NCBI GenBank assembly: GCA_029717555.1
Contig: JAMDHS010000036.1
Location: 62,001-126,000, forward strand
Reading direction: 5' to 3'
DNA length: 64,000 nt
From: Peribolospora baueri
Taxonomy: Eukaryota
Made by a program: the position numbers and the translations under genes
Part shown: in pieces, positions 1 through 64,000 of the stretch
Layout of the letters: the number at the start of each line of letters is the position of its first letter
Position numbering within the stretch: position 1 is the stretch's first letter
The notes under the pieces: generated by a model
Databases searched by the model: none
What the model saw: the letters and a program-made list of their open reading frames with translations, nothing else
What the model was told of the DNA's origin: nothing

Positions 1-83
1 GCGCCATGATCCAAACCGAGGACGTAGCCAGCGCGTTGACCAGCGTCCTGCAGAGGAAGAAACCCACGTTCTCCAGACTGTAG
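1..83 (+). CDS. ECH1: 3' end of a peroxisomal delta3,5-delta2,4-dienoyl-CoA isomerase (enoyl-CoA hydratase family); 5' part lies outside the window
   Basis: Reads AMIQTEDVASALTSVLQRKKPTFSRL* with TAG at 81-83. This resembles the ECH1-type C-terminus (AMLQTxD...KPTFxKL) and ends in the PTS1 tripeptide SRL. Confidence 0.7.
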   Translation, partial: AMIQTEDVASALTSVLQRKKPTFSRL

Positions 84-537
84 CCCTCCCCCTTATTCCT
101 CTCTCCTCGTCCTCCTTTCTTTCGTCCCCACCGACCCTTCGCACCCTACTGTAGGGGTGGAACGAAACCGCCGAGCTATCATGGTGGAACCGCGACCGTA
201 TCTTTTTTCTCTCATCGACGGTCGTCGTGATCGTCGCAGTTGCTTTGCGCGAGGCCGAGTCGGCCATTCACATGTGCGCATCGACCAGTCGGTGTTGGGA
301 AAGCAAAATGACGCGGTGCGAGACAGGCGTCACACTCTGTCGACGAAGGCTTGTTAACGAGGGTGCAGGTCTGTGTTAAAGGTGGGGGAGGGGATACAGT
401 GCACGTACGCTTTCAGTTGTCGTGTGCATCCACCTCGCTTTCACGCAAATGGACCACACTGGACGCAACGCAACGCAAACGTCTCTCCGAAGTTATAAAT
501 CCCCAAGTTGATCAATTTCCTTCACTCCGCCCACTCG

Positions 538-2317
538 CTAATCCGCGTTGGGAAGGCCCCTTCCAAAGCCACCGCGTCCCGAAAAGGCCTTCGGGGTCCA
601 GCTTGGAAGCTCGGACGAGGATGATGATGATGCTGAAGTGGGCGCCGAGCTGCCGGGGCCGAGGAGACTCTCACCGACGGTTCGGAGGAGCTGCCCCTTG
701 TGGCCCCATGAGACGCAATAGTGGTCGAGGACGAGGTCGAGCTCTTCCAGCTCGTCGAGCATTTCGAGTCGGGAGATCCTGCAAACCCAAATGGGGGGGG
801 AGGTGAAACCACACAGAGAGGGAAAGAGAAAAAGAAAGACGGAGAAAAATTCCCAGTTTAGAGAAATTCCTCCGTCGCGAATCACAGAAACAAAAGTTCG
901 TCCCGTATTTCAACACACGACGGCCGCAGCTGGTGTGGCACCTACCTCGCCTTCTCCTCAGCTTCCAACGCGTCCCAGATCGCCTTGACGGACAAAGCCT
1001 GTGCACCGTCAAAACCTCGGGCTTCGGAGAAGCGACTGCGGTGGGACGCTAGGGTCGGGTACGCGGTCGCGCCGGGAATGCGAATGTTGCGGGACTAGAT
1101 GTGGTGCGGTAGGGTAAGCGCTCGCTCGGGCTGAGGTGCTGTCAAGGGTTACAAAAAAGAGAAAAAAAAAAGACTGAAGATCCCCTCGACTCACCTCCAG
1201 ATTCTGCAGCATGACCTTTCCAAACCTATCCCCATCTCCCCGGCCGAGCAGTTCCTCGCCCACGCACATCTCGTAGCAAACTGCCATGCCGCTCTCAAAA
1301 CCCTTTCCGAACCACTCCACAATCGACTCCGAGTTTATGGGAGGGAGGTAAGCAAAAACGCATTCCGCCAAAAGGAGTGTTGGCAGCGTTGGGTCGAGAA
1401 TGGAAGTGTGTGCTTGAGAGACCAGAGTCGAGGTCGAGTCTTTTGTATCTGTCGTAGTGGATGAGATGGACGATGTGGGTAGCAATTGCGGGGCTATGTC
1501 GGTCGTGAAGGACCGAAGGTCGCCCGGCAAGAGGCTGTACGAGGCTGAGCGTAGCGACGTGCCGCCTTTCTCTGCAGGGAGGGTACCGGCCAACCAATCG
1601 ATCGACCGAGGCGTCCAAATGAGCTAGTCCGTCCGCCGAACTCGGATGTGCGAGCGAGCGCGCGCGACTCACCGACCTGTACGCCGTCGCCCAAGGGTTC
1701 GGAAAGCAGTTTGTGCTTCTTGATAGCCAACGACTTGCGAGCGGTAACCTCTGGAAAGTCGACCTCGACGTAGTGGGCCAAACGAGGGTGAAGTGCGCGG
1801 CCGTTGGCCATCATCCTCCAGAACCTCGTATCGCTCCCCGCTCCGACGCTGACGATCTGCTTCCCCTTTCCCTTTCCATCGGCGTCCTCCTCGAGAAAGT
1901 CCTTGACAAGCAAATCCAGGGTGTAGGAGCGGAGATAGGTACCGATGTTGATGAGAGGAGGACGGCGCGGTGCGGGGCCACGGAGGGCCTTGACGACGAG
2001 AGAGGTGTACGGGTCCGGTGGGAGATAGCCTGCCGCGAGGGCGGACCTGGCGGAAACGGAGGCGGGACGGACGAAATCGTCGACGCGGTTCAGAGACGAC
2101 CGCGGTCAGAAGGCCTCACTCAGGGAACGATTGGGGGGAGGAGAAGAACGGCGTCTTGGACCGTTTTTGAGACAGGCTGGACTCACAGCCTGCTCTGAGC
2201 AGCATCATCATCCGTACCCCTCACGGCGTCATCGCCCGTCTTGGGCACCTCCCTCCTCAAACCGGCACCGGGAACCGTGGGGGGCGGAAAGCGCATTCGA
2301 GGCCGGGGCAGATCCAT
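538..2317 (-). CDS. PPM1: Leucine carboxyl methyltransferase 1 (PP2A methyltransferase), spliced
   Basis: Spliced exons give DAVRGTDDDAAQSRLSALAAGYL, QIVSVGAGSDTRFWR, YVEVDFPEVTARK, LPTLLLAECVFAYL, FGKVMLQNL and RISRLEMLDELEELDLVLDHYCVSWG, all LCMT1 motifs. Introns are canonical GT-AG. Confidence 0.93.
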
Positions 2318-2708
2318 GTAGAAAGGAACGTAGAGGTTGGCGGGCAGGGGCAGCTCTCGGAAGCGTCGTCAACGAGTTGGCCGTTATGGGACAAGTGCAA
2401 GGGCGAACGGGATCGACGTTACCATCCCGATCACTGCGAACGGGCCATCTCCAACGCCACGTGAACGATTTCCTTCTTCCGTTTACTTCCGCATGCCACC
2501 ATCGAGGTGCTCTCGGACCAGACGTACATGTAGGCCGGGACATGCGAATGAAACAGACTACGTTGAGCAGTCGGCTAGCGAGTACACTGGTATGTGACAA
2601 GAACCGCGGTGCCTATCGACATAGTCTCCGGGAACGGACTCGGAAGGGGGAACGAGCACGATGCGATGCGATGAAGTACGGGAAAGAAAGGTATAGGTAG
2701 AACTGCCA

Positions 2709-5700
2709 TCACTCGTCGTACTTCTCCTTGTAAATCCATGCGAGCCCGACCCTGGGGGAGAAAAGATGCGGGAGGAGTGTAAGAAGATATGGTCGTGAGA
2801 AGCTGGCTGGAAAGAACTAAGACACGAGGGTGGTTGCCGATGTACTCACGTATTGTAACCTTGTGCGGCCTATCGTAACGCAAGAAATCCAGGAGCAAAT
2901 TCAAGCCAGATGAGGCGCTCTGAACAGCGAAGACAAACTATTGCCTCCAAGAAGAAGACAAGGAGGGGGACGAACTCACCGCCATGCGATAATACTGTGC
3001 CGCCTTCTTCAAGTCCTTCTTGCACCCTTTGCCCGAGGCGTACAGTTCTCCAGCACCTGAGAATCAAACAAAGAGAAGCACGGCATATAGTTGAGTGCCA
3101 AAGCGGAGGCATCCCCGGCGGTGACCGATGGAGCCTTTCGAAAAACAGGCGACCGTCCACTCACCGGCCTGGGCGTCCGGATCGCCCATCTTGGCCGCCA
3201 TCTCGAGGTATTCCAGCGCCATCCTCTTATCCATTTTCGTTCCCCACCCATACGAGAAGCACTTGCCGAGCTCGAAAACGGACAGCTTCAGCTCGTTCTT
3301 CACTGCCCGCACCTCCTCTGGTCTGCCTCCCTTGGCGGCCGCGCTCATGTTCGCGCCCGCTCTCTCCGCCGCCCTCCGGATCCACTCGAAGCCCCTCGTC
3401 TGGTCCTTGCGCACCCCCCAACCCTCCCGCAGAGCCATTCCCCACATGCACATCCCCACTGCACACCCGCCTTGGAACGTTGCCGAGCGTTCGAAGTAGA
3501 ACGCTGAGCGGGAGAGGTCGCCGGACTCGTGGTGCTGGATGCCGATCTGGAGAAAACCTTCGGGCGTCTGTTGATGATGCTGTTGCTGTTGATGCGTGCC
3601 GCCGGGCTTGGATGAGACGGCCGTGGTGGAAGTCGATCCGGCGGAAACGCTCTTGCTCATGGTAGAGGCCGCGAAAGAGCTCTTGTGCTCCAGCGTCGGC
3701 GGCTTCACTGAGCCCGTCCGAGGCCGGCCCGAAGAGTGGGAGGCTGGCGGCAGTGCGCCTCCGTAGGCGCCTTGGGCTTGGTTCTGCAGGTGGCGAGGTG
3801 GCGGTCCGGTCGGACGCGGCGGTGGAACGTCGTGCGATGTTCCTCCTGGAGGAGGAGGGGGATGACGAGGGTAGCGATGCGGTCGAGCGAGAGGAGTTGC
3901 ATCCGCATTTAGGGGGGGTTGTTGTCGTGCCTTGATTGCCGCGGCCGCCGCCGGAGACTCGCGCAAGACGTCCTGCTCGGCGGGCAGGGTGGCCGCTCGA
4001 ATGGGCGCTTCAGCCATGACGGCGCTGAACGGTGACGGCTCCGTGTCCGCCCTTCTCGGCGCATAGTCCTCCGAGGGATGCACGCCATGTCCGGGCCGCG
4101 GTTGAGGCTGAACACGTCGGGACTCGATTCCAGGGTTTGACCCGTGAGAAGGAGGCCGCCAGGGATCGCCTTCTTCAGTGAACACCCCAAAGCCGCCGCC
4201 ATTCTCCAGGGCCTCCCGGATGGTGCTGGTACTGCTCCTCACGCTGCTCCCGTCCAGCTTTAGACTCTCCACATCCAAGTCCGATTCGAACGAGTCGCGA
4301 GGGCGGGGGAGGTGCGGCTTCGAAGGCTTGGCGCGGCGAAGAGGCTGAGTGGGAGGGAGAGCGGCGCCTGGGCCGGCCGCGAGTACCGAGGAGGGATTGG
4401 CGGGCAGCCCAGGCGAGGGATATTGACTCGCAGCGCGAGCATCACCGCTGGAGAGAGGATTATGCTCGAACGACTCGGACGAAGGGCGGGACGAGACGGT
4501 GTCTGTGGGCGAAGCGGACCTGAGCGCGGCCAAGTCCTCGCCCTTGAGCGTCGCCACCGAGTCTCGCTGAGATGAGCGAAGCTCGGAGGGATAGTAGGCG
4601 TCCACCTCTCCGCTCGAGCTAGGCCCCGTAGTGGCATCCGAGTCTCGACCGTTCCACTTCTCCGCGTCCATTCTTGGCGTTCCTTCCCGTGAATCGCGCT
4701 TTCCCGCTTCGCCACCGAACCGCATATATGCGTCCCCGGCGGCCAACTGAGCGAGCAGACCACTCAACCCTCCCACCCCATCTCCGCCCTCCAGATTTTC
4801 CACACCAATTTCTTCTGGTGGGGCCTGTCCGACGGCGACAGCGCCGGTGTGGAGTATATGCGGCGCATCCGGAGAGATGAGGCGAGGATGGTATGCGCCG
4901 GACAAGGGACGCTCAAGATGCGCCTTTGGAGGTCGACGGGAGGAGGAGTCGGGTTTGGAAGAAGAAGGAGAAGAAGACAAAGGTGGCCCCGGCGCCGCCT
5001 GCCGACTTGAGAGCGGATCGGGAATGACGACGTCCAGGTCGAGCGCGCCACCGCCGTGACCATCATCGTCGTAGGAAGACGAGGGTCGTTTCTCTCTGCG
5101 GTCCTCCTGGTGGCCCTCAGAGTAGTCAACGTTGGAGATGGTGGCGTTGCTATCCCGCCTGTTGTGTGCACCTAGGATGCTCGCGCCGTCGTCGGAAACG
5201 CCCTCTGCGAGGGCGATACTGCTGAAACTGTAGTCGGAGTACATGCTCGAGCGGAAGGCGTCGCCGAGGAGGTAGGATGACGGCGTGCGTTCATCCCACG
5301 CAGAAGGTGTGGAGGCTGCAGAGCCAGACAAGGTCAGGGACGAGTCGGAGTGACCGATGGAGGACGACGACGGCGACTCGTCGTCCTCGGCCGAGTAGGA
5401 TATTCGAGAGAGGTCGAACGAGGCCAACGAGGCCGCATCGTCGTCCTCATATGCCTGATAAGACCGCGATGCGCCTGCGGTGGCTGCCTTGGCGAGAGCG
5501 AGCGTGCGGTCGCGGACGTTGTAAGAATGCTCCGGCACAATGAACCCGACGGTCGAATCTTGGGAGTGATGTCCGGACGGCTGCTGGTTTGGCGGATGGC
5601 CGCGATATGCCTGAACGAGGGCGGGCGTGGAGCGGGCATAGGACAGCGCAGGGTGGCCCGTGAGGGGCGCAACGGCCGCCAAGTTGTCCCTCTCGCCATC

Positions 5701-6099
5701 GCTTCCATATCCCGCCTCTCCGACGTCCCTCCCCTTGCCCTTGTGGTCCCATGCCTCCTGCCTCCGGATGTCCCGCCTGGCCTTTCTCCCGGAGGCCGCG
5801 AGCAAATCCAGCGGGCTGAGGCCGGGTCTGCTGGCGTCGAAGGGGAAAGGAAGCCCCGAGCCTACGTTCCAATTATTTTCCTCCCCGTGCTCGCTCTCCA
5901 TTTCCCTATGCTCGCCTTGATCGCCCTTTCGCCATTGCTCCCTGAGAGCGCCAGCCGCAAAGGTGCTTCGATGGTCCTCAGCAGGGGTGGGCGGCGTAGA
6001 GCGAGGGGACTGAGAAGAGAGGGAGGAGGAGGAGGGCGAGGGCGAGGAATGCGCTGGCAGAGGCTGGCGAGGTGGGTGACGGGGCGCGAGGCGGTCCAT
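2709..6099 (-). CDS. DSF2: Sel1-repeat protein of the Dsf2/Nif1 type: long disordered N-terminus and C-terminal Sel1 repeats
   Basis: The 1011-aa ORF carries GIQHHE...WGMALREGWGV...FELGKCFSYGWG...GDPDAQ. It continues through the exon GKGCKKDLKKAAQYYRMA, a 20-nt microexon at 2851-2870 (AAQGYNT) and a last exon VGLAWIYKEKYDE*. Confidence 0.8.
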
Positions 6100-7008
6100 G
6101 AGCGACGGTGCGAGCTCAACGAAAGGAGCGGGGGCGGTAGGGTGTCGGAAGGGAAGCGGGTGAGGAGATCAGGGGTGGTTGAGCGGGCGGTGGGGGGTCG
6201 ATGGGGTGAGGGAGAGCGTCGTCGTCGTCGTCACGACGGGGGGTCGGAAGAGAAAAAGGAGGAAGAGGTCAGGAAACGGCGAAGAGGAGACGCGAAGGGG
6301 ACATGAAGTGAGGGAGTTGGTGGTTCGAATGCTCTCCGTCGTCCGTCGTCCGTCTCCGGTGTCGGCGTGGTCAACGTCCGACGGCAGCCGCCGACTGACC
6401 GAGCCGACGTCTTCTCGACGGGCGCGTTGCTCAGGGACGAACAACACCACCCGCAGCCGCCCCGGCCGGCCGGTGCGTCTTGCACCGGCGCAGCTCTGCG
6501 CTGGTTCCGAAATGAGCCAACCAACTCGCAAAGTGAATCAAGGCGCCCTCCATGCGCTTGGCCGACTCGAAAGGGCCAGGCACCGGGGACCGGTACGCTT
6601 TCATTCCAGTTTCGTTTCCGCATTGCCAACCACCCGCTGGTCGCGCCTTCACGCATCGTACGAGAAACAACACGTGCGATGATCCTTCCTGCCGTCTCGT
6701 CTCCTCCGCCCATCATCGTCAAACAACGTGGAGGGCTCGAAGAAGAGACGAGTTAGGTACATCAGATGCAAGCACCGTTTTCGCCATCGTCCGCGAGATC
6801 ACAGCAGCTCGTGCGAAGGCTCGATGGGCATTCCAAAGACGAGCAAGCGAAGAAAGGAATCAAAAGGAAAACCGCGAAGAAAAAAAAAGTGGCTACTAGT
6901 GACCTCACGAGGCCGGATACACGGAAACCATCGCTCCCGGCGTCCTGCCTCTTCTCCCCTGCCACACTCTACCTTCCGTCCACAGTCCGACAGACCCTCT
7001 CCTCCGGC

Positions 7009-8256
7009 TCAAGCCAACCCAGGCTCCTCTTGGATGCCCTTCTTGATCTTGAGCAACAAGCTCGTCTTCCAAGGGTCCAGCTTGCTCAGCCGATCAAACT
7101 CGACAATGTGCGCGGTGAACGCCTCCGTGTCTCCCTGCTCCACGGCGTCCAGGATCGCGGAGAGGAACTTGAACTCGCGCGTCGAGGCAAACGACGGGTC
7201 TTGGGTCGTATAAGTCGCCAGAGCTCTTTGAGCTGCGACGACGTCCTGTTCAAGTCGGGAAGCGTTCCACGCAAACAAACCCGGAATACGAGCGTCTATC
7301 ATCTTTTCTCTGATGCCCCAGACACACCACAGCACGATCTTCCAGAGTGTAAAACAACCAAAACACAAAAGCTCACCCCCGTGGCGATGTAGCACAGGCC
7401 CGCTTTAAGGTAGTAGTCTTTGACGCTGTACTTGGTCAGAGCACTCTGCAAGCTCGATGTAGCCACCTGCTCGTACCGGGAGACGGCCACGTCGTACCGC
7501 TCGAGTTGCGCTGCGATGTCGGCGGCCTCCCTAAACATGCCGTTGGCCGTGCTATTTGCATGTCGAGAGGAGCAAAGGCGATGGGATCAGCGCGCACTTT
7601 TCTTCGGTGCCAATGAGTGAGAAACTCGTTCAACCACTCACGCGACAGCGTCCTCTCCGAGGTACCACTCTCCCGCCCTCTCATAGCACTCCAAAGCCTT
7701 CTCCAGGTCCCCTGCGTCGTTTTTGTAGATCTCGGCAATCTCCTGTTCCCTCTGCGCGGCTTGTCGGAAACGGCCCTTTTGGGTCAGGATCTCGTTCGTT
7801 CGCATCAGGGCCTGGATGGCGACTAGATGGAGATGGCGTGAAAAAAGAAATCAAACCAGACATACAGGGCAGGATGAGGACCATATCAGCGACGATACGA
7901 GTGACATGTCCCGAACGGTGATCGCCCCCGAATACAGAAGGACAACGTCCCAAACAACCAAATCGAGAAGAAGACAAAACCTTCTACCCACGCTCAGGAC
8001 TGCTCCTCTTGAAGCTCTTGGCCGCGCTCCAATAGCTATTCGCCGCCTCATCCTGCTCGCCCCCCTTGATCTGCATCTCGGCGGCCCTCAAGAACGCCCG
8101 CCCAGAGTCGTCCCACTGCTGAGCAAGCTTGAACGCGTTGGCAGCGCGCGTGAACAGCTCCGCCGCTTCCTCGTACTTGTTCCCCGAGCTGAACCAGCCG
8201 CCGGAGGAGGTGGCCTTCTTCTCCGCTTGGGCGAGGATCGCGCGCGGGTCGGACAT
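7009..8256 (-). CDS. SEC17: Alpha-SNAP (soluble NSF attachment protein), spliced
   Basis: [14 protein letters not shown]...[44 protein letters not shown] and [20 protein letters not shown]. Confidence 0.96.
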
Positions 8257-8934
8257 CGTCGTCGTCGGTCGCGTCAGCAGGTGTAAGGGAAGCGGGATGG
8301 TTGGGTTATAGAAGGACGTTCGAAAGCGGGCAGGGGGGCCTAGACGCAGTGGGGGGTGCGAGCACGCAGTTTAGCTCGTACCAGGCAGGATACGTGCAAG
8401 TTCGTGGCCCTTTGGCGATGTTCGTCCCCTTGTCGCCCTTCAGCATCGCCAACGCCGCCTTGGCCGATCACGCACGTGCCCTCGCCGCAGCAGTCTTTAG
8501 CACCGCAACCGTTGCGTTGTCATAAGGGGAAGCCCGGAGCGACATGGCCTTCGTACGTTCCCACCCTGTCGGCGCTTAGGCCGAGATGGGGCGGGTACTC
8601 ACAAGCGAATAGTACCATCATCCCGCTTCGGCCTAGCTAGCCGCACATCTGCCAAAACAAATGATTTTGAAGAGTATGCCTTTGGCGGTCTGGTAGAATC
8701 GACTAACAACCCCGCTTGTGGTTCAGGGCGGCCTGCTGCGGTATCGTGATTTGCGCTGAGGCCGTATGAGACGGGAGTCAAGACCATCCATCTCCAAACC
8801 CGTCCTTGCGTCTCCTTATCGCTTCGATCCCGATGCCACCTTTGCAAACGGCAGGGCGTGCCACCACATCGTGTTTCTTCGTCTACATCGGCTAGTCGTT
8901 TACCGGTACACTGCGCACTGACAGGATAGCGTTC

Positions 8935-10500
8935 ATGGAGCCGGAATGGCCGGGTGAGGGAGAAGGTGCGAGTGGAGAAGAAGGGTCGAGCGGCCGAGGA
9001 GCGACGTCTGCCAGGCCCGTCCAGTGGAGCATCAAGACGGACGAGGAGAAAGAGTCAGAGGCCCATGTGGAATGGCTAGGTACGTGTGCTCTGAGTTTGT
9101 TGCTGCTCGACGCAGGACGGCACAACTCATTCATGTCCGTCCGGCCGTGGTATGCGCTTATCGCGCCTGCAGAACGAAAGCTTCAGACGCTCAAGAGCGG
9201 AGTGCGACGAGCCAGGCCGGGCGCGGAAGGTGGTATGGAGGAGCTAGGAGAGGAAGCGGGGGGGAGCGACGAGGAGGCGGGTGAAGCCACGTCATCCCGA
9301 CCCTTGGAGGACGACCCAGGTCTCCACCTACTCTACAACCATGGGGCCGGCTACAACTCCTCCGAGTCGCACCGAGGCCGTCGAACCATATCGTCTCCCT
9401 CCGACTTTCAGGAACGACTTCACCGCTCTGACTTTGATTTGAGGCGTGGGGGCGGTGGTGGCATGCTTCGTTCCGGATCTCAGAATTCTCGAGCCGATGG
9501 GAGCCGAGAGAGGCCGTCCTTCTTCGGAGACTCCCCGTTCGACGAGGACGAAAACAGTCTATCGCACTATAGACGAGGGTCCATCTCGTCTTCGGCTTTC
9601 GAGTCCTCAGCGGGCCAGGAAGATGAAGGGGATGGGGAGGGGGAGAGTGGAAAGGCGGGCCCCAGCGCAGACGGATTATATGGGCGGAACGGCGCGTTCG
9701 TCCGATTCGCGCCTCGCATTCGCGTCTCCAGGCCGAGAGCGAGTCACGGCGCCTCGCTGGCCTCTTCCTTCAGCGCTTCCCTTCACACGGCTTCTCCACG
9801 TCCCCAATTTCTCTGGGCGACCGCGGCATCCGATGCCGACGACGGCGACGACGACGACGACGCGTCCTACAACCGACGCCGGAGGTCCTCCTCCTCCTCC
9901 TCCTTCTTTGGCCTGCCCTCACAGATGTTCTCCACGGGCGGCAGGCTATCTGGATGGTTCGCCAGGATGCTATCTTCAGAAAACGATGATGACGATGAGG
10001 ACGACGACGATGACGACAACGGTAAATTGAGACGCACAAGGAGCATCATGAGCGGAGGCGAGAACGACGCGGCGGGTGAGAGGACGCCGATAAGGTCGGG
10101 CACGGCGCTGCCGGGGAGGAGCTTGTTGCGGAGTAGCACTCTCCCCAACCCTACGAAGACATACGGAACGTACGGTCCACAAGCGCCCATGTCCGCCCAA
10201 CGGGGCGGTGCTGCAAGACGAGAGGGAGACGCTGCAGGAGAGGGTGAGGGAGCGAACGGGGAGCGGGACGGAGACGAGGAAGCTAATCCTCGTGCTGCAC
10301 ATGCGAACCCGGACTATAACTCGGACGATGAGGAGCTGGAAAGGGCGAGGCAAGCGCCGAGGAAGACAGAGGAGGAGGTCATCTTCGGGCCTTGGCCTGG
10401 GCGGGTGGTGCGGTGGGAGTGGTGGAGATCGAAGATGGCCGGTTGTTGGGCGCATTGCTGCGAGGATGACGAGGAGGACGAGGACGAAAGTTATTATTGA
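8935..10500 (+). CDS. Hypothetical low-complexity acidic/Ser-rich protein with a Trp/Cys-rich C-terminal motif
   Basis: 521-codon ORF with a probable in-frame 93-nt intron at 9080-9172. C-terminus is EEEVIFGPWPGRVVRWEWWRSKMAGCWAHCC. Confidence 0.7.
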   Translation: MEPEWPGEGEGASGEEGSSGRGATSARPVQWSIKTDEEKESEAHVEWLGTCALSLLLLDAGRHNSFMSVRPWYALIAPAERKLQTLKSGVRRARPGAEGGMEELGEEAGGSDEEAGEATSSRPLEDDPGLHLLYNHGAGYNSSESHRGRRTISSPSDFQERLHRSDFDLRRGGGGGMLRSGSQNSRADGSRERPSFFGDSPFDEDENSLSHYRRGSISSSAFESSAGQEDEGDGEGESGKAGPSADGLYGRNGAFVRFAPRIRVSRPRASHGASLASSFSASLHTASPRPQFLWATAASDADDGDDDDDASYNRRRRSSSSSSFFGLPSQMFSTGGRLSGWFARMLSSENDDDDEDDDDDDNGKLRRTRSIMSGGENDAAGERTPIRSGTALPGRSLLRSSTLPNPTKTYGTYGPQAPMSAQRGGAARREGDAAGEGEGANGERDGDEEANPRAAHANPDYNSDDEELERARQAPRKTEEEVIFGPWPGRVVRWEWWRSKMAGCWAHCCEDDEEDEDESYY

Positions 10501-10868
10501 GCGCTGCATTCGATTCAAAGTCGACTTGGGGCCGGGTGGATCGGACTGCACCGTCGTACATTTCATGATCTCCATTTGCATTTCTCCCGTCTCTTCCCTT
10601 CCTGCCTCCATCTTGACTCGTGATTTCATCTGGCTCTTTGCTTTCATTTCCTCATGACCATCGGCCCATTCATCTTCTCGTGTTCGCACCATGTGTACCA
10701 TTCATCTCGATGCCTGTTTGTACCTTTTCCCTTGTTGAGCCTGATTCAGCGCTTGAATGTCAAGCCAATAATCCGTTACACGAGATGCCTGCACTCAATG
10801 CCTGTTACGCCCGCGCGGGGGCGCTTACAGGCATTAGTCGAACGACTGATTGTCGTTCCGACTGCCTA

Positions 10869-11586
10869 TCATGCGCTCGATGGGACTGGAGCAGGAGCCC
10901 CATCACTTCCCTCCGTGGCAGTTTCCTTCGGCGTTGACAGGCTCAAGTTGGCGGGAGCAGGAGACTTGAGCACGGCGACCGTTATCAGGGATGTTCGGTG
11001 AAGCAACAGAACGCTTCGAGGACGATGGGAGGAAGGCCGGAAGAGGACGAAAGGGTTTGAGCTGCCAGGTATCGGACGGTCTGTAGAGTGACAGCGGAGA
11101 AAGACGCACCCGTTGCCATGAGGTACCCTCACCACGTCCCTGTCCTTGTCCGCTTCTCTTTCTTCTGAATCTGACGAGCGCTTCCTTCTCGAAAGGGTAG
11201 CGGAGGCGATGGAGGCGATCGTCTCTGCGTCTGATTCCCGGAGAGCGCCACGAGCTGCATGCGAGTCCGGTTCGGAAGATAGAAGGGCAGGGGAGAAGTA
11301 AAGGCGTGAATGAGGAAGATGCCAAAAAAGAAGTTCGGACATCGTCAGCACATCTCCCTCGAGCTTTCTTCGCTATGGAGGCCGGCGGCTCGCAAACTCG
11401 CAACTCGCCTCCCAAGCACAAGCCAAGCTCATCGACCACAAGGACGCCTAAGACATCGTCCTGTCTAGCTCTGTCCGAACCAAACCGGAAGGCGGTCAGC
11501 CCCACAAACATGGTCACCTGAGAAGCCCGGACGCTGACTTGGCAGCTCGCTCACGCCCGGTCCAGGATGGTGTTGAAGTTGTCCAT
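10869..11586 (-). CDS. LAMTOR5: Ragulator subunit LAMTOR5/HBXIP-like roadblock protein, 4 exons
   Basis: Spliced product MDNFNTILDRAARQDDVLGVLVVDELGLCLGARGALRESDAETIASIASA...DVVRVPHGNGVLLLHRTSLITVAVLKSP aligns by eye with the LAMTOR5 pattern (VGVLCTDSQGLNLGCRGTL...NGNIMIQKHDGITVAVHK). Intron 2 (11255-11408) is GC-AG. Confidence 0.8.
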
Positions 11587-11780
11587 GGTGGGACCGACGT
11601 CAAGTTGCCGTCGTCACCCACTGCGAGCGGGCTCGTGCGTTCCTCACGTCACGCTCTCGCTGCGGCGCTCCGTCGTCCAACTCCGACCACCGCTCGCGGA
11701 AAGGGCGAGGCGAGGGCTTGGACGGAAGCCTTTCTTCATCGCTCGTCTGGCCATCTCTCTTTCGTCTACATCGCTTCGCC

Positions 11781-13017
11781 ATGTCCTCTCGCTTCTCCTT
11801 CCCCTCGGCCGACCCTCACACCGCAGGCGTCCTACCAAAGCCTGCGCCACAGACGGCCGGCTACCCCCACCGTTTCTCCGCCGGCTCGTCTTACCAGGGC
11901 CACCATCCTGCCACTGCCTCTATCTCCCCTTCCTCCGGCGGCTACGTTTCCCATCCCTCCTGGCCTCCCTACCCCGACCAAGCAACTCCGTCAGCCCCCC
12001 CGCCCTCATCCATCTTTTCAGCCTATCGTCCAGACGTCGTCAGGCGTTCAAGCGCAGCTTTCTCCGTTTCGGCTCCTGGCACTAACATCTATGACAGGCA
12101 CCTGGGGAGGACACGGAACGCAGAGGTGTCCGCCAGCGCTTTGCAGTTCCTTTTTGCCGAGATGGTTAACTATACCCAGAATCGGGTTAGTGGGATCACG
12201 GATTTGGAGAGGAAGTGAGCGCTGCCCTTCCCTGTGCGCTGTCGCTCGCTGCACGTCTGCATGTCTCACTCTCTACGATCATCTCCACTCGCAACCCCCG
12301 CGTTCCAGACTCTCCCTCTTCGGCTACCACATTGGCCAACGAGTCCTTGCCATTGCTACCCACCGACAAGAGTCCTCGGCCAAGACGCCGAGAAGAGAGA
12401 CCAAGCTGTTGGCCGTCCTGCTCTTTGTTCACACGCAGGTTTGGAAGGCCGCTTTTGGCAAACCAGCGGACAGTCTAGAGAAGAGCACTGAGCAAGAAGA
12501 TGAATGTGAGTCCCGTGCTTTGCTTGTCGCCGTCGGATTGAATATGTCGGGGCCAGTGTGATCCTTGGAGATAGCTGGGAGTGCCGGCCTTTTCTTCTCT
12601 GTCCTTGGTATATCTAATCTTTTGGCGCTGACCCCTCGTGTCTGGGCTGCGTCTCGGTGCGAAACAGACATGATTTCCTACAACGTTCCCATTTTTTCCA
12701 AGTCCATCACTGTCCCACGCGACCTGAGCCAGCTCAGTACGGAAGCTATCACCGCCGGTATCGTCGAGGCTGCCTTGGACGGGCTTGGCTTCGTGAGTCT
12801 TTTGTTTCTTGACGTCCGGTTAGAACGACATAGCAAGGCAGCCGCGGTCGGAAAGCCTGGAGACATACTGGTTCGCTTTTCTTTCAACCTTCAGCCCGCT
12901 CGAGTGACGGCCCACTCGGTGCCGACGGACCAGTACCCGGCACGAACGACGATTCTCATTAAGCTTGATCCAAGCGTCATGGCACGGGAGTCCGCGCTAG
13001 ACGATGGCAAGGGCTAA
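11781..13017 (+). CDS. TRS31: TRAPP complex subunit Trs31/TRAPPC5, spliced
   Basis: EVSASALQFLFAEMVNYTQ, GYHIGQRVL, VHTQVWKAAFGKPADSLEKS, AGIVEAALDGLGFPARVTAH and RTTILIKLD. Confidence 0.95.
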
Positions 13018-13175
13018 ATTGACGGGCGCGTTTGTTGCTCAACTTCATTTGGAGGTTACTCCGTACGGAGGTTGAGGCGGAGGGATTGGATCGCGGGAGC
13101 ATGGACGTGTACGATACAGGAGGGAGCTGAGAAAGCGAAGACGACGTGAAACGTACGGAAAGATAACACGGCATG

Positions 13176-15489
13176 TTATGCCTCGATCCTCCTCCTCTTC
13201 TCTCCATCCCTCTCCTCGCGACTCGATTCCTCGTGCCGATCTCGACTTCGAGGCCTCGCTCGATACCTCTCCCGGCTCCTGCTCCTGTCCTCACGGCGCC
13301 TGTCCTTGTGCCAATCTCGACTCCGAGACCTCGGTCGATGTCTCTCCCGACTCCTGCTTCTGTCCTCACGACGCCTATCCTCGTACCGATCTCGACTCGG
13401 GCGCCTCGATCGATATCTCTCCCGGCTCCTGTCCCTCCCTCCGCCCCTCGGTGATCGATCCCTATCCCTTCCATCATATCGATTACGCTCACGACGTGGA
13501 CCCCTTGTCGGTGACCGACCGTGCTCATGACGACGTGCACCACTCAACCCATCCTCCTCGCGCAGTCGCTCCCTCGACCGGGGCCTCTCTCGCCTATCGG
13601 CCTTCGATCCCCACGTCCGCGGTTTGACGGCGGCGTTGTTCGCCCCCGTCGCAAACGCCTCCTGACTACCGCCAGTGCGGTTTTGGCTCGCTCCATCAGC
13701 GCCCTCCGCGAGGTGCGGACAGTCTTTCTTGAGATGGGGGCCCCCGCAATGGAAGCATCCTTGTCCACTTGCATTGGCAGACTGAGCACTGGTACCGACC
13801 ACACGGCCGAATCCTCCTTGTTGTCTTGATGTATCCTGGTCGGCGAGGTGGGTGTATTTGCTCCGACTAGCTTTGCCGAAGTTGCGCACCTGCATTGCCT
13901 TAGGGAGGACAGACATATCTTTGATAGTGCCTTCCGTTGCTTCTGTGTAATCATGCTTTTTGAGCACATCCAAATCCTGTTTGCGTAGGCAAATGTGATA
14001 GGGAAACCCGTCGAGATAAAGCGTAAATGGGATTGATCAGCTCATATACTTATAAGACGCAAAGGGAAGATGGATAAACAGGTGGCGACGCACCGAGTAG
14101 AAAGCACCCTTGTGGTAGTACTTCTGAAGGAACACCTGCTTTCCTTTCTGCTTGCTCTCTTTCGTCTCCTTCGCATGCTCCAAGTCCTCCTTAAGACGCT
14201 GATCCTCAGGCATCTCGCGTCGGCGTTCGATTTCTGCCCGTTCGACCGAGCGACTGGAGGAGGGGGTATAATAGAAAGGGAGATATCGCATAATCAGTTG
14301 ACTCAATCAGCAACTGAAACGTATTCTGTAGTGATATTGGTACGTACGCTCTCGCGGCCTCCTTGTCGCGCTTGATCCTGGTCAGCTCTCTTATTCGCCA
14401 CGCTTCAAATTCAGCCTTGTCGTCCAGACCATCCGTATCATCGACGTCAGGCACGTTTTCCTCTGCCTCCTCTACCGGACGTGAACAAGGCAAGCGTTGA
14501 AGGAAGGGGATCAGCGACAACAGCCGGCGGATCGATTCATGTCCCTCTGGATACTTACTCTCAGCAAGCTCTCGTTTGATCGTCTCGGCCGCAAGATGGT
14601 GGCTTTCTTTCTTGCGTTCCTCCGCGGCTGCCTTGCGCTTGCGTTCGGCCTCTTCAGTGGCAGCAGCTAGCCTTTCTCGCTCCAGCACTGTTTCACGATT
14701 TCGCCTGGGCAGGTGGCCAGTCGGCAACAGGAATCCAAGTTGACGTCAGTCCTCGCCTCATTGTCTCGCCGAGCTCTACTCTGGCATTTCTGAACAAGTG
14801 AAGAAACACAGGCAACTGACTTTGCCACGAAGACAGGCTTCAGCATAGGTTCTGGTTCTTCTTCCTCTGAGTCGGTCTCGTACTCGCTAGACTCCTGAGC
14901 AGATATTTAGCAGGAGGCGCCAAGCAGAAGAAGCCGAAGGTTAGTAAGAATCATTACTTTTTCGATACGCAAATTCAGTGAGGTTTACCTCTTCTTCCTC
15001 CTCCGATTCTGCTGCTGCCGGTTTTTGAAAATCAGGTATTGGAGGAGCTTCGTCGTCTTCCTCCTCCTCTAATCCGGGTAAAAATGAAATGCAAATATAA
15101 CAAAAAAACAACGTGAATACGTAAAGAATAACCACTCAAACTGCGGAGACGATGGCATTGCACTCACCTCCTTCCAACTCTGTCCGCCCCACTTCTTCCC
15201 TGCCACCTACTTTCACGCGCCCACCTTCCACCTTGACGTCCCTCAGTGCCACGTTTATCTTTCCAGGAGCTAATGGAGTCGATCCCTGTTGTATGACGAT
15301 CCCGGGCCCTTGCCGCATCTCCGTCAAGGCCACATCGCGCTCGAGCCTCTCGTCCCCTTGCTCGTCCGACTCGTACTCGTCTGGAGAGTCGGGCGCACGC
15401 TCCGCCCCCGCCGGGGCTTTCCCCTTGCGATAACGGGCGGCGGGGCGGGCCACACGTGGAGCGCGGGCGTTGGGGCGCGTGGAGGACAT
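13176..15489 (-). CDS. MFAP1: MFAP1 spliceosomal B-complex protein with a C-terminal zinc knuckle and RS/RD-rich tail
   Basis: ARYRKGKAP, KPVFV, DVDDTDGLD...EFEAWRIRELTRIKRD, FLQKYYHKGAFY and LPKAMQVRNFGKASRSKYTHLADQDT. Confidence 0.93.
13215..13432. repeat. Degenerate 75-bp tandem repeat (about 3 units) encoding 25-aa RS/RD repeats in the MFAP1 tail
   Basis: The motif ctctcccg(g/a)ctcctg recurs at 13267, 13342 and 13417, a 75-nt period. Confidence 0.9.
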
Positions 15490-15747
15490 TGATGGCGAGA
15501 CCCCAACCTGGGCGGCGAGGATGGTGGTGTTGGATGGAGTAAATGAACGCTGCGTTTGAGAGATCGAAGTCGATCGTGCATGCAGCCATAACACCGCGTG
15601 TATCCGGCCATCACCGCGCAATGCACCTAGCCAAGTGGGCGGCGATCACAAGGTAGCGAGCGGCTCTTCTTGAAGCAACAGCCTGCCGACGGATCAGTCA
15701 CGATAGACATACCGTCCTCTACGAGGACGTTCTGAGGCTGGTATGCC

Positions 15748-18700
15748 ATGCTCACCGACGACTCAAACAACGTTGCGCGGGCGGACTTGCGATTAGGAGG
15801 CGGCGGCGATGACGCTGATCTCGCGGAGGACGTCTCCTTCGACCAGGTGAGTGGGCGACTGTAGAAAGGAAAGGCGAGGGAGGCAAGAGAAGGGAGAGAG
15901 GGAGAGAAGCGAAGGTGGTCCTAAGCGTCGTCAGTATGACGCTAATCGATCAAAATGCTTCTGTTCTTCGCAGCGGCGAGTGCGACACATCACTGCCATT
16001 CTTGTTCGCAACCTCTCGCTCTCTCCAAACAAGGACCAAGCCGTCCGATCACTCCAATCCCATGTTTTTCCTTCGGTGTCCTCCTCATCCAACCAAGACG
16101 CCAGCGGAGCTACTGCAGCGGACGACACCGATTTGTACTACTCCACACACCGGAGACGACGACGGAACAGCTCTCTGTCGTCCATATCCACCGTCCACAC
16201 CTTTCGTAGCGCTCAGCACGGGACTCAGAAGGGTCAGAGTGGTCTGCAGGAGGAAGAGGATGAAGTCGCGAGCATGGGACGGACACTGTCGATGTCGAGT
16301 ACCAAGAGCAAGAGAAATTTGCAAGGCAAGGCTCAAGCCGATTCCTCGTCCATCCAGAGCTCCGGCTCGGGGTCGCGTTTCTCGTCATCTCGCCAGCAAC
16401 ACCAGACCGATTGGTTCTACTCGTCTTCGCCCGCTAGTTCGATCGCCGCGGGACTTTCAACGCCGGGACCTCATGTCGCGTTTCCCGCCTCCACTGCACT
16501 TTCCCTCTCCTATGGCACTTCGCCGTCCACTAGAGGTGGTAGCCTAGCGAGACGAAGACGACCGGACCCGAAGGCTGCACAGATCCATCAGCACAAGATG
16601 ACCTCCTCGACATATCGGTCTTGGGACGAGGTGATTAATGCAAGACTTGTCGACAGCTTTGTCACTCTCAGCCAACCGGCCCCGACTGCAGAGAGCGACG
16701 GGAGAGATCAAAATGCTGGAGGTGGTCGTCCGCCCTTTGGCTCCAAGCGCATTTGCCCATCCCTGGAGTCTTCTGCACGCAAAGCATGGTCTGCTTCATC
16801 TTCTCTCCGGCCACCTTCTTTTACTTCCTCTGCGACCTCCTCGCCACCCTTTTTCGTCTCTTCTCCCAAGACGGCGTCCATGAACCCTACTTTCGCCAAT
16901 TTCGACCCCACCATTGATTTTGCCGACTGGGCGGACTTGAACAGTGAGCGCGTGATCATCAGCGTCTGGGTTCGGACACGGGACGATCAAGACAAGAAAA
17001 AGGCGAAAGCCAACGGAAATGCTGATGGAAGCATGCCCGAGGGCAAGGGAAAGGAGAAGGCAGGCTATCGAGAGGCGGACGGCGTTTTGGAAGAGGACAG
17101 TGCGAAAAACTTTAGGCTACTGAAGGAGTGGGAGCTGGATTTGTCAAGATTGAAGAAAATTAATCAAGATGTGAGCGTTTCCCCTATAGATCCATGCGTC
17201 GAGTGACTGACCCTAACACTGGTTTTCGCAACTACGTTCATCTAGCTGGCTCGTCCGAACGAGCCCTTGCCCCCAAACACAATCTTGCTCGCTCTTTCCA
17301 CCAATGGCGACCCCTCATCCGCCGAGCTTTTTGCCGTTCCACAATCTCCGCCCCCTTCTAGGGCAGAGTCACCTGCTGGCGACGGCAACCTCTCTGATCC
17401 TGAGCCGGGTTCCAGCTCCAGTATGCGAAGCAGACGTGCGGCTGCGTTGGCGGCGAGTAGGAGGAGATGGAAGGAAGGGGAAGATGTCATAAAGAAGAGT
17501 GTGCGGGAGACCAAGATGATGAGGAGCTACGGCTTTGGAGATATCGTCAGGTGAGCCGGTGCAGTCTGATGTGGTGACGTGGGAATTCGGTTGAAGACAT
17601 AACCAACGACACCTGAAGCGACTGCTAACGTACTGGCTGCGGCATTATTGTAGATTGACGACCGTGCAGTCATGCATAGTTGATAACCAGAAGTCCATCC
17701 AGGCCGTCGTCGATAAGCTTGATCGCTTGGTCTCCTCGGCGGATTCACTGGCTAGGCTCGTGAGCATCTCCCCAATTGGGTTTTTCTCTCAGTCTGCGCT
17801 TGTACTCACGATGCTCTCCTCTCCCGCCATGATGGTTATTCAGAGTCGTGAGAAGAGCGAACGAGAAGGTCGATTGGCGCAGTTGCGTAACGATTGCGAG
17901 GAGACATCCAAAGAAAAGCAGGCTTGTGAGTGTTATCTTCCTTGAGGTTTTGGTTTTGCAGATGCTATAGCTAGGTTTCTATTTATGAATTCGCTTTTAT
18001 TTTCTATCTAGTGTCTTCCACGCTTGAAAGGAGGCGAAGAGCTCTGCGTCGGCGGCGGGAGCGCCTAGCCGCTGCGAAGGCAAGCACGGAGCAAGACATG
18101 GATGAGCTAGCGGCTGCTCGAGCTAACATCCAATCCCTAAAGCAAGTACCTACATTACATTTTCGTCCTTCGACGTTTTCGGGGCGCTGACTCTTTTCTT
18201 CCAATCTGGTGCGATTTCGCCTCACACATCCCCTGTCGCTTCAGATCCTCACGCGCAAGTGTCACAGTCTCCATCCAGGCGCGGCGCATTTCTCTGCTTC
18301 AAACACTGGAGTTCATCTTCCCTGTTGAGCCCGTCGACCCGTCCACATTGACCTTCAGTATCAACAACCATCCCTTACCCAACTCGGCCTTTGACCCAAA
18401 GAAGGACAACGACGACGTAGTCGCTAGCGCTCTCGGTTATGTCGCTCAGTTGGTCAACCTTCTTGCGGCGTATTTGTCTGTCAGGTTGCATTATCCTATC
18501 ACCGTTGCTGGGAGCCGGTCCGCAATCAAGGACCCTATCAGCCAGATGCATGGGCCTAGAGTGTGAGTGCACAGGGTCATTTTCAAGTTGCTGCTGGGCT
18601 TGACGAGAGACGCTGAAAGAGCACGAGTGCTGACCGATGTTGAATCACGTCTCATTTCTGCTGTCGTCCCAGGTTCCCGCTCTACTGGAAAAATGTGGAT

Positions 18701-19484
18701 AGATATCGTTTCGACTACGCTGTGTTCTTGCTGAACAAGGACGTGGAACAGGTGAGTCAGCTGATGAACGGACTTATTATTGAGGGTGTAAGTGCCTATT
18801 TAGGGACGTTCGCGGCCTTGTTTTTAACGGTCTGCGACATCTCGTTTTCGTCCCCGAACTCTCGTGTGCCATTAGCTAATGATGTCTCAAGAACTCATAG
18901 TTCTCGACGTTCGTCATACCTTGCCCAACCTCAAGAACCTCGTTGTCACAGTCACCTCGTCTACACCTTCTGTGTAAGTATCGTGTCTTGGTCGTGACTT
19001 TGAGATTTTATTCTGACATTTTGTCCTTTGCCGTTCCTCCTTTTTAATTTGTAGTGCTCTGAAATCACGTCCGCGGGCCCGGGAAGAAAGCACAGAAATC
19101 GCTCTGACCGCCACCTCCACCTCTGACGGCCGCGTCGCAGCCGGGACGTTGATTGCCCCGCAACCAAAGAGGCCGCTTCTTTCACCGGGTCGACTTTCGC
19201 CCATCCCCTCCACGCCTGTGCGTGCTGTCCTTGGGGGTTTCTTTGGCGGAGGGGAAGAGGAAGAAGGGGAGCACGCTGAAGAAACTGACGAACGGGAGGA
19301 AGAGGATGGAACTGGAGATGGGGGTCGAGCACAGGGTATGCCCGACCGTTCCGGCAGTCCAAGGCAGGAGCGGCTCCTTTCACGGCACGGTGCCAGCGCC
19401 AAAGTGGAAGCCGGCGTTACAGCGGGGGAGAAGCACATCGTGCCCAACGGGGCCGGTACCGGTACCGATACCGGAAAGTCGTGA
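15748..19484 (+). CDS. VPS38: UVRAG/Vps38, class III PI3-kinase complex II subunit, multi-exon
   Basis: QRRVRHITAILVRNL, PFFVS...MNPTF, a coiled coil, TLEFIFPVEP, ASALGYVAQLV..LAAYL..LHYPI..GSRS.IKDPIS, FPLY..VDRYRFDYAVFLLNKDVEQL and HTLPNLKNL. Confidence 0.9.
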
Positions 19485-20451
19485 CTTTTGTGTCCGTTTT
19501 GTTTTTACTTTGGTTTCGTCCCAGGAGTCGCAACTCTTGTGTATTTTGTAACCCCTTTCGTGTTTCGATGTCGTTCTATGTCAACCGAATACCCCTCACG
19601 CACCTTGGACTAGGCTGAGTGTGTTCAACGGAGAGCTCAGCTTCCAAGCGGGACTAGGAACGAGGTCGTGTTCGACGTCTTGCGGGGCCATTCGAAACCG
19701 GGCAGCTCGGTTCGTGTGGCCTTCATATATATACCCGACGCGGCCGAGAGTGGACCAAACGAATGGGGGTCACTCCGAAATTGATTGTCCTCACTCAGCA
19801 GAGTGATGTAGATCACGGATTGCAGTCCCAGGACGAGTCGACAGCCGTCAGCGTGAATAATAAGGCTCTCCAGGGCTGGACATATATTGCTGTATGTACG
19901 GTACAGTACATACCAAGGAACTGTGACGGCACAACAGCACTCCGTGGGTGCCCGCGAACGAGGGCCCTCCGTTCCAGCCATGACCCGACCTTCGTATCCT
20001 CGCACCCATGCATATCCCTCGTCTCGTACACCGTTTTCCACGGCCGCAACGCAGCCCCCTTGTGGTTTCCTCAATCGGATACAAGGAAGGACACAAGAGA
20101 GGAAAGATGGGGCAAAAATGGAAGGAAGGAAAGAAAGAACCAAGGGCCTGATTGGCTTCTAGGAAACTGGATCCAAGGCACGGTTGGAAGGCGAGCGAGA
20201 GCGACAGAAATAGCCATCTGTCCCTGTGGAGAAGAGGGCGAAAAAGAGGAGACCACTTCCCAGGCACTGCCGTTGTCCTTCAGGTACGCGAGAGCGCAGG
20301 ACATACGGCACAGTTCCGTACTCGAGGATTCCGCTTGCGTACTCTACGGCACGGCGGCTGGGTAGGACGAGAACGTAAGATGAACGTTCTAAGTGAAGCA
20401 AGCGGCGCGCGAGGCCTGGCCTGAACCTTGGGGGCCTGTCACGTCGCATTG

Positions 20452-21668
20452 TCACTCACTCCATACCTCGACCGTCCACTTCAGCCCCTCGTCACCCGAT
20501 GCAAATGCCTTCTGCCACTCTCTCGCAGGCAGTTTGAATTCCTCCGCGCTCGCCCTGACCTTGACGCGACGATGCGGCGCGTCGTCGGCGGTCACGATAC
20601 TCCCCCCTGGGCCGAACACGCCCTCCTCCCAGAGACGGACAAAGGTCCGTGCAGTGTGACAGAACATCTTCCGGCCGAGCTTGTCGTCCAACAGTCCCGG
20701 ATCAGAGGCGCCGATCTACTGGCCGAAGATGACGCTCGGCTTGTCGGCCGAGGCATCGAGAGAGACAAGAGAGCCGAGGCGGCGCGCGAGGTCGAGCTGG
20801 GCGGCTTGGTCGAATAGGTGGAATAAGCTTCCGGCGTAGAGGGCAGTGACTTTAGCGACAAGTCCTTTGGGGGAGACACTGAAGAGGTCGGGGGGAGAGG
20901 CTGAGACATGGAGGCGGCGTTTGAGGAGGATAGGGGTGGAAGGAAGGACTCGGAAAAAATGTCACCGATGATGAAGGTGATAGGACAGGAGGAGGGCGAG
21001 TCGCGGCAGAGGGCGTAACCGGTGTCGACAAGGCCTGCGCGGCGATGCCTAGTGAGGGTGGGACATGGCGGACATATGGTGGACGGTCAGAGGAAGCGCC
21101 ATGAACGAAGACAAGGAAAGCGACAACACTCATACAACACAATCCACGTTCTTAGTCACCTACCTTGTCTCAGCTCGACCGCAAACACCCTCTCTCCTTC
21201 CCAGCCGTCCATGACGAGCTTCCTCACGTCGACGCCGAAGCAGGTGCCCACGTCGAGGAAGATGCGGTCCTTTCGAAAACGCGGCGAATAGGGATTGGCC
21301 TGAGCGAGGGCAAGGGGATAGGAGCCACTGCGGTCCATGCGGAGGTCGAGGAAGTTGAACATGTCTTATAGATACGCGGGATGGGGTTCGGAGAAGGCGC
21401 GAGCTGTGGTCGGCCAATAGACGTGACCAAGAAGCGGGGCCACATGCTCGCAAGACTTACAAATACAAGGGTATGGGTATTCGGTCTCGTACGCGTGTCG
21501 ACTGACGCGGAGGATGTGTTCCCGGAGCTCGTCCTCGTCTCGTATCCCCGTCGCCCTCTGATAGAACTCGAGCGATGCAGGGTCCCCGCCGCGGGCGGGA
21601 CCGAGGTGGTAGTTCGAGGGGTCAAAGGGAAGTGCCCGGCGAGGGGGAGTGGGAAGCTCGGTAGTCAT
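20452..21668 (-). pseudogene. Fungal SAM-dependent methyltransferase (AusD-like family) with a frameshift and a premature stop
   Basis: Motifs YPYPCI, FLDVGTCFGVDVRKLVMDG, FIIGDIF, ALYAGSLFHLFD, VIFG and MFCH. The frame changes in or near the C-run at about 20890-20895, and an in-frame TAG at 20716-20718 reads IFGQ*IG. Confidence 0.75.
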
Positions 21669-22283
21669 GGCGGCGGAGGAGGGGGGCGTCGGATACAAAA
21701 CGAGGGAAGAGGCAAGTGAGTGTCGATCCGTTCGTTTGTTTGTTCGTTCGCCCAAGAAGAGGTGTGTGAGGCGATAAGATGCGCAGGTCAAGGCACTAAT
21801 TAAATTGCCTCTATGGACCGATGACGCGTGCCATACGTAAATAATTAAAATTACATAATCAGATTATAAAGCACCCTCCGCAGCAGCCTCGCACCCGCTG
21901 TCGCCGCAGCACTGGCACGACGCGTCGACCCAGTCGCGGACCTGCTCGATATGGTCAAGCGAAGACCGCGTCCACCATGCTCGCCGCGCGGGACGGTGGC
22001 ACCACAACGGGCGACAGCTCACCCCCTAGGTGCTGGCTGGCTATGTTTGCGTGGTGCGAACGGAGGATACTGTTTTGGATATCGCGTGATACTGACTGTG
22101 CTGGACGAGCACGGTGAGAAAGAAACATGTCTTTCTAGGAACCCCGCTAATCCTAACAAGATATGGCCTCCCGCCATCTCTGCTCGACTCCCACTCACAT
22201 CGCCCTTCAGTCATTGCTCTCATCTAGCATTCATCTTTCTGATAACCTCTCAGTGACCACCAATTCCATTTTCTGGGTGGTCC

Positions 22284-25200
22284 ATGTCCACTATTCAGCT
22301 CGACGTCGAAACCGCCAAGTCCGGCGCTGCCAGCTTCACGGATGCGCTCAAGAGCGGCAAGGAGGGCATCGTCGGTGGAACGGATGCCGTGGTTAGCTGT
22401 AGTAAAGATGGAGAGGTAAGGGAATTTGCAAGCCGCCTAGCTGGCAACAAAGCCGGTCGATAGGTTGGCAGCCCATGTGCCGTCCGACCTTCTCACCTCT
22501 CCTTCCCCTCCTCAACACAGGAGGCTCTCGTGCCGGGGACGCTCACTAGGGATGATGGCCTCCACAAGGTGACGCTGATGGACGCTAAGCATATCATTGA
22601 GGAGACCCTGCGCGCCCACAGGATAGATCCCAACTACCCTCAGCCTCTCCTGGAAAGGGCTGAGAATGCCCTCGCCGATCGTGAGCGCGCTTTCCTTCCC
22701 AATGTTCCAAGCGGTTGCGCCGTGACAAAGTACCATTCTTGACGTCTCGTCACCCGTGCAGTCGAGAACATGGGGAAGGAGGCTTTGCAGGCTATAGTCG
22801 AGGAGATCAAGCTCGAGGCAGCTCTCATGGACGACTCTCCTTACGTTGAGGTTCGCGCTGTTGTTCCGTGAGTTAACTGCCTTAGGCCGGGAAGAGATGA
22901 AGGGAAGGCTGACTGACCCTGACGACGATCATGAATGTTTCTTCGACCTCTACTTTTTCTTCATACGTTGCTAACGGCCTGCAGGAACACCGACGACCCG
23001 GAGATGTATGTCAACACCTTCCGTGCATGGTTCCTCGGCTTCATCTTTACCGTCATCGGCGCCTCGATCAATGTATTTTTCGCCCAGCGCCTCCCCACCA
23101 TTTCCCTTACCGCTGCGGCTACGCAAACTCTTGTGTACCCCTGCGCAAAGGCCATGGAGAAGGTCATCCCTAGGTCCAAGTTTTGGAACCCTGGACCGTT
23201 CGCTATGAAGGAGTACATCCTCTTGACCATCATGGTGAGCCGCGGTCCTCTCAACTCTGCTTACGAGCCCTTTTGACCCACACTCCCGTTCGTGTCCCCT
23301 TCTTCACTCCAGGTCAACGTCTCTTTCTCCCAAATTTACTCGTCGGTAAGCATTACCTTCTCTGCCTGGTCGTCGCCGGGAAACATCACGATGACACCAT
23401 ATTCCCTGCCACCGTCATTATAGGATATCATCGGCGTCCTTCGCTCCCCTCACTTCTATGGGAACCCAGGTCTCGGCGCCAACCCGGGCTTCCAGCTTCT
23501 CACCACGCTGTCGTCTGAAACCATCGGCTTCTCTCTCGCCGGCCTCGCTAGACCGTTCCTTGTCTACCCCGCCGCTCTCATGTGGCCTTCCAAGTGGGTT
23601 TTCGGCTTCTTTTTCTCCTTTGATCGTCGAGCTTCGCCTTACATCCTGATTTATTCTCAAATCCATATCACTCAGTCTCGCCCAGATGGCTCTCAACCAA
23701 GCCCTGCTTAGCGAGGAAAACCCGCCAGCCAAGCTTTTCAACCGCGTCTGGACCATCTCCAAGTTCAAGCTTTTCTGGATCGTCTTTTTCGTCTACGGGC
23801 TCTACTGGGTGTTCCCTCAAGTCTTGTTCCAGGCGTTGGGAACGTTCAACTGTGAGATGCGGTTCGGCTCTTTTTTTCTGCTGCTGGGTATTGAACTTTG
23901 GCGGAGCGAGAGACGTGTCTCACGTTCATTCATTCACGTCGCCATCATTCTTGGCTTCCGCGCGATGCAGGGATGACCTGGATCGCCCCGAACAACGTCA
24001 CGTTGGCTCTCATCACCGGCTCTATTGGGGGCATCGGCTTGAATCCTCTCCAGACGTGAGCGTCATCGTCTCCCGATCATGTGCCTTTTCCGGCCCTTGG
24101 ATCCAACGGGGATGTCATACATATGACAGCTACTTACATTCTAGGACTCGCTATCGGCATCCTCCCGTCGCCTGTACGACAGCTTCGACTACTCCACCTT
24201 TGCCGTTTATGCCCTCCCGCTTGTCACCCCGGCCTGGGCTTCTTACAACCTCATACTCGCCATGGTCGTTATCGGTTGTACCGTCATCCCTGGCATTTTC
24301 TTCTCCAACACTTACAACACGGCTTATCTTCCCATCAACTCCAATGGTATCTTGTGAGTTTCCTCGCGCCCCTTCGCTCCGTTCATAGTGGAAAGGCTGT
24401 TGACCCCGCGATGAGCGTCCTTTTATTGTGTGACCCGAATGAAAACGGCAGCGACAATACCGCCAAGCCGTACAACATCTCGCGGATCCTGACTCCCAAG
24501 TTTGAGCTGGATGTCGACGCATACGAGAATTACTCTGGCGTGTAAGTAGTTGCGAGGAGCGGCTCGTAGCCCTTCGATTGGTCTGCGAGACTAGCGACGT
24601 TGCCTTTGTACACTGAGCTGAGGTGGTGTTGTGGGTTCGTCCTACTTTGTTCGTCCTTCATATCAGCTATTATACTGCAGGTGAGCTATCGTTCTGTAGC
24701 AGCGCCTGACAAAACCTTTGTGCTGGGCGGAAGAATGCTTAACACAGGGCATGTTGACTTTCCCGTCTCGTCACAGGCAACATCACGGTCTATTCCTGTG
24801 AACATCACTAGTCCTACCATCTTTTTTTTCTCAAACCCCGGGGTACTCCTCACTGACCTTGCACGTTCTTTGCGCTTGACAGTCTTCTTTGCCTTCTACA
24901 CCGCTTCGCTTGTGCACGTGGGTCTCCATCACAACAAGGAGCTCGAGGTTGCGTTCAAGGCTCTGTGGAACGGGGGTGGAGGTCTTGAGGCGCACAGTGA
25001 CGTGCACTGCCGACTTATGGTGAGTGTAGACACAATGGTCTTTCTTGTTTGAAGCGTCCTTGGGTTACTCTCTGACGTACCGGCCCTGTTCACGCCACGT
25101 CTTCGGACGGGACAGCGCGCATACAAAGAGGTACCGCACTGGATGTACATGATCGTCCTGGGAGTCGCTTTGAGCTTTGCCATCGTCGCCATTGAGGTCT

Positions 25201-27179
25201 ACGACACGCAAAGTGAGTGCTGACGCGTTTGACAGCATTCTCCATGCCGCAATTTCGCGATGTTGACTTGTTTCACCCGTCTCGACATTGGAAAAGTGCC
25301 CGTATGGGGGGTTTTCTTTGGACTTGGCATCGCCATTCTCTGTGTTATTCCGTTCGGAGTGTGAGTTGTGCGGCTTTCCCGCGGGCAGGACGCTCGACAA
25401 CAGTTGAATCTATATCGGTCGTCATCAACTTCGACAGAATCACGGCTATCACTAACGTGACACCGACGTTGAACGTCCTCGCCGAGCTCGTGGGCGGCTT
25501 TGCTCTACCGGGAAAGCCCGTGGGCAACATGCTATTCAAGACCTATGGCTACATCACCTGCTACAAGGCCATCATGTTCTCTCAGGACCTCAAACTAGGC
25601 CACTATGCCAAGATACCCCCGCGCTCAACGTTCGCCGCGCAGCTGGCAATGACGGTAGTCTCGGTATTCGTCCAAGTCGGCGTTGTAAACTGGCAGATCG
25701 CCAACAACCACGATCTGTGCGATCCGAATAATAAGCAGAAGTTCACTTGCCCCAATTGGCGCACTTTCTTCTCCGCAAGCGTGGTGTGGGGCGTCGTCGG
25801 GCCCAGGAGGATCTTCGGCCCTAATGGCATCTACAACAAGCTTCTCTTTGGATTCCTTGCAGGAGCGTTGGGCCCTATCATTCCTTGGCTGTTGGCGAGG
25901 AGGTACCCCAAGGGCCCTTGGAAGGTGAGGGGACTTCTAGTTCATCGCTCTCAGGGATACAACGATGTCGGTCTTACTCCACTCATCTCCTTTTCGTCTT
26001 AAGTACATACACGTGCCACTGTGGTGCTATGCAGGACGTGAGTTGGACGAAAGGGTTTGGACCTGTACTCAGAGGACAGCGGGAATATTCGTGCGCGTGC
26101 TCACTCTTGCCCCCTGCTGGCCACAGTCAACTTTGCTCCCCTCAATCTGTACTACTTCCTCCCCGCGTTGCCTTGGGTTTGGTTCTTCATGACATTCATC
26201 CAGAAGAGGTGAGCCTGTCTTCCGACATACACCCGGCCAGCCTCATGCCAGCTCGACTGACTTGTGAGCCGCGTCTGCACCAAATTCTAAATTTTTAGGT
26301 ACACCGGATGGTGGGCCAAGGTGATACTATGTTCTTTCTTCCCGGAATCTCTTACAGCGGATGTTGACTCCAGCTGCGCCTTGGCGCGGTCGCCTTCTCT
26401 CTTCAGTACAACTATCTTCTTTCGCAAGCCCTTGGTGCCGGAATCGCCATCTTCTCAATAATTTGGTTCTTCGCGCTTCAATACAACAGTGAGCATGGTG
26501 TTTGCTGGGGTTTCGGACGACTATCAGCGTGACGATGTCACTCACCTATGCGCTTCCTGTCATCCTCGTCACCAGACGTTACTCCGAGGTAAGTACAAGC
26601 GTTAGCTTTGAAAGCGCCTGACGTAGTTCGCTTGAAGAAAAGAGCCGCAGTCTCACTAGCGTCGATTCATTTGGACGTGGGATTTACTCACTGTACCTTC
26701 ACTTCTTCTCAGCTGGTGGGGCGTGAGTACGCTGATCTCGCCCGCCTAATCCCATCCTCGTCTCATCACCTACCCGACGTCGCTGATCAGATCAGCCTTT
26801 CATTTTCTGTGCCGTGCAACGCCACAGAATGAGCGGCCGTTCACGACCTGCGACGAAAAACTCGGCACCCCACCTTGCGTGTACAAGCAGCTTCCGCGTG
26901 AGTCCATTTCCCTTCGTGCAGTGTCGGGATCGGGTCGATTACATTGGGTACGTCGAGTATATAGCTGACACTGACGGCCGTCATCTTTCGGTGGTCGTCT
27001 TCAACGTCAGCCTCCGGCCGATTCGCCGGTACCCCTCGTGAGCTTTCCTTCTTTCCCTCGGAATCCTGCCCTCCCTGGAGCTCAGCAGAAACGAGACATG
27101 ACTTGACTGAAGAATTTACTTTTTTTTTACCTTATTTTCTGCTCCACATTTTATAGGCGAGGAAGGGGTCTCGCTCTGA
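22284..27179 (+). CDS. OPT-family oligopeptide transporter, about 24 introns
   Basis: SPYVEVRAVVPNTDDP, NTFRAWFLG, NPGPF..KE, DVHCRLM..YKEVP.W, ELVGGFALPGKP, DLKLGHYAKIPPR, VWGVVGP and WWGN. The exons join in frame. Confidence 0.93.
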
Positions 27180-28093
27180 GCACTGTTCGTTATCCTGGTA
27201 TCCTGGAACTTCTGTTCCCGGCACTTCTGCCCGCAGGCAGGCACGCGCATGTCGCCCGTATCATTATGTATTCCGGGGAGCGAGACATGAATGTTTTGAA
27301 GATTGAAATAGTCGTTTTTCAGAACGCTGCGTCGGAAAAGCTCGACTCCTGACCAGACGAACGCTCCCAAAGGATTGAGTCGGCACGGCAAGCGAGCGAG
27401 CGCTCCCATCGTCGTCCTCTTCTCTCAGAGTGATGCCGGACCTCTAGTGAGACGAACGGAAATGCTATTCTTACAAACAGTTTTTCGGCGGTAGTCGCAC
27501 AGGGCCTGACAGACGTACCGCACCGTCCGTCCGTCCGTCCAATCGGGATCTGCGTAAGCTAGGTGGGACGTCTAACTATACAAATAGAGAAGGGGCAGTA
27601 AAAAAGGTCAACGACGGACAGATACGTAGATAATAGCGGCAAAAGAAGACGAAGGGAGGTATGGGCGGAAAGATAATAGAAGGGCAAGGGTTGCTGCAGG
27701 ATGATGAACGAAGGTGGGGAGTGAATATGGACAGGAGGACGGCAACGCGACGCGTCGCGACGCGGCGTTGAGAACGAAGGGGCAAGGTGCAAGAAGCGCG
27801 ACGACATTAAGGAGGAACAAACGGCGATAATGCCACATATCGGTGAAGAGAATCTAAAAGGGGAATGTCCGTAAAAGAGGCGAGCGAGCGCCCCTGGAGT
27901 AGACATCGAATACGAAGGGAGGAACAAGGAGAGAGAGAAAGAGATGAACGGCGGGGAGAAGGAAGTCGACCGTTGCGAAGCGCAAGAGGCCCTTTCCAAC
28001 TCCACGAGTCGACTAGAGGATGACCCGCTGCTCCACATGTCGAGCCCTTCCCCCTTTTTTTCATTTTTGAAAGAGGCCGTCCAGTGCCCATCA

Positions 28094-30891
28094 TCATACC
28101 CCCGGAGCTGAGTTCTCTTCAGGCGGCGGCGCATGAACTTGTCCCTCGCCCTCCCCCTCCGTTGAGGTCGCCTCTTCCTGTGGTATCGTCGGCGGTGGAG
28201 CAACCTCCTCCCCAGCTACTCCTACTGTGTCTGCGTCCTTGGCTCCCTCCTCATCTTGCGGAGACATCTCCTCGCCCTTGAGCTCCGACTCAGGGTGAGG
28301 TGGGGGTTCGGCTTCATCTGCAGGCGCAGAATCCGGTGCAGGTTGTTCGACCGCAGTAGGAGCCGTGGTATTCCCATCCGAGGTGGGCACAGGTACATCT
28401 TCGCTTGTCAAATTGACCTTGTCACTGGGTGCGGCTTTGTCTCCGCTAAGTTCCTTGATCTCTTCAACGGGAGAAGACACCGCTGACGCCTTGGAAGGGG
28501 CTGGGAGATCTCCAGCCTGAGCATAGTCAGTCTCGATGACGCCGGCAAGAGCAGCTAATCCCTTTGCACCCGGCACCGGCCCTGGCGACGCAGCCTCGTG
28601 TCCTGGTGCCTTTGGAGCGAGTTCTTGCGCCAGATCAGGCTCCTTCTCCTTCTCCTTCTCCCTATCCCTCTCCTTCTCCTTCCCCCTCACACCTTTCATC
28701 TGTTGCACTCCCCGCACAGGCAACTTTTCCCCAGCCGGCCAATGCTCAACCTTGCTACCCGCTTTTCCTCCGATGACGTACCTCAGCACGTCGGAGAGAC
28801 AGACTATGCCGACGAGTCGGCCTGGCTTGCGTCTTCGGGGCAGCGCCTCGGCATGTGAAAGATGACCCCGGCCTTGGCCAGGAGGGTTCTGCGCGGAGTT
28901 TTGCTGATATTTCGCAGATTGGCTTCGAGATGTGGAGACGCGTCTTGGGCCTAGCGCGTGGAAGGAGCCGGCACGCGAAGGTTGGGTCAACGGGCTGACG
29001 GGACTGGTCGGCCACGCCGATCGGCTTTCTTCAGCTCCGACCGCCGTCGCAAATAGGCCACCCTCGGCGGCCAACGGCTGGCTCCCGTCCTCGCTCACGC
29101 CGGCAGACCCGTCCTTCTCCACCTCCTCGTCATTCTCGATGACTACGAGGCGATGTACTCTTCGCTTGCGAATAAGCGTAAAGACGTCCGCCAACGTGTC
29201 TTCTGGCGAGCAGGTGACGACGCCCGGAAAATCTGGGGACCGCCGGGCAAGCGCTTGGGAAATGGTGAGATTGAGATCGTGGTAGGCGCCAGTTCGCACC
29301 AGCGTCTAAGGGTTTTATGCGAGAGAACGAAAGCAAACGAGTAAGAAGACTGACGATTCAAAAACCAAATGGACTTGCACGGGGGAATGCGCAGTCTTCC
29401 TCGGAAAGGAAATGTGATAAAACTCACAATGACGTCCACGGTCTCGTACAAATTGACGACCCCGCCGTCGGCGTCCAAAATCGGAACGGCCGATATGCCT
29501 CGTTCTGAGAACATGTGCACGACGTCAAACACGGTCGTGTCCAATGTGGCAGTTGCGAGAGGCGCGTAAGGGTTCGCATTCCTCGCGTCTGACTCCTGCA
29601 CGGAGGTAGCGTTGGTGGCCGTCGACGGCAGGTTGCTGACGGAAGCGGCGGCCGAGTCTGGCGTGGCGTCGGTGGAGACGGACGTGGGAGCGCTCATGTC
29701 AGCGTTGGTGTCTGTCTTGTCCGAGCTGTCGGACGGTCGTCGGGAGTCTGAGGACTGGACGTAAGTGCCGATGTTGCAGGAGCGAATGGATCGATTGAGA
29801 AAGGCGGTGTCGCGGCACTGTGGGCACACCAAGAGATAAGCTCGTGGTCAGCCCGGCCGGCCGGGACTCCTAGCGTCTAAACTCGACCGCACACTCACGT
29901 TCATGGCAATGAATTTGAGGACACGGTACTGCGTCAAGACGCTCAGCACAGTCTCCTGCCCAGACACATCGTCATGATCAAGCAGCGGCAACCGTCGAGC
30001 GTGGGTCCGAATGAGAAGCTGGCAGGCGTCGTACAGGGGTCTCAACGGATGGATGGAGAGCAGTGGTGGTGGTGGAACTAGGATGGCTTGCTCAATGTCT
30101 AATAGGTTGAGAGGGCCCGGTCAATAAGGAACGATATGTTAGCCGCCAGTCCGTCCATGTGTGCATGAGTGGCGCACGTCAGCACAGTTGGCTCGTGTCG
30201 TCGCGCACTGACCTCTAAGCATCTCCAGTCGGAACCTTTCCACATCTTGGGTAGCGTTATCGTAGCTTGAATTGTGGTAATAATACTGAATGAGATGTAT
30301 AATGTCGTTCACGGTGAGCATACCGGCGAAGCGGGAAGCGTCCGAGTTCCAAAGCGGGGCGGAGACGACTCCTGCAAAGGGAGAGGAGCATACAACATCC
30401 GAGACAAGTTGCATAGAGCGAAGATGCAAAAACAAAGTAAACAACTCGTCCAAAAACTACTGGCCGTCCTCCCCCGCTGAGCGGCGAGAAACGCCGCCGA
30501 CGAAGTCACAGGGCGTGATGGGCGCACACTCCTTCCGCAAGCCGCTATTCTCACCTGCCTGGAACATGGCATCGAGGGCAGGCTTGACGATGAGCTTGGT
30601 ATCAAGGACGATCAGTCTGAAGCTGACTGGAAGCACGTCGTAGCTGCTTCGCTCCTTGAGAAAACTCCTGATGGCTTCGAGAGCTTTGTCGTGCGCGTCC
30701 CCCAATTCGGTCGCGCGCCGTGAACGAGAGCTGCTGGGCCGGCCGACACCCTTCATTGCCGCTCCCCGCTTGGAAGCGCGACGTCGGACGCTGGGCGGGC
30801 GACCTGGAAGAGGAGAAGGGGCAGCGCTCGAGCTGGAAGCGAGCTGGGAGGAGGGGGCGATCGGAATGGGGAGCGCGCCGGGCGGTTCCAT
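28094..30891 (-). CDS. SNF4: AMPK/Snf1 gamma subunit (CBS domains) with low-complexity inserts and a long C-terminal tail
   Basis: FLKERSSYDVLPVSFRLIVLDT, VSAPLWNS..FAGMLT, HARRLPLLD, SVLTQYRVLKFIAMN, ISAVPILD, VHRLVV and GIVCLSDVLRY. Confidence 0.95.
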
Positions 30892-32401
30892 GGCAGAGGA
30901 GCGAGTGTCGGAGGGAGACGGAGCGAAGAGGCGAGGGGACCAGAATCAAGTCAAAGCCGATAAGCTGCCACAACAAGGCGCTGGCGCTTGCTCGGCGGCG
31001 CAACAAGGCGGAGACAGCGAGCGAGAGGATGCGGTGTGAGGGTAGGGACGTAAGAAGAGAAAACCTTGCGACCGCCGTCGACGACGGTGTCCACACTGGA
31101 TGGGGCCCCGAAATATGTGTAAGCTAGACTACGCCGATGTGCAGCGGCGTGTACACAAGTATACCATCACGTGCCGGCTAGCCGGCATTACAGCCCGCCG
31201 TCCTATTTTGTAATTGCCACTGTATTGGACCCAACTGGGCTTACTTACTTTGCCTGCCGGCCAACCGACGAGCCGAGCCGAGCCGAGCGGCGGTCGAGGC
31301 GATATCGACGACCGGCCAACGACGACATCGCCCAAGGCCAACCAAGCTTGACGAGCGACCATCGACCCGACCGCGGCTCAGTTTTACCCATCCATCCTCA
31401 ACCTCTTCCTCCCCCCTTCTCTCCTTCACCCTCGCCTCCTTTTCTCGTCCGATACCCCATTTTCGCAGCCCCGCCTCTTATCTCAGCGAGCGCTCTGATG
31501 GCGTCAGCGCCACGCCGACTCGCACTATCACCTTCGGAGTGAAGCCATCCCCGTCGCTCGCCAGCATCGCAGCATCGAGACAGCGCCCACGCTTTCCCTC
31601 TATCACTCATACATGCGCGCCTTCACCGAGCTTCTCTCTACCGCCCCTGCGCTTTCCGCTCCAGACCGGCCGCCACAGTCCTCGTCGACCACTCAGCGTG
31701 GAATGTCCTCTATCCGATCGGCAGATCACTCCCGCGATAGCCGTTCAGCGGGCCAGGCCGGCTCGGTCGTCTCCTCCCCACCCCACCACGGCTCAGCAGA
31801 GCCTGGCCCCTCTCTGAAGATCGATCGACCGCGCTCCAAGACGGGCGGAGGCGCCAGAACCGGCTTCGGCGAGAGGAGAACCTTGGGAGACGTCGACAAC
31901 GTGACCGTGTCTCCCGGTGGGCAGGTCCCGTTCCACCTACCCGCTGTCAGAGTCAGCACCACGTCCCCCTCTATAGATTCTTCCGCGTTCAAGCTTGCTG
32001 TGCCGTCGCCGCAGGCGGATGGCGTCGATGTCAAGGCGATCGGATGGCCTGCCGCGAGGGTTTCTTATTTAGCCGGCGCGCGATCCTCTTCGTGCCCTCA
32101 GTGTGGAGCGGATCGGGAGGGCCGTTTAGTTCTCGACGGTCGTCCACTTGGGAGCGACAAGTCTGATTGTCGTCCCAGTCAGTTAAAGGTATCGGAGGCG
32201 CACACTGCTCACGCCGTGGATGATGGCACAGACACCTCAGCATGGGCAAGGTTCGACTCCCCCTCCATCGCCCCGTCCCACCCACTCCAACGCAATTATC
32301 GAACTGGGAAATGGTCTCTCGAAGATGCCAGGGACGGCATCCGTGCTCGCCTCCGGCTTACGAATTACGTCTCGCGTAACTCGTCTACGGCAGTCGTTGG
32401 C

Positions 32402-34923
32402 ATGGGATCCCTGCTCGCTTCGCTCGCCACCGCCACTCCCGCCTCTCCTCCCTCTCTGCCAGGCGAGGGGCCGTCCTCGGACGACGCTACTCTTGCTCTC
32501 GTTCTACCCATCCTTGTCCTCATGTCTACTCTGCTCTTCCTCGTCCTACTCTTCTTGCTTTTTGTGCTCATCTTGCGACGCAGAAGGGGCATTGAGCTGA
32601 GGGACGAAGGTGGTCCACTCGATATCGGAAGGGAGGAGGAACTTGAGGGCGAGGGGGGCATCGCTGGTGTCGAGGAGAGGTGGGTAGAAGGCGTCGACGA
32701 GCAATCAAGGAGGGGTTACCAGCGGGCTAAAGGTGAGTCGTGAAGTGTTCGAGCGCGGACATCAGTCTTGTCAAACGCATTGACATTCATGTCTTCCGCT
32801 CTTATTCACAGACTGGCAACTCGCCTTCCCTCCCAATTCGTATTCGACGGATATTACGCTCTCCCAGTTCCTTACCATCCAGGAGAAGGGCGTCTCCGCG
32901 TGGTCGTTCGAACCGGACTATGAGTCGAACCCCTCGGTATACGTCGAGAGTCGGACAGAGCTCACGTTCCTCCCCGATGGTCAAGGCTTGGCGCCCGAGG
33001 AGGGGGGCGGATGCAGCGTCATGAGCAACTTGCCTCTTCCCAAGCTCAACGAGGTCTATTATTGGGAATGTAAGATGTTCGACAAACCTGCGGAGACGAA
33101 CGTCAGCGTCGGTCTGGCTACCAAGCCGTATCCTTGCTTTAGACTACCGGGTGAGTGACAAGTCTCTCAAGATGTCGCACCAGGAGGCTTGGCTCAATCA
33201 GGCTTGGCTCATTCAATCTTGTCCTTCCCCAGGCTGGAATAAATTGTCGGTCGGCTATCATTCCGCGGACGGGACAAAGTCGCACAACTACCCCTTCACT
33301 GCACAGTCATTCGGGCCAGCGTTCTTTCAAGGAGACGTGATCGGTGTCGGCTACCGGCCCCGCTCTGGCACGGTCTTCTTCACTCGTAACGGCAAGAAAC
33401 TGGACGACGCGTATATTGGTCTGAATCGGTACAACCTCTTCCCGATCGTGGGCGCAGATGGCGCTGCGACGATTCACGTCAACTTGGGACAAGCCGGATT
33501 CGTTTTCATTGAGGCGAACGTGAAGAAGTGGGGACTCGCGCCCATGGTCGGCACGCTCGCTCCGCCACCCGCGTACGGCAGCGAGAGGGGCAGCATCCTG
33601 ATCGAGACGGGCATTCCAGGCGGCAGGGAGGGAGGCTGCAGCGCCCCGCCCGGTCTGCCACCGCCGCCGCCGAGTCCGCCACCAATGATGGACCCGAACG
33701 ATGACCACATTTCTGTGGGCGAAGGGATTGCCGCGTCATCCGGTCTAGCTTCTCCATCCGTCGCGCCCTCCTCGTCCAGGTCGCGGAGACACGGCAAACC
33801 CTCCCATCGTCGTCGACGACCTAGTGTCAATGTCAATGGTGGCGCGGTTGGAGAGGGCTTGTCCTCTTCCGCTGGGCCTTCCACTCTTCCGCCCCCATCG
33901 AGTCCGCTCCGGCTAGGCACGGACCAAGACCCTCCACTGCGCGGAGATGGCGTAGGACCAAGTCGACTACGAGAATCGCTTCCGCAGCTTACCCGCTCTG
34001 GCTCGCCGCGGGAGGTCGACATTCCCGAGCCTCACGAAGATCTGCGGGACCCCTACTCCGCACAGAGTTTCCTGGCTAGTTCTCGGGAGCTCACGGACGA
34101 CGAAGACGACACCAGCCTCCATAACCCTCCCACGCCCAACTTACTCGACATCTCGCTGCACTCCTTGGTGCCGCTGGATGAGAGGGGTATGAGAGAGCAG
34201 GGTCAGGATGAGCGTGCACAGGGCGGGGAGGAGGCGGAGAATCGAGGGATGACGCGAAGTCTGAGCGTGTCCACGAACGGGGAAGGTTCGCCCTCGTCCT
34301 TGTCCCCGTCGCCCAGGCGCCGTCCCAATGGGACGTCGTCCAGCTCGCACCCCGGATCGTACTTTGGCTGGCGGCGGACGGGCCATGGGGCATGGGCCCT
34401 GACGTCCACCTCTGGCGGGTCCTCTTCCACCACCAGACGGCAGCCTCGGACCTCTGCGCGGTCCTCGTCCGTCACCACCCCCACCCTCACCCCTAACGAC
34501 ACGTCCAACGGCCGCGTCAATAACTTGTCTTCAGCAGAAGCAGCCCGCCGCATCTACGGCAACGCCACGGCGCATCACACGGCCATTGCCTTGGGCCTCG
34601 CTCCTCCGGACGTAACGCCTCCAGAGTACACGCCTCCGGTTCCTAACGGCGGTTACCTGGACGTGTTACGGGGAAGCGGGGGCGGACGCACGTCCTCGCC
34701 GGGCGGTAGCGGTGGAGACATGGACGAGGGCAGCTACGAGAGACGGAACTCGACCGTTGGCGGGGCGGTTGGCGACCGCGAGGAGGCCTTGCTGGAAGAG
34801 GGCAGGGGTAGTCTCGCTTTTCCTTTCGGCGCCCATAGGGTGGATGGAGGGCCGGGGATGGCTGAATCGACGGAGAGGGAAGGGGTTGAAAGAAGGGGTT
34901 GGTGGGGCGGGCTGAGAGGATAG
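32402..34923 (+). CDS. SSH4: Ssh4/Ear1-type SPRY-domain membrane protein (Rsp5 adaptor family)
   Basis: A TM helix followed by RRRR, then DITLSQFLTIQEKGVSAWSFEPD, LPLPKLNEVYYWECKM, GDVIGVGYRPR and GFVFIEANVKKWGLAP..GTLAPPPAYG (PY motif). The ORF is also open upstream to an ATG at 31613. Confidence 0.92.
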
Positions 34924-35500
34924 GCGCGGAGAAGGACCATGCAACTCCCTTTCTGGCACCGCCGACCTATCCTCGATTTCCTCAGACCTATCCTCCATCT
35001 CCTTTTCCATTCCGCGTGCTTATCATGACACATTTTCTCTTCCCCGACTGCTCCACGTCTCTTCCCCTTCTCTCACGTCTTTTCCTTTTAACGTTTTGGC
35101 TTCTAGTTCCATCGTTTTCGTCCATCCTGTTCCATCATCATCCATCACACTCTTTCCATCCCAGCTCATCCAACCGTGTCTCCAATTTCCTTCATTACAT
35201 TCGCACCGTCAGACGATCTTTGTGTTTTTTTTCCCTCCCGTGGCTTGTATCCGATCAATCGAATTTTGTTGTCATCCCTTCACAGAGCGCGGCGGGGTTG
35301 GTCGTGTCGCGTGCTCAGCCGAACGAGAGGAACGGTCCGTGCGCACCAAAGTCGTACAATGACGTGCCTGCTTACTAAGCGAGTCGTCGGCGAGGGCCGT
35401 CCTAGCGTTTAGATAACGGGGTGACGCTGGTTAACCGTCTCTTACGCTTGTTCACCAACACCTCCGGCCTCCGTTTTTTTCTCTCTTCCTTCTGCACAAC

Positions 35501-37440
35501 ATGGCTCAAGCATCTCGCCTTTTCCGCCTGGCTCGCCCTCGCCGCCTCGACGCAACGCCCACCTCTCCTCAGTACCTCGGTCTCCCGCGCAGAGGCTTCG
35601 CCACACCGGTCAATATTCACAGCTCCTTCGACCCCGCCCTTGGCAGATCTCAGCACCCGCCTCCGCCGCCATCACAGCCCACGCCGCCTGTTGTGGAATG
35701 GACGCCGGAAGGGTTTCCGCGCAAGGTCACCTCGCCCAAGGCGGCCGCCCAGCAGGGACAGCGTTCGTCCCTGTCGGACTCGGACCCGATCGGCGCCGTG
35801 CAGCGCGGCGAGCCAATCCCGCGCGATCCGTTCGCTCCACCCCCCGCAGAGAGCTTCGGTATTGTTCGCGCTCCGCCGGGACTGCTGGCTGCTCAGAAGG
35901 CAGATCGAGAGTCGCCACATGCCGTCCTGGATACGGACGTGGGAGAGGAGCCGGGAACGGTGCCTGGCGACGGTGTTCCGGGACGCGGAAGAGACGGCCT
36001 AGATGAGCGATTGCTCCTTGGGGCTCGAAAGCTGCTCGAGCGACAGGGCGTGAGGTACATGGACGATGGACAAGTGACGGAGCATGCGCCTTTGCCGGAC
36101 GCGCGAGCGGCGACCACGAGCCTTGAGACGCTGCTCCAGCAGTTTGAAGACCGAGCAGGCCGACAGTTAGACTTTGAGCTGGCGTACGAGAGCACACCGA
36201 GCGCGGAGCGCAAAGTTCCCTTCTTCCCACCGTCTGAAGGCGAAGGCTCGGGAGCGGGGGAGAGACGGACATGGGAGGACGGCGTGGTGCTGGTCGCGTT
36301 TGTGACGAATCCGAACGGCGCTAGCGGGGACGAAAGGTTGAGCGTATGTTCCGGGTTCGCGATTCGGGCAGGCAAGATGAGGAGCGGCGCAGGCGAGAAG
36401 ACGGAGGACGGAATAGGAGAGGGGGACACGATGATCGTCACTTGTGCTCACACAGTGAGCGCTTTCACGCCCCTCCGGTTTGGCGGATGACCCCAGTCTG
36501 CTCTTGCTGACGGAAATATTCTACGTGTCTGTCCTTGGTTGCCCCAGCTCCGAGCGTCGGCCTCGCCCAGGGCCTCCAGTTCGTCTTCCCCGCCACCGCC
36601 CTCACTGGCCCTCGTGATGACGCGCTCCCGACAATTCTTTCCAATCCAAACCGTGCTTTCCTCGCTCCCTTCCTCCGACCTCGCCCTCCTCAAGATCGGC
36701 CGTGGACTGCGGCCCGCTGATGCCGAAGCCTCGGAGCTGCGCACCCTTCCCATCTCCCCATACCCCGCGCCTGTGGGAAGCGAGCTACACGTGAGCAGTT
36801 TTGACGGGTGGGAGGGGGAGCGGATCGGCCGAGGGACAAGGACGAGAGATGGGGTTGATCAGCAGGAGCGGCGGGAGGGTTCTGATAGAGATCAGGACGG
36901 GCGGTGGGGTAAGGCGCGTCTGGTGGAATACAAGGACCCGATCGGTCGCGAAGCACGAGTGAGTAAGAGGGAGGCCGTCCGAGGTAGAGGGAATCCGACC
37001 CTCCACCACCAAGGTCGGTCGCCAAACGCTCACTTGTCGCTCGCTCACGGGCATGTGTCTCCCCGTCCATGTCACCTTCAGACGGGCACATATGATAACC
37101 TCCACCACCTCGAGTTCAAGCTTATCCAGCCGGAGCGGCCATTGGGAAAAGAAATAGGACAGAGACAGCTCGTCCGACAGTCTTTCCCACCTCCTGGCTC
37201 ATCGGGTGGGCCGATCGTGGATCTGGAATCGGGGAGCGTCGTCGGCGTGGTGAAAGGCACCAAACGGACGCTGCTCGACGGAGAGCGAGGCGAGGCCACG
37301 CCCGCGGAAAAGGTGTTTGAGGTACGTTGGTGGTCATCGTCTGCATGAAGTATCGTCGATTGCTCACTGGCCCGCGATCATCCCATCCACCTGCACCGCC
37401 TCCCACCGAGAAGATGTTCAGACTACCGAACATGCCGTGA
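35501..37440 (+). CDS. Trypsin-like serine peptidase (Trypsin_2 type) with a mitochondrial-presequence-like N-terminus
   Basis: CSGFAI, IVTCAHT (His), SDLALLKI (Asp) and PGSSGGPIVD (Ser). Three GT-AG introns; ends VFEMFRLPNMP*. Confidence 0.85.
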
Positions 37441-37868
37441 TATGTCGGGAGTTCACAGGATCGGGTCGTCCTTCTTTTTCTCCCTCCCTGTAATCTCTCC
37501 ATGCATCGAACGGAACGCAGGGGTTTGTCTGGCCACTCCCTTTCAATACCTCTTGGGTTTGAGCCAGAGCTGGAGCCGAGGTGAACAGCGCCTTTTATGG
37601 ACGACCACCATTCTATCTTTTTTTTTTCTACTTTTCTCGTCTCGCACGTTTGCAACAGACAACATCGGCCACGTGCCACCGTGCCCGGTCATCCTCATCA
37701 AGAAGCAGACACAGTATGTGCCTCTCTGAAAGGCCCAGGCACCCGATTCCTTCGTGCCAGCGTTTCTATTCGGAGACCAGCGCCCCTATAGATCTTCCAA
37801 GAGCCTATTATTTATGCACGCCGTCTAAAAGTATACTGTCTATACGACCCATCCAAGCATGTGCACAT

Positions 37869-38820
37869 CTAGGCCGTCCGTTTGAGGTCCTTCTCCAATG
37901 TTATCAGGTCTATCGGCCTTCCTTCCTTCAAGCTGAGGATCACCGCCTCTAGCGTCAGTTGCGTTTTGAAGCCCTCCTCCGGCGTACTGAGCGGAGCTTC
38001 TTGGCCGTTGACGACCTGGATGTAGTGCTTGAGTTGGACGGCCATCGGCGGAACGTTGGCCTCGGCAGACTCTCGGGCGAGCGCGTCCGAGTCGTCCCTC
38101 TCCAGTTTCTCCGTCCACGAGCCCGGCTCTCCGGTCGACGGGTTGATGGTGTTGTCGTAGTGGTAGCGATGCAGGTCGGGAAAGGTCAACGTGGCCTGGC
38201 TGCCGAAAATGGGGTAGTTGTTCAGACCGAATGCCGGGAGGAGGGGGTTCTCGCCAGTAGAAGACTCCCAGTTCTGCGGTGACGGAGAGTTGCTGCGAAC
38301 GAGAAACATGGCCGGGTCAGACAGACCCGGGGGCGTGGCGGACAGATTGCACAAAATGTCAGGAGAACCGCTCGCTCGCTCGCTCACTCACTCGGTCAAG
38401 AGAAAAGTGCCGACAGCACCGCTGACGAATTTCATTGCGGAGACCACCGTCTCCTCCACATGGTAGCCACGTCGTCGCACACCTTCCTCGGCGTATACGT
38501 CACCAATCTTACCACTTTGGAGGACCTTTTTGAGCCGGACGGTGAACGGGTGAAAGCGACGATGATTTCCTACGATCACCTTGGGCACATCTGTGCCGGC
38601 GTTCGCCTTGCAGGTGTCAACGAGCCGGATGCATGACCGAGCGTCCACGGAGAGCGGTTTCTCGACGAGGACGCTGATCGCGCTTTCGATGAGCTGGAGA
38701 GCAAGCGGGACGTGCGTAAGGTTGGGAGTTGCGATGATGGCGGCCTGCGGTAGAGGGGAGCCAGCGGCGAGGAGGTCACTGCAGCTGTCGAAGCAGGGCG
38801 CGCCCCGTTCTTTTGCTGTT
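37869..38820 (-). pseudogene. Gfo/Idh/MocA oxidoreductase (QutH-like) remnant, N-terminally truncated and internally deleted
   Basis: AAIIATPN.THV, VLVEKPLS, VGNHRRF, GAVGTFLL and WESSTGENP are present. There is no start codon or GxGxxG upstream. GKIG joins directly to DVYAEEG, so the usual WR..GG..IH..D segment is missing. Confidence 0.7.
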
Positions 38821-39356
38821 GACGTGCGTCTGAAGCTGGGACTGCAGGTGCCTTCTTTGGCGCTCTGTCTTGCAACACCGGGGGCGCACTACGAACGTTC
38901 GACGTTCGACCCTTTTAACGATCCTCCCGCTGTCTTGGAGGTCACCGACCGGGTCGCCTGTCCGACCATCCTCGCTGTGTCACTCCTTCCGGCCCCACCA
39001 CCTGTACCCGGCCTCGGGTCGCGGCAGTAAACCACCCGCCATGGCGGATAAATGTTGCCCCACTCGCCGCAGCAGTCGAGATGGCCATGACGGCTGCCTA
39101 CCTCGTACCCTAGTCAAGGTATGAAACCTTCAGCGTCGAGGGAAACGTGCACTCGTTGCCACCCTGACCTCTTTGAAGGCAGGTAGGTAGGTATGAGGCC
39201 GGGTCTGTTGAGAGAGGTCTGTTTTTCGCAGAGTCCGCGTCCGATCAAGGTTCACATCTCCCAAATCTCCCATTCACACTGTCTGCCATGCAAGGAAAGG
39301 GTGATTCGTCTATTTCCTGTTGTTTAATCATCACACCCCCTTCCATTAGGATTACA

Positions 39357-41628
39357 TTATGCGCTTCCTTCGTGCCTCTGCACACGTTCGTCCATGAGCT
39401 TCCGGATGATCTGACCCAGCTCCTCGCTCTCGGCCTTGGCCTCCTCCGCTGACCCGCCAAATACGACCGCCATCTCTTCTAGGGACCGGCCCTTGGTCTC
39501 CGGTACGAGGAAAAGGGTGAAGAAAAATGCGATGAGGGCAAAGGCGGCGAAGAAGATGTATGTGCCGAACCCGATGGTCGCCAGCATCCGTGGCGTCACC
39601 AATCCGATGATGAAGTTGCTCATCCACGTTGAGCTGTCGTCAATTTGTGGGACGACGGTCAGGCAGAAAAGGAAGAGAAAAAAGTTCGTCACTGACTGTT
39701 CATTTGTCTGTAATCATCATCTTACCTGTCATGAGGAGAGCGCTTACCTGGTGGTCACAGAGATAGCAGGAGCACGAGTCCTGAGGGAAAAGATTTCCGA
39801 GGGCAATACCCAGCCGATGGGCGCCCAGCTAAAGGAGAAGAAGACGTCGTATATGTCTGGGAGCGATTACAAAAACGAATCAACGCCAGCGGCAAAGACG
39901 CGCGTGTCGACGGAACGCCAACGGAGGTCGCAAATCAGGCTCACAGATGAACGCAATGGCCACATGAGCCGCCATCGGGTGTTCGCTCAAGTTGGTTTTG
40001 TAGCCGCCGACGATGCCGCCAACGATCAACAAGGAGCACATGGTGCCGAATGCACCGGTCATGAGAAGGTTTTTCCGACCCCAGACGTCGAGGAACAGAA
40101 CGGCGGGGAGGGTGGAAACTGTGTTGACGATGCCGTATACACCCGTGGCAAGCACACTGGTGGTGGTAGCGTTCATTCCCACCTGCTGGAAGATGGTCGG
40201 AGCATAGTAGATGATCCTGTTGACGGAGAGAAAGGACGTGTCGCCGGGTGAGATCAGACGACGAGCGAGCATGAAAGGAAAGGAGGGAGCCGGCACATAC
40301 GCATTGCACCCGATGAACTGCTGGAAAAACATGATGGCGCTGCCGATGAAGACCCTCTTGAAGTTGCTCTTGACGGTGAGGAGCTCGACATATTTAGCCA
40401 CCCAAGCCTTGGCCATGAAGCCGCCGTCCGTCACGCCGGCGTACCTCTCCGTAGAGAGCATGCGTTCGTAACGAGCGACGGCACGGACCTCGTACCACTC
40501 CTGGAGCACGGCGGGGTGGGTGGGTGGCTGCCTGCGCAAGCGAGAGAGGACGCGCAACGCCTCGTCGTCCCTGCCCTTGTCAGCGAGCCACCTAGGGGAG
40601 TAAGGCAGGAAGAAGGTTCCGACACCGAGGATGAGGGCAGGTAGGATCTGGAAAGCGAGAGGGAAGCGCCAGGAGGCATCGCTCTGGCCAGTGCAGCCTC
40701 CGGCCGGCACGTCGTGGTAAGGATCGAAAGTCGGCTGGCCGTTGGATACCGGCCCAGTGTAGGGCGTTCCCGGCGCACAGACGACTCCGCCGATATGGGA
40801 TGTCCCGTACTCGATCCAGTATGCGACAAGAATGCCGATGGTGATGCTCAGCTGCTGAATGGCAACCAGGCTTCCGCGAACCGCTGCAGGGGCGATCTCG
40901 GCGAGGTAGAGGGGCACGACGTGCGTCAAAGCGCCGACGGCTAAGCCAGCGACGACTCTACCAGCGATGATCATGGCGACGTTCCGGGCACCCGCTTGAA
41001 GAGCGGCGCCGACAACAAAAATGACGGTGGAGACGAGGATGGAGCGCTTGCGACCGATTCGGTCGGTGGGCACGCCGTTGACGAGAGAACCAAACCAGGC
41101 GGCTGCCAAACGTGATGCGAAAGGGGCCGCTCATTGAGAATGGTGGTGTCGGAGCTCGCATAGCAGGGGCGCGCGCACACTCACCGAGCAGCAGGGACGA
41201 GACGAGCCATCCTTTAAAGGCCGAGTCCATGTAGGCACGGGGGAAAGCCGCGCCAAAGCTTTCCATGACCAGGATGGAGCTCATGGCGCCTTGATCGTAG
41301 CCAAACAGAAAACCGCTGTCGGGGAGGTCCGCGTAGCCAGATGAGATGAGGCAGGGAGGGGCGAAAGAATGAGCTACGCTTTGCGAGGCAAGAACTGGGC
41401 GCCACGGCCCGGCTGGTCGACTCACCCGATGGAAGCAAAGATGGTGACGCCCAGAACGAAAGGGTTGGCGACCATGTTGCGGAATCCGGACAAGACGGAT
41501 ACGGTGCCCTGATCATCATGCGTGACCAGCGCGCTCACCAACTCGACGCCGCCGACAGGCAACTGAGCTTTCTCGTCGACGTGGTCAATCTCGACTGGCG
41601 CCGGGACGTTGTCGGCCTTTCCGCCCAT
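39357..41628 (-). CDS. MFS sugar-porter family transporter (quinate permease-like), intact and spliced
   Basis: GGFLFGYDQG, DRIGRK, PLYLAEIAP..VRG, PYSPRWL, QQFIGCNAIIYY, WVLPSEIF and PETKGRSLEEM. Confidence 0.95.
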
Positions 41629-41709
41629 GATCAACGAAAAAGCAATTGTGGATGTGGAGAGGTGAGAGGCTTTGCGGGGTCGACGAGGTGGGGTAGCGGA
41701 TTGCCGGGA

Positions 41710-41715
41710 TTTATA
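41710..41715 (-). promoter_or_regulatory. Candidate TATA box of the MFS transporter
   Basis: TATAAA on the minus strand about 82 nt upstream of the ATG, in GC-rich surroundings. Confidence 0.5.
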
Positions 41716-43016
41716 CCCCTCCGGTCAGCCAAAGTAGCGAGGAAAAGGGCGCCCCACGTTGGAAGCCATCCGTCATCCGGTGCCGTTCGTCAACCGCGGA
41801 TATATGTTGTCGTCTCTCCATCATCGGCAAGGCATTACGAGAGCAGGAAGGCAGGAACAAGGTCTGCCCTGGAGGATATACCGCCAAAGCTATACCCGAC
41901 AATCGACCGACAAGCGAGGGTACCGATGGCGACCGTCTTCATGACTTGGAGCCCCGCCCCGGAATGCTTCCGCCATTTCCATCCGAAAGAACGCTTCTTT
42001 CTCTGTTGACTCGATCGCAAGACCATCCATCTTTCGATCATATCAGATGTCTTTTAGTCGCCGTCGAAGTCCCGATATGCCGTTCGCTTGCTCTTCCGTG
42101 CAATCATCGATAGAGCTTTCCGGTCCGAACACGTCCGCGGAAGAAGCCAACGGCGTACATGCTGCGGAGGGATGAGAGACTGGACTGGCGGGCTTGCATC
42201 AGCTTGCTCCTCTCGCCGCAACCCAGCCAGGCCATGGATGAGCAACCACGTCTTCTCTGACCACGCCTTCGTTCTCTCCCCAGCGGACGGCCACGGACAA
42301 CCGCCGTCGCCCCGTGCCCGGCGCGTGCACGTAGCTTGAAGGCGCTCGAACGCTATCGAAGCCGGCCGGCCAGCCGGCCCGCCAAGCATAGCGTCCCCAT
42401 CGACGAGCTCGTGCAATGGATGGAAGATCTTGTTGGCTTGTCTATCTCGCCGTCTTACGTCATGTCGCGTCACGGGGGCAAGGCTACCTTCTAATCATCG
42501 TCGCCTCCTAGATGTGTCATCGCGAGCTCGTACGGTGCTGCTCTGTATGCACGATTCCCATACAGGTCGGCAACCACGGCGGTCCCCGTTCATGGGGACG
42601 GACGAGGATACTACGAGGATACTCGGTCGACAAGGCTCTGACAGCATGGCCGAGAAAAGCGGCGCCTGATTTCGGAAAAAGAGCCCTGGCTAGGCCCCAG
42701 GTGGTGCCCGAATCACCGCAGTCTCAGGAGTGCTGACAGACGGAGATGGGGAGGAAAGTGGACGGACAGACACTGGTACGACGCCACAGTTGTTGGCGAC
42801 ACTAGGCGCCTGGGCGCCGGCAGACGGCAATAGAATGGAAGCTGTGCACAGGCATGGCGACAAAGGAAACCCGGGAGGCACGATACGAGTCCCACGACCA
42901 GCAACGTCAAGCACAGGACAATTTCGAAAAGGGGGAAAGGCAAAGGCAATGGAGCGCGCTCACGTTTTGGAAAGGACCGTTGATGGAAGACGAGGACTTG
43001 TATACTTGGAACGGGA

Positions 43017-43569
43017 TCAATACCGGCAAGTGCAAGGCCTTGAACACGGGCAAATGGGGACATATGCAGTGCCTTGTACGATAGACGGACGGCGATGTGA
43101 GCAGAAAGGTCCGAGGTTGCGTTTTCATATGCCGATGAGGACGTTTCGAATGGAACGACGAAGATGCGGTGAGGAGAACTAGGAACAGCCGAGAAAAAGA
43201 GCCGACGAGGACGGGTGGTGCGAACGGCAGATTCGCACCGACGTTACTCACAACGGCACCTGGGATTCTGGCAACTGAGGGTATTTCCGGGGGCCGGGGC
43301 GGTCGTGGGCCCGGGGATGGCGCTGAGGCCCTCGGCGCGGGTGGGAGAAGGCTCGCGGGCGAAGACCCTCGTTGCCGCCGGGCTGGTCGGTTTGCGGGCC
43401 TTAGCATTGGGATCGTGGCAACGGGGGGAAAGCTGGTGCAAGACGAGCAGGTGGCGCAAGGGATGGTTATTGAGCGTGCGGTGTTCGGAGCGTTTTCAGT
43501 TCTGAGCGGGAGGATTTAAGGCGCGATAAATGAGCCGTAGTTATGAGAGGGGTCGAGAGGGCTCACCAT
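43017..43569 (-). CDS. Small Cys-rich metallothionein-like protein, 79 aa, 3 coding exons (43569-43567, 43432-43252, 43072-43017)
   Basis: TATATAA at 43663-43669 and AAAACACAATG followed directly by a GTGAGC donor. The spliced product ends SCQNPRCRCTAYVPICPCSRPCTCRY*. A further intron-like segment lies in the 3'UTR (42842-42963). Confidence 0.62.
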
Positions 43570-43662
43570 TGTGTTTTGTCCGATGACTGCAGAATGGGAT
43601 ACGAAGGGCGTGGGGAGAGAGAACGGGGCGGGACACAAGGGCGGACGCCGGGCCCGGCCTGC

Positions 43663-43669
43663 TTATATA
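43663..43669 (-). promoter_or_regulatory. Candidate TATA box of the metallothionein-like gene
   Basis: TATATAA(G) about 94 nt upstream of the ATG at 43569, followed by a pyrimidine-rich leader. Confidence 0.55.
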
Positions 43670-44540
43670 GACGTTTCGTCCGGCCCAATCTTCCTTCCAC
43701 GTCAGGATGCGGACGAGCGTGTTCCCATGCCATCGTCTCGGGACGCTAAGGTTCTTCAGAACACCTCCTTGAAGGAAAAGCCATTTTGGAGCGGCGGGAC
43801 AGCAGCAGGCGAGAGTAGCCTGACAACGAGGAGGACGTCAACGACAACAACCGCATGCCCCTTGCACCCAAGCAAGCAAGCTCCTGGGAATCCGGCATCG
43901 GGGGTTGCGTCTGAGCTGGGAAGAGGTGTGCCATGTCATGAGCTGCCATGTCACAAGGTCATCAGAGCGATCTCGACCGACATCGAGACCCCAGAACCGG
44001 CTGCGCATCGGACTCGAGCTCGGCTGCGAAGAAGCCGAAGAAGCCTGTCTGTGGCGATGCTACGCCGACTCGGACGGAGCGATGGAAGTTCGGCGGCTCT
44101 GCCTTTTTTCTCCTAGAAGCGAGGGTGGTCTGACGACACGCCGTCGATTGCAGTCGTGCGTAAAGCGCAAGATGGCCGAACCCAAGCGCAACAAGCAGAA
44201 GGCAAGCGCACAACAAGAGTCTATATCCACGCCAATATGGTTGTTAATCCCTCTATTGCGCTGCAGATACCTCGGAGGTAGGCGGCTCTAGCACCCCTTG
44301 TTCCCCGATCATGCGGGTGGTTGGAGATGAATGGATGAATGGACGGGATGGGGAGCGAGAAAGCGAGAGCAGGTTGTTCCCGTTACACACTTCACCATCC
44401 TAGGATCAGCTTGTTTTGTCTTCGGTCCTCAGCAAGGCAGAGAGCCTCACGCTTTCATTGTCGCTCCTTCCCCCCTCCTTCCCTCTTCTGCTTGCGGATC
44501 CCTCGGCGCTGTTTGAGTGCCAGGGGATCAGTCATACGTC

Positions 44541-47500
44541 ATGGCCGGCGTACCGTCCACCTCTGCTACGCCCGCTCGGCTTCCCCAACTGCCCTCGGCA
44601 CACCACCTGCGAGAGACGCTGCTCTCGGCGCCCAGAACTTGCTCCTTTCGCTTCACCCCGCACGCTCGGGATTGGCTCCTCACCGAGGCCTTCGCCTCGC
44701 TCTTTGGCGATTACGTCTTCCTCTTCCTCCCCCCTCACATTGGCGGCCTGGGCAAGGATCTCAAACTGAGCACGATCCAGAGGGAGGAGGGGAATCAGTG
44801 CGTGTCTGAACGAAGGGGCGGACCGTGCGGTCACGTCTTCAGCAAGGGCGAAAGCGTGTACAGGTGCAAGTGAGTGGCGCGTTCATTCCACCTTCTCTTG
44901 ACGGCGGTGGCGGTGGCGGACGATATACTGTATAGTACCACCTCTTCCCTGGGGCGATGCACTTAGCTCTCTTTCCTTTTTTTGTTCTCTTTCAGGAACT
45001 GTGCCGCGGATGACAGCTGCGTGTTCTGCTCGCGGTGCTTCCATGCGACCGATCACACCGACCACGACACCACCTTTTCCATCAACTCTGGCCATGGCAA
45101 CTGTTGCGACTGTGGCGACCCAGAGGCATGGAAGTGCGACGTCCATTGCCCGTTTCATTCTCCCACGTCTTCCGACCGTCCAGAGTCTTCTTCCTCCCCC
45201 CTCTCCCCTTCCTCGACCACCTTCCCGCCCGGCTTCGTCGATGCCGTGTCGGCCACGATCGCGACTGCCATCGACTTCATCATCGAGACGTTGGAGTGGT
45301 CTCCCGCAGAGCACGCACCACCGACCGACAAACAGGAACTCTTGGCGCAGCCGCGGAGCGAGCAAGACATAAGGGAGAACCGACTGACGACATCCCGCGG
45401 AGACGAGGATGACACCATGGGGATGGCACCCGAGGCCTGGGCGGTGGTGCTGTGGAACGACGAAAAGCACAGCTTCCCCGAGGTGATCCAGCAGGTTGTT
45501 GACGCCACCGGTTGCGAGGAGTCTCGCGCGAAAGGCGTCGCTGACAGGGTACACGAACATGTGAGTTCTGCCGTCCCCCTTCCCGGACCGGTCGCTCGCT
45601 TAATCCGTTCAACATGAAACTATTGATCTAACCGGACGTCCTGTTTCTACAACAAGGGTCGGGATATCGTCGAGGTGTCCAGTGACATTCAGCGCCTTCT
45701 GTCCGTCGCCCGCATCATCTCCCACATCGACCTCGCTGTGACCGTGCGGTCCGCCTACCAGACCTTCCAAGAAGAGACCGCAGGAATGCTAATTGGATGG
45801 CTCCAGGACCTCGCGTCTTCTACGCTCTACGTGGGCAAGGATGCCCCTTCGAGTGATGCCTACCTCTTGCGTTCCGTCGTCGCCGAACAACTCCTCAAAC
45901 CCTGGAGACCGACGAAAGAGATTCACCGCTACCGCATGAGCGAAGACTTCTTCAACCTTAACGACGCTACCAAGTTGGACGCGTTGGTTATCTTCGACAG
46001 GAGAATGTGGAAGGAGGCAAGGTTGACCTTGAGAGACGTCTACACGCGATCCATGAGTGGTTTGGACGCGAGACTCAGGTTCGGTGAGTTTGCATTCCTC
46101 GTCCCCTCTGCAGCGGCCCCGTTTGCACGACATGCTGCTCAAACTTGTGGCCGATGTTCTCTGTTGGAAAAAGGCATTAATTTCGAACGGATGTATCCTC
46201 GCATGGTCGAGGAGTTCATCTTGCACGATCGCGAGCCCGAGATGTCCGTCAGTTTCTTCACCGTCCAGCTATTCACCGTACCGAGTGTCGCCGTTCATCT
46301 GGTCCGCGAGCACGGCTTCCTGGAACGCCTTCTCACCATCCTGAGGACGTTCTTCACCAATCAAATATCAGAGAGACGGTTCATCCTCCCTCCTCCACCT
46401 AACGCCCAGGTTTCCAGCGAGAGCATGGGATATCGCCACAAGCGCTACTTTCGCGTTTTTGACGACCTCAAGTACTTGCTTTCCGCTCCCGGCGTTCGGG
46501 CCGAAATCGCACGAAACTCGGAGCATCTCGAACACTTCCTCGACTTTATCTCTCTCTTCAACTCGATCAACCCCAACGAGCGTGCCGTCACTCAGCACGT
46601 CGAGTACGAGAGCGATTTGTGGGTGCATGTCTTCAACACGACCGTCCAGCTCGCCAAGGCCTGTCGACAGTTTGGTGAATCCTACGCGGCCGGCAACAGT
46701 GCCGATCTTAAGCATGCGCTCCTCGTCACGGTTGGTCGCATCTACGAAGCCATCCTCCGACTTCATGTGCAGAACCCAGTTCTGTATCCTCCGACGAGGA
46801 TGAAGCAGGTCCATTTCGGATTCGGAGACGCGCCGGGCAGGTACTGCATCGTCGACTTTGTCGTCGATCGCTCCCCTGTTAGCTTTCACCACCCCATGCA
46901 CTGGCTACTCGCCGAACAGCTCAAGCACGTGAACATGCTCACTAGCGAAGCGATGCAGGCCTTGGGATTCGAGGATTTGAAGCAGGTACTCGAGCGCCAG
47001 GTCGGCGGCTTTCTGCAGGTCGTCTTCGATTATCCCATCAGAGGTGGGCATCCCATCGCTGATGTTTGTTGACGTTTTCCAGCGTTGTGGATCAGGCCAA
47101 GAAGCTGAATCAGATGTCTACCTCTTTCCCCCCCTCTTACTTCCGGTCTTCAGTTTGCGTCATGCTCGCTCAGATCAAGGCTGGATTATGGGTTCGAAAT
47201 GGGCTCGCTATTCGCGGACAGCAGCATCACTACCGGGAGAATGCACTGCGCGAGTGGATGTACGACCAGGACCTCTACCTCGTCCAGGCCTCCTTGGTCG
47301 TCATGGACCCCAACCTGGTCTTGGTCACCTTGCTCGATCGCTTCTCCCTTCTCGAATGGTTCTCGGACATTCATGAGACGGATGCACATCCCGTCTACCA
47401 AGAGCAGACAGCGTTCATGCTCGAGGAGTTTTTGTTCCTTCTCATCACCTGCCTAAGCGAAGAGGCCAATGCGGGCGCTTGGTCGACGGCACAGGCCATT

Positions 47501-50500
47501 CAACGCGAGGTCGTCCATGGCCTCGCCCTCGGTCAGAGCTCCTATTCCGAGCTGCTCAAACGCATTCCCGAGAGGCTGACGAGCGACGCGGCGTTTGACA
47601 GGGTACTTACGGAGGTGGCCAAATACCGTCCACCTGACGGCACGGCGGACGTCGGCATCTACGAGCTCCATGAGGAATATTATGACCAGGTCGAACCCTT
47701 CTTCTACCATTACTCGCGCAACCAGAGGGAAGAGGCCGAGCAGATCGTCAAGCGACATATCGCCGCCAAGACCGGAGCCAAGGACCCTGTCATCGTTCCC
47801 AAGCGCCTCGACATTCCCGTCGGTCCCTTCTCCGTCCTCGGCCATACCTACCGCTCGCAGGTCTTGCTGCAGGTTCTCTTCTTTGCCCTCGCCAACGTCG
47901 CGGCCAGCAAGAGGGACATCCCGGATTCGCTCGTGGACGAAACGCTCCACCTGATCATGCGAGCCCTCATCGAGGAGCCAGACCGGTTCGCTCCGATGGC
48001 CTGCCAGGTCGCGTTCGCTCGGAACGAGACGCTGGTCGCGCTCCTTTGCTCTTTGGAGGTCGAGCCAAAGTTCAAGCCATTCAAGCCAAAGATTTCGTGG
48101 ATTCTGGACGAGATGACGCGAGAGATGCCCGCGGACGTGGCGGCTAACCGGAGACAGCGGCCCTCCGCTCCGGCCGTACAGGATACCGACCCGAGGCGTG
48201 AGGCCGCTAAAGCGCGACAAGCGGCCATCATGCAGAAGTTCGCGGCGCAGCAGAAGGACCTCCTCGACGCTTTCGGTGAGGATGAGGATGACATGGAGGA
48301 CGTCGAGGACGAGGAGGTGTCGCAGAAGAAGACGCTGGGCAGTTGTATACTCTGTCAGGAAGAGCTGGACGATACGCGGCCGTTCGGCATGCTCGCTTCC
48401 ATCCAGCCGAGCAGACTGATCCGGTCCACGCCAATCCAGAAGCCTCAGTACCTGCAAGAGTGCGTCGATCTGCCGCTCTCGCTAGATCGAAACAACCCGG
48501 TTACCGGTAGGCGGGTCATGGGCCAGGCGGCCCACAACGGCGCGTCGACCGTCACGATGGAGGAGAGAGGGTTTCCGAAGAGCGACCATCACTTCGGCCT
48601 ACACGCCTCCGCTTGCGGACACATGATGCACTACCGCTGCTTCGAGACGTATTGTAGGTCCATCGAGCAGCGGCAGCTGCACCAAGTCGCCCGCAATCAC
48701 CCGGAGAACCTGCAGAGACACGAGTTTCTGTGTCCGCTGTGCAAATCGCTCGGTAACGTCATCTTGCCTGTTCACGAGATCGCGGTCGTCATCGACGAAG
48801 CGCCTCTGTCGGATTGGGTTCGACGGATCAGCATCGACATTTTGAAGAGCTCATCTCCAGTCGGGCACGATTATCAGGAGACGCAGAATGGCACGGGCTC
48901 CTTCACACCCTGGTTCTTGGACACCCTGCCCCCGTTCCACTCCCGCGCTCAAGGGGACCCGGCCATGCAGCAGGTGCTCGATCGTCTCCTCAAGGTCGTC
49001 CATCCCATCGCATCTCAAACGAAGCCAGTGCGCGCCGAGCAGCATGCCGGCAACATCCTTGCTCCCCCTTCTCTCAAACTGTATCTTCCGGAGGAGCTGT
49101 GCGCGTACACCATCGCCTCGTACGAGATCGCCCAGCGCGGCATGAGCCCGCCGAACGCGGACGCGTGTGCCACGTCGAGCGTTGCAGACAGCATCCCCGC
49201 CTCGAGCTTGGAGCTGCTCAAGAGTCTTTTGGGCGCCCTCCGTCAGCTCGCCGTCACTGGGGAAGCGGGTGAGCGAGGATTGGCAGTCATGCGACAGGGC
49301 CTGTTGAAGCGTTTGCACCCGCAGTGGGGCGGGGACGACTCTGTGCGCCATCCTCTACTCCTCCGGGATCCGCTGACCATGCTCATCGAGACGGCGGTGA
49401 TCGCCCCAGAGGCGATCGGACACGTCACGTCCCTCATGTACTACGTCACCCTCGTCCAAGTCATCTTCGGTCTCGCCCAGCCGGGGCTCTGGCCGACAGG
49501 CGCCCCTGGCGTTCGCGCCTCTGCGACGCTGACGCGCCCAAAGGCGGACGCGGACGCAGATGCGGCTCTGTCCGTCTTTGCGGACATACGATGGATAGCG
49601 TCGACAGTCGTCGGCTACGTTGGCTACGCTAGGGGAAACCTCAACCTCGGCTTCGACCATCTCGACGACGCTACGCTCGCAAAGCTCGTCTACTCCTACA
49701 CGCTGCCTTTCCTTCGTCGCGCCGCCATATTGCACAGGGTTGTCGGCGCCCGCTTTCAGTCCCCGCCCGCGGTAACGGTGGACGCTGAAGCGAGCGAGTA
49801 CGCACGTCTGTTGAGTGCGCTGCGTGTCCCGCCGCCTGCGGAAACTCTGTCGCCTCGAGCGGAGCGGCAGAGCACGGTGGCGCACCTGCTCGAAGGCTGG
49901 ACCAAGCACGCCTACGCTCAGCTCTCCACTCTCTTCCGCCCCACGCCGCTGCACTTCGCCGGCCCGACCTCCAACGGCAGTGGCGGCTACCCTGCTCCCT
50001 TCTCGGAGCCCACGCTTCGATTGGAGCACCCGCACGTGTACGAGCTCCTGTCGCTGCCCAAATCGCTCTCGACGCTCCTTGAGGAGAACCTGCGGCGGAC
50101 GTGCAAGCAGTGCCAACAGGTGCCCACTTCGCCAGCGGTGTGTTTGCTGTGCGGGGAGTTGCTGTGCCATCAGAGCAGTTGTTGCGCAGATGAGGAGAAC
50201 GAGCAGCGGATGGAGTGTAACCGGCATATGGATGAGTAAGTCGGCGGTTTTGTATTTTGGGCTTATAGGCCAACGCTAGAGGGAACATGTGACGGACTGA
50301 CCGGGCCGGTGGATGCCCTTTCTATCCCCGCGGTACCTGTTTTCTACTTCACTATCCCAGATGCGGGGGCGCTGTCGGGATCTATTTCGACTTGAAGAAG
50401 AACGTCATCTTCTACCTCTTCGCCGACAACGGCGCGTTCAGCGTGCCACCCTATCTCGACATTCACGGCGAGGTCGATTTTATGTTCAGGTGAATGACTC

Positions 50501-50825
50501 GCTTCGGCCTGGTTCTGCAATGATCTTTCGGCTCCTTGTTCTTACATTTGGCGGCTCTTCTTTCGACCAGGCGAGGACGGCCGCAGTACTTGCACCAGCA
50601 ACGCTACGACGAGATCCGCAAGACATGGCTCAGCCACGGGATCGGGACATACGTGGTTGGTCGTCGTTTCGGATGCGCTTCCTCGTGATCCCGCCCGTTC
50701 ATGCCCCTTGACATCCCCCTTCCTCCGCTTGCTTTTCTCGACGTCCCTTTGGCGTGTCTCGATACGTACCTCAGGCGCGCAAGATTGAAAGTATGCTCGA
50801 CGCCGGCGGCTGGACCACCTTCTGA
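44541..50825 (+). CDS. UBR1: N-end rule E3 ubiquitin ligase (N-recognin)
   Basis: UBR box (CGHVF..GE.VYRCKNC..DDSCVFC..CF...CCDCGDPEAWK), ClpS-like VVLWNDEKHSF, VSFHHPMHW, WVRNG, RING-type CILC...CGHMMH..C...EFLCPLCKSLGN and C-terminal PYLDIHGEVD. Confidence 0.97.
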
Positions 50826-51530
50826 GCCCTAGCGGGGGCTCGCACGCGCTTCCAGGCAAACCCGCGTTTTCACCGTTCGAGATTCGAATAGAGTTGGTCC
50901 GTCAATCCGTTCTCTTCCGCCCGTCTGTCAGTCCATTTGACCCATCAGAGTTGAGGGTCCATATTTGTGTACTCTACCTTGCGCCGCACGCCTCGTCCGT
51001 CCGTCTGTCCGTCCTCTGTTTGTCCGTTTGTCTGTCGAGCAGAGTCCAACATCCCCACTTCATTCTACGTCATCATTTCCATTGCTGGTTGTGCCTTGCC
51101 TCTCCTTGTGTCGTCTTGTCTGCCGTGCAAAGCAAAATTTTGGTTCCTGTTCGATGATGATGTTGTTTTGCCTGGGACAACCTGATCTGATCTGATCGAT
51201 GGACGCATTTCCCCGCCATCGGTCACATGCCGTTAATTGATGGATCCAGATGAACCTCGTCTTACCCGCACTCGGCTCACGTGCCTCAACCTCTATTCTC
51301 CCCACCCTCTCTCCCTGCCCCGCCCTTTCCCTCCGTCTCTCAAATCCACTCCTCATCGCACTCATGCCCGCACCACCCTTCTCTCACTAACCAACCGGAG
51401 ATGGCCTGGCGGAGGCAACGACTCGCCGCCACCGGTACCGCATTCTCGTTCGATACCCCGTCAGGTCGCCATTTCACTCATCGCCGCCGCTGCCGCCGCC
51501 ATCGTCATTTGTCTTTTATTCCTCAACTCT

Positions 51531-53936
51531 ATGACCTCCATTACTGCCGACCCCGTTGTGACGTCTTCCGAGAGTGTCGCCCTTACGATGCTCGCCGGAC
51601 GAGGGTTGAACTCGAGCGCCGGAGACTCTTTCTCTCCTCTCACAGAGGACTCTACCACCGACGAGCGCGGACCCACTAGGCCGAAGGCGGTCGCTTTCGC
51701 GCCTAGGTGCACCGTTATACCCTCTCATATCCCCTCCTCCAAGGTGTTCATGCAGAGCAAAGCAATTCCCTTTGGCAGACGGCGTAACCACGGCAGCAAT
51801 AATGCCATCCACGGCGAAGGAAAGGACAGCCGTGGCCAAAGGGGTGCCGGAGCCCGGAACGTTTCCCCTCCACCGTCTCGTTTGTCCTCGGCTTCATCGC
51901 CTTTGTCCAGTGCCTCCACGTGGCCCCCGCCGGCGCTCTCGTTGTCGCCCTCCACCTCGCTTCACTCTCCCGCCTCTTCCACGTCCGCTCGATCGCACTC
52001 GTCCTCCCCTACCCCCTCCCCCTCATCTCCCCGGAAACCGTTTCACTTTTCTTACGAGACGAGGGCCCACTCCGTCTCTCCGTTTGCAGCATTGGGAGGG
52101 TTCGTTGGCACGTCTTCTTCTTGGGTTGAGAAGGTGCGGACCTCTTGGGGAAAGGAGCATAATGGAGGAGGGGCCGGGAACAGTTGGAAAGAAGCGCAAG
52201 GCGGGGAAACGGGCGACGTGGCGACCAAGGCGGTGTCCACCGCCCTCAGGGCAAACGTTATAAACGACGGGCCCGTACACGGAGACTACACTGATGGACA
52301 CTTCCAAAACGATCCCCCACGTCTTCCTCGATCTGCGCCATCTTCCGCCTATCGAGGCTCCCCGCCTCTATCTCCCTCCACTACTGCTTCCACCTCATCC
52401 TCACCTACCTCCGCGCGCCACCTCGTCATCAAGCTCCCGACCTTTACCCGTCGCCACCATCGCCCTCCTACCCTCCCCCACCGGAGGAGCAGCAAGCAGG
52501 AGGTGATCAAGAGCTGCCTCGTCAACGCGGAGAAGGTCTTTTTGGAGCCGAGGATGACGGAGGGAACGGCGGGTATGAACGCTGGAGGAGGCGAGGATGG
52601 GAGAGAGGGAGTAAAGGATGTTGGAGGTGAAACGGAGAATTGTTTGGACAGCATCGAAGAAGGGGGCTTCAACGCCGGCAGCGGGAAACAGTTGGGTGAA
52701 GACCTCCGCGACGTCCGTCAAGGCCAGCTTACCGACAGAGCTCAACATCTCTCCTCCGCCCTGACTGACATGATCAAGATGGATGGTCCCGCACAGGGGA
52801 CTACCAGCCTCCACCACGACCGCCCCTCAGTGACGGGAGCGCCTGCCTCCAAGCCTCAGCTCAAAATCGACACCTCCTCGCTCACGCTGTACGACGATCC
52901 AAGCAGCGCGAGCGTCACCGCGGACCCTCTGAAGGATGACGCGGAATTCCTGTCTCCTCTCGACGACCCGGGAACGGGGACGCTATCCGAGCGACGCTCG
53001 GCCTTCGATGATTTGGAGCTGCTCGAGCGCTTGTCCGGTACGCTGGACGGGCCGCCCAAGCGAAAGCCCGCCCATATCGCCACCGCCTCCATCGCCCCTG
53101 CTGTCGATCCAACGGTGGCGGCGGCGGGGGAGCGGCAGGATGAATCGGCCGCGTCATCGGGGAAGGGGATGGGAAGCCCGGTGACGGGCCTAGGTGACGC
53201 AGGAGTGGTGCGAACTGGAGAGCGCTCCGACGACGCCGCTCCTTCCATGACTGAAAGGCGTTCCCAGCGCGGCGACTCCATTCAAGTCGCCGAGCGAGCT
53301 TTTAAAACGCCACCCTTGTCGCCTAGCTCTCCCGCTCCGAGCGGTGGCGATAACGGTAATGGCAATGACAATGGTAGCGGTAGCGTTGGGAGCAGCGACC
53401 TCACGCTCACGATGCCCCTCCGTCTCTGCTGTCCCGAATGTTACGCGACGACGCCCTTGGGAGCAGAGCTAGAGTACGTCCCGCACTGGACGCGACCGGC
53501 CAGGAGGAAGTGGTTGAGGGATAGAAGGGAAAGGGAGAGGTTGGAGAAGAAGAATCCCGCCAATGTCGGCGCCGGCGCTGGCACTGCTACATCGACGACT
53601 ATTACTGGGACGACAGCAGGTGGGGGAGATTTGGACGCGCACGGTCATTCTCTTCCTGACGCCTTTTCCCTCAAGGTCGAGAAGGCTTCTACAACTTCCA
53701 CGCCTAACCCCCCGCCCACGTACGAAGCGGGAGGACAACAGGGAAAGCACCAACTGCAGCATCAAGGCGAACCGGCGCCTTCTCGACCAGAGGAGCCAAA
53801 AGTTGAGCAGGAGGTTGAGGTACCGCCGGCGAGAGAGCACAAGGCAGAGCCAGTGATTGACCACTTGGTCGAGGCTCTCGGCTCTCCCTCTCACGCTATT
53901 CTCCGCCTCTTGTCCGACGCGCCCTTCCCGGCATAA
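51531..53936 (+). CDS. Hypothetical Ser/Pro-rich disordered protein with a small Cys motif
   Basis: Long open frame of about 800 codons from the ATG at 51531, containing PLRLCCPECY...YVPHWTRPARRKW. The 3' end is uncertain. Confidence 0.7.
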   Translation: MTSITADPVVTSSESVALTMLAGRGLNSSAGDSFSPLTEDSTTDERGPTRPKAVAFAPRCTVIPSHIPSSKVFMQSKAIPFGRRRNHGSNNAIHGEGKDSRGQRGAGARNVSPPPSRLSSASSPLSSASTWPPPALSLSPSTSLHSPASSTSARSHSSSPTPSPSSPRKPFHFSYETRAHSVSPFAALGGFVGTSSSWVEKVRTSWGKEHNGGGAGNSWKEAQGGETGDVATKAVSTALRANVINDGPVHGDYTDGHFQNDPPRLPRSAPSSAYRGSPPLSPSTTASTSSSPTSARHLVIKLPTFTRRHHRPPTLPHRRSSKQEVIKSCLVNAEKVFLEPRMTEGTAGMNAGGGEDGREGVKDVGGETENCLDSIEEGGFNAGSGKQLGEDLRDVRQGQLTDRAQHLSSALTDMIKMDGPAQGTTSLHHDRPSVTGAPASKPQLKIDTSSLTLYDDPSSASVTADPLKDDAEFLSPLDDPGTGTLSERRSAFDDLELLERLSGTLDGPPKRKPAHIATASIAPAVDPTVAAAGERQDESAASSGKGMGSPVTGLGDAGVVRTGERSDDAAPSMTERRSQRGDSIQVAERAFKTPPLSPSSPAPSGGDNGNGNDNGSGSVGSSDLTLTMPLRLCCPECYATTPLGAELEYVPHWTRPARRKWLRDRRERERLEKKNPANVGAGAGTATSTTITGTTAGGGDLDAHGHSLPDAFSLKVEKASTTSTPNPPPTYEAGGQQGKHQLQHQGEPAPSRPEEPKVEQEVEVPPAREHKAEPVIDHLVEALGSPSHAILRLLSDAPFPA

Positions 53937-54501
53937 CTGTGTGTCAACGGCCGTCGCTGACGGCCACCATCGCTCTCATTCTGCTGGACCTGGATTCGCC
54001 TCCCCTCCCTCTTCAGCACACCCCTCACCTTTGCGCGCTCGCTCTTCTTCGGCACCATGTTCAGCGTTTGCATTTGGGTCGACACGCATGCTCAATGGGC
54101 CTGGACCTGGTCCTCTATCCAGAACTCTGCCAAGGAAACGCAGTGGGTCTGTGGACATTCCCGGATCTACTGGTGGAGAGGCGAGGGCCAATACGCTCGG
54201 AGCGTGCGAAGACCAGAGATGGAACTGAAGTGGGCTTCGGAATCACTGTCCTAGGCTGCAATGCATGGTATTAGCAATATGGATGACAAAGAAGCTGATG
54301 ATCGAGACCGGCCCAGATCATGCTACAGTAATGGACTATGGATAGAGGGCGGGCCCGTGGGCGAAGCAGCGAATGGGAAGGGTAAGGGGAGAGGGACGAA
54401 CCGACCGACAGACGCTGCCGTAGGCGCACGGTCCGCGTCGATTCTCCCCTCTCATCTATGGATGCAGGCGACGCTGCTCTTCTTGCCTCCACCCCGCACT
54501 T

Positions 54502-56883
54502 CTACAACTTGGCCTTGAACCTCCTCGCATCCACTCGCTCTCCGACCTCCCCATAGACGTGTCTCCGAACATAAGGCGACAAGAAGACCCCGTCGGGGTC
54601 ATACGCGTCCCTCGTCCTGCGGAAGTCGTCGAAGTGCGGGTAGAGGGAGCGCAATTCCGCAGAAGAGCAGGTGTGCGTTTTCGCCCAGTGCGGACGGCCG
54701 CCGAAATGACGGAGAAGGCGTTCGAAGCGATTGAAGAGGAGGCGGTAGGACGTTGGAAAGTTGTAGGGTCTGTGCGCGGGTGGACGGAAAAGAGAATGAG
54801 CGCGAGAGCCTACGGATGGCCGTTAGAGGCGCGCGAAGATGATTATGGAGCTCGCCTCGAGCGAACAGAGGGAAAAGATGCGCCTGCACAACGGGGAAAA
54901 TGGACACTCACAGATATTGAACCAAGCCAATGTAACAAGTCCTCCTGCCCTGACACGGGCTTAACCAAACGTCATCCTCCTCACTCCACCTCACCTCGAC
55001 CGGGAAATGTAACCTCTCCCCCGCGGCGTCCTCCTCCTCCTGCCTCAGCCACTCTGATAGCGCGCGGAGACAAGCTGCCGAGCGGACATAGGGGACGGCC
55101 CATTCGTCCGTGTTCTGCGGCATGAGGCAGTCCATGTTGAAGAGGATGTAGGAGGTGTCGAGGTGGGTCGTCATTGGGTGGGCGGGATGGAGGGGCGCCG
55201 GAAGCGAGCCTTCGGCTGCGGGTTCAACAATCGCAGTTAGCGATGGAGATGCCGTTTTTCGGTCGGATGACGAGGTGGATTGGACCAAGGCGGACATAAG
55301 GGGCTCCGTCTCCGTAGACCAAGCCACCGCGCTATTGTCCTTCGATGTCGATTCGCTTGCCCTCTGTCCTCTCCGTCGTGAACGTTGCTGTTCCTCCAGC
55401 CTTTCCATAATTTCTCTTCCTCTGTTCCCCCACGCCTCCTCGTCGGTGACCTTACACTTCCCGTCCGTGGTGGGATGGTTGAGCCAGTATATGAACTGAA
55501 CGGTGGGAGACGGCAGGGAACGGTGGTAACGCGAAAGGAAGAGCAAAAATGGCGTGACTTGGCGGTTGATAAGCTCAGTTCGGGCGCGGACAAAAAGAGA
55601 GGGCGGCCTTGCGGGCTAAAAAAGACGAACGTAGAGGCACACAAATTGGTTTTGGCGCTTGGGTGAGAAGCGGAAAAGCAACAGGGTGGAACAGACGGTC
55701 GGAAGGGAATCTTTGACTCACTGCGAGGGTCCGGTTCATCCTCGAAACGGTCACCATGCGCGTTTGAGGGAACCACCAGATCCTGACATGCTGTGCGCTC
55801 TCCAAGACAGCCTCTAGCCTCCTCTGCGCCTCTTTCGTCTCCTCGTCTAGCTCTGCCAGTTCTCCAAACGTGAGGCCGCCCCTCCGCGAAGAAGTGGAAG
55901 AAGTAGAAAATGAGTTACGAACTTGGAACTCCTTCTCCTCCCGAATCTCCTTTGCCAGTCGCATTTCCCAGGTGGTGGAAGAAGCCGAAGAGGGCGTGCC
56001 AAAGAGGGAAGCGAAGGGGACCTCCTCTCGCAGCTCGTGCAAGCGAAACGCGGGCTCGACCTGCAGGTCCACCTCGACCATCATTCCCGTACTCCCAAGC
56101 CCGCACAGACTCGCCAGGAACAGATCCGACCTCTCCTCCCGCGAGCATGTGACTAACTGCGTCCCACCTTGCTCCGGGGGGAGGGCGACGAGAAGGCGGA
56201 GAGAGCGAACGTAGGTGGAAATGTTTCCGTACGCGATGCCAGTGCCATGTGTGGCCGTGGTAATCGCTCCAGCGATGGTCTGCATGGAGATGGAGCCGAG
56301 GTTGGACATGGCCAGACCGTGGGATTCGAGGGCCACGTGGACGTCCGACAGGAGGGCGCCTGCTTGGACACGGATTCTGCAGCGGGTGGTATCGACCTAG
56401 GTCGGTTGAAACGGAGAAAAGAATAAAAGGAGGGGATGTGACAGGTCGGCATCCATTGACTTGGGTCGATGCTCGCGGCTCTCGAGGTAGCCAGTTCGGA
56501 CCCGATCGCCCACTCACCTCCTTAACCCCGTTCAAGCCGTCCATGCGAACCATGAAGCCACCGGTGCAGGCCAAGTCACTTGGACTGTGCCCCGTGCCAA
56601 CCGGCTTGACCTCTCTCCTCTCCCTCCTGCCCAGCTCGACGACTGCGATACATTGCTCCTCCGTCGTGGGACAAAAGACGGCGAAAGGTCTGCAGCGATA
56701 GGTGCCCGCCCAGTTTCGGAAGGTAGATCGGGGTGAGGTGGAGGGGAGGAGAATGGGGCGGAGAAAGGCGCGTAAAGCGGGAGTCGAGAGATCGGTGATA
56801 GAGCGATGCGGGTGCGGTGAAGGGGTGGCGTCGGCCTTGCTAGAAGGGGGCGAGGAGGAAGAAGGAGAGGTGAAGGACGCCAT
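54502..56883 (-). CDS. ALO1: D-arabinono-1,4-lactone / L-gulonolactone oxidase (FAD-linked), 4 exons
   Basis: FRNWAGTY, GTGHSPSDLAC (FAD-linked His), LGSISMQTIAGAITTATHGTG, FNMDC...EWAVP, HFPVEVRW and GGRPHWAK; ends RRFKAKL*. Confidence 0.94.
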
Positions 56884-57270
56884 GACGTTCGATTCGTCTG
56901 GTGTGGTACACGGAGCGAGGCCAAACGTGAGCAAGGGTGGCGAGGCGAGAGCGCCGGGGGCGGCGACTCGAGGCAGAGTCAGCAAAGGGAGCCGACGCCG
57001 CGATTTCGGGGTGACCTTGACTGGTCCGTCCCAGTCCTTCTCGCTCGCGATCCCGACTTTGTACGACCGTCCCGTTATCTCTACGGCGCTTCTTCCGACT
57101 GCGGCACTCCAAATAATGCTTGGTCATCTTCTCGGCCGTAGCGATGATTGCGTAATCCGTCGTGCCGGGCACGTGGCGAGAGAGCGTGCGAGGGTGGAAG
57201 GAAAGGAAGGAGAGACGGAGGAAGGATGGATGATAGATAGTGGAGAGGTGCTTCAACCCCGCCTAGAGAC

Positions 57271-58859
57271 ATGCCCGACCCGCTCGCATGTCTGTTCTTG
57301 CTCCTCCTACACGCCCTCTACGCCCTCTCTCTCGCTTCCCGTCGATGGCTCCTCTGCCCTCTGGCGCGGCTTGTCCATCGCCTCCGACGACGGCGGGCCG
57401 GTCATGACGCTCCCAAGACCGAGGAAGAGCTGCTCCGGTCGCACCGCCGAGGCCCGCGAAAGAAGCCCAAGCACGTCGCCCTTGTTTTGGACCCCTTGCC
57501 TCGTAGGCCTTGGCCTTGGATGCCGAGGGCATGGCGGGACGCTCGAACGTGGAGGGAGAAGGAAGAACGGACGCTGGTCGAGGACGTAAGGCACGCTGCC
57601 AGGTGGTGCGTGCTCGCCGGGATCGAGCGGTTGAGCGTGTACGATTCGGAAGGTGCGTTTCTCCCCAAGGGGCTCCTTCAAGCGTTTACCACGGTTCCCT
57701 CTGTCTGGCTCCTTGCTCGAGAACTGACGCCTCGCCTTTGCGACCCTCGCCTTCCTTTCGACTACGCCCGTGCAGGAATCCTCAAGAAACACGCCGCTTC
57801 TATCATCGCCGACCCGTGCGACCGTGTAGCAGCGCCTGCCGGTGGCGGCGACAATGGCAACGACTGCGATAAGGACCTCGCTGACGATGAAGTGCAGGCT
57901 GCGAGCTTCGATGTCCGCATCATGGGAGTGACGCCCCTGGCCTCCGACGAGAAATCGAGTCCGACGACGCAGTGCATCACGGCACAATGGAATAGCAGTA
58001 TACCAGAGGGTCTGCGAAGGCGGCTTGGCATAGCTGGAAGTGGAGTGGGTGAGTGGGACAAAAGAGGCCAACGGCGTGTCCGTATTTCGCTGTCGTCGAT
58101 CTGATCTTGTCCTCGCACTGCGCAATCCCTTTCGGTCTTCGGATCATGTTTGGCAACCGCCTCCATTGCCTCCTGACAGACGATGAACTCGGTCACAACC
58201 ATGGTCCTAACCCCGCTCCGACGCTCCGTATCGCCGTCCTCTCCTCTCTCGACGGCCAGGCTTACTTGGCCCAAGTCGCCACATCGCTGGCGGAAGGAGC
58301 GGCGAGGGGGGCGCTGAGGGTGGAGGATGTGGATCTGCAGTTGGTGGACGAGAAGGTTTCGGGTGAGTATATGAGGGTCAAATGATGTGATTCTCCTTCC
58401 CATCGGGGCAGGCCAAGAAGAGCTCACTCCGTTATCCCTTATGTCTGCCACGCCCTTATGTCTGCCATGATTACCGTTCACCCCACCATGCGTCCTTTCT
58501 CTTCCTTCTCACAATTCCATCTTCGCCTCCTTCCTCTACTCCTGCCCCGTTTGATCCTGTAGTCTCCTCTATACCCGAACCCGACCTTCTTATAGTCCAT
58601 AGCCCAGGCACACTGAAGCTGCATGGCTTTCCCCCGTGGCATGTGCGACTAAGCGAAATCTAGTAGGTGCCATCTTTCTTTGCTGCTCCGCCTTCCTTTT
58701 TTTTTTCTCTGCATCGTCATCTCACCTGGCTTCCTCCCCATCCCATCCTGGCCGCCCCGACCCCGCAGTCACGATGCAACGTCCAAACCATTGAAACTCT
58801 CCGCTTTCCTGGAAGCGCTCGACGCGTATGCGGGCTGCCAGATGCGGTTCGGTCGATGA
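57271..58859 (+). CDS. NUS1: Nus1/NgBR, cis-prenyltransferase (dehydrodolichyl-PP synthase) subunit
   Basis: N-terminal TM, KPKHVALVL, WCVLAGIERLSVYDSEGILK, LSSLDG, PEPDLLIV, LHGFPPWHVRLSEI and C-terminal RxG (QMRFGR*). Confidence 0.93.
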
Positions 58860-59731
58860 TCGACCAGAGTCTTCATTTCGTTTCGGTTCGCTTCTGAAGC
58901 ACTAGTGGTCAGCAGATCGTATCCAGCTACGTTGTCCCAAGTTTCCTTCTTCGTGTACGATCCGGCCCAGAACCAGAACACGGCGCACGGCAGCGCATCC
59001 AAGTTCGTTCGACGTCCGCACTTGGAGTCGTGTACGTATGTTTCCGATCCTCCTTCCGTCTCGCACTCGTTCTCTAGATTTCGTCCCGTCCGCGCGCATG
59101 CAATTCCCTTCGCCACCTGAGCCTCTTGGGCAGTGGCTGTATCTGCGAGCATGTTTAATCGACGTGTTCCTCCGTTCGTGAACCTAAGCCTCTCAAGGTC
59201 GCGCGCTTTAGCATAACTCTTCGTTCGTCTCTCAGAGTCCATTCGACCGTGCATGTCCTACGTATGTACCTTTCCGAGATCAAATCTGACTTCAGGTCAA
59301 CTCGATGTCGATGGAGAGAGAAATGCCTGTTGAGAAGAGTTCACCCATCGTGGGTAAGGGACAATGGACAAGGAATGACAGTTTCGGGTTGGCGGGGGAG
59401 TGGGGGAGAAGAAAGAGACGGGAAGTCATGAAGAAAGAGCGTAAAGAAGTGAGAGTGCAAGAAAGAGCCCAAAGAAGGTATGGAGGCGAGGGAAAGAACA
59501 GAGTGGATGTGTCGCTCAGTGGCAGTCTCTGTGGGAAAGCAGTCGGGGGGAAAGAGAAGGAGGTAACAAGCAAAGGAAGGAGGACGATAGGGGAAACGAT
59601 GGCGAAGACTTGCAAGAGTAATTTTCAAGAAGGAAGACGCCAAGCATTGCTATAAGTGGCGTTAAGCCCGATCCCAGCGCCATGGTCGGCAGGAAGACCA
59701 GCGTGGCCGTGTACACATTCGATCACCCAGC

Positions 59732-62700
59732 TCAATCCTCCCCTTTTTCCTCCCCATCACTGGCCTCAGCCATCGCAGCGTCCGCCTCCCGAAGGATCTC
59801 CGAGAGCGTCTTCTTGTGCCCTCGGGCTCCGCGGGGTGGGCTATGGCTGCTGTTGGCGGTGGTGGGTGTTTGGTGAAATGACGACACGGGCGACTTGGGC
59901 GGTAGTGGCGGAGGTAACGAGTCAGTAGGAGAAGGGGGATCGGCTATACCGTGCGTGTGCGTAACATTCGGTCTCGGGGATGTATCTTGAGGCGATCGTG
60001 GGCGAGGTTGAGACGGAGAGTTGGGTTTAGACGTGATCGCTTGTTCGGCGGAATAACCGGTGAGACCGGGTGTAGACGGAGATGCTGGACTCTGAGGCTG
60101 GGCGCGGGTTGATGGAGATGACAGGCCTGGACTAGTAGGCACCGGCGGAGGAGGGCTTTTGGGCAAAGGTGGCGGCGCTTCCTTGTCTTTCGTCCGAGAT
60201 CCGGAAATGCTGCGCGCGCTCTTCAAACTGCTCAAGCTCCCCTGCCGAGGCAAAGGGGGTACGGGCGGAGCGGCGGCCGCGTCGCCTCGGAGATTAGTCC
60301 GACTGCTCGTGGGACTGCGGGCAGGAGAGGTGGTGCGAGAGTTGGATCTGGACGCGCGCCGTCGGGTGGGAGTCGCTGGAGGCACGACGACGCTCGAGCG
60401 ACGGCTCCATGCGTTATCGTTGCTCGCCGTGCCACCTCCTGGGCTGATGCCGGCGCTTGTGGGGCTGCCCCCATGGCTCTCGGCCGGGCTTGCCAGCGCA
60501 GAGAAAGAAGTGTAAGTCGCCGCACTCATGGGGCTACCGAGATAGGCATAGTTGGAGTCATCTGACAGATTATAACCAGCATGATCACCGCCCGATGCAA
60601 TGATGCTCAGTGGAGGCACGATTGGCGCAGGCAAGGGCTCCATCAGTTCGTTGGCGTCCGGCTGGATGAACGGCATCGAGAATGGGGCAGAGGATGAGGA
60701 AGAAGATACCGTGCGAGAGCGAGAAGCGGGAGAAAGCGACGAGGTCGAGCGCTTGGAGCGAATGGAGGGCGCGAGTAACACCGATGGCGAACGTCGAGCT
60801 TGTCTCGGTAGCTCTGCATCCGTGGGTGAAGGACCCGCGCTGAGTTGTCGTGAAGAAGTTGGAGACGCCGGAGAGACTGGTGCTGCAAGCTTGTCCTGTG
60901 GAAATGGCACCTCCTGTCCTGCTTCGCCCTGTTCGGATGGCGAAGGCACGGGTTGAACATGGACGTCTGACTCGTCTGCAGTCGTCTCCGTCGCCACCGG
61001 ACTCGCTGACTTAGCATTAGCCACGACTGCTTCACTGGAATGGATCTCCACCGGCTGAACGTCAGCTGGCCCAGTCGAAAGAGCGGATGCAGAGACCTCG
61101 TCAACCTGGGCCCCAAGAGAGAGGGCTCCATCCGGCGCGACCTTCTCCTCTGCGCAACGCTCTTGCTCATCCCGCGTCTGCGCCTCCAAAGCCGTAATCT
61201 TCTCGGCGGTATCAACCATGCCTTCCGATGAGCCACCGTTACCCGAAGTCGTCGGTGCAGCCCCACCCTCGGACACTTTCGTATCCTCAGCCTGTCTGCC
61301 GTCTTCCGCGCTAGATGGCTGAATCTCTGCTTCATGACCGGCATCCTCGCCCGCGTTCGCTGAAACGTCTTCCTTCGTCGCAATCTCGTCCTTGGAAGGC
61401 ACCACCTCTGTCGTAGCTGCCGCGTCGGCCGGTGCGCGCTCCGCATCGTCAGCCACCAAAGTCGAAGGTAACTCGGAAGGACTAGCGGAAGCTCCAGCCT
61501 CGCCTGGAGCACTTGCTGGGAAGGCTGGGTCCTTACCCTCTGCAGGCTCCTCTAGCACTGCTGCGTCGGGCGTGGCCTTCGGCGAAGTCGTCAACGTAGA
61601 AACGTCCTCCTTAGGAGAGGAAACCACACTCGTTTCTACTGCCGTCGAGGTCTCCACGTCGGCCTTCTGCTCTGCTGAGGGGGCAACCTCAGCTTTCGTC
61701 TCGTCCTCTGTCGGCAGAGGGTCTTCCTGCTTGGAGGGTTCAGAACTGGAGACTGAAGGCTGCGCAATGGCCTCGGCTGGCTGTGCAATAGCCACCTCGA
61801 CTGTGTCAGCCTTCGAATCGCTCGTGTCCGCGCCAGTTGGCTTATCCAGCCCCTCTTCGGTGGTCTTGAGTCCGTCCCCACTCTTCTCCTCCCTGTCTCC
61901 CTTCGCCGGCAGAACAGGATCCCTGCCTTCCACGCTCGCCAAAAACTTCTCCAGGTCGTCCTCCGTGACGTCGATGTCATCGAGTCCTAGCTCGGCGAAC
62001 AGATCCTCCTCCCTCCTCACGCCGCTCAACGGATCCTCGTCCTCCTCGTCCACCTTGTCGACCCCACCTCGACCGCCTGACTTGCCCAGCCGAGAGATAG
62101 CGCCACTCTCGACACCGCTGGCGGCTCGCTTCACGGCTCCCTTGCCTCTGCTCGCCACAAGCGCAGCCGCCTCTGCCGCCAGCGCCGCGCTCGTCTTTTG
62201 CAAGGGACGCTGGTTTTCGACGCTGGCTGGACCATCGCTAGGTAAGCGGGGCAGGACGGGAACAGCGCCGCCACCGGATCTACCGCTAAGTCGGAGGGGG
62301 CCGACGGTGGAGGAGTAGGCGGGCGATTTGGAGCCCGAGGGGGATTTAAAGTCGGGATCGGCAATGAGAGCAGCAACATCCGCGTCGGAAATCTTCAGGT
62401 CGCCGAGTCCAAGTTCGGCTAGCACGTCGTCCTCCTCCTCTCCGGTTTTGTCGCCCTCCTCCTTGCTCTTGTCTTCTCCACCTCCGGTCGCCGCAGCGGA
62501 CGTCTCCCCTCCCGCAGTACCAGCAGTGTCAGCAGAGGCCTTGGGCTTCTTAGATTTGGACTTTTTCTTTTTCTTGATGCCCTCATCGAGTCGGAGGAAG
62601 AGGTCCAGCTCTCCGTACTCGACCGCCTCTTCGAACTCCTCGAACGTCCCTCGCCATTCGCCATTCACTAGAATGTTCGGAAAGGTAGGGTCCCGAATAG

Positions 62701-63222
62701 CCTAGTCGAGGTGGGATGAAAGACATATGCCGAGTCGGGCGATAAATGAGTCGGTCAATCATCTTTCCCTGCAGAACCAAAGACCTCTAACGGCGAAGGA
62801 AAAAATTCGAAAGGACGCTCGCCCACCTTTCGTTTCCAGCGCTTTTTCTGCTCCTCATCCGATGCCAAGTCAATTATTGTGAAGGGTATCTGAAGGACCA
62901 GAAGCATAAGACGAATTGCTGTCGGCATCGTACTCGCGGGCGAACGTCGCTGCACACGCGATCCAGGCCGCATCCGCGCGGCAAGCCTCGACCAGTCAGG
63001 ACGTAAAAAAGACGCACCTTCTTGGCCGACAAGACGCTGACGTATCTTTCATGCCTCCCTCGGACCTTGTGGTTGCTGAGGATATCTGGAAGAGACGGAG
63101 AGGGCACAGGCCGTCGGTCGGCCAACATCGGAACTCGATCAGCCTTGCGCTCTGCCGCCGTCCTGTTCTCCACACTACTGGCCGAGATACGCACAAGTGG
63201 AAAAGAGCTCTACGGTCGCCAT
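59732..63222 (-). CDS. SH3BGR/thioredoxin-like domain protein with a very long acidic and Pro/Ser-rich tail
   Basis: Spliced N-terminus MATVELFST..ILSNHKVRGRHERYVSVLSAKKIPFTIIDLASDEEQKKRWKRK...PNILVNGEWRGTFEEFEEAVEYGELDLFLRL, followed by about 950 disordered residues. Confidence 0.85.
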
Positions 63223-63448
63223 TTGGAGTTGGGACTGAGTGCCATGGAAGCTATAGCGTCGCCGAGAAGGTGTGGTTGTCGTTTCTTATGATGGCAAGGG
63301 TTGTGTATTCTCGTCGGCCAGTCCGAATCTTTCGAGAAGGTGAGTCGGATGCTTAGCACCGTCAGCCGCAGCACGGCAAGAATGACCCCGGTCACCACCA
63401 CCAACATCACCGACTTCGCGTCCTCGAGTGCGAGCGCAGGCAGACGAC

Positions 63449-64000
63449 ATGTTCTCCCTCACGGTAGTTCGGAGGGCCCAGCATGTGCACAAGCCCCTAA
63501 TCCATTTCCTCGGCAAGCGCCAGGCACCTGTTGGTGAGCTTGGAGCTTGGGAGTGCGGCGGGGCGAAATCGCGTCAGAGAATGCCGAAGGTCGTGCTGAC
63601 ACTTTCGCCTTCCTTTCGTCTCATCGTCTCCTCATACGCTCTTCCTAGAACCTCATACCCTTCATGCGCACCCGTTAGCGCCAAAGGAAATTGTTTCTGA
63701 TTTTGACAATTTCCTCGAAAAGTAGGCCATATCGGACGAGAGGATAACGCGCCGTCACGGAAGCGGGACCTGGAGAGCTAGTTTGACCGGATACGTTGCC
63801 ATTTCCCAGGTTCAGGACCGGTCCACACATCAATTCCAATGCTATTTCCATCTCCTCTTCTTCCTCCCGTCCGTCGGCTCCGTCACATTCGTCCTCAGGC
63901 TCTTCGCCTTCAAGCGGTGGTAGTGCACAGCATGAGTACGTTGGGGAGCTCCCTTCGCGATACCGCAACGCGGGCGCTACTATTAGTCAGCGGGAGATAG
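63449..64000 (+). CDS. KGD4: Kgd4/MRPS36 (2-oxoglutarate dehydrogenase adaptor); runs off the window end
   Basis: MFSLTVVRRAQHVHKPLIHFLGKR, HAHPLAP and ELPSRYR...ISQREI across two GT-AG introns. Confidence 0.85.

Follow-up and report, generated by a model that had tools for sequence, protein, structure and literature searches.

A small gene on the minus strand of the Peribolospora baueri genome, with a TATA box, a first exon that codes for the start codon alone and two coding introns, lies in the gap between an MFS transporter and UBR1, within the 64,000-nucleotide stretch of DNA that was analysed as a whole (the window). Judging from its sequence, the product appears to be one of an expanded family of metallothionein-like proteins in which a leader precedes a seven-cysteine module, and not a lone metallothionein of the Paxillus type. 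The module seems to be present in at least ten copies, in about nine genes of this genome. The reading that we favour, at a probability of roughly 55% and by analogy with characterised cysteine boxes, is that the protein would be a specialised metallothionein-like metal buffer or carrier, bearing a metal-thiolate cluster, probably of Cu(I), on a disordered leader.

The assembly of P. baueri comprises 22.7 Mb in 668 contigs, and its sequences suggest that the host is a divergent basidiomycete, far from sequenced relatives; the best outside match of its UBR1 in a protein search has 39% identity. Codon, intron and splice models were trained on the window and on 100 kb of the same genome, with the target gene largely excluded. 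The predicted introns of the window have a median length of 105 nt, which is long for a fungus, their donors mostly read GTGAG[TC], and the pyrimidine tract follows a weak branch site and precedes the AG. Among 128 predicted introns with common donors, 13 are at least 179 nt long, and the ends are CAG in 92, TAG in 25 and AAG in 11. Of the AAG acceptors in UBR1, OPT and LAMTOR5 introns that the preliminary description had cited as precedent, that of the UBR1 intron 45561-45656 is supported by six of six homologues. The position of the target beside UBR1 and the transporter looks incidental. The locus and its neighbours consist of the following features.

39357..41628, minus strand: MFS sugar transporter, the downstream neighbour, with its own TATA-like site (Pfam Sugar_tr)
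42842..42963, minus strand: probable 3' UTR intron of 122 nt, GTGAGC..CAG, beginning 54 nt past the stop; donor 10.1 bits
43017..43072, minus strand: coding part of exon 3, with the second module half C-x-C-x2-P-C-x-C and TGA; aligned with paralogous last exons
43020..43273, minus strand: seven-Cys module, residues 55-79, cut by intron 2; 28% Cys
43073..43251, minus strand: intron 2, 179 nt, GTGAGT..AAG, phase 1 within the third module Cys codon; branch-like GCTCAC at 43102-43097
43252..43432, minus strand: exon 2, with the Pro/Arg/Thr-rich leader and the first module half C-x-N-x2-C-x; based on codon and Markov scores
43433..43566, minus strand: intron 1, 134 nt, GTGAGC..CAG; branch-like GCTCAA at 43475-43470
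43567..43569, minus strand: coding part of exon 1, the start codon alone; donor GTGAGC 9.3 bits (median of predicted introns 9.1)
43663..43669, minus strand: TATA box TATATAA, 100 nt upstream of the ATG
44541..50822, plus strand: UBR1 N-recognin E3 ligase, a divergent neighbour (Pfam zf-UBR, ClpS and PRT6_C; homologue tblastn; start by the self-trained gene finder)

The spliced reading frame of the target, 240 nt long and free of internal stops, encodes 79 amino acids. In 61 kb of DNA predicted to be intergenic, the word TATA[AT]A is present at 9 places, and positions 41700-44500 contain exactly three minus-strand GTGAG[CT] donors, all of which belong to the gene model. The preliminary description had postulated a hidden three-exon gene between the transporter and UBR1; this gene translates as proposed, with 79 codons, and passed the null tests, and the TATATAA, the ATG-only exon 1, the introns of 134 and 179 nt with their branch-like GCTCAA and GCTCAC, and a third intron-like segment past the stop (GTGAGC..CAG, 42963-42842) all lie where it had placed them. 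Its further claim that one C-x-C is created only by the splice junction fails, since the unspliced T|GT at the third module Cys encodes Cys too; read-through there runs into a stop two codons later (ORF 43244..43495). The segment after the stop is probably a 3' UTR intron, although its acceptor is uncertain, being without a branch candidate within 60 nt.

Exon 2 has a synonymous codon score of +9.2 bits in the frame of the model (95th percentile of open non-coding frames, 4.0; coding median, 4.4), and its Markov coding score is highest in the same frame. Exon 3 by itself scores as non-coding, with -2.1 bits from synonymous codons and -10 bits from the Markov model. None of 40,437 simulated donors in a chance test led to seven Cys with three C-x-C pairs, and 6 led to seven Cys; 164 kb of the genome hold 527 real donors, and of these the target donor alone gave seven Cys in 25 spliced residues. 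The AAG junction of the target is credible because paralogues splice at the same Cys-codon junction, which is found in eight other modules.

We regard it as most improbable that the locus is non-coding or is spliced or read in some other way, so that the seven-Cys product is never made. The routes to such an outcome are the acceptors TAG 43179 or AAG 43005, which give a longer, Cys-poor protein, the -1 frame from ATG 43407 or 43733, and CAG 43502, which gives Met-Asn-stop. Two longer rival frames are indeed open across all three introns and would explain the third one; TAG 43179 and CAG 43502 score well as acceptors (the pyrimidine score of the former is 7.0, vs 2.1 for the AAG acceptor of intron 2), and the self-trained gene finder missed the exon 3 model and took AAG 43005 instead. 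However, the extra exons that these routes require are non-coding by score (-4.5, -2.9, -8.6 and -6.2 bits), TAG 43179 lacks the T-N-A branch candidate that is present in 121 of 128 predicted introns, the Cys-codon junction recurs in the paralogues, and basidiomycetes do have 3' UTR introns (available text of PMC5006051). The AAG acceptor of intron 2 has CTCAC at -26. That the seven-Cys product is the true product of the locus can be held with high confidence. The in-frame acceptor AAG 43400, with an equal score (12.1 vs 11.8 bits), would shorten the leader by 11 residues and give a protein of 68 residues. Within intron 1, CAG 43504-43502 is a strong in-frame acceptor with branch candidates, and a possible on/off splicing switch.

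The 79-residue protein contains 8 Cys, at positions 6, 55, 60, 62, 69, 71, 75 and 77, which amount to 10% of its residues, and three aromatic residues. The seven Cys previously noted in the last 25 residues are there with the spacing then given, 4-1-6-1-3-1, and Cys 6 is to be added to them for the whole protein. Six of the seven module Cys form three C-x-C pairs, and the chain ends two residues past the last Cys. The leader of 54 residues has a slightly negative FoldIndex and three S/T-P sites, and the hydropathy of the protein indicated no signal peptide or membrane segment. The single exons tested had no match in Pfam, and neither did the main exon of the canonical-looking metallothionein gene L244 of the same genome; Rfam gave 0 matches, and PDB searches gave insignificant ones only; the sole PDB match of a profile of the second module half is a metallothionein, 1QJL (E 0.25). 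Upstream of the target there is no clear copper-response element, with no CuRE-like word and one MRE-like word at -300, and no word common to the promoters was conspicuous.

Disulfides, redox sensing or S-acylation, in place of a metal cluster, would be compatible with the basic, aromatic C-terminal tail and with the low overall share of Cys. We nevertheless judge such a role of the Cys very improbable, as the module has an odd number of them, the protein has neither a secretion signal nor a CaaX end, and C-x-C pairs are what one typically finds in metal-thiolate clusters.

When the host genome was searched for similarity with protein and DNA queries, the locus itself and one weak low-complexity match came back. 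The family surfaced through codon patterns only, generic Cys patterns being swamped by simple repeats and giving no excess over the control. The pattern C-x-N-x2-C-x-T(G) followed by a donor had 10 matches in the genome vs 1 in the control, and nine of the ten are spliced onward, across introns of 83-179 nt, to C-x-N-x2-C-x-C-x5-9-C-x-C-x2-9-C-x-C, a completion reached by 2 of 20,000 simulated sequences under a rule with ranges adjusted to the members. These nine modules carry the intron within the codon of the third Cys, seven of them, including the target, in phase 1 and two in phase 2. One more module, L048, brings the number to ten; its intron, in phase 2, comes four codons later and separates Cys 3 from Cys 4. 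It reads C-x-N-P-x-C-x-C, intron, C-x-C-x-K-P-C-x-C, stop, and the long exon upstream of it has a coding score of +10.8 bits. L192 resembles the target in using AAG as an acceptor and in having a first exon of ATG alone. No intronless member was found in the genome by pattern search.

Module-bearing contigs: C109, C175 (L048), C295, C328, C329, C644 (two in tandem), C657 and C665 (twice)

The pattern of the second module half, with 15 genome matches vs 11 in the control, shows no excess in number. The spliced architecture, defined as three Cys in an exon upstream together with an acceptor and a stop close by, is found in 4 of these 15 (target, L048, L065 and L192), in 31 of 20,000 planted patterns and in none of 119 among the metagenome matches listed. 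One to three aromatic residues occur in nine of nine modules and a Pro before the sixth Cys in seven of nine; the invariance of the Asn is circular, as it was part of the search pattern, and members without it would escape. The spacing in the second half varies among members (x2, x7, x9), from which it follows that the geometry of the cluster is not fixed, in keeping with a flexible chelator.

The Cys conservation that the preliminary description had taken as a check on the gene is thus provided by paralogues within the same genome, and the long Pro/Arg-rich leader to which it had drawn attention is present, as a family trait and not as a peculiarity of one protein. Where they could be modelled, the leaders have 54 (target), 69, 73, 32 and at least 61 residues, and those of the C665 pair may be short. 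In the one pair compared, target and L048, the likeness of the leaders is not significant (278 of 3000 shuffles in global and 1276 of 3000 in local alignment), and both have [ST]-P-R-C about 50 residues ahead of the module. CC pairs are found in the leaders of L048, L217 and L213 and also in the open frame upstream in L220, while the leader of L192 has one Cys, so that leader Cys are not constant across members.

Two of the layouts bear signs of internal and local duplication: L218/L219 on C644 are tandem modules about 85 residues apart in one larger gene, and L221/L222 on C665, separated by 3.3 kb, are neighbouring genes whose modules are rich in Trp and have longer spacings. L065 (C219, 1746-1486, minus strand) is a divergent member with a first half C-x-C-x3-C and a poor codon score, upstream of which another frame runs into a stop just before the module; it may be decaying. 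An open frame some 1 kb upstream of L048's module contains a run of about 13 His codons (L057, C175, 1829-1625, minus strand), which may be a microsatellite or a piece of the 5' end of the L048 gene.

Among the candidates rejected, L070 is another frame of an ordinary exon and was dropped from the alignment, L214 is the antisense of a gene, and L045-L047, L058-L063, L066, L068, L069, L191, L193, L196-L201, L205-L212, L242 and L247 represent chance, repeats or other frames. Inspection one by one left aside L049, L050, L053-L056, L223-L241, L243 and L246, and one of the pattern searches covered the best 100 of 153 matches.

The genome also encodes more ordinary metallothioneins. L244 (C220, 1802-1360, minus strand) is a canonical-looking three-exon metallothionein gene for about 64 amino acids with 15 Cys and no aromatic residue; it has a TATA box upstream, and the CTATATAAGCAG context is common to it and to the TATA box of the target. 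L195 (C668, 1295-974, minus strand) encodes a metallothionein-like protein of 34 amino acids with 6 Cys and an acidic leader, and has a TATA box and an ATG-only first exon; its second intron interrupts the Cys codon that precedes the last exon, at a junction shifted by one base from that of the target. The similarity between the target and L195 is no better than the Cys pattern alone gives (2643 of 3000 shuffles). In addition, L194/L202 (C36, minus strand) is a copper-fist transcription factor of the Ace1/Mac1 type, which has several CC boxes and a box of the form C-x-C-x3-C-x-C-x2-C-x2-H. Since the genome holds L195, L244 and this factor, the target family is an addition to the usual metallothionein kit and not a replacement for it.

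In the mechanism that we propose, a metal cluster, most likely of Cu(I) and possibly of Zn or Cd, would be wrapped by seven thiolates, of which six belong to C-x-C pairs. Cu(I) is suggested because C-x-C-rich seven-Cys boxes have an established chemistry, the box of the Cryptococcus metallothioneins binding Cu5 (available text of PMC4755600). More tentatively, the conserved Asn, Pro and aromatic residues might give the cluster a more defined fold than that of classical metallothioneins, and the variable, low-complexity leader might serve as a disordered tether by which location, partner or turnover is determined. The protein would be cytosolic and act as a low-capacity specialised buffer or carrier, with bulk detoxification presumably left to the ordinary metallothioneins. 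This proposal agrees with an architecture common to fungal metallothionein genes, with the occurrence of C-x-C-x3-C-x-C in the Neurospora pattern and with the presence of a copper-fist factor; the Cys content of 10%, the three aromatic residues, spacings that differ from both published fungal motifs and the lack of a clear copper element speak against it.

Possible as well, if only tentatively, is that the module represents a small metal-cluster domain of a kind not yet described, distinct from classical metallothioneins and from CXC domains alike. In this basidiomycete lineage it would have been duplicated onto at least nine unrelated disordered leaders to yield metal-gated tags or sensors, and standard annotation would have missed it since the module is always split by an intron. 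Metal loading would then fold the C-terminus and thereby switch what the leader determines, whether location, partner or stability.

Searches outside the genome used single exons or exon halves, mostly of the leader, and their blanks accordingly weigh little. Exon 2 had no candidate among proteins of 33-107 amino acids, a search of 1.84 billion protein representatives gave one low-complexity match, and the ESM Atlas gave two blanks. In metagenomes, 596 stretches shared a word with the query, with none confirmed, and the DNA pattern of the second half had at least 119 matches, most of which look like off-frame readings of other genes. A profile built from three last-exon frames gave one candidate, and none scored. 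The literature search, outside which lay most subscription papers and with them much of the work on fungal metallothioneins, found no description of the motif. A wider distribution of the module among fungi is quite possible.

Knowledge of fungal metallothioneins stems mostly from Agaricomycetes, Tremellales and ascomycetes. If the family is what it appears to be, its ten copies of a seven-Cys module with conserved Asn, Pro and aromatic residues, borne on long variable leaders and coexisting with ordinary metallothioneins, would form a branch of a new kind, placed between flexible chelators and domains with a folded cluster. The motif together with the fixed position of the intron offers a direct handle for finding the family in other fungal genomes, and a module of 25 residues is easy to make and test.

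Measured against general metallothionein criteria, the target is a small protein with C-x-C clusters, yet it lacks the high Cys content and the scarcity of aromatic residues, having 10% Cys and three aromatics where the criterion used is 25% Cys and no aromatic (available text of PMC4755600). The closest comparison is with the Agaricomycete heptaCys metallothioneins, which have 32-59 amino acids and the motif C-x4-C-x-C-x2,3-C-x-C-x4-C-x-C (PMC12508003, available text and Table 1). Both have seven C-terminal Cys that open with C-x4-C-x-C and include three C-x-C pairs, a very short first exon, an intron that parts the seven Cys 3+4, and a basic residue and a Pro after the second pair. They differ in spacing (x6 and x3 in the target, x5-9 and x2-9 in its family, vs x2-3 and x4), in the leader (54 residues vs about 10), and in the low Cys content and the aromatic residues of the target. 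PiMT1, AcMT1/2, HcMT1/2 and LbMT have a micro first exon and a phase 2 intron just before the fourth Cys (PMC12508003 supplement); the target shares the micro exon, whereas its intron is in phase 1 inside the codon of Cys 3, and it is L048 that has a phase 2 intron between Cys 3 and Cys 4. Motif spacing and length (79 amino acids, or 68, vs 32-59) both place the target outside this group.

It is improbable that the target is the local orthologue of these proteins, of the PiMT1 type, with a lengthened N-terminus and a role in bulk Cu/Cd detoxification. The start of the module, the C-terminal place of the seven Cys, the micro exon and the intron of L048 would favour such orthology; against it stand the spacing, the aromatic residues and the Cys content, the presence of two more typical metallothionein genes (L195 and L244) and a similarity to L195 that does not exceed the Cys pattern. 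The close kinship to Paxillus PiMT1 that had been proposed is not supported, in view of the x6/x3 spacing, the Asn, Pro and aromatic residues and the intron inside the third Cys codon; what survives of that metallothionein-like reading is the seven-Cys C-terminal architecture, without the PiMT1-type identity.

The Cu-thionein box of Neurospora, Cryptococcus and Tremella, of which the Neurospora type reads C-x-C-x5-C-x-C-x3-C-x-C-x2-C, likewise has seven Cys, a core with x5 (x6 in the target) and x3, and the potential to occur in tandem with spacers, as far as the available text of PMC4755600 describes it. Its unpaired Cys follows the core (x2), while that of the target precedes it (x4), and this position of the seventh Cys on the opposite side sets the target apart from the type; moreover, linkers in the target are bulky and aromatic instead of rich in Gly, Ser and Ala, and mostly one module is present per protein. 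As to the Cys boxes of Ace1/Mac1-type factors, C-x-C-x3-C-x-C is also contained in the host's own L194/L202, but there it runs on into x2-C-x2-H inside a large DNA-binding protein.

The CXC superfamily (MSL2, tesmin/TSO1, pre-SET), whose consensus has nine ligands, CX[C/H]X2-13CX4-7CXCX5-60CX2-4CX1-2CX2-15CXN in the available text of PMC3447885, resembles the target in being a small Cys-cluster domain with conserved non-Cys residues and in accommodating the stretch C-x4-C-x-C-x6-C. With seven ligands instead of nine, and with neither the N-terminal C-x-[C/H] nor the C-terminal C-x-N, the target falls outside it. These resemblances bear on the rather unlikely alternative that the module folds into a small structural Zn-cluster domain of a CXC-like kind that binds protein or nucleic acid, the genes then encoding adaptors or regulators; a Zn3 cluster with nine ligands could be completed by extra Cys or His of the leader (Cys-His in the target, Cys-Cys in several paralogues). 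In its favour are the conserved Asn, the recurrent Pro and aromatic residues, the tandem modules in the larger gene L218/L219, the CC pairs ahead of the modules of L048, L217, L213 and L220, and the fact that the genome already has ordinary metallothioneins. Against it are the missing ligands, the inconstancy of the leader Cys and the absence of a Pfam match for the single exons tested. The reading as a metal buffer or carrier, which we prefer, draws on the fungal boxes for its chemistry. The target belongs to the module family of the genome itself, defined by the Asn pattern and by the intron in the third Cys codon, both of which it displays.
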